In this document: one piece after another, positions 1-53,192 of the stretch
Position numbering within the stretch: the stretch's first letter is position 1
How the letters are laid out: the number at the start of each line of letters is the position of its first letter
Assembly: GCA_033442325.1 (NCBI GenBank)
Contig: JAWQFM010000007.1
Location: 1,778,019-1,831,210, forward strand
Source of the DNA: Salpingoeca rosetta
Taxonomy: Eukaryota; Protista; Choanoflagellata
Direction: 5' to 3'
DNA: 53,192 nt
Position numbers and translations under genes: made by a program
The notes under the pieces: model-generated
Databases searched by the model: none
What the model saw: only the letters and a program-made list of their open reading frames with translations
Told to the model about the DNA's origin: nothing

Positions 1-1
1 A

Positions 2-63
<62 letters not shown>

Positions 64-67
<4 letters not shown>

Positions 68-1236
68 TGCTCGACGGTGTGGAGGAGGGCGCTGAACCAG
101 AAGGACATGTCCTGCCAGAGAGCGTGCAGTGCCACCTCGTGGTGCACGTGCTTGGACACATCAAGTGCGGATGTGTAACAGTTCATGATGAGCGGCAGCA
201 GCGCCACCGCCACTCGGTCGATTGGCCGCTTTGGCACTGCATCCTGGTAGTGGTGGTGGTGTTGAGGAAGCACAGACAAGGGGGGGGGGTGGAACCGCCC
301 ACGAGTGGGGTTGATTGCACATCAGCGAAGAAATGAAGCAATGACAAAGGCTCGTGATGGTTTCGTTGCAGTCGGAAAGTTCGCAGTTCACACATGCATC
401 GCACAACACACAACTGTCAAACAAACGAAGCACAAACCCCCAAGCAAAACAAATCTGTGACGACTGACGGTGGCTGCTGGTGGCGCGTGTGTGAGGAGAG
501 CCGAGACAAGCTTCACAACAATGTCAAACTTGAGCGCAGACACGGGCATGGTCCACTGGCGGCATCACGAGACGACAGCGTGAGAGGAGATGAGCCGAAG
601 GAGTGATTCGCAGGGCAACCAAATGTGCAGTGCGAACGATACAAGCAGTGGTCGCCATACGTGAGACATTTACCAACGTCATGCAACACCGTCCTTCAAC
701 ACCAACAGGTTAAATAGCGACTGATATAACGGCTCAAACAGCAACAGCTACAACGGCAACACGATCCGTTTGCAGCACGCAACGCCTCACGCCACGTCGC
801 AGCGCACCGCTTTGAATGCTGCCGCCAGCTCCTGTGCAACGTGGAAGGCAACCTGCTCCTGCTGAACACTCTGGAGAAACGTGCGGAAGGACTTGATGTA
901 CCACTGCACCAACCCGTCATCCGGGCCCTGTGGTGTGATATGTGGTGTGTGATGTGTGTGATGTGCAGCTTGCGTACAAGAGGATTTGAAACAGGAAAGA
1001 AGCAAACAAAAAAACTCGTGTTTCTTGACAATGCATGGTGGGATGGATGGCTGTGGTGATGACATGATCGCACCTTCAGCACACGCGTGCACGCCTGCAC
1101 CACGCGCGGAAGTTCTGGCGGGCGTTCTTTCTGTTTTCTCATTCAAATGCATGCACGTGTGTGTGTGTGTGTCGAGCATGGAGGCGGGTGAGTGGAACAA
1201 AACACGGATTGAAACAGCGGCCAACGCGATGTGCGT

Positions 1237-1283
<47 letters not shown>

Positions 1284-3299
1284 GACAGAGGGAGGCGTCA
1301 GTGCGCACCATGACAGATTGGGGGCGCATGGGCAATCGATGGCGTGTGATGGGCGCGTCCTCCTCATCCTCATCATCTTGCTGCTGCTGTTCCTGTTGGT
1401 CATCGTCTTCACCTTCTTCGCCCTCTTGATGGGCGCCATGACCAGCGGCATCTTCGCCGTTGTCATCACCGCGTGTGGGGAACAGCGCGGAAATCCGTGC
1501 TGGCTGAAGGACATCGCACAATGCTAGCGTGTCGCCGGCACTGATAGTGTTGTCATCTGAGTGAATGGTGAGTGCCAAGGGCGGGAGGCAAATCAGGCAG
1601 CCATGAAGATGTGAGGATGCGAGTGATGAAGACAGTGCGTGAGGGTGACAGGGTGTACATGCGTGTGTGCTCGTGCGTGCATATTTGAGTGTAAGCGCGC
1701 GTGTGTGTGTTGGCGTGTGTTGGCGTGTGTGTGCATGTGTGAGCGCGCCATCCACTTCATGAACACCCATCACTCTTTCCTTGCCCACCTTGTGCCTGTG
1801 GCAGCTGTACGGTGACTGTTGCAGCAGCCGAGAGCTCGCGCACAATCTGCGATGTCGTGATGGCGGCGTTTGGATCCGACGTCCGCATGTCCACCGCCCG
1901 ATCAAACAGCGTCGGCCGGTACGCACGCGATGTCTGCATTGACGCAATCGCGTGTGTGTTTGTTGCGTGAAAGAAAGAAAGTACGTCTATGTGTGCGTGT
2001 GTGCGTGCGTGCGTGCGTGTGTGTGCGTGCGTGCGTGCGTGATGTTGTGAAGGAGCAAGCAAAGTGTTGTGGTACAATTCTGCCAACCTGCGCCTTGACG
2101 AGCTGGTTGAACGCCATCGTCTTCACAAACAGCCGGAGGAATGCCGTGTTCGCATCTTCGCCGCTGCTGTTCTGGCGGCCCAGCCTGACGTGGTGGTGGT
2201 AGTGGTGGTGATGTGCGTGATGCAGAGGGGGAGGGGGTGTTGCACACGTTCAAGCGCCAGGGATGAAAGCAGAAATAAGCAAGAATAGGCACACACACAC
2301 ACACGCACACACACACACACGCACACACACAGACACAGACACACACACACACACACACAGACACACACACACAGCTAGTTGGTGGCGCTGATACGCACGA
2401 GTGGGCGTGGAAGAGGGCACCGGTGTCCAGATGGGAGACGTGGTCCGGATTGACGCGAACGGACACAAAGTACTGGCGGTAGTCCTGCAGCAGCTCAACA
2501 AAGAACCTGTAACAAGAGGAAGGACAGAAGAGGGGAGAGAGAGAGAGAGGAAGAGAGGGGAATGGAATGGAGAGAGGGATGGAGGGAGGTGGAGTGAGCA
2601 CATAGGCAACGTGCATTTGCAGTTGCAGTGGTGGTGATGCGATTCAATTTCAGGCGAGGCACAATAGGGAACGAACACCAACAAGCAACAAGAGGCAGAG
2701 CGACTTGTGTTAACATCTGTCACACGCACGAGAGGAAGGCAAGGCGGATGTCGATTTCCTGTCGCAATTGTGGATAGAGCGCAAGCAGCGGCGGCGACGC
2801 GTCGCTCTCAGATTTCTTTCGCTGCCGCGCTGCGAACCATTGCACGATGGGCAGGAAGTGGCAAGGGAGAGGGGTAGGACACAGAGAGTAATGGATGAGC
2901 ACTATGGTTGGTAGCAGGGTTGAAGTATCTGGCACGACATGAGTTTCAACCTCAATACACACCTTCGCACACATGGTCATACACACACAGACACAGACAG
3001 ACAGACAGGCAGACAGACACAAAACGGTCCTGCATGTGCATGACCAGCACGTACGCATGACTGCGTCGACGGCAGCGAGGTCTGGGTGGATGGCGTGCTT
3101 GATGGCGGCGAGAAGCGCGGATGTGTCCGGGAGCTGCGCCGCCACAAACGGCGACCCGTCCGACGCCGTCACAGCACCCCGATCAAGGTCGCACTGGCGG
3201 TGGTCATGGATGAAGGAGCGGTGGGGGGGGGAATGAGGGGACAAAGTGTGGATGGCTATTCGCATTGTAACTTGCTCTCTCACTCTCACACATAATATT

Positions 3300-3358
<59 letters not shown>

Positions 3359-4656
3359 GCACGCACGCACACACACACACACACTCACACACACACTCAC
3401 GCAAATACACACACTCACTCACGCAAACGCACACACACTCACGCAAATACACACACTCACTCACGCAAACACACACACACTCACGCAAATACACACACTC
3501 ACTCACGCAAACACACACACACTCACGCAAATACACACACTCACTCACGCAAACGCACACACACACACACACACTCTCTCTCTCCCTCTCGACGAAGCCG
3601 TACGATGATGACGTCGTCGAGTTGGGAGACGAGCGGATACGAGGAGCGATCGATGCCAATCAGATACGGTGTTGGCGCCGCGCAGAACTCAAGCAGAGAC
3701 CTGCAGCAGCAGGGTGGAGGGTTGGCGGTGAACTGGGGCAAACTGCAAGAAGACAGGGTGCCCTCAAATATCCACGTGCACACACACACACTCACACCGA
3801 CACCGACACAGACACAGACACACCGACACACACACACACACACACCGACACAGACACATGGCACGGAAAAGGACCACGCACGTTGGCAAGATGGGAATGT
3901 AGACGAGCGTGTATTCAAAGGGGAAGATGAGCTGGATGAGGGCCTCTGCACACGCGTGCAAGAGATTCGGGGAACTGCTGACCAGCAGCACTTTCCGCTC
4001 ACACAGCACTGCAAGGCAGCCCAGGGGAGACAGCGAGAAAGCGCAGGTGAGGGTGGCAATACGGGTATGTTTGCAGTTCGTATGCACAGGGTGAATCGTG
4101 TCACGACACATGAGCGTTACTAACGGACAGGCAGCAGCAGGGGCGCTGGAGTGCGGTGGTGTGCAACTCACGCGGAAAGACGAGGGAGATGACTTGGTGC
4201 GGCGAGAGGCATTTGAACAGCAGCGGTACCTGTAGGCGGCACCGGCAAAGCATGTGTTCATAAGCGCAAGTGTGAAGTAAGATAATACGCACGCACACAA
4301 GCATGTGCACACGAAGAAAGCACGTGCACACGAAGCAAGTGGTGAGAGAGAATGGTGTGTGCATATGTGCGCACACACATTTTCATAAGTATGTGCGTGA
4401 GCAGGGTGAGCGTACCATGCCAAATGGCGGCTGGAGGGAGAGTTGGGGCACGGCGGGGATGTGAAGTGTGCACGATTGCATCTCCAAGCGCAGGGCTTTC
4501 GCCGTCTGCGAAACCAAAATCAGACGCAAGTGCATGTTCAACGGATGGTGTGAGCACATACGCACTGCGCAAGCACAAGTAATCAACATGAAATGAACAT
4601 GAGACAACAGCCAACCTCTTCACAACTTGGCTGCTGCTCCTCCTGATGTCACAGCG

Positions 4657-4750
<94 letters not shown>

Positions 4751-6222
4751 CTGCTGCTACTGAACAAGGGTACCTTCGTGGATGGCACAGCCCTTAAAGA
4801 GGTGGCGGCAAAGACGAGCTGTTGCAGTCTTCGCAGCTCCTGCTGCCGATACAGCAGCCAGATCTCACGTAACAACGCCCTAGGGTGGAGGTGGGGATGG
4901 CAGTTGCGGAAAACGGATGAGTGGGAGGCCAGAGAGATAACCGAGGCGCTGAGGCGGATGGAGCGAAGATTGGAAGGCGTGTGCGCTGGATCTGGATCGA
5001 AGAGGCATCGGGTTCAGCAAGGCAGCGTAGTGCATCTTCATTGCGCACCTGTGCTCAGCGAAGAGGGGTCGGCGGGATACAATACCAATGCCGTGTGCAG
5101 ATCGCTGGCCGTTCTGCAGAAGTTGGGGAGGGGGAGGGGGAGGGGACGCAGGTGGTTGTGGCCATGGTAAGCGGCAAACAGCAACGTGGTGCTGAGACAC
5201 ACGCAGAAACACACACAGGCAGGCAGGCAGACACACAGACACACAGACACACAGACACACAATTGCACACAGAGCTGCACATGCCTGAATCACGGTGTGG
5301 ACCAGGCAGAGGGAAAAGATCCTGCGCCCCTCCTGTCATGATCAATGAAAGAACACATTTGTCACGACGAGCAAGTGGTTGACACCAGTGCTCGCTTGTT
5401 TGCGGAAAGCACTCCATGCACCACGCAGTGGGGCTTACATGTGGATCAAAGAACAAGTGTACCTCGTTGGTGAGAGACGTTGGGAAGAAGGTGAGTTGCT
5501 CCTCCTCATCGCGGGAGTGAGTTGAGCTTGCAGACGCTGATGGAGTCGTCGGCTCTGCCACTACCTCCTCCTCCTCGTCAAAGTCCGGCTGTTGTCGCGG
5601 CCATCGCAGTGCGTGAGCGAAGTGAAGTGTACAGCGTGAGCAGCAGGCAAGTAAACCCGGTTTCCACCAGCGAGCTTGAGGTGCACAGCGAACGGCACGA
5701 TCACCTCAAGACTCTGAATCAGCCAGTTGTACATGCGCCTGCATCTAGCGTGTGCTTGCACGAACCATCCCAAACACCCAACTCAAACACGACATCGCCG
5801 CATCACCCATCTCGGGCTCCTTGCACTCACAAAGCCGAAGGTTTGCAGGCCTGCTGGAAACGCGCAGTCATCATGATCTGCCTCGGGATACCGTGCAACT
5901 ACCTCTGCAGCGTCATCTCCTTCCTATCGTGTGTTTGAGGGAGGCGGAGGGGGGTAGTGGTTGCAATACAGGCACAAGTGCATAGTGAGCAAACATAAAC
6001 AAAGTGCGTCGCTGTTGGGAGTGACCAACCACAACTGCTTCACTTCAACCGTTCACTCTCTACACCCCCCCCTCTCTCTCTGTCTCTGTCTCTGTCTCTG
6101 TCTCTGTCTCTGTCTCTGTCTCTGTCTTTGTCTCTGTCTCTCTGTCTTCGAGCAGCAGGTTCGCAAGCACGCAGTCTCACCTGTCGCACGCTGAATACAA
6201 ATTCCACGAAGCGAGCGCGCAT
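64..6222 (-). CDS. SBF1/SBF2 (MTMR5/MTMR13)-like DENN-domain protein, multi-exon; 3' part runs off the left edge
   Basis: Exon 1 6222-6181 reads [14 protein letters not shown]. Exon from 5923 reads [27 protein letters not shown] (uDENN). Core DENN reads [43 protein letters not shown] / [17 protein letters not shown] (4020-3600). dDENN reads EIDIRLAFL / [21 protein letters not shown] (2800-2400), followed by [10 protein letters not shown] and [11 protein letters not shown]. The exon at ~245-64 reads [47 protein letters not shown], resembling the SBF2 domain. Exons are bounded by GT..AG. Confidence 0.85.
3383..3560. repeat. Intronic ~40-bp minisatellite (ACACACACACTCACGCAAATACACACACTCACTCACGCAA-like unit, about 4 copies)
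   Basis: Repeating unit read directly from the sequence, embedded in (CA)n. Confidence 0.8.
4658..4750. repeat. (CAA)n microsatellite, about 31 units, intronic
   Basis: Perfect trinucleotide run inside an intron of the DENN gene. Confidence 0.95.
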
Positions 6223-6387
6223 CTTGGGTGCTGGTCGCAACACAATGAATTGACGAGGGTTGTTGTTTCTGTGTGCGCTTGGCGACGTTGGTGCCTGTGG
6301 CTGCGTGGTGCGTGTGGGTTGGTGCGTTGGTGCGTGTGTGGGTTGGTGGTTGTCACATAACAACCGTGCGACAGCGTTGCTGGCTCC
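6223..6387. promoter_or_regulatory. Short divergent (bidirectional) promoter region with an RFX X-box-like element GTTGTCACATAACAAC at 6349-6364
   Basis: Only 165 bp separate the head-to-head ATGs (6222 on -, 6388 on +). A GTTGT...ACAAC inverted repeat lies about 25 bp before the NEK ATG. Confidence 0.5.
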
Positions 6388-7257
6388 ATGGAGGCGTACA
6401 CGCTGGTGGAGCGGGTTGGCCGCGGTGCAGAGGGCACCGTGTGGCTTGTGAAGCACAGGTGCGTTTTGTGACACGCTGTGATTCGCCTTGGTGCGCTGTC
6501 GTGTGCCCGACTGTCGTCGTCATCGCCGTCGTTGTTGTTGTTGTTGTGGAGAGGATGCAGCACGTGCACATACATGCACGTACACATGCACATACATGCA
6601 CGTACACATGCACATACATGCACGCACGCACACATGTACACATGTGCACACAAGCTTGTATGTGCACACTCATCAAGCATTGCTTTGCTGTGTCGTGTGG
6701 ATGATCGCAGGCAGTTGCCACGTCGCCGGTTTGTGATGAAGAAGATCTGGATCGGCGCGAAGAAGCGATCGTCATTGCAAGAAGCAGAGATCCTGAAGAA
6801 GCTCGACCATCGTCACGTTGTACGTCTTCTCTTCAGTAGTGCACATGGATTTGCAGCCATCTGCTGATCCTTTCTCGCTCCAGCTTGCATCCTCATGTGC
6901 GCACCCCCTCCCCCCCCCCACACACACACCAACCCGCCACTCAGATAAAGTATTATGACTCCTTCCTCGACAAGGCTGGCGAGCACCTGTGTATCATCAC
7001 TGACTACTGCGCGGTAGGTGATCCAGCTCGTCTTTGATGCCAGCAGCGCTTGCTTGACACACCACTTGTGTGCACACTCCGCCTAACGCTTGCCACATAC
7101 ACCCCTTTCACACGCAGGGCGGCAATCTGGACCAAAAGATCACAAGGACCCGAGAAGCAGGGCAGCATTTCAGGTCTGTGAAACTTGTTCCCCCCTTTTG
7201 ACTCTGGGACCAACATGCACTGCCCTTGCAATCGTTCCAAGTACTCACATCTTCCTC

Positions 7258-7295
<38 letters not shown>

Positions 7296-7480
7296 CGTGT
7301 GTGTGTGCGTGTGCGTGTGCGTGTGTGTGTGTGTGCGTGTGCGCGTGCGTGCGTGTGTGTGCGCGTGTGCGTGTGTGTTTGTAGCGAGCCGGAGATTATG
7401 GAGTGGTTTGGGCAGATTGTATTGGCTCTTCGGTACATCCACTCGAAGCGCATTCTGCATCGAGGTGCGTGTGTGCATGC

Positions 7481-7528
<48 letters not shown>

Positions 7529-10127
7529 ATGCGTGCGTGCGTGTGTGTGTGTGTGCGTGTGCAGCGTATTTCCATGTTGACCATTTGTGATACCCCAGTG
7601 CGACTGCTGTGTTTCGTATTGTACGGCAAGGGGACAACGTACAGCGGCCGCGTTACTCATCACGTACACACGCACACCCCGCTTGTGCTTGCAGATCTGA
7701 AGACGGCGAACATTTTCCTGACAGAACACAACCTCATCAAGGTTCGCCATCTGCGCGTGTTATCGCAGCACTGTGTCGCTTCTCGTAACTGCTGCACGCA
7801 GGGACAATACACGCAGCGCAACGTGCGCGAGCACTGTGCAAGATACTAACCCCCTCGACACGTGTCCACGTACGTGTGTGTCTCTGTGTGTATATGTGTG
7901 TGTGCCGTGTTGTGCACTGCAATTTCAGGTGGGCGATTTCGGCATTGCTGCACAGCTTGAGCACTCGTTTGACGTGAAGCACACGTGCGTGGGCAGCCCG
8001 TACTACATGAGCCCAGAGGTGTGCCAGGACATCCCCTACAACACCAAATCTGACATCTGGGTGAGCCGAGCATGTGCCCTATTGAAGCGAGCAATGCATC
8101 AGCGTGCATGAAAGTGTGTCCGCGTGTAGAAGCGTGTGCCTGTGCATGTGCGTGCGTGCCCGCGTGTACGTGCGTGTGTTTTAACAACATATGTGATTCC
8201 ACCAATCTCACTATGTCACGTTTCGTCCCGTGTTCTTCCTTGTTTGTTTGTGCACACCGCAGGCGCTCGGCTGCGTTCTGTATGAGATGTGCGAGCTGAC
8301 ACAGGCCTTTAAAGGCAGCAACCTCCTTGCCCTCGTCACCAAGATTTGTGACTGCAAATACGACGTGCGTGCATGCGTGCAGCGCCGTGTTTGTTTTGTG
8401 GTTGTGGTTGTGGTTGTGGTTGAGTGACTGGTGTCTCCGTACCGTGGCTATATAACACACGCCCTCGCCCATTTGTATTCACACCATCACCAACCTAATC
8501 ATCATTGTCATCACCACCACCGTCATGGACGGACACAGCCCGTGTCTGATCGCTACTCCCAGGAACTGCGCGCCCTTGTTGCTTTCATGCTCAATCCAAA
8601 GCCCGAGGAACGACCGAGGTGAGCGTGTCCTGCGATCTCAACATGCTCACCCTGCCACATGTGGTTGGAAGCAGTTTGAGGCATTCATTGTCTCTACCTG
8701 TCTGCCTGTCTCTGTCTCTTTGGCTCACTTACCAAATGCGCGCGCACACACGCACACGCACGCATCCTCACATACACACGCACGCATCCTCACATACACA
8801 TACACATACACACATGCACACACACATGCACACGAAACCACAGCACGATTGCGCTGATGGTGCACCCGTATGTGAAGGAGTGCTTTGCGCTGATGGTGGC
8901 AAAGGACTGGCGTGCATCGTCGTCTCCACAGGAATTGCACAACAGCGGCGGCGGCGACACAGCGACGCACACGCACACAATCGAGGCAGATATGAGCAGC
9001 GTGCAGGCGGGGGGACTGGAACATGACGCGGACACATTTGATGAGACGCAAACAGCGCTTGCAGCCACACTGCGGGCGGACAGTGACAGTGATGATGGCG
9101 GTGGCGGCGGTAACAGCCGTACAGTAACGAAGACACAACGGGAGCGCGATGTGAATGCCGGTGGCGGTGGTGATGATGATGCTGACGGTAGCAATGGCGG
9201 TGACGTTGGTGATGCGACCGTGATTGCACGCCCAGCCCTTCTGTCAGAGCGGGTACGCACACCGTGCAGTGTTAAACGCACGATCGCACGATCGCACGCG
9301 CGCGCGTGTGTGGATATGTGCGTGCATGTGTGCGAGTGTGCACGTGTGTGTGTGTGTGCGTGTGCATGTGCAAGTGGCGTGTTTTGTTTATCGTCGTTGT
9401 TAGCGTGCTGGCGTCGTTTGTGTTGCTGTTGCTGTGGTCATGCCGTGTGCCGCTCCTACACCGTCGCGTCCCTCACCTCCATCACGTGCGGTGGTTGCGT
9501 GGACGTGTGCACATGAGCAGAGCGCCGCCCGACAGCGTCGGCTCATCGTCATTGGCAGCCGCGCAAAGGTCTCCTTCACACCCGCGCATCATATCACTTG
9601 CATTGTTATTTTTTTTTGGGGGGGGGAGTGTTTAGTCGTTGTTTAGATGTTGTTTTGTCGTTGAACTTGGCTGAAACATGTGCACGTGACTGGACCAACT
9701 CTACTGTACACACTTCACTCTGCAGACCCTCACTGTTCAACCCTCACCCACCATGCACCATTGCGTTCACTCCTCTCAAGGGCACTGCGCGTCCGGACCG
9801 CGTGTCATCACCGCGATTGCGATCAGCACGTGCACGTAAACCAATTCTTCCCAGCCGCCACAGCCAACACCCGTCGGTTATGGTGAGATCCTACCTGTAC
9901 ATATGCACCTGCAACGCACAACAGCACTCATCACACACTTCACACCACATCTCCACACCCACCCACACACACACACACACACTCACTCACTCACTCACTC
10001 ACTCACACACACACACACACACACACACACCACCACCACCACCGCCATCATCATCATCACCTCAATTCTCTGTGATGCTATGCAGCCGCCAGCGCCCCAG
10101 ACACCACCGCGCCATCAGCGCCATCAC

Positions 10128-10159
<32 letters not shown>

Positions 10160-13100
10160 GATGCGGCGATCCATTTCGCAGCCGGACCAAATCATCCTGT
10201 CGCCAGCGGGCAGCCCTGCACGCAGCCACCACCACAGCTACAGCCACCACCAACAACAGCAGCAGCCACGCTTTTCGCGGTCGTCGAGCACGCACGGCAG
10301 CAACTCACACATGTCTGCAAGCATGGGCGCGGCCAAGCTCCCGCCGTAAGCAGTGTGAAGGGGGGCGATGGATGAAAGGGTCATGATGAAGGGGGAGGGG
10401 AAGATGATGAGGAGGAAGAATTAGTGGAGGTGGAGTAAGGTGGACACTGTCGCGAGGACACCACCGTGCCGTGTGTTGGTTCTACTGCGCCGTGCTGTTA
10501 ATTTGATCTGCTAACTGCTCACCAATGTTCTCGTTTGATACACCACACCCCGCCACATCACGTTGCAATCCAGGATTCGGCACGACAGCGTTTCAAAGTC
10601 GACCGACGTCGCAGCTATCACCCGCACATCCGCAGGTGCACGCACACCCGCAGATTCCCGTGCACTCCACCTGTCGCTCTTGAGTGCACTCCAACTCTCG
10701 TGTGTGCGTGTGTGCGTGTGTGCGTGTGTGCGTGTGTGCGTGTGACTGTTAGCTGCACGTGCGCCCTCTTGCCTTCAAGCATCTGACATGTCATCACGTG
10801 TTTGTGTGTTTGTGTGTTTGTGTGTGTGTGTGTGCCTGCTGAACCAGATGGGCGAGGTCGAACGCTGAGCGACGGTGACACGCCGAGCCTTCGCCGCCCG
10901 CTCTCCTTTACCCATCGATCCCACCAGCACAATCAGCAGCAGCAGCAGAGCGTTCAACAGGCACAACAGCACCAGTCACATCACCATCTGCCACCACAAC
11001 AGCAGCGCCAGGCATCGACAGAGCTGCAGCCTTTGGACGAGACTGCACGAGAGCGATCGTATTCACTGCCGCGAACGTCGCGCCCGTCATCACACCACCA
11101 CACACGCGCGCGGGCGGCCAAGCAAAGCAGCGGTGGCGGTGACGGCGGTGGTGATGCTGCTGCGGCGACGGAGAGTGCTCATGTACGTGATTCTGGGGGT
11201 GCTGATGGTAGCGGTGAACAGCAACAGATACAGCAGGAACAGCAAAGGCGACAGCAAGGTGGGCAGAAGTCTGAGCGAGATGACAAGGGTTCAAACCAAG
11301 ACAAGAAGAAGAAACAGCAGCCGCAGTCCTCGTCGTCCGTACGGGCCAAGGGGAAGAAGACAGCACGCGGCGCAAAGTCGACACGAAAGGGGAAGGGTGC
11401 TCACGCAGGGGCAGCGGCACCACGGAAACGGGCGAAAAAGAAAGGAAGAAATGGAAAGTTAACGGCAGCGTCAAATTCGCTCGCCACCACCACCACCACC
11501 ACCACCAGCAGCAAAGGACCCAAGGCAGCATCAACGCTGGCAGCAACGGAGAAACGGCGGGTGCGTCTTGTACCTTCTGTGCGTGCGTATGATCGTGCGC
11601 GCGCGCGTGTGTGTGATTGTATGTATGTGTGTGTGTGTATGTGTGTGTATGTGTGTGTGTGTGATTGTATGTATGTGTGTGCATGTGTATGTGTATGTGT
11701 GTGTGTATGTGTTTCTCCAATCGGGTGTTTCCATGACAGTGCCACTCGCGTTCTTTTGTATTCCCTCTGTGCCACCACCCTTACGTCTATCTAATCCACT
11801 CCACACGTGCTGCGTGTCAGCCCCGTGTGCGTGCGCGCACCGGACCACGGCGCGTGTACAAGCGGTGCACAGCACCAACGCCGCACAGGGCATCACGCGA
11901 TGGCGAGGGGGAGGGCCTGAGGCTTCGGGAAGCAGCCGCGCAGCACACAGCGCTTGCACGTGATGACGATGCCAGCGGTGATGATGATGATGGTGATGGT
12001 GGTGGCAATAATGATGGCTTGGATGCGACGGTGGGCACGGCGGCTGGAGAGGGAGCAAAGGCGAAGAGGGGCAGTGAGATTGATGACGACGAGCGACAGC
12101 AGCTGGAAACCATGTACCTGGAGGAAGGGTTTGATGTGGCATCAAGTGACGATGATGATGGTGATGGTGATGATGGTGATGATGATGATGAGGGTGATGG
12201 CGATGATACGGTCGAGGAAGATGAAGGTGAGGGTGAGAATGATGACGAACTGACGTGGAATGATGTTGGAGGAGGACAGCAGTCGCCTTTGCCACACGTC
12301 AATGTGCGACGCGACGGCGTAGGTGTTGTGAGTCCACGTGACAGGCAGGACAGCAGCAAAAACACGAGCCATCTCTCGTCCGATATCGATGCAGATAGTC
12401 TCGATGGCCGACACGATGACACTCTCCGAGGCATCATGTGAGATGGATTGTGTGGCTGTGTGCTCTGTGTGTGTGTGTGTGCTTTGTGTTTGTGCTTTGT
12501 GGGTGTGAGTGAGTGTGTGTGCTTTGTGAGTGTGCTTTGTGTTTGTGGTAAGTGCACCGGCTTGTACATAACCTCTGCATGCATTGTGATGTGATCGGCG
12601 CGTGTCTCCTGTCAGGCACTTTGCTGACTGGCACGACGACGACGACGAAGAAGAAGATGATGGTGGTGGTGATGACGACGATGACGCTTGGGGTGATGAT
12701 GGCCGTTTCCATGATGATCGCGATGAAGAAGCGCAAAGGTGAGCACATGCCGCTACGTCGTTGCTCGAACGCACTGCGACACGCTGAAATACACACACAC
12801 GTATGTACCAAGCGCAATCTCAACTCGTGCGCGCAATGCTCCACACCTGTGCACAGCCTGGCATCCACGTTTGCCAAGGAGGAAGACCTGCTGCACTTTG
12901 AGGACAGTCGTCACCGTCCACACCACCATCGCGACGATGAGGAGGAGGAGGAGGAGGAGGAGTATGATCTCATCGAGGCCATGTCTCTTGCTCGCATTGC
13001 CCTCGAATCACGAGGTGAGACACAAACGCAAGAGCGGCCAGAGAAACTGACCGTGCTGCGGTTTTGGCTGGAAGCGTTTGGTTCGAGTGCGTGTTCACGT

Positions 13101-13355
13101 GTATGTGGATGAAACCCCCTTTTGCCTGTGTGTTGCGCGCTTGTGTATGTGTGTCTATCCGCTTGTGGAGTTGGCCAAAGTGTTTGCGCTGTTGTGAATC
13201 GAAATGGATCGATGTGCGTGGCGTGTGTTTTTCTCGCCTCTCACTGCTACCCCCTCGTGCACTGCACAATTCTCAGCCGAAGACTATGAGGATGAAGAGA
13301 TTCTCGAAGACGAACGCATCGCTGCGCCGTGGAAGAGTGTTCTCATCAGGTGACG

Positions 13356-13395
<40 letters not shown>

Positions 13396-14049
13396 GTGTG
13401 TGTGTGCTGTTGCTGTTGCTGTGTGCACATTGCTGGGTTTTAGCGGTACCATTGTTTTTTGACCACACTGTTGAAGCTCATTCACTGTTCAACTGTTGAT
13501 GGTTCAGGGATTGCACTGCTGTTCTTGGGCAGGATGTCTTCAACAGTGTTCTCACATACTATCAGGAACTGCGGTCCACACATCCATGGTGTGTGTGTGT
13601 GTATGTGCTGTGCGTATGTGTGCTGTATGTGTGGTTGAATTTTTTATCTTAGCCTCAGCATACATCGTAATCACTCACACACACTCTCTCTCTCACACAA
13701 TTGCACATTTACCCATGCACGCACATGCGCTCGCGCGCGCGCACACACACACACACACATACACCATGACACACTTTCACCCATGTACGCACATGCGCTC
13801 GCACACATCTCCACACGTGACAGGCTGTTTGAGAGGCCGTCCAGTGCGAGCGAGCTGACGACTGCGCCGGAGTTGGACGAGGAAGGGCGGGCGCTGCTGT
13901 TGTCAGCGGAACCTGTTCGGAGTCTCATTGGTGGCGACGATGACCCTCACCGCATTGCTGCGTGTCTGTCCATCCGAGAGCTGATTGTGTTTGACTCCTC
14001 GCTCGCCACCCCTGCCCAGGGATCCCGCATCGCTTCCGCCATATCATAG
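6388..14049 (+). CDS. NIMA-related (NEK) serine/threonine kinase with long low-complexity tail, multi-exon
   Basis: Spliced exons give [22 protein letters not shown] / [22 protein letters not shown] / [18 protein letters not shown] / GGNLDQKI / [24 protein letters not shown] / [10 protein letters not shown] / [44 protein letters not shown] / [11 protein letters not shown]-, D/E- and K-rich exons follow, then a C-terminal helical region ([21 protein letters not shown]...IRELIVFD). TAG stop at 14047-14049. Confidence 0.92.
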
Positions 14050-14058
14050 ACCTTTTGT

Positions 14059-14116
<58 letters not shown>

Positions 14117-14216
14117 NNNNNNNNNNNNNNNNNNNNNNNNNNNNNNNNNNNNNNNNNNNNNNNNNNNNNNNNNNNNNNNNNNNNNNNNNNNNNNNNNNNN
14201 NNNNNNNNNNNNNNNN
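14117..14216. other. Assembly gap (100 N)
   Basis: Run of N. Confidence 1.
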
Positions 14217-14701
14217 GAGTAAAAACTTGTTGAAAACCCAAAGGGCATTTCATGAATGAGGGAAACTTGGTTTTCTGAACTACTAGAGCTAAAATCAATA
14301 GATGAAATAGCGGTATATCCCAACACTAAATTTTTCAGCTAAAGGGGCATAGGGCTCATTAGGCAACAATTCTATGGTAGGGTCTGTATCTTTTGATATT
14401 GCAACCAAAGTAAAATAATGGGCATATTTTTCATGGAGAAAAGAACGTTCTAAGCTTATTTTCAGCTCTTTTTTTAACCCACTTTCCCATACCCCATTTT
14501 CAATTTGAAACTCAAAATCGGATTCATACCCTCCACCCGATTTTTCAGAAAATAATTGGTCAGAATCATTTGATGATTTCGGGAAGCTCTTCACAGAAAA
14601 ATAATCCATATCAGATACCAGAGGTTCATCATCTCCAATAGTGTAAGCTGAATAGTGGTTAACCAAATTTTCTGGCAAATTCAGATAATCCATTTGATAG
14701 G

Positions 14702-14704
<3 letters not shown>
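14217..14704 (-). other. AT-rich bacterial-type coding fragment, similar to a Bacteroidetes contractile injection system (eCIS) baseplate protein; probable contaminant read or recent insertion
   Basis: Abrupt switch to AT-rich DNA with no introns or microsatellites, between a gap and a (CA)n run. The minus frame reads YQMDYLNLPENLVNHYSAY...SFLHEKYAHYFTLVAISK..LLPNEPYAPLAEKFSVG and, after a 1-nt shift near 14320, YTAISSIDF...LIHEMPFG. Confidence 0.6.
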
Positions 14705-14796
<92 letters not shown>

Positions 14797-14889
14797 GCAC
14801 ACACACAAAAAGCACACACAAAGCACAACCCCACCACTAACAATTTGTGGTGTCCCAAACTGCATGGAAACGCGGGCGCAAATCTCAAA

Positions 14890-17800
14890 ATGGACAACAG
14901 CAGCAGGCAAGCGCAACAGCACAGCAGCGGTGCTGTGGCTGTGCACGACGTGCGACACATGGTGGGGCAGGCTGTGGAACGGGCTGCTGAGCAGCTGGCT
15001 TCATTGTCAGTCGCAGCACCAGCCTCCACCACGTCTACCACATCCACCACCAACAACAGCCACAGTCATATCACCAGCGCCGGTTATCAAGGGTCGCCCC
15101 TCTCCTCGTCGTCTGCTCTGCCACAATCCCACAGTCACTCTCCACACCGGCCACACCAGCCACGCCAAGTCCACCACCGGCACCGATCCCATCCGCACCA
15201 CCACCAACAACAGCTTCCGCGGCAGTCGGCTCCCGCTGCTCTTTCGCCACTGGCACCAGCAAAGCAGCTGTTGGAAGGCCGGTCGCTTGCAGCACGCGCC
15301 CGCAGGAAACGGGAGCTGCACACGCCAAAGCGACAACAGCACAACTACTCCACCGCCCACCTCATCTCTGGCGCAGACACACATCAAGAGGTCTGGGTGT
15401 TGCGCTCTGCAGCGTATGCGAACATCCCCTGCTTTTGTGTCAGCGATGATATGGGCTACGTTGCTGGTGCTGCTGTTGCTGGTGCTGCTGCTTTAACATG
15501 GTCGTTTTGCTGCCCTTGCCTGAAGCCCATCGTCCGTGCTCCGTGTCTTGCTTATCGTTCGTGCACTTGCTCTTCTTGGCGAATGATGGCAGGACATCAA
15601 CATGAAAGAGGCTCTCATGGATGCAGAGCGGCAGCAGCGAGAGCGTCAAGGGGAGATGAAAAAGTACTTTGTGACGCACAACCTCTTTACCAAGTTTGAG
15701 GTGTGTACATGGTCGTGAACGTGTGTGCGCGCGGAGTGAGTGAGCGAGTGCGCGTGTGCATGTGTGTGCGTGTGCACGCAACAGTGCGTTGTGCACTCAA
15801 CCAGGTTGTGTCTTCTTTCGCACAGGCAATGGTAACGTGTATTGCGGTTGACCGGCCCGAGAACCACAAGCAGCAGCTGCTGGCCATGCTGCGAAGATTG
15901 CGAGACTTTGACGGCGTCGTCACATGGTGAGTTAGCTCTGGATGCATGTACATGCTTGTGTGTCTGCACGTGTGTGTGTGTCTGCATGTGTGTGTGTGTG
16001 TGTTCGTGTGTGTTCGTGTGAGTGTGTGCGCACGTGTGTGTGTGTGTGTATGTGTGTGTGTGTTTGTATGCCTGTGGGCAGCTGCACCCGCGAGAGCATA
16101 TGGAAGACGGACAGGCATGTGCGACGCTTCGCAAGGAGAGCACGCAGTCTACAGCCCTCTGCCCTTGCATTGTCTTACAACTTTGTGGTCATGATGAATG
16201 CAGGGATATGTTTGTACCGCCACACAAGCGACCCCCGCACCGGCCCTTACCATATTGGATGACACGCGGCGACGAAGACGATGACAGAGTAGGTGTGCGG
16301 CGGGAGTTTGTGTGCAGGTTGCTACGCGGGTGTTGCGTGAGCATGATGATGGGTGTGTGTGTGTGCTTGTGTGTGTGCTTGTGTGTGTGCTTGTGTGTGT
16401 GCTTGTGTGCTTATTTGTGAATGCCTGTTTGCCTGCCGTGTGAATGCATGTTTGCCTGCTGCTTGCCGTATTTTTCCATAGCTCACTCATCACCTGCCAC
16501 CCGCACACGTGCTGCAACCAGCCAACTCCGGAAATGTACCAGAAGGCCTATGCGTTCAACACAAAGAGGATTTTGGGGCCAGTTGTCAAGTGAGTTTGGT
16601 CGTGTGCTCGTTTGACTTGCGTGTTGTACGACTGGTCGCATCACCTTTTTGACTGTTCGTATCACCTTTGGAATGCAATAACTTGCTTTTGAGTCCAACT
16701 TTCATCCCCTCATGGCACAATCCACCGCCGCCATCGGCGCACCTCTGTGCTTTGCGCTGCTACGCAGATCTTGGGTTGAGTGGTACAAGATGCGTCTTCG
16801 TCTCAAAGCAGAGCTGTATCGCCGACTCGACATGGCCCTCGAGCACTACCAGTGCGTAATGCAACCCGCTGTAATGCACATCCTAACGATTCGCTCGCGG
16901 GCACGTGTGTGTGTGTGTGTCTGGATTACACGTAGAAGACACTCATGTACCTCGCTTGCATTTGTCAATCTTGGTCCACCCACATGGTTACACGCACACG
17001 CGCACACACACACACACGCACGCACGCACACACGCACGCACAGTCGATCGTTGTTGAAGCGATACATCAAGCCGTGGGTGCAGTTCAAGAACGACATGCA
17101 GGTGTGCACATGCTGTCATGATGCGTGTTGCTGTACACATACGTTTGCATGTGTATATGTGTGTGCCGTGGGTGGGGGGTTACACGCACGATTTTGCACC
17201 TCCTTGTCCATCAACTTGTGGCATCACAACATGAATGGCGCGACGGTGTGTTCGCTCAACCTATTAACACAAACACCCCCCCCCACACACACACACACAC
17301 ATATGCACACACACGCACACACATGCCCGCGCAGGAGAAGCGACGGCAAGTGATTACGCGCATGCGCGGGCGACGAAAAGACAATCTTGTCCGTGTTGTC
17401 TTCAGCGCCTGGCGAGAATACGCAGCACAGTCAAAGCTCGCATCCCAATACTTCAAGGTGTGTGCAGATATGTGTGTGTGCGGATATGTGGTTGTGGACG
17501 GCTTTGTGAGCAATGAGCATGTTGAGCAATCATAATTTCAATTCAAATACACACATACACGCACATTCATCCGCGAGTGGAATCAACAACCAACTTCAAC
17601 GCACATCATCATCGTCATTGTGCGCACCAACAGAACATTTCGAAGACGCAGGAGCAACCTCGGGACACACTCGCGCAGGAAACGGACCACTTCTCCGCTC
17701 TTCCGTATGACATCAGAGTAAAGGTGCGCGGCCTGTGGCGACGTGTTGAATCAGGACGCGAGCGCCCGCTCACACATTTACACCAACCGCACATGATCAC

Positions 17801-19028
17801 ACATACACGTAACACTCACGCTGACACACACACACACACATTTGCACATTCGCACATTCACACACATATGTGTACACAACCACAAACACAGATCTTGTCA
17901 CACGTCGGCATCCTTGACCGAATGCGGTGCGCGATGGTGTGCCGGACGTGGCGAGAAGTGGCGCAGGACGCGTCGCTGTGGGGCAGCGTGCTCTTCTCCG
18001 AACTCGGAGCCTCGTGCTCGGACGAGGCTGTGAGTCAGATTGTCGATAAGTACAAGACGTTCATCTGCAAGGTGAACATGCGCGGGTGCAGCAGCGTGAC
18101 CAACGTTGGATTCAGCCAGCTTGGCCAGTGCCACAACTTGCAGGACCTCAACCTCTCCGACTGTTGCATTCTTCGCGTGAGTTCAACCATTTGTGCGTGG
18201 GTGTATGTGTATGTATGTCTGTCTGGCTGTGTGTATTTGTGCATGCGTGTACGTATGCGTATGTCTTTGTGGTGGTTGTTGAATTGCTCACGCAGGCATC
18301 GCTAGCCACTTGATGCGATCAAATCACCCTGTCATTGATCGGCCTCCCCCTTCCTCACACACACACACACACACACACACTCTCTCTCTCTCTCACTCAC
18401 ACTCACTCACTCACTCACACACTCTCTCACTCTCTCTCACACACACACACATACACACACGCAGGATGCGGCGATCAAGGCGATTGTTGAGGGCTGTCCG
18501 GCACTCATCTACCTCAATCTCGCCTGCTGTGGCATCACAGACCTCTCCCTCAAGTACCTCTCCAAACACTGCGTCAACCTCTCGTATCTCAGGTAACCCG
18601 GTTCTCTCGGGTCGTTGCTGCTCCGTGCGTGCCTGCAGGCATCGCTGCTCGTGTGTTTGATATCTGCGGCTTGCGACATCGTTGTGTAACGCACGGTGGT
18701 CGTGACCCCGCCTGCTCCCCCCCCACACACGCACCACACCTGGAGGACATTGTACAAACAGGCGCTCTCGCGTCAGCCCTGATGGCCATCACACCCTACC
18801 CCACTTGATGACACCACACGCTTATTGCATGCCATTGCATCACGTTGTATGAAACTGCATGACTCTTCAGCCTGGCGTGTTGCGAAAACATCACGGACGC
18901 AGGCTGCATGTATCTCACAGAAGGCAGCGGCTGCCAAAGCCTTTTCTGGCTGGTGAGAACCCCAGTCGTGTGTGTGTGTGTGTGCGTGCGTGCGTGTGTG
19001 TGTGTGCGTGCGTGTGTGTGTATGTGTG

Positions 19029-19060
<32 letters not shown>

Positions 19061-19289
19061 TGTGTGCGTGTGTGTGTACCTACTGAGGACGGTCAAGTTG
19101 AGGTCTTGTGTTGCGTGCACTCGCCAGTGCTCTACTCACCCCATTCCCAACATGTGGGGCAACGCCAGGATCTGAGCTGCTGTCCACAGCTGGGCGATGT
19201 TGGTCTTGCCAGTATTGGCGCCAAGTGCACAAATCTCTCCACTGTTCTTCTCAACGACCTCTCCCGCATGACAGACGCAGGTGATGTTT

Positions 19290-19328
<39 letters not shown>

Positions 19329-19945
19329 TTGTTCTATTGCTGTTATTGCTGCTGTTGTAGTTGTTGTACTTGTTGCTGTGATGTTATTGTGTGCGTGCTC
19401 GAAATGCACCTCCTTCTCCTTCTCCTTCTCCTTCTCCTTCTCACAAGATGTTGCTCTATTCTGACCCTCCCGTCTCTCCACTCACCCGCTACCCACGCTG
19501 TTTACTTGCAGGCCTCGGTGACCTTGTTCAAAGTTGCCCATATATCACCCAGCTCAGGTGCAACGATTGTGATGCTGCTCTGTGTTTTCATCTCCATCAC
19601 ACACACACACACTTTCACACACACACACACACATATCACATCACATCCCAACCGAACTGGAAACATTGCACCACGTTATCCAACTTACCTCACTCCTCTC
19701 ACTCATCTCTCGCCGCACGTACCACCACACGACAACCTCACAGCCTGCGCGCGTGCCCGCAAGTGACGGACGAAGGCCTGACGATGATTGGCAAACACTG
19801 CACGTGTCTGTCTCACATTGAGCTCACAGCAAACGCCCGCGTCACCTCAGAGGGCATCACGGGCCTCTGCTTACGCACTGTACGTTTTCGACAAGAAGAC
19901 GGGGGAGGGGGGTGTTTTGTTCCCTGTTCGTGCATGTGTGTGTGC

Positions 19946-19983
<38 letters not shown>

Positions 19984-21037
19984 CACAGCGGAGTACGTGC
20001 GTTGCTTGAGCGCAACTTGTTGTTGTCCACATGCATGTTGGGTCACTCGTGCTCGTCCCTTTCTTCTTACACTCCACACATTCACTCGATAACACACATT
20101 CCTCATCCGCCAACCCCCCGCCCCTTTCGCTGCCATCGTTGACATCCTCTAGAAACTGTCACATGTGGTGATCAACGACTGCCCGCGCGTGCGTGACGGC
20201 GCCACTGTTGGCCTTGCACAGCAGCACCTCTCCTACCTCGACTTGTCCGAGTGCGCCGGGCTCACCGACAGCGCGCTGAAGACTATTGCCCAATCAGGCC
20301 CTGCGCGCTCCTCCCTTCAAGTCGTCAAGCTGTCCTCCCTGCCGCGCATCACCGACACGGGCATTCGCCACTTTGGCCGCGGTGTTGCAAACGCATACCA
20401 CCTGGACCTGAGCTACTGCACCAACGTGACGGACGGCAGCCTGGGCGTGCTCATCACGCACACGGGCCGGCTCTCCGAGCTGAACCTGGCCGGGTGCGAC
20501 AACGTTGGCGACGGCACGCTTCAGGCGCTGCAGGCAAGCGACATCACCACACTCGAATGGCTGGACCTGACCGAGTGCACTGCGCTGACGGACCAAGGGC
20601 TTGAGGCGCTGGCGTTCTCAAGCCCGCTGCTGCGGCACCTGTGCCTTGCCGGGTGCACGAGCATCAGCGACGACGCGTTCAAGGAGCTGGCGTACGGCTG
20701 CCAGCGGCTGGAGTGGCTGTCGATTGCCTACTGCGACCAACTCACGGACCGGTCGCTGCAGCTCATTGGCACGGGGTGCAAGAAGCTGCGCACCCTGCAC
20801 CTCTTTGGGCTGCCCAACATCACCAATTCTGCGTTTGAGCACGTGTTGTCCACGTGCAAGAGCCTGCGCACGGTGTCTGTGTCGAGCAGCTCGCAGATCT
20901 CCCGCTCCGTGATTGCGCGTGCGCGCGTGTCGTACCCGCACCTCCGCATCCACTACGATATGGACGAGCCCATGTTTGACTCGCAGATGCCGCTGCGCAC
21001 CTTCTACGCGCCAGAGATTCTGGAGGAGTTTGAGTGA
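14890..21037 (+). CDS. FBXL13: F-box/LRR-repeat protein 13 (dynein regulatory complex subunit 6)-like, multi-exon
   Basis: N-terminal [29 protein letters not shown] (docking-helix-like) and W-containing Sfi1-like repeats. F-box reads [43 protein letters not shown]. Cys-containing LRRs ([49 protein letters not shown]) are collinear with animal FBXL13. The last exon (~20153-21037) ends [14 protein letters not shown]. The start codon is tentative. Confidence 0.85.
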
Positions 21038-21438
21038 CGTGACGTGCTGCCATATCGGGTGATGTAAGAAACTGCCTGCTGTGCCGTGTCACTTGCGTGT
21101 GCGTGTGCCATGTGTGTTTCGTTTTCTGTCGTCGTCCACCAGGTTTTGTTTCTTTTTTCCCCAGCTGCTGACATTGTTAGATCTGATCTGCACCATTTGA
21201 CGCAATGGCGTCATGCTGCGAGCTGCTGCTCCTGCTGTTGTTGCTGCTGTTGTTGTTGCTGTTAGCCGCAGTACACATTGCTTCTGCTTGTCATGCACAA
21301 TGACATGAAAGAAAGAAAGGCGGATGCTGCCAGCCAGCCGCCAGCGGCACATCACATGCTCATGGCGACAGCACAAAATGCATTGTCACCCAAACAACAA
21401 GCACAACAACAACAACAAAGGCAAACAACAAGCAAGCC

Positions 21439-22072
21439 ATGGAGCCCGCGACCACCACCTCTGCAGCGGCGGTGGCGGTGGACATCCCACATGAACGGGA
21501 CTTTGACGGGCTTGCACGCACGCTCACCTCTGCACGAAATGACCTCATGTTCATCATGGGCTTGTGCATGCAGCAAGCGAAAGGTGCGCGCCGTGCCTTT
21601 GCCACAAACCGACAGCTTTTCTCATCACGACATTGTGGCCATTGTTCTGTTTGTGTGTGTGTGTGTGTGTGCTCTCTGAGTTGTCAAGGTCGTGCAGGCA
21701 AAGCCTTGCTTGCCGCCACACCACAACGCAGCACACCACATAATGCGCATGTATGTTTTCTCACCGTCACCATTATAACAGCAACACCAATGTAACAACA
21801 CCGCATACAACGCACGCACATGCGCCATGCATGCGTGCAGAGCATGTGGGGAAGCTGCCCACCATGGTTGGTGTTTGCGGCCGCAAGTTTGCCTGTGCAG
21901 CGTCGTCGTTCCTCATGCTCAAGTTCCTCCCAGAGTACCGCTTCCTGGAAGGTAAGCCCTGCACGCTCAACTACGCTGCTTGTTGAATTGCATGGAACAG
22001 TGTGCAGTTGTTATCTGACTTGGTGCGTGCTTGCACTTCCTCCTCTGTGTGTGTGTATGTGTATGTGTGTTG

Positions 22073-22117
<45 letters not shown>

Positions 22118-23869
22118 CGTGCGTGTGCAGACATTACCAAAGGTGGTGACTACGAGGAGCCCCTCCCCTTGGCGCAGAGGATTCACGTGCATCTCAAGGA
22201 CACACAGGTGCCTGCAAGCGCGCTCAATGCTCTGGAAGACCTTCGCGTGTTTGGCAACACGGAGATGTTCGTTTACGGCAACGCCCGCACGCTTGACGTT
22301 GAGGAGCAGCTCAAGGTGCGACAAATAGCGTCACCTGTTTGTGTTGCGGTGACATGAAATCACAACCATCGCAGGTTGAAAAGCAACTTGATTCATCGCT
22401 CCAGAACTCCAGCAATATGTTGCAGTCCACATTGCCAAGTCACGTCGCGCCTCATTCACACACACACGCAACACACACACACACACACACACGCAACACA
22501 CACACAACACAACACACACACACATACACATACACACACACTAACAAACACACACACTAACAAACACACACACGCACGCACACACACATACAAACACACA
22601 ACCAATCGCGCAATGCGTGTGCAGGTGTTGTTTCTGATGCGGTTGCTGGGCAAGTACATTGTGCGCGGCGGGTCTGTGGGTCAGCGCGTGCGAACGAGCG
22701 CACGGCCAGATGGGCGGCAGGCTCAACCACCAGGGCCAAAGGCAATATATGTCCGCACCAAGGGGCATCACGCCCACAAGCACGCCCACAAGCACACACA
22801 ACACAGCCACGAGCAAGGCAGCAAAGCAGAAAACGACAACAGTAGCGGCGACCATCGCCACAGCCACAACCACAGCACTGGAGACGCTGGTCACGCCACG
22901 CAGCCGCAAGTCATGCTGACAACACACGACGGAGAAACCCGCCCCGTCCCCGCTTCCTCACCGCCAAGCAACAAACAAAACCAGCTACACAACAACCACC
23001 ACCACCAGCAGCAGCACAACAACAAGCAGCAGCAGCAGCAGCAGCAGCGGGAGGAGAGCGAGATTGAGGAAGCGTTTGACGAGCAGAAACACGGCGGCCT
23101 GGAGCGCTCACAGACGCGCGTGCTGTCGCCATCAGCACTGCACCCGTCATATGGCGAAGAGGGCACCTTGGGCGACACGGCAGCGTCTGCAGTCACGACG
23201 TCGTCCAAGGCCTCAGCGCCGGGGGAGGAGGAGTACACGGCGTTCATGCGTGACATCGACGATGCACACGAACAGGCGCTGGAAAGAGAGGAGATGAAGC
23301 ACAGGCTGCGCGCCGATCCACAGCAGCAGCATGATGGGAAGAAGGGTGGTGCAGCCGGGAGAGGAAGAGGAAGGGGCAGAGGAAGAGGAAGGGGTAGGGG
23401 TAGGGGTGGAAGAGGTGGTGGAAGCAAGCATGCTCCTCGCCTGTCCAAGGGGAAGCTTGGGCTGATGGCGTTTGACGATGACGGTGGGCTGACGCGGCGG
23501 GAAACCAACTTCTCTGCGGAGGATTTGCAGAACGACCAGCTGCGGTCGCGGCGCTCGACGGGCCAGAGCCTGTCGCTGCCGGCGCTCATGTCGTCGTCGC
23601 CGTCCCAGCAGCACCTTCTCTTGCAACAGCAGCAACTCATCATCCAGCAGCAGCAACAGCTCCTTCAACAGCAGAAGCAGCAACAGCCCGCACCATTGTC
23701 AAAGTCGCCGTCGTCGTCATTGCAGCACAAACAAGCAAAGCCTCCACCGAAGCAGCAACAGCAGGTGTCGCCAGGGCGATTGCGACGACGTATGGGGGAC
23801 GGTCCGTCCCCCGTGAGGAAACGCGGTGGTGGTAGCGGTGGTGGTCGTGGTCGTGGTGTGTCTCCACCG

Positions 23870-23904
<35 letters not shown>

Positions 23905-24124
23905 CACTTCCCCCGGTGCTCACGGTCTTGGAAAGAAGCGCGCATCGCCAAACGGCAACAGGGGAAAGAAGAAGGCAGTGGCAGCCGCCAAGAATCAGAG
24001 CGGCAGCAGCGGCGGCGGCAGTGGTGCTGGTGATGCCAGGAGCCCTGGACACCGCAATGCACGCGCACCGCCACCGCGACTGCAGGCTCCCAAGCGGAGC
24101 AAGGAGAGCATTCTTGTTGTCTGA
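21439..24124 (+). CDS. Hypothetical protein: small globular N-terminal domain (possible DUF4145/HEPN-like) plus long disordered Q/RG/K-rich tail
   Basis: Exons 21439-21583, 21841-21951, 22131-22315 and 22625-24124 join in frame with GT..AG sites. The last exon has RG repeats and poly-Q. TGA at 24122-24124. Confidence 0.75.
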
Positions 24125-25644
24125 GACAAACTCGTGCCATTGTGGTGTTGTGTATGTGTGCGTGGAATGTAAAGTGTGTGTGTGTGTGTGTTTTGTGTGT
24201 GTTTTGTGTAGCGTGCCGTATGTGTGTATGCGTGTGCGTGTGAGTTGTAGCCTGTAGTGTGTGCATGTGTGCAGTGCCTTTGTGCAGCGTGGCCCGTGCG
24301 CTTGGGTGTACAGTGTGTGGCGCGTGCAGGCATGGTCCTCCTTCATCACGATCACATGACCTCCTCGTCCTAGCGTATATCTTTTTCATCATCACCTGGC
24401 AGCTGGACTTGTTCGTATGCACACTTTTACCTTTCATTGGCTGCTTTTGCTTCATGCTTGTCTTGGTTCTCAATTGATTTGCTGCTGCTGCTGCTGCTCT
24501 GTGTTATTGACACCCATTCCCTTTGATTTGCTGTGCTTTGTATTCTTCCACGACTACTGTGTGGATGTAAATGAGACTTTGCCTGCTTCACGACGTGACG
24601 CACAGAGAAGGGGTGCGTGTGTGAGTGCGTGAGTGAGTGAGCGTGTGAGTGAGAGAGCGTGTGAGTGAGTGTGCGTGTGTGTGAGTGCGTGAGTGAGTGT
24701 GCGTGTGAGTGAGAGAGGGGCGCGCGCACATGCACACACAGACACACAGACACAGACACACACACAGACAGACACACACACACACACACAGACACACAGA
24801 CACACAGACACACACACACACCTCAACAAGGCACACACACAACTCAAGGCACACAACACACCGCGCGCAATCTTTGAAGATATGGGTAATATTCCGTGTC
24901 CACCAATTTTATTTTTTTGTTTGGTTTTGCGCCAACAGCCGCAGACACAGCAGCAAGACAAGTCAGCGACTGTTGACGAAAAGGGAAAGGGTGGTGGTGG
25001 TTCCAGCAGCAGCAGAAGGAGAGCCAAGCCACAAAGACCCAGTCAGCGAGTGAACGAGAGGCTGGTAGCTGGACATTGGTGCGTCGACAAGAGACAAGCA
25101 CAAGGACAGCACCCTCAAAGGCGGTAAGGTCTTGTTTGCTGGCTGTTGATTCCAGACACGCGCATGTTGAAGGGGTTTTGACGGTTTCCACCATCGCTAT
25201 TCCTTGGCCTCTCTCTCTCTCTCGTATGTGTCGATCCCGTTCTTGTGGTTCTTGTGTCGGGGTCATCACATCATCATCGCTGTCCATGGTTCAACCTAAG
25301 CGGCATGCTTGGCATTCTTTGCTTGCAACGGCGCCGCCACTGGCGTTGCGGCATACACGCCTCAACAACAGCACCAGCACCACTCACACGACTGTTTGCG
25401 TGCTGTCGCTCGCTCACACTCGCCACTTTGCCACTGCTGCTGCTTTCGCTGGTTTCTGGTTTTGTGCTGGCGGACCCTTGTCACGCCGTCGCTGTTGTTG
25501 TCGCTGTTGGTTTGTCTCTGTGTTGCCGCCGTGGTCCTTGCAATCACTGGCGTCTCTGGTGCATGTGACAGTCAGAGAGAGTGTGTGTGAGAGACAGAGA
25601 GAGATAGCAACAGGCCCTCGTGGAGTGAGTGAGGCACAACCACA

Positions 25645-35408
<9,764 letters not shown>

Positions 35409-36128
35409 TGTGGGACGCAACACCTGTTTTGTTGGTTGTTTTGGTGTCTGTGCCTCTCCCTGGGTTCCTTTGTTTCTTCTCCCCCCCCCCGCCTTCTTCT
35501 CTGCGTGTGTGCTGTGCTTGTGGTGATGGTTGTAGTGTTACGGGTTTGTTTCTACTCACAGAGAACAAGGTTTGGTTTTGCGGTTGTGTGTCAACTTCAC
35601 ACTGTGCCACCCCCACATCGTGTTGATGCGCTTGGCTTGTAGCACGCTGTTCTTGTGGCTTTCTGCGAACAAGCAAGCAAGCAAGCGAGTGTGCAGGTGA
35701 TTGTTTTGCTGTTTGTCTTTGGCAATGGTGGTGGTAGTGGTTGTGGCGATGGGTGGTGCTGTTCATGTGCTGTCGATGTGCGACACAAGAAGCGACACAA
35801 GAAAAATCGAATGCTGGCACGACACGCCCTGCAAAGCCTGAATGAATGTTCATCATTGGTTGCTCTTCTTTCTGGTCACGTGTGTGTTTTGTATGCCAAG
35901 AGAAGGAAAGAAAGAAAGAAAGCACAGGCGAGTGGCAAAGAAGAACAGACAGAACACGAAACAACACTGCGTGGGACACACAGGATCAAAGGAACAACCA
36001 AGACCCGAACAAGCGTTTTGCACATCCACACATGCACACATACAAGGGCTGTTAACGAAGAAGCCACTCGCGTCCATCCACACACAATACACGGAGCACG
36101 ACAACGAAAGTTGGAGCATGCGTCCAAC

Positions 36129-37333
36129 TCAAAGGTCCTGGAACATCTTCTTGACAAAGAGCGAGTAGTTGACCTGGTCGTCCTCGTCCGGGTCGCACTC
36201 CTTGGCAAGCTGTTGCAGGGCATCGTCTGGGAGACCCTCACCAAGCGTCTTCATGAGGTGCATGAGCTCCTTGAGGGGGATGTAGCCGTTGTTGGACACG
36301 TCGAAAGTGCTGAAGGCCTCCTGCACCTCATCAAAGTCGGGCGACTCCTGCAGATGGATGACAGAGCGTTTGAGTGGCGAGGAGTGAGTGCAGAAGGGCA
36401 GACAGAGAGTGTATGTGTATGTGTGTCTGTCTGTGTGTCTGTGCGTGTGTGCGTGTGTGCGTGCGTGTGTGTGTGCGTGTGTGCGTGTGTGTGTGTGTGT
36501 GTCTGTGTGTGTATGTGTTTGTCTGTCTGCCCATCTGTTCAGGTGGTCGGAGATTTTGGTGAACATGTCAACACAAACAGACACACGCACGCACACACGC
36601 ACGCACAACGGTCGACATCATTCGACTCAGAAACGTACGGCGGCGTTGTACATGGCGGTGAACTTGGCGAGGTCAACCTCAGAGGCGCCATCCAGCAGCT
36701 CCTGCAAACGTGTGGGCACGTCATGCGCGCGAGCAGGTGTGAAAAAGAGGCAGGACAGGCAACACAAGAACACACGGTGGTGAGGGAACAAGCAGTGGGT
36801 TGGATGCGGGTAGGCAAGGAAGATGTTTCACGGACAGCAAACGGAAAACAAGATGACGAGCCAAAACAACAACTACAACAAGCCACGGCAACCAGCATGA
36901 CAGACTGGCGGGTGGTCGTGGACAAACGAACACGGTAACAAAAAAAAAAAAAAAACACAGAGGAAGCGGGACGGGCGTTTGCGCCTTCTTGCGTGCTTGC
37001 ACAGCATCAACACAACACAGTGTGCGAGCACACAAACACACACAAACACACAGACACGCACAAACACAGACACACACACGCGCACACACACATTTACGCA
37101 CAAACACACACAAACACACACCCATACAGGGACATGGGACACGGTTCAACAACGAAACACAAACATCGAACAGAAAACCCGTGAACAAGCAGGCATATAT
37201 ACACCTCGAGGTCCTCTGTGGAGGGGCTCTTGCCCAGCGTGCGCAGTGCGGTGGCAGCAGCGTCCTTGCCAATCTTTCCGCTACCGTCCTTGTCGAACAA
37301 GGAGAAGCAGAGGGTCACGTCGTCAGAGGCCAT
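36129..37333 (-). CDS. Small EF-hand protein, myosin light chain / calmodulin-like (136 aa, 3 exons)
   Basis: Exons 37333-37205, 36701-36639 and 36347-36129 give [136 protein letters not shown]. Confidence 0.92.
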
Positions 37334-37539
37334 CTTCTTCTGGGGAAAGGGAAGGACGAGCGTTGGCTGGCTGGTGGTTGCTGTCGTTTGGTTTGGTTGG
37401 TGCAGAGTTGTTGTCGTCGTCGTGTATGGGCGATGGGCGGTGGCCTTTTTTTGTTGGTGTTTTGATGTGACGACTATTCATTGAAGGTTTCAGCAAATAA
37501 TCTTCTGGCCTAGACAATAAAAATTCTGCTGCACCGAAA

Positions 37540-37553
37540 GCCTATTTATAGGC
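37540..37553 (-). promoter_or_regulatory. Palindromic GCCTATTTATAGGC element: TATA box (TATAAATA on -) overlapping a MEF2-type consensus CTA(A/T)4TAG
   Basis: Lies in a short AT-rich island about 210 bp upstream of the EF-hand gene ATG. Confidence 0.4.
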
Positions 37554-37565
37554 CGATATGGTGTA

Positions 37566-37678
<113 letters not shown>

Positions 37679-37886
37679 GTTGCGCACACTACGCGCGGTT
37701 CGCGCCACATCCTTACATCACTCCAAATGCACGTTGCTGCTCAGTTCAATTCTGTCGAAACGCAGCTGGGTGTTGTGATGATGGAATCACAAGCATACAG
37801 ACAAGCAAGTAAGCAAGTAAGCAAGCAAGCAAAAAGCAAGACGAGCAAGGTGTCCTGCTTGTTGTGTGTCGTTACTGCACTGGGAG

Positions 37887-38570
37887 TCAATCTGTGCGCT
37901 TGCTGCCGGCAATGTGCCACGTGGAAGGTGGCAACGTCTCCAAGCGACGGAACCACGGCGCCGCATACACATACCACAGCAGCCCTGTCGGGTGTGTGTG
38001 TGTAATGGTAAGAGTGTAGGGATAGCAGTGGGCATTGGTTAGAGCACGGCAAATGCAATAACAGGTGGTGGCATAACAGAAAAGAAAGGGAAGAGGAGCC
38101 ACAAAACGGTCACAGTGCAAAGGAAAGCCCGCTATTGCGCAAGCAGTCAACAGGAAGGGGTTCCCTCGCTTTAAGGCTGGCCAACACATAGGACAAACGG
38201 CAAGACAGCCGACGTACCGATAACGAGGGTGCCACTGGCCACAATGTAGAACCTTGGAAATGCAAGAAGAGTAACAAAGCGGTGGCAAAAGGAGTGAGGG
38301 CATGGGGAAAGGACATCGCAGCAAGCCAGCACCGCCACGATCACAACCACACCCACACAACACCTGCACCACCACCACCTGCACCACCACCACAACACCC
38401 GCACCTATTCTTGCGCTCTGAGCACACGTGCGCGTCCATGTCGGAGGTGCAGTCTGTGAGCTGTCCAATCAGCCACATGCTGCTGGTGGCGGGCCAGATG
38501 CCGCCCAGGTTCGTCAGCGTGTTTAGGAACGTCCTGGGGGAGGGTGTGTTTGATTGTGTGTGTGTTGTGT

Positions 38571-38631
<61 letters not shown>

Positions 38632-38770
38632 TGGGTGTGGGTGTGTGTGTGGGTGTGTGTGTGTGTGTGTGATCGAATGAACATGGTGATGATGGTCGCA
38701 AGAGTAAGCATACACACTTGTGAACAAACGTGTGCATTGATGCCAACACACACGCGCACCTTCTCACTAA

Positions 38771-38869
<99 letters not shown>

Positions 38870-38877
38870 CCTCCCTC

Positions 38878-38912
<35 letters not shown>

Positions 38913-39317
38913 CACATGTATGTGCCGCCGATGGAGGGGTCGCTGATTTGGCAGTAGAACTGCATCTGCAGGGTGAACATGGCCTGGGATAGTGCACTCG
39001 ACGTGAGGTTGAGCACCAGCAGCACCACCCACTCCATCATAGTCAGCGGCGCGTGCCCGCCCTCTGCCCGCGGCGCAAGATACACCTGCGCATACAGCGC
39101 CTGCAGGAGCCGCCACAACCAGTACATGTGCGCGCGCGCGTGTGTGTGTGTAGTGTAGTGTAGTGTAGTGCAGTGCAGTGCAGTGCAGTGCAAGGAAGGA
39201 AATGAGATGGACGTGCATCCCAAGGACGTGATATGCCCGGCGACGCAATCACTTTGGTCCGGCCAATGAGCACACATGCACACAAACGCACACACACACA
39301 CACACCCCCCCCCCCCC

Positions 39318-39360
<43 letters not shown>

Positions 39361-39591
39361 CCGAAAGTGCAAGCAACACAATGGCAAGACAACAGGCTGC
39401 AAGCACGGTGTCATTCAAGGTTCGCACAGCAAGTGGTTCAAACATACCCCACACAAGAGCAAGATGCCAAGACCAATGCGGATTGGATACAACTTTGTCC
39501 ACAGCGCCAGCCGCCGACCCGCAAACCGGCCCATCAGCGGCGGCACCAGCAGCTGGACCTGAGGTTGCGAGGAGGTGTGTGGAGGTGTACA

Positions 39592-39635
<44 letters not shown>

Positions 39636-39637
39636 CA

Positions 39638-39693
<56 letters not shown>

Positions 39694-40490
39694 TGGGTGT
39701 AAAAGGGTGGTTCATACACAGGGGAAATCAAAGCCCCTCACTGTCACACACACACAGAGGCAATCATAGGGACGCAGTCACACTCATATCTTCCCCATCG
39801 CCACTGGGCACGCACGGGAAAAGCGAGAGGTCCAAGAGCAGCAATCTCTGCCTTGGGCACGCCAAACTCCTGTTGTACATGATGTAGGGACAATACGTGG
39901 AAGGCCAAGTCAAAAAGAGTGTTGAGTGAAAGAGGCATCCATGAAGCAGCGACAACACAAATGTCAACAGAGAACACAGCAAGGGCAGTCGGTAGCGCGT
40001 GCAGGACAAGCAACGTTTATTTCCATCAGCACAACACGTGTCATCATTGCCACACCTGCAGCTTGAGAGCAAATGTCGACTCAAGGCAGACAAAGCCAAG
40101 ACGACACGTGAGGAGAAACAGGCCCAGCAGCTGCACCCTGTTTGAAATGGGAGACAAGACAACAAATGTGGCAGACAGGCATGTGATGTCGCATAATCAC
40201 CGATGAGGAAACGGCGGTGCACCAGCGAATAAGAAGGAAGGGAAGACGAGAAAGAGAAGAGAGAAGGGGGCGGTATGGCGAAGACAATACAAGACGTGGT
40301 GCTGATTCAGATGATATGGATGAAAGGGGTGATTGGGATGACTCGGACTCACGGGCGCAGGCTGAGCAGTTGTGTCAGCTTCACATACGATCCCGCGATG
40401 CTGATCTCAGCCTTGTGCTCTCTTGGAAACAGGAGGAGGGAGAGTGGGTACGTGGGTGGGTGGGAGAGAGACAGAGACAGGCAGAGAGAG

Positions 40491-40524
<34 letters not shown>

Positions 40525-40894
40525 TGTGATCAAGAGAGAGAGAGTGTGTGTGTGTGTGTGTGTGTGAGTTAGTGTGTATGTGTGTGTGTGTGTGCGAGTG
40601 TGAGTTACGCAATGAGTCCCTCACGTCGTGTCATAAACGCAGTCAGTGCAAGTCAAGGCACAGGTACGTGCGCTGTGTGACTCACCGTGTTGGCTCCTCA
40701 CGCTTGAATATGGCAACAATGATGGTGGTGACCAGAAACACAATGCCGAAGAAGACAAAGAAATCGCCTTGCAAGGGGTTGTTGATGATGGTGCCGTTGG
40801 AAGATGAAACAATGGCACCGACGTGAGTCACCCGAAGACGGCACATTACACAGCGCGTGATGTGCAGTCACTGACACACACACACGCACGCACG

Positions 40895-40943
<49 letters not shown>

Positions 40944-40976
40944 GCACGCACACACACACACACACACACACACGCA

Positions 40977-41008
<32 letters not shown>

Positions 41009-41557
41009 CACATACGCACGCACACACACACACATACGCACGCACACACCCAGGGTGACGAGCGGCTCATCGGAGGGAACGCTGCGAAAGTACTTGTTGC
41101 AGACGCTGGTGTCGTTGAGGGCGATGAAGAGAAGGTACGACGTGAAGTAACCTAGGCTCTGGCCAAGGGAGTTGCATATGGATGCCTTGTCAACATCGTT
41201 GTCGTCGAGCATGGTGAGCGCCCATCCATCCACGGCGATGTCTTGGGTTGCGCACAGAAAGTAGAGGACAAAGAAGATGGCGGTGATGGCGTGAATGTTG
41301 GGCTCGCTGGCGTTGAGCATGGCGTCGATGGGCTGAGCAGCCACCAGCATGAGCAAGCCAATCAGCAGCTGCGCCGGCACCAACCACGTCTTTCTCCTCC
41401 CAAACTTGCGCACGAACAGCCCATCCACTGTGCACCGTCAGCGTGTGCGATGGGAATGGTGATGGGATTGGCAAGAGGGGATGGGTGAGGGGGATGTGTG
41501 AGGGGGGTGGATGAGGGCGGGAGTTGCAGTGAACAAAGACACAAGCCGACTTCCAAG

Positions 41558-41591
<34 letters not shown>

Positions 41592-41946
41592 CACACCGAT
41601 GGGAGCCCAGAGGAGCTTGAGGGAGAAGGGCCAGGACGTGAAGCTGAAGAGGGCTTGGGAGCCGTAGTTGGTTGTCCGCTCCTGCAGCAACAACGGGATG
41701 CTGGCCGCCAGACCCCTATCGACGCGAACACACACACACACATACACACACACACACACACATGATTGCACAGTCAGTGAACCCGAAGCAGTTAACACGG
41801 AAGTCTGCACCCCAGCACACACACACGCACCCCTCCCCCAACCCCGCCCCCCTTGAGTGCAGTGTGCTCACGTACATGGGAATGCCCTGTAATGTGTACA
41901 GGAGCACCAGCAGTGCCATCTTCAGTTCGCGGTTCATCTTCTTCAT
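37887..41946 (-). CDS. SLC33A1: Acetyl-CoA transporter 1 (SLC33A1/AT-1, MFS AmpG-related), multi-exon
   Basis: Motifs [12 protein letters not shown] / [30 protein letters not shown] / [81 protein letters not shown], and C-terminal [23 protein letters not shown]. Confidence 0.92.
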
Positions 41947-42199
41947 GGCGGTGGTGGTGGTTGTTGTTGTGGTTGGCAGTGGAACGACGAATGACAACGA
42001 TGATGCTGACGTGTGCGGGTGAAGATCGTGACACACACAAATGACTGTTTTATTTGCTGGAACAAGGATGGAGAGGTTGACAAGGTGCACAGCCAAGCAA
42101 GCCAGCCATGAAGACGCACACGCACACAAGCAACGTGTTAACTCGGTGGCATGTGTGTATGTGGGTGTGTTTGTGTGGCTGCGGCAGGAATGGTCTGCA

Positions 42200-42362
42200 C
42201 TATGTGTCATGGACAATGAGGTATCTGTCGTCTCGTATCACGGCGACGCGGCGACGGCTCACATCCGGCACGTGCGCAGAGTAGTGCTTCCCCTCCGCAT
42301 CAACACTCACGCTGATCTTGCCCTGTGTGTGTGTGGGGGGGATTAGAGAGAGAGAGAGAGAC

Positions 42363-42409
<47 letters not shown>

Positions 42410-44747
42410 TGTGTGTCTGTGTGTGTAGTGTGTGTGTGTCTGTGTGTGTGTCTGTGTGTGTGTGTGTGTGTGTGTGTAGTGTGTGTCTGTGTGTGTGCGT
42501 TGAGACGCAGCATCATACGCAGCATCATTCAACAAGATGAAAAAACATCTGGCCAATCACCCTTCCCCCCCCCCACCACCATCGCTCATATCACGACCAC
42601 CATGGCCATGAAAGACGTACAGTGCATCCGCGTGTGAGGGCGCCTGGTATTGGCGTGTATTGCTCGACTTCGGCCAAATCCGCCGAGTAGCGGTCACTCT
42701 TCATCTTGAATGACAGCTGTCCACCGTGGCGTGCATGTGTGTGTGTGTGTGGGGGGGGGGGGGTGGTGCAGGAAGAACACGCAGTACCAGCGAGCATGTG
42801 CATCAACAGACGTACAAAGAAACGTGTACCAACGCTTACCTCTGCATAGTACAGCTGCATGGCAAGGAAGCGGATCGTCCACTGCATTCAACCCCACGCC
42901 GTCAAGGTGAGCGACGAACAGGCTCATACACACCACACACATCACAACAACCCACGCAAACAGCACATACACATGCACATACACACGCGCACAAGCATGC
43001 ACATGATGAAAGGGGGGGGGGGCGTACGTCGGGGTCTTTGACGGCGCTTGTGCCGTTGACGTGTGTGTCTGCAAACTGAAGATACGCCCAGTACTCTGGT
43101 CGGTGAATGGCCACCTTGTACGTTGGCGCAAGCACCCAGTTGTCTTCAGGTGTGTTTGGCACCTGCACAGCGCAGCAACGCGTGGTGAAGTGACGTGAGG
43201 GAATGACGTGAGGGAACAAATCAAAGCACAAAAGCATACAGTCATGTATGACATGGCATGGCATTGACAAACATCACACACACGCACACACGCACACACG
43301 CACGGCCGCACCGAGCGCGCACACACACACACACACACACACAAAACATGCACCCACACGCAAAGCATGCACACGCACTCAGAACATACACACGCACACA
43401 ACATGCACACGCACTCAGAACATACACACGCACTCAGAACATGCGCACATACACGTACCTTTGAGTAGTGTGATCCGTTCTTGAAGACGTGCCACTCGAC
43501 ACGGCTGAAATTGATGCGCCAGTATTCGCCAGGTGTTGGCGGGACGTTGGCGGTGGTGTTGTACGCGAGCGCCGTGAGCGGAAACGCAATCTCCACAGTC
43601 CAGTACTTGTCCACCACGTTCACGTCGTTGAGCACGCCGTCGACGTACACGCCAGACCGCAAGCCTGGGTCGTCCCACCTGCCCACAGGCAGCAGGGTAC
43701 CACCGGCACCCACGTGAGTGATGTGAGCTCATAATGGCAGGGCGGAGGCAGGGTGGAGTGGTATCACACGCAGCGAAACGAAGAAGAAACAAAGGAGGAA
43801 AACCGAAGCCTTGTTGTCGAGTGCGCGTCGAACAATGAGCGGGTGACACGGCAAAACAGCATACATATATGGGGCACTGCTTGAGTGAATTGACGCTCAA
43901 TTGCAACCACGCACCCGTGCTTGCCAAAGACGCGGCTGCTGTTTTCATAACCGTTGTTGGCGTAGGGCTTGTTCAAGCACAGCGACCAGGTTGTGTTGAG
44001 CGCATTCATCTCAAACTCCTTGTAGTAGTGGCTCGTCCCATCCGGGCAGACAAACACCTGGCGACGTGCGTGTGTTTGTTTGTTTGTTTGTGTGTGTGTT
44101 TGTTTGGTTGGTTGTGTGTGTGTGTTTGTGTGTGTGTGAGCGCGCGTGTATGCGAGAGTGAGTGAGTGAGAGTGTGTGAGCACGTGTGTTTGTTTGTTTG
44201 TTTGTTTGTTTGTTTGTTTGTTTGTTTGTTTGTTTGTTTGTTTGTTTGTTTGTTTGTTTGTTTGTTTGTTTGTGTGTGTGTGTGAGTGTGAGCGTGTGAG
44301 TGTGAGCGTGTGTGTTTTTGTGTGCGTGTGTGTGTATGCGAGAGTGAGTATGGTAAACATAGGACAAATGAATGGATCAATGGGGTGGTGATGACGAATG
44401 TCTGGTGACGTTGCCATCACTGGTGCAATTGCCTGCCAGTTTGTATCCTTGCAGATGCGCGAGAATATAGCACCACCAAGTCTGCGTCCAAACTCCAGTA
44501 CCTCGAAATCGTTGTCGTGAAAGATGACCGAGTCGTGCTTCGTGAGCGTTGCCCTGATACACAACGTTGGGGGTTGAGTTATAGACAGTGAGTGTGAGTA
44601 AGTGAGTGAGTGAGAGAGTCAGTGGGTATGTGTGTGTGAGTGAGTCAGTGAGTGGGTATGTGTGTGTGTGTGAGTGTGTGAGTGAGTGAGTCAGTGAGTC
44701 AGTGTGCACACACACACACGCGCGCACACAGAAACACACAAGCACAA

Positions 44748-44778
<31 letters not shown>

Positions 44779-45252
44779 TGCACTAACACTCACGCACGCA
44801 GACAACACGTGCACTTCCACAATGCACGCACATGCACGAACACATGCACACATGCTGACAGACCAGATTTGAGGCTCCTGCAGGTAGGCCCCGATGTAGA
44901 GGTGCTTGTCGTCCCAGCGGATCTTGGCGGCCGTCTTGAAGCGTGGCGTCGGGAAATCCGGGCCCGAAATGTCGAGAAAGTCGCGCGTCCACGCCACCTC
45001 CTGCCACAGCGGCTCGTCCAGCGATCCATCAATCACGGGCGCCTCGCTGGTCTTGTACGTCACGTACTGATACGGGTAGTGGCTCTCGAACGAGCAATTG
45101 CTGTTGTCGCGCACAAGCCGTGCAAGGACCGGTTCACTGCTTGAGGAGGAGGAGGATGCACTCACTGCGACAGCGGCAGCATCCAGCCCACAACAACAAC
45201 AACACCATGCCACAAACACAAACACAAACACAAACACACGAACAGCAGTCAT
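42200..45252 (-). CDS. Secreted carbohydrate-binding family 9-like (CBM9/DOMON-like) protein, bacterial-type, multi-exon
   Basis: Hydrophobic signal-like start MTAVRVFVFVFVFVAW. Then APVIDGSLDEPLWQEVAWTRDFLDISG..PRFKTAAKIRWDDKHLYIGAYLQEPQIW / ATLTKHDSVIFHDNDFE / VFVCPDG..YYKEFEMNALNTTWSL / WTVEIAFP..PGEYWRINFSRVEW / EDNWV..IHRPEYWAYLQF. The last exon ends VIRDDRYLIVHDT*. Confidence 0.85.
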
Positions 45253-46093
45253 CAGAGTGCACGACACACAAAAAAAAACACACAAGAAGCAAGCACACCA
45301 CAACAACAACAAGACGGGCACTCCTTTGTGCATCGAATCAAATTTTTGTTGGCCCACGAACAGCCGCCAAAAGAAGAGAAAAGGGACAGACAAGCACGAG
45401 AGCAGCAGCAGCAGCATAAGAGAAAGAGAGACAAGCAGACAGAGACGACAGGGGAAGAGACAAGAGGCAGCGTGAAGGGCACGATCAGGTGCAGTCACGA
45501 TCAGGTGCAGTCGGCGAGGGTGACAGTCGGCAAATCCAGAGTCCAAGTAGAAACGAAGAAACGAGGAACCAATGTGCATGCGTGGTGTGTCTGTGAGTAA
45601 GTGTGGGTGCAAGCATGTGCATGTGCATGTGCATGTGTGTGTGTGTGTGTGTGATCATTTGAGTGAGAGGAGTTGGTGTTGTTGCAAGGTAGCAAGGTGC
45701 TTACCTTCCTCGCCGAGGCGAGGATGGCTCGTTGGTTGGGACGCCAAAAATGGCACCATACCAACTCACCAAAACAAAAAAAGGAGGGGAAAAAAGTGAG
45801 TGTCAGCCGTCCACTTCCGGGACTGACTGGTACCTAAGAGAGAGAAAAAAAAGTGTGAGGGTGTGGGGGGCTTAGTACATGTGCATGTGACCGAATGTAC
45901 ATGTGTGTGGTGGTGGGGGGGGGGTTGTGTGCGTGTGTCTTACCTTAATCAGTGCTGAAAGCACTTTTGGGAGGCCCGCGATGTGTTGCCACCACCACCA
46001 CAGCGGTGGTGGTGGTGTGTGTGTATGTGTGTGTGTCTGGGGTGGTGTTGGTGTTGGTGGTGAGGGAGAAATGACAACGGCCTCTTTTCTCCG

Positions 46094-46178
<85 letters not shown>

Positions 46179-46180
46179 AC
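46094..46180. repeat. (CAA)n microsatellite, intergenic
   Basis: Read directly. Confidence 0.95.
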
Positions 46181-46619
46181 AAACAAACAAAACACACACA
46201 CACACTGGCTGGCTGCTAGGGTTTTCTCAGCAAAGTTTCTTCCCCCATTTAACCAATCACCTGCGACAAGACAGAAGACACGCCCATCTGTCGAAAGTTT
46301 GCCAATTACAAAGCGGCAAGCGGGAGCGGCATTGACAGATTATCGTCAACGCGCCATTCACAGCCACGCCCCCTTTACCAACATTTTACCACCTGTCTTT
46401 CGGTTGGAGGTACGCCACTGCCTTTGCACAAAAGCCAAAGCTCGAGCTGTCGAGCTTTGTCAGGTATTGTTGTGGTGTCCCATTCTAGCATTCTGAGCTT
46501 TCTGTGCATTGTGTGTCAAATCATGTCACATCAACACGTTGCCTTTCATCTTTACTCAAGGACCTAAGGACACAAGGCACATGCAGAACCACAGTGCAGC
46601 AGCAGTAGCGGTAAGTTTA

Positions 46620-49334
46620 ACACACGCCTACACAACAACACAGGCAACCAGGGTGCACTGAACGGCCCGCCAACTGCAGCGCGCACTCGCACAACGCACA
46701 ACGCAGCGGACGGCCACAAGAACCCATGACAACAGCGTACACCGCATCGTTCCCGGCGAGCGGCAGCCACTCAAACAGGCAGGCCGTCGCGTTGACGCGC
46801 ACATGCACCTCATTTAGCGCTGTCACCGGGCAGCCGGCAGCGTCGTCACCAGCGCAGGTGCACTGAACGGTCCGGCCACGGCACTCGTCACACCGCGCAC
46901 GCTCACGTTGTACGGCGTGGCCGGGCGAAGGTCACTGCTCGTGTATTCCCTGGCGTTGGTGTTGATGGTGGCGTTGGTGGTGGTGTTGTTGTTGTTGGTG
47001 GTGGTGGTGTCGCCGTTGGTGGGGAGCGTGATGATGCGAGTGAGGGGCCGGCGGCCAGGGGTTTCCATGCGCGTCTCCACGATTTGCACATCATACGCCA
47101 CGATGCGGCCGTTGGCGGGGGTCGGGGCGTTGATGTTCACCCGCACAGCGCGCTGCCGCACCTCCAGCACCAGCGGAGCGGCGGGTCTGCTCGGCACATC
47201 CTCTGCAGTCACAACACCTGCTGTTGTAAACCCGCTCACCCCGCGACCGTGCACAGCGCGCACACGCACGTCGTAGGCGGTGAACGGAAGCAGGCCGGTG
47301 ATTGTGGCGTGCAGCGGTGTTGCCAGCTCGTCCATACTCGCGGGCTCGTGATCAAGATAGCGACTGCACATGGGGGAGGCGTGCGTGGGTGTGATTTTGG
47401 GGGAAGGGAGGCGTGTGAGGCCAATAGTAGAGAGAGAGAGAGAGCGAGCAAAGATGAAGGAGGCGTACTGTGTGCATGGATCATGTTTGGTGTGGATGTG
47501 TGCAGCAGAAATGACGCACACGGGAAGTGCACACATGAACGTTGAGATTCGAATGGGATATGAACGTGCTCTCACACACACACACACATGCGTATATACA
47601 TACACACATACACACACATGCATATATACATACACACATACACACACAACGCACACTCAAACTCGCACTCCCCTTCACCACACATACACATACACTCAAA
47701 CTCACACTCCCCTTCACCACACACACACACACACACACTGAGCCTCTTGTCACATACTCGCCACTGGTTGTGCGGGAGCGGTGTGCGCGTGTCACCAGGA
47801 GGGAACGAGGTATTGGCACATGTGATGGGGAGCCACGCGTCCGTGGTGTTGTGCAGGCGGATATCGAGCGTGTAGTAGTCGATGGGAGCAAAGTTACCGT
47901 GGGGCCGCGGCCACGCAGCGGTGGCACTTGTCGGTGCTGCCGATGTCACGTTGAGTGTGGATGGCGCATCAGGATCAACTGCACGTCGGGGTATGTGTGT
48001 GCGTGTGTGTGCGTGTGCGTGGGGTTACGTGTGTCAGTGTGTCCGTGTGCGCACGTATCTGTGAAGGGATGGGTGACGCTGGTGCTCGCAAGGACAAACC
48101 CCATGAGTAAAGGCGTGTGCATGCGTAGTCTGTCTGAGCAAGCAAGTGCACGTATCATGTCCTCATGCAGTGCGTGTGTGCGGGCGTGTACGTGTGTGCC
48201 GTGTGCCTCATGCGGGTAGACATGCCACACCTCGGGTGCAGATGGTGATTGTCCCCGTTGTGTCTGCGATGAGGTGACCAGCCACCCTTTGCGGGCGGTG
48301 CATGCGACAAAGGGGAGGTCTTGTACAATGGAAACAGCGTCTCGGAACCACTCCATGCCACAACAGTACCACGGGTTGTCGCGCAAGTACCTGCAGCGTT
48401 GCAAGCAGCCAGCCATCATCGTGTATGTGAGTGGCTGACAAAAGCAAGACAACTTCGCAATGGCGTGGTGCTCCAGGCACGACAACTGTCGAGGTGCATC
48501 GTACAGCTGTGTGAGGTTGGCCCAGCGTGTGTCGTTGTTGTACACCAGCATCTCCAGCGTGTTGTTGTTCAGTCGCCTGTGTGTGTGTGTGGGGGGGGGT
48601 GTGTGAGTGTGTGTGTGAGAGGCTATGATATGAATGCAGATAGGATGAGCAAGGAAACTTGGTGCAAGGCTGCGTTTGTGGACGTGGATGTGGATGTGGA
48701 CTGTCGGTGTTTAGGGGGTGTGCACGCACGTGTGCCATGTGTGTGTGTTCAGTGAGGGGTGCTTTCGTTCTCGTCGTCTTCATGTGCACGTACAGGATGC
48801 TGAGTGGATTGTTGCCGATGATGTCAATGGAAAACGATGCCAGCCGGTTGTCGGCCAGTCTCCTGTCATTTGTCACGCAGGCGCACGTGTTGTGAAGATG
48901 AAGACACGTCAGCACATGCACATGAGTAAGTTTGTAGCAGAAACGTACACAAAGCGAGTGTGCAGGGGTTAGGAAGGTGTGGGCAAGGAATGACGTCGTG
49001 CTGAAATACACGCGCATGCACACACACGCATACATGCAGGGGCAAACACACACACACACACATACACACGGGCGCGCACACACACACCTTTGTTGTGCTA
49101 TGCGCCACTTGGAAGATTCCTGCCACGTAGCGCCCGCAAGCGTCTGACGTGACTGTCCGTTTGATGTTGCGGCAAGTATGCACGCCGTGCTGATTGACTG
49201 CAAACCGCTGGGATGCATCGTGCTGGTACAGCAGAAGTGATGTGTCACCCAAGTGGGAGCGGGACGCTAGTGTTCATGTTCACGGCCCCGTTGCTGCACA
49301 GGACATGAATGGCGAAAGTGTTTGAAGCGTACAC
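46620..49334 (-). pseudogene. LRR + LRRCT + fibronectin type III cell-surface protein gene with apparent frameshifts (pseudogene or sequencing errors); 5' end interrupted by the gap
   Basis: Short phase-2 LRR exons (RLADNRLASFSIDIIGNNPLSIL; RLNNNTLEMLVYNNDTRWANLTQL) and LRRCT YLRDNPWYCCGMEWF. FN3 repeats include PDAPSTLNVTSAAPTSATAAWPRP, ITGLLPFTAYDVRVRAV and DLRPATPYNVSVRGV. Frame breaks occur near 49255, 48294 and 46828. Confidence 0.7.
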
Positions 49335-49495
49335 CTGCGTGCATGGAAGAGGAAAGAAGAAAGGGGGGGGGGGTGAAGGACGAAGAAGGTTGAGTAGGTG
49401 GAGCGAGAGTAAATGAGAGTGTGTGTTGTGCTGTGCTGTGTAGTGTAGTGTGGTCCAATTAGTGTAGTGTAGTGTAGTGTTGTGTAGTGTTGTGT

Positions 49496-49595
49496 NNNNN
49501 NNNNNNNNNNNNNNNNNNNNNNNNNNNNNNNNNNNNNNNNNNNNNNNNNNNNNNNNNNNNNNNNNNNNNNNNNNNNNNNNNNNNNNNNNNNNNNN
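49496..49595. other. Assembly gap (100 N)
   Basis: Run of N. Confidence 1.
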
Positions 49596-50018
49596 GGAAA
49601 GATGAAAGGGGTCGTCAAGGACGAAAAAGGTGTAGTAGGTGATCCGCGAGTAAATGAGAGTCTGTGTTTTGCTCTGCAGAATAGAGCACCGTTTGCAGTC
49701 TATAGTAGAATCGGTTCGTGACGCGTCGCTCTATGTAGTTTTGTGTATTGTTGGTTCTGTTGTGTTGTGTTGTGCGAGAGAGAGTGTGTGTGTTATAACA
49801 TTGCGTCCATGAGTCCCTCGGCACACCATGTGTTCTTGTCCCTCTGGCTTGGGGGGTGGGTGCGTGTGTGTGTGTTTTCTTTTTGATTCCACACAAAACA
49901 CGCGCTCTGTTACGAGGAGTGCAGGCAGCAGTGAGTATGGATACAGACACAGACACCAATGCAAACATTGTGGGGTCAGTGGCAATGAAAGAGGCAGAAA
50001 ACGGAGAGAGAGACTCGT

Positions 50019-50086
<68 letters not shown>

Positions 50087-50454
50087 ACACAGACGTACAC
50101 AGACGTGCAGAAGCTCACGCTCACACGAACAAGCACAAACACACACGCGCGCCTGCATGCATGTGCCTCACTAACCGAGACGTGTCGTGAAATTCGTCAC
50201 TGGCTGGGCAACTCAATACGGTGCTCCGATGTTGGTCGCGAAATAGATGCAAGTCTCGCAGAAGTCAAAACGGTGCTGGACTCAATAATTTTACCAATCG
50301 CCAACAGCGGCAGCAGCTCATGCACTTGCCATGTTTGGCAATGACGCCATGTGAGTGTGGCAACGATCAGTTGGCAGGGTGCACCATCACATTTCACGGT
50401 GAACAGTACACGCAACACGCATTCCAACACCAACACACTGTTCTGCAATCAACG

Positions 50455-51190
50455 ATGGGTGTACGTGGCTTCTGGTCTCTGTTTGCAGACAGCACGGTGA
50501 GTGTGCACCTCGCAGAATTCAGCGGAAGCAGGGTGGGGGTGGATGCAATGATATACCTGCACAAAGGGGTCGCGGTCGGACGCGGAATTACGGTCTGCAC
50601 AGACCTTGTTGGGCGTTGTTCCAGGTTGAATATTGTGCCCGTCCTTGTCCTCGATGGTCAGGCACCGGTTATCAAGGCACCTGTACAAGCGAAGCGGCAA
50701 AGGGCAGCTTACCAACGAGGGATTGCCAGGCCGAGCCAGCACCAGTTAAAGGAATGGGCCGCCAAAAATGGAATCGGTGAGTCTGCTGGTGATACAAACT
50801 TGCCTTTGTTATGTTGGTGTTTTACAGCATTCGCACCGCACCAATCCTGTCGAAAACCTTCCCACACGTTTCACGACTCCGTCACTGACGCCACCACACC
50901 CCTACAAGCAAACGCACAGTACACCCCGCCCTAATGCAGTTCATGCACGCACCCATGTCTTGTGTACGTGCGGCGAAGAGGTGATACAGGCGCCCGGCGA
51001 AGCTGATGCCATGCTTGCCCACCTTCAACTTGAAGGCCAAATTGCAGCCATACTCACTGAGGATAGTGACCTGCTGGTGTACGGCGCAAGGTGAGAACTG
51101 GGCGCACGCATGCACATGTAAACAATAACACACACACTCACTCATACACATACACAAGCAAACGCCCACGCATACATTCATATCCACACG

Positions 51191-51224
<34 letters not shown>

Positions 51225-51325
51225 AGCAAACACCCACGCATACATTCATATCCACACAAACACACACACACACACACAAGCAAACACCCACGCATACATT
51301 CATATCCACACGAACACACACACAC

Positions 51326-51380
<55 letters not shown>

Positions 51381-53192
51381 AGCAAACACCCACGCACACA
51401 CATTCGACCACTCACCCGCGCACTCGCATACACACATACCCAGCAATGTGGTGTCACAAATAAAAGGCAATAGAGGAAGACGCCTCAGTTTCTGCAGCTT
51501 GCGCGAAGTTGGCGTGCCGCGGCACTCGTTGTCCCTGAAAAGTCTGACGCCTTCGATGCTGCAAATTGCAGCAATACTGGCAGGCTGTGACTACACCAAA
51601 GGCAGGGACAACGTTGGCTTATTGACAGCACTTCGCATCGTCATGGGCAAGCAATATACGGACGAAGAGGAGAAGACGGCCACACGCGCATTTCAAGAAC
51701 CGTTGGCTCAAGCCAGAGCCCACGCCCACGCCCACGCCCACGCCCACGCCCACGCCCACGCCCACGCCCACGCCCACGCCCACGCCCACACCTCCGTGGA
51801 CGAACCCGAGTTAGACAGTCATCGCGCGCACCTTCGTACGTTTTCCTCCATCGGTCTCGGCATACCACGCGCGAACGTAATCCAAATCTGCAGGTGCGTG
51901 AGTGTAAGCATAAGTGTGAGTGTGCATGTGTGAAAATATGTGTGCATGTGTAATATGTGTGTATGTGCAACAGTGTGCGTATGTGTGTATGTGCAACAGT
52001 GTGCGTGTCGATGTGATGTGCGAGAGTGTGAGAGAGAGACACGCACCAACTGCCACCTCACATGCACACGCGCGCATCTCTATATGACAGACCATTCAAA
52101 GCTTGTTCCACTCACCCTTGCCCGTTTGACGCACGCCTTGCAGATACGTGGGGGATATGCGCTGGGCGGTGACCGAAGCTATTCGGGATATGTACCTGAA
52201 GTGCGCGGAGGAGCACGACATACTTGGTGAGTTACAGGAGCTCGCACAAACAACGAGGAAACGCTACGTTCAAGCCAAGATCGACTTTCGCAAGACAGGC
52301 AAGTGGGACAAGGAAGTCAAAACGCCCACCGAGCCAGCTACGTTTTCAAGCAAGGTCGTTGAGCTGTCAGCCCACGGCATGGGCAGGGTGTGCACCCGCA
52401 TGCGCCAGCATGCACGCAACAAGGAGGCTCGCCAACCTGACCCACAGGGAATCGAGCGTTTCTTCGGCGACCGAGTGCCAACACGGCCATCATTCATGTC
52501 TGCCACTGCGGTAAGCCATATTTGCACACTTGAAGTTGGCGATGTTCTAAACGTAAATGTACCTCGGTGTCTTGTGCGTATGTGTGTGTGTGTGCAAGTG
52601 GGTGAGAGTGAATGTGTGTGTGTGTGAATGAATGTGATGTGAACGGGCGTGAGTGTATGCGCTAAACGTGCATGTGTGTTTGTGCAACAGTGCGCATGTT
52701 GATGCAAGAGTGAGAGTGAGAGACATGCACCGACTGCTACCCCCGCTTCAGCTTACCAGCCACCACGCGCCACATGTTCTTTTGCTTGCAGGCTCACACT
52801 CTTCTCAATCTGCAGTTTCGCCTCATGGAGGGAAACTGCCGGCTGTACCTTCGAGTGGCGGCCCGAAAGGCAGCAGCGCGCAGTTCGCGAGCCGGTGGCG
52901 GATGTCTTGGTATTGATGATGCCCGGCTTGCTTGTGTGTCTCTGGCGGAACAGGCGCTGTTCGTCGCCGCTTTGACACACAAGCAAGGTGGTGACACTTC
53001 AGCAGTTTTCCCGCGCTTCGCTGCTCGGCACCCATTCATCACGATCGACAGTTGTGCATGTCATGCACTGAAGTGCCAAGCCAGCGTGCTGTCCAAGAAC
53101 GTGCGCAGCATCCGCACAAACGGACACATCGCATACCTGATCCAGAAGAAGGCACCTGCGACCTCCACCGCGACCTCCAGTTCCCGGCAGCA
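50455..53192 (+). CDS. XPG/FEN1/Exo1-family 5' nuclease fused to a C-terminal region with Fanzor1/TnpB-like motifs; spliced; runs off the right edge
   Basis: Exons 50455-50776, 50979-51090, 51444-51893, 52144-52510 and 52792->53192 join in frame with GT..AG sites. Nuclease motifs are MGVRGFW, RVGVDAMIYLHKG, VLVLDG, APGEADAMLAHL, ILTEDSDLLVYG and H3TH ILAGCDYTKGRDNVGLLTALRIV. An (AH)12 linker is followed by about 300 aa still open at the window end, containing FPRFAARHPFITID and SIRTNGHIAYL. The nuclease call is firm; the Fanzor call is tentative. Confidence 0.8.
51718..51789 (+). repeat. Coding (GCCCAC)12 repeat encoding an (Ala-His)12 linker
   Basis: Perfect hexamer repeat inside exon 3 of the nuclease gene, in frame. 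Confidence 0.9.

What the first reader, a model, noticed from the sequence alone, without database searches (positions are those of the whole stretch)
50455..53192. Candidate XPG/Exo1 nuclease-Fanzor fusion: a possible eukaryotic RNA-guided nuclease carrying its own 5' exonuclease
Seen in the sequence: five exons splice in frame into one protein. The N-terminal ~230 aa is a compact XPG/FEN1/Exo1 nuclease retaining the recognisable acidic catalytic positions (VDA, LDG, EAD, EDSD, GCDY), with a shortened helical-arch region. The C-terminus is not the disordered tail typical of Exo1, FEN1 or GEN1. After an (AH)12 linker it has a helical segment (QICRYVGDMRWAVTEAIRDMYL...LLNLQFRLMEGNCRLYLR), then FPRFAARHPFITID (53008-53049) and SIRTNGHIAYL (53107-53139). 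From recalled family knowledge: Fanzor1 proteins show an F..P....I.ID motif followed by an I.TDG motif, in this order, just before the RuvC-I aspartate, and XPG/PIN-like domains are recalled fused to such regions in some fungal proteins. Inference: this may be a TnpB-derived RNA-guided nuclease coupled to a flap or 5' exonuclease that could resect or process its cut. The last exon is missing from the ORF track because it has no stop codon inside the window.
Basis: partly seen in the sequence, partly recalled or inferred. Interest (0 to 1): 0.92.

Follow-up and report, generated by a model that had tools for sequence, protein, structure and literature searches.

The report
EXO1-like nuclease fused to Fanzor
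The end of this window from the choanoflagellate Salpingoeca rosetta holds most of an unannotated gene that appears to join a DNA-end-chewing EXO1-type nuclease to a Fanzor (eukaryotic TnpB-like, normally RNA-guided) DNA cutter, a natural pairing I found in no paper, although this copy shows no messenger RNA from its coding strand in the samples examined.

Summary
Window 50455-53192 (+) has five exons that join in frame with GT-AG introns. Exons 1-2 pass Pfam XPG_N and XPG_I, and their best solved relative is human EXO1. All seven acidic residues are present.

The DNA past the window end on C7 is withheld. A near-identical copy on C2, together with RNA contigs, continues the frame. It adds RuvC-I (GLDPG), the Fanzor-type rearranged RuvC-II (Gly, then Glu 33 residues later), a Cas12f1-like_TNB zinc ribbon above Pfam's cut-off, and RuvC-III (RD). 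The result is an 867-codon open frame in seven exons.

The organism is Salpingoeca rosetta. Its mobile Fanzor family SAl-2 (Bao & Jurka 2013) has the same EXO1-to-Fanzor order. It shares five intron positions and phases with this gene, including the intron that links the two nucleases. I therefore read this as an inherited fusion (about 0.7).

- RNA-seq shows almost only a spliced antisense RNA here.
- Only one coding-strand junction was seen.
- No guide-RNA region or transposon end was found for this copy.
- Both AlphaFold jobs failed.

Guided cutting and resection are therefore inferred. Earlier notes of this scan report the same pairing on other pieces of this genome.

The parts
50455..50776 (+). 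Exon 1: the N-terminal half of an EXO1-like (XPG_N) 5' nuclease domain, model residues 1-107. It holds D30 and D67 and the K/R of the arch base.
   Evidence: Pfam XPG_N scores 40.9 bits against a cut-off of 22. phmmer aligns residues 1-82 to human EXO1 1-93. The exon is 100% identical to the C2 copy.
50777..50978 (+). Predicted intron 1 (GTGAGT..AG, phase 1), splitting the codon for E108 (I|E).
   Evidence: Read from the sequence. The SAl-2 family has an intron at the same position and phase. It was not seen in RNA-seq.
50979..51090 (+). Exon 2: XPG_I core with E115, D117, D136 and D138 (GEAD, EDSD).
   Evidence: Pfam XPG_I scores 47.4 bits against a cut-off of 24.9. phmmer aligns it to human EXO1 146-178, E 7e-6.
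51444..51893 (+). Exon 3. It holds the rest of the nuclease domain (GCDY with D194 and an H3TH-like stretch), then (AH)12 at 51718-51789. It ends with a 22-residue segment (about 51828-51893, ...FSSIGLGIPRANVIQIC/R) that is homologous to the exon just ahead of the Fanzor part in the SAl-2 family.
   Evidence: The reading frame is continuous. tblastn matches paralog exons. There is a weak NCBIfam fen_arch match over positions 216-261. The BLASTP alignment with P0006 starts at model residue 273, inside this exon.
51894..52143 (+). Predicted intron 3 (GTGCGT..CAG, phase 2), which links the nuclease exon to the Fanzor exons (CR|Y).
   Evidence: The SAl-2 family has an intron at the same position and phase (TGC AG|GT ... 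AG|N TAY). It was not seen in RNA-seq.
52144..52510 (+). Exon 4: helical N-terminal region of the Fanzor part (model residues 295-417).
   Evidence: It matches the corresponding exon of four SAl-2-family loci at 43-44% identity and aligns with P0006 263-440. It is 100% identical to the C2 copy. A C16 fragment is 96% identical.
52792..53192 (+). Exon 5, first 133 codons only, cut by the window end. It holds the WED-like motifs FPRFAARHPFITID (53008-53049) and SIRTNGHIAYL (53107-53139). RuvC-I lies about 45 codons beyond the window.
   Evidence: It aligns with SAl-2 at 38% identity. The same motif pair occurs in published Fanzor sequences. Atlas feature hits fall on DUF8286 clusters at 0.97-0.98. 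The continuation was read in L004:5068-5584.
53187..53187 (+). One extra G compared with the C2 copy. It is either a reference error or a frameshift.
   Evidence: Pairwise comparison. No insertion was reported at the equivalent place (L004:5067) in raw reads or contigs.
50180..53192 (-). Spliced antisense RNA over the whole gene. Its exons lie at about <=50180-50324, 50557-50707, 50953-51070, 51440-51590, 51832-51887, 52116-52195, 52446-52570 and 52849-53192+. It has no convincing open reading frame.
   Evidence: All well-supported joints read CT..AC on the + strand, and nearly all first mates lie on + in two stranded RNA runs. Coordinates were converted to the window. ORFs were scanned. The reads carry the window's own alleles: the 56-nt segment 51487-51542 and A at 51862.

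Best explanation
Window 50455-53192 (+) holds the first five of seven exons of an unannotated Salpingoeca rosetta gene. Its single reading frame of 867 codons joins two nucleases.

- The N-terminal part is a compact EXO1-like 5' nuclease of the XPG/Rad2 family. All seven acidic metal-binding residues are present. The arch is shortened and the end after the H3TH is truncated.
- The C-terminal part is a Fanzor-type, TnpB-derived nuclease. It has RuvC-I D576. Gly722 stands where RuvC-II normally has its glutamate, and the alternative Glu755 lies 33 residues on. A C4 zinc ribbon and RuvC-III R788-D789 follow.
- An (AH)12 repeat and a helical region lie between the two parts.

The gene is a diverged, low-copy and apparently immobile relative of the genome's mobile SAl-2 Fanzor family. 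It has two copies in duplicated chromosome segments plus one fragment. SAl-2 carries a fuller EXO1 domain in the same order. The fusion and its introns therefore predate the split of the two families.

The mechanism is inferred, not shown. The RuvC domain, loaded with a guide RNA, would cut a target. The attached EXO1-like domain would then chew back the 5' strands. That would commit the break to homologous recombination, the route by which TnpB-type nucleases restore their element at emptied sites, and away from end joining.

This copy shows almost no coding-strand RNA and is covered by an abundant antisense RNA. It may be silenced, expressed only in certain conditions, co-opted by the host, or beginning to decay.
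For: Domains and residues:
- Pfam XPG_N and XPG_I hit exons 1-2, and TNB hits exon 6 of the C2 copy, all above their cut-offs.
- EXO1 is the best solved relative, and the alignments cover D30, D78, E150, D152, D171 and D173.
- The seven-exon model has no stop in 867 codons, and every intron is GT-AG.

Comparison with the SAl-2 family:
- BLASTP of the model against the annotated protein PTSG_12556 gives one alignment, 273-841 against 241-939, E 1e-72. It crosses the exon 3|4 junction at residues 294/295.
- Five intron positions and phases are shared with the SAl-2 family, including the linking intron CR|Y.
- The SAl-2 family has XPG_N and XPG_I exons upstream of its Fanzor exons on the same strand.
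- The annotated 948-residue model joins the end of the nuclease domain to the Fanzor part.
- SAl-2-family copies differ by 41 synonymous and 29 non-synonymous changes, with no stop in up to 940 codons.

Fit to Fanzor and chance adjacency:
- The RuvC pattern matches the rearranged site described for Fanzors (PMC10530073) and the Bao-Jurka motif (PMC3627910).
- Atlas feature searches point to TNB/DUF8286 clusters.
- Four other XPG_I loci that I fetched have no Fanzor within the stretch fetched, so the adjacency is not a general chance feature.

RNA:
- One coding-strand GT..AG joint, my predicted last intron, is present in one RNA contig.
Against: - None of the four predicted introns inside the window is seen in two stranded RNA-seq runs or two contig sets. 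The RNA there is antisense.
- Gene predictors start some paralog models at the Met just after the junction (P0002, MKCTATT...) or later (P0001).
- The window carries an extra G at 53187 that would break the frame if it is real.
- The C2 duplicate has a 56-nt deletion and rearrangement in exon 3, and an 8-nt deletion relative to the transcripts.
- The C-terminal third was read from the C2 copy and RNA contigs, not from this contig, where it is withheld.
- No 3' guide-RNA-like region or element end was found for this subfamily.
- The fold was not tested.
- A profile search of 1.84 billion proteins found no relative of the N-terminal Fanzor half outside this species. No independent lineage therefore confirms the architecture.
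Confidence: 0.68

Rival explanations
1. There are two separate, adjacent genes inherited as a module. One is a small EXO1-like nuclease gene that ends by reading through the exon 3 donor to the stop at 51931-51933. The other is a Fanzor gene that starts at Met299 (ATG at 52157) in exon 4. The two proteins might still cooperate.
For: Reading through the donor gives a stop 13 codons later (ORF 51091..51933). A Met sits 5 codons after the acceptor in both families (MRW / MKC). The annotated model P0002 starts at exactly that Met. No junction read joins exon 3 to exon 4.
Against: The donor TGC AG|GT and the acceptor AG|N TAY are kept at the same place and phase in two families that are only about 29% identical over the aligned part. 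Residues on both sides of the junction are conserved (..V[IL][QE][IM]CR|Y.G.M). The annotated model PTSG_12556 splices across it. The linking exons of the SAl-2 copies carry no stop.
Confidence: 0.15
2. The + strand frame is a fossil of a once-fused gene and no longer makes protein. The locus's present product is the spliced minus-strand RNA, either a long non-coding RNA or an extended 3' end of the convergent downstream gene.
For: In stranded runs X19 and X20, depth is 12-109 in exon-covering bins with first mates on +, against 0-4 with first mates on -. Seven CT..AC introns were seen. The reference has an extra G. The twin copy on C2 is broken in at least two places. The nuclease domain is reduced and low-complexity inserts are present. 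There is no mobile end and no structured 3' flank.
Against: The frame is intact over 867 codons despite about 70% residue divergence from the sister family. All catalytic residues of both nucleases are kept. That is not expected of a long-dead sequence. One coding-strand splice joint exists in run X6. Only a few samples were examined. The transcripts argue that the extra G is a reference error.
Confidence: 0.25
3. The adjacency is chance. A Fanzor element landed beside a host EXO1 paralog, and the in-frame join is a coincidence or an artefact of my gene model.
For: S. rosetta has several other XPG-family loci. Fanzors are mobile.
Against: The same order, strand and linking intron occur in a second family at four or more unrelated insertion sites with a common sharp 3' end. 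The nuclease exons lie inside the repeated unit. The four host XPG-family loci that I fetched have no Fanzor in the stretch fetched.
Confidence: 0.03

Closest known systems
SAl-2 Fanzor family of Salpingoeca sp. ATCC 50818 (Bao & Jurka 2013, PMC3627910; proteins PTSG_12014, PTSG_12556, PTSG_04012)
   Same: It is from the same genome. It has the same order of EXO1-like exons and Fanzor exons, five shared intron positions, and the same RuvC and zinc-ribbon motifs (FFG.C / VH.GRGGG / .EFRTT.YSLCCAWP / DRD.AAA). One alignment runs across 569 model residues at E 1e-72.
   Different: Identity is only about 29% over the aligned part. SAl-2 is mobile, with four or more copies, a sharp common 3' end and a terminal hairpin. 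It has a full-length EXO1 arch and H3TH region, and a CCHC zinc knuckle in its WED region. The window gene has none of these. The paper describes SAl-2 as a 498-residue, four-exon Fanzor2 with no transposase and does not mention a nuclease domain. The window's subfamily is not listed there.
Fanzor / TnpB RNA-guided nucleases (Saito 2023, PMC10432273; Jiang 2023, PMC10530073)
   Same: It has the split RuvC triad with Gly at the RuvC-II glutamate position and a downstream alternative Glu. It also has the TNB zinc ribbon, introns and an N-terminal extension.
   Different: No guide RNA, TAM, transposon end or associated transposase was found for this copy. The N-terminal half has no detectable relatives outside S. 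rosetta. None of the papers I read or searched describes a Fanzor with a second nuclease domain of the XPG family.
EXO1 (human EXO1 catalytic domain, PDB 3QEA/5V0x) and the XPG/Rad2/FEN1 family
   Same: EXO1 gives the best sequence matches for exons 1 and 2. All seven acidic residues are present, as is the K/R pair at the base of the arch.
   Different: The arch is about 25 residues shorter. The helices after the H3TH are replaced by a linker. The C-terminal MSH2/MLH1/PCNA-binding tail is replaced by a Fanzor.
Engineered exonuclease-Cas/TnpB/Fanzor fusions used to raise editing efficiency (reviewed in PMC11471210; Fanzor engineering papers listed)
   Same: The concept is the same: a programmable RuvC nuclease covalently tied to an end-processing exonuclease.
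   Different: Those fusions are man-made and use T5, TREX2 or similar exonucleases. This one is natural, has introns, and uses an EXO1-type domain at the N-terminus. Its activity is untested.
AcademX DNA transposons, which carry a nuclease beside their transposase (PMC10045372 citing Kojima 2020; that the nuclease is XPG-type is from my own memory, and the source paper was not held)
   Same: It is a eukaryotic mobile element that carries an accessory nuclease, XPG-family if my recollection is right.
   Different: Academ elements have a DDE transposase and no Fanzor. No DDE transposase was found in the ORFs I scanned next to the SAl-2-family unit. One neighbouring gene has only a weak DDE_3 hit.

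Membership tests
XPG/Rad2/FEN1/EXO1 5' nucleases | XPG_N domain above Pfam's gathering score | tested here: met
   40.9 bits against a cut-off of 22 on window:50455-50775.
XPG/Rad2/FEN1/EXO1 5' nucleases | XPG_I domain above Pfam's gathering score | tested here: met
   47.4 bits against a cut-off of 24.9 on window:50981-51088.
XPG/Rad2/FEN1/EXO1 5' nucleases | Seven conserved acidic active-site residues (human EXO1 D30, D78, E150, D152, D171, D173, D225) | tested here: met
   The first six are aligned directly to EXO1. D225 is placed through the GCDY motif, which aligns with the paralog's GCDY, and through a weak fen_arch match. A direct PDB search of that exon found nothing.
XPG/Rad2/FEN1/EXO1 5' nucleases | Complete helical arch and H3TH/C-terminal helices of the catalytic domain | tested here: not met
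   There are 47 residues between D67 and E115, against 71 between D78 and E150 in human EXO1. The sequence after GCDY...LRIVMG runs into a linker. The sister SAl-2 family has the full-length version.
XPG/Rad2/FEN1/EXO1 5' nucleases | 5' flap or 5'->3' exonuclease activity | not testable with these tools
   This needs a biochemical assay.
Fanzor / TnpB | Bao-Jurka motif D-X(125,275)-[TS][TS]-X-X-[C4 zinc finger]-X(5,50)-RD | tested here: met
   D576, then 181 residues, T758-T759, Cys764/765/779/782, R788-D789 in the model. Four residues rather than two separate TT from the first Cys, as in SAl-2, which the authors accepted. All of these residues lie beyond the window and were read from the C2 copy.
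Fanzor / TnpB | Cas12f1-like_TNB (OrfB_Zn_ribbon) domain above Pfam's gathering score | tested here: met
   29.3 bits against a cut-off of 26.3 on L004:5657-5914. There is a weak NCBIfam guided_TnpB C-terminal match, E 0.0015.
Fanzor / TnpB | Rearranged RuvC-II: inert residue at the canonical Glu and an alternative Glu downstream (PMC10530073) | tested here: met
   IFFGAC, with G722 and A723 at that place, and E755 in VDEFRTT 33 residues on. The paper gives about 45. The placement is by motif and paralog alignment, not by structure.
Fanzor / TnpB | TnpB-like fold (WED, REC, RuvC, TNB) | tested here: inconclusive
   Two AlphaFold2 jobs gave mean pLDDT 39.9 and 41.3. No fold search was meaningful. 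There is no sequence match to solved Fanzor, TnpB or Cas12 chains. Language-model feature hits fall on DUF8286/TNB clusters at 0.94-0.98.
Fanzor / TnpB | Conserved, structured non-coding 3' region (omega/fRNA) ending at the element's right end | tested here: not met
   This applies to the window's subfamily. It has no similarity to the SAl-2 3' end. The 350-nt 3' flank folds no better than shuffles, z +1.2. SAl-2-family copies do have a sharp common end with a terminal hairpin, z -2.4.
Fanzor / TnpB | Multi-copy, mobile-element context | tested here: not met
   Only C7 and C2 carry it, inside duplicated segments that extend at least 5 kb upstream, plus an 811-bp fragment on C16. An fn3 domain ORF lies upstream, and a long open frame on the - strand lies downstream.
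Fanzor / TnpB | Clade assignment (Fanzor1 or Fanzor2) | not tested
Bao & Jurka mark SAl-2 as Fanzor2. No phylogeny was possible with the sequences at hand.
Fanzor / TnpB | RNA-guided, TAM-dependent DNA cleavage | not testable with these tools
   This needs biochemistry.

The most novel reading that the evidence does not exclude
An old EXO1-Fanzor fusion in the S. rosetta lineage has split into two lines. One is a mobile family (SAl-2). The other is this fixed, intron-rich, slimmed-down copy, which the host has co-opted as a programmable 'cut and resect' enzyme. It might serve, for example, to start recombination at chosen sites or to defend against related elements. The abundant antisense RNA would act as its regulator.
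Probability: 0.12. Interest if true: 0.9.

Novelty: new variant of a known kind. Interest (0 to 1): 0.68.

Why it matters
TnpB and Fanzor nucleases are thought to help their elements persist. They cut emptied sites so that homologous recombination copies the element back (10.1101/2023.03.14.532601; PMC10690162). In eukaryotes, end joining competes with that route.

A Fanzor that carries its own EXO1-type resection domain would be a natural answer to that competition. It also resembles the exonuclease fusions that genome engineers build by hand. It would make a clear idea testable: does built-in resection bias repair towards recombination?

Fanzors were already known in S. rosetta. This subfamily and the nuclease domain are not reported in any paper I could search. 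S. rosetta can be grown in culture and, to my knowledge, edited.

For this window the weight is lower. The copy is reduced, probably immobile, and not seen expressed from its coding strand. The SAl-2 copies are the better material for experiments.

Tried and rejected
- **Extending the contig.** Bases beyond 53192 on C7 are withheld and read N. I did not try to obtain them another way. I used the C2 copy that the genome tool had served and the laid RNA contigs.
- **Structure.** AlphaFold2 on P0006:240-948 with a six-row alignment gave pLDDT 39.9. AlphaFold2 on the 192-residue WED/RuvC-I piece with two rows gave 41.3. I ran no fold search, because such models give meaningless matches.
- **Sequence searches for relatives.**
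  - A profile of WED plus RuvC-I against 1.84 billion representatives found only the two S. rosetta clusters.
  - The word-indexed search with P0001, whole and over residues 385-485, found only its own family.
  - phmmer against PDB found only a CCHC knuckle.
- **Transposase.** I looked for one in the SAl-2-family repeat unit upstream of the nuclease exons. Six long ORFs gave no Pfam transposase.
- **Shared 3' guide-RNA region between the two subfamilies.** None was found.
- **Protein coding on the antisense transcript.** There are only low-complexity or mirror ORFs.
I could not check it. The own-genome XPG_I scan shows no hit beside the two strongest TNB loci, on C14 and C29.
- **AcademX XPG nuclease.** I could not confirm it from the source paper, which is not held.
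- **Chance adjacency of a host EXO1 paralog and a Fanzor.** Rejected; see the rival explanations.
Full report
**What is in the window.**
The stretch 50455-53192 on the + strand reads as five exons: 50455-50776, 50979-51090, 51444-51893, 52144-52510 and 52792-53192. GT..AG introns, rich in CA/GT repeats, separate them.

Exon 1 passes Pfam XPG_N (40.9 bits, cut-off 22). Exon 2 passes XPG_I (47.4 bits, cut-off 24.9). The best solved relatives of both exons are human EXO1 chains. The alignments cover EXO1 D30, D78, E150, D152, D171 and D173. The seventh acidic residue sits in GCDY in exon 3.

The distance between the second and third acidic motifs is 47 residues, against 71 in EXO1. The part after the H3TH is also cut short.

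**Beyond the window.**
The window is G000:C7:1778019-1831210. The bases after 53192 on C7 are withheld and read N. I did not try to get them by another route.

The genome tool had also returned a second copy on C2 (locus L004). Its exons 1, 2 and 4 are 100% identical to the window. Its introns and flanks differ at about 3% of aligned columns (42 of 1,467). The similarity runs at least 5 kb further upstream. C7 and C2 are therefore duplicated chromosome segments, not transposon copies.

In L004 the exon 5 frame continues into VVGLDPGTRKPLVAV, then a long acidic low-complexity stretch. Two more exons follow, with ...GRGGGAKSSTLRLRRMLEARAPLQTVDEFRTTRYSLCCAWPRDIDASRQSRCKSCGDTRDRDAAAAVTIAC.... That exon passes Pfam Cas12f1-like_TNB (29.3 bits, cut-off 26.3). 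It gives a weak NCBIfam guided_TnpB match.

**RNA evidence.**
I laid two stranded RNA-seq runs (X19, X20) and two contig sets (X4, X6) on L004:2100-6400. Four things came out.

1. The reads carry the window's own alleles: the 56-nt segment 51487-51542 that C2 lacks, and A at 51862. They therefore come from the window's locus.
2. They carry an 8-nt insertion (AGCTTACA) after L004:5523 that C2 lacks. With it, the frame reads ...RISKELWRRLGPSQIFFGA|C-VHRGRGGG, which matches the sister family's ...VFFGD|C-VHKGRGGG. C2 is therefore the damaged copy. It also has a frame-breaking rearrangement in exon 3.
3. No insertion is reported in the reads where the window has an extra G at 53187. That G is either a reference error or a real frameshift seven bases before the window end.
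4. Nearly all reads have their first mate on +, and every well-supported joint reads CT..AC. The dominant RNA is thus a spliced transcript from the minus strand, antisense to the whole gene. Its exons are listed under parts. It has no convincing ORF.

None of the four predicted coding-strand introns inside the window was seen. The only coding-strand joint is GT..AG at L004:5916/6018 in one X6 contig. That is exactly my predicted last intron.

**The gene model.**
I joined the following pieces:
- the window exons, up to 53186;
- L004:5068-5523;
- the 8 nt from the transcripts;
- L004:5524-5584, 5692-5916 and 6018-6225.

This gives 867 codons without a stop in seven GT-AG exons. The key residues are:
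- EXO1 part: D30, D67, E115, D117, D136, D138, D194.
- Fanzor part: RuvC-I D576, Gly722 at the RuvC-II glutamate position, Glu755 33 residues later, T758-T759, Cys764/765/779/782, and R788-D789.

This fits the Bao-Jurka motif D-X(125,275)-[TS][TS]-X-X-C4-X(5,50)-RD (PMC3627910). It also fits the rearranged RuvC-II of Fanzors, where Gly or Pro replaces the Glu and an alternative Glu lies about 45 residues on (PMC10530073).

**Organism and prior knowledge.**
Exact look-ups identify the paralog proteins as Salpingoeca rosetta PTSG_12014, PTSG_12556, PTSG_04012 and PTSG_11538. Bao & Jurka (2013) list two Fanzor2 families in this strain. Their SAl-2 (498 residues, four exons, three copies, right end only, no transposase) is PTSG_12014.

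They do not mention a nuclease domain, and the window's subfamily is not among their families. No paper in the library holds both 'Fanzor' and 'XPG'. 'TnpB' with 'XPG', and 'Fanzor' with 'flap endonuclease' or 'exonuclease', return only unrelated or engineering papers.

**The sister family shows the same layout.**
Copies on C8, C12, C10 and C1 are 94-98% identical to each other. They share a sharp 3' end ('...CGCCCGCGGTCA|') followed by unrelated flanks, and a terminal hairpin (z -2.4). The family is therefore mobile, or was recently.

Upstream of their Fanzor exons, on the same strand and inside the repeated unit, lie exons that pass XPG_N (26.9 and 35.2 bits) and XPG_I (65.1 bits). These have a full-length EXO1-like arch and H3TH region. 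The annotated model PTSG_12556 (948 residues) begins just after an assembly gap, and it joins the end of that nuclease domain to the Fanzor part.

**One protein or two.**
Three observations favour one protein.
1. In the window, exon 3 is a single open frame. It contains both the nuclease's GCDY/H3TH part and a 22-residue segment (FSSIGLGIPRANVIQICR). That segment is homologous to the small exon just ahead of the Fanzor core in SAl-2 (FKRLGVELERSKVLEMCR).
2. BLASTP of the model against PTSG_12556 gives one alignment, 273-841 against 241-939, 29% identity, E 1e-72. It crosses the exon 3|4 junction.
3. The intron at that junction has the same position and phase in both families (TGC AG|GT...AG|N TAY, coding CR|Y). 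So do four other introns: I|E inside the nuclease domain, (M/A)|A, FFG(D/A)|C and IA(A/C)|R.

SAl-2-family copies differ from each other by 41 synonymous and 29 non-synonymous changes, with no stop in up to 940 codons. These counts include the nuclease and linking exons. To my knowledge, unconstrained change would give roughly three non-synonymous changes for each synonymous one.

Against one protein: there is no junction read, and some predicted models start at the Met five codons after the junction. I put the fusion at about 0.7 and two adjacent genes at about 0.15.

**What could not be shown.**
- The N-terminal Fanzor half has no detectable relative outside S. rosetta in 1.84 billion representative proteins or in the word-indexed searches.
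- There is no sequence match to solved Fanzor, TnpB or Cas12 chains.
- Language-model feature searches do place SAl-2 and the window-subfamily exon 5 next to eukaryotic and giant-virus clusters that carry TNB and DUF8286, with scores of 0.94-0.98.
- The F..P....H..I.D and .TDG. motifs occur ahead of DPG in published Fanzor sequences.
- For the window's subfamily I found no conserved or structured 3' flank and no element end.
- An ORF with an fn3 domain lies upstream on the - strand, and a long open frame on the - strand lies downstream.

**Mechanism (inferred).**
TnpB-family nucleases use a guide RNA from their element's end to cut the emptied site, so that homologous recombination copies the element back. 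EXO1-type enzymes resect 5' strands at breaks, which is established knowledge of the family. A covalent EXO1-Fanzor would cut and then resect, pushing repair towards recombination.

For the mobile SAl-2 family this is a coherent selfish strategy. The window's copy is fixed in place, slimmed, and covered by antisense RNA. Its present role is open: it may be silenced, conditional, co-opted or decaying.

**Other notes of this scan.**
Earlier notes report the same EXO1-Fanzor pairing on other pieces of this genome. One says it is spliced and transcribed there. I confirmed the layout of the SAl-2 family myself, but not its transcription.

**Verdict.**
- The fusion architecture is well supported by comparison, but not by RNA.
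- Guided cutting and resection are untested.
- This is a new variant of a known kind: a Fanzor with a built-in EXO1-like nuclease.
- This window holds the reduced, low-copy member of that kind.

Noticed in passing
window 50180-53192 (-); L004:2100-6400: An abundant, canonically spliced antisense RNA covers the whole EXO1-Fanzor gene. It has seven CT..AC introns on the + strand and runs unspliced through the last three coding-strand exons. It may be a long 3' extension of the convergent downstream gene or a separate non-coding RNA.
   Followed up: partly
window 53187: The window has one extra G compared with the C2 copy, and no such insertion was reported in the laid RNA reads. It is a likely reference error. 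If real, it is a frameshift.
   Followed up: partly
L004 (G000:C2:2272000-2281999), 3402, 3488-3545 and 5523: The C2 twin of the gene has a 56-nt deletion and a local duplication/rearrangement in exon 3, and lacks 8 nt (AGCTTACA) that the transcripts carry. It is either a decaying duplicate or mis-assembled.
   Followed up: partly
L026 (G000:C16:794500-804499), 5834-6640: An 811-bp fragment, about 96% identical, covers only the end of exon 3, intron 3, exon 4 and part of intron 4. It has one TAA in exon 4. It is a third, fragmentary copy.
   Followed up: no
L030:3070-3200 (-) and the same point in L028, L029 and L027: Four SAl-2-family copies end at exactly the same base ('...CGCCCGCGGTCA'), followed by unrelated flanks. 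The last 50 nt or so form a strong hairpin (z -2.4 over 131 nt). This is a candidate right end or guide-RNA scaffold end.
   Followed up: partly
P0006 residues 538-558; P0002 277-293: A retroviral-type CCHC zinc knuckle is inserted in the WED-like region of SAl-2-family proteins. It is absent from the window's subfamily.
   Followed up: no
P0007 (PTSG_11538, 1523 aa): This annotated protein is a chimera of a Ty1/copia polyprotein (rve, RVT_2) and the Fanzor part of an SAl-2-family copy. The likely cause is a retrotransposon inserted into that copy's upstream exons.
   Followed up: no
L004:5286 and 5337 (beyond the window end): Run X6 carries 15-nt and 18-nt insertions in the acidic Asp/Gly repeat. 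The AH repeat is 10 codons longer in C2. These low-complexity linkers vary in length by whole codons.
   Followed up: no
G000:C14:437439-437645, C29:224083-224289, C6:2025739-2025882: Further TNB (TnpB-type zinc ribbon) loci lie in the same genome. The first two score 56-57 bits and may be the SAl-1 family, which I did not check.
   Followed up: no
window 46826-47656 (-); window 14117-14216 and 49496-49595: An fn3-domain ORF lies upstream on the minus strand. The window holds two 100-N scaffold gaps, one of them 860 bp upstream of the gene's ATG.
   Followed up: no
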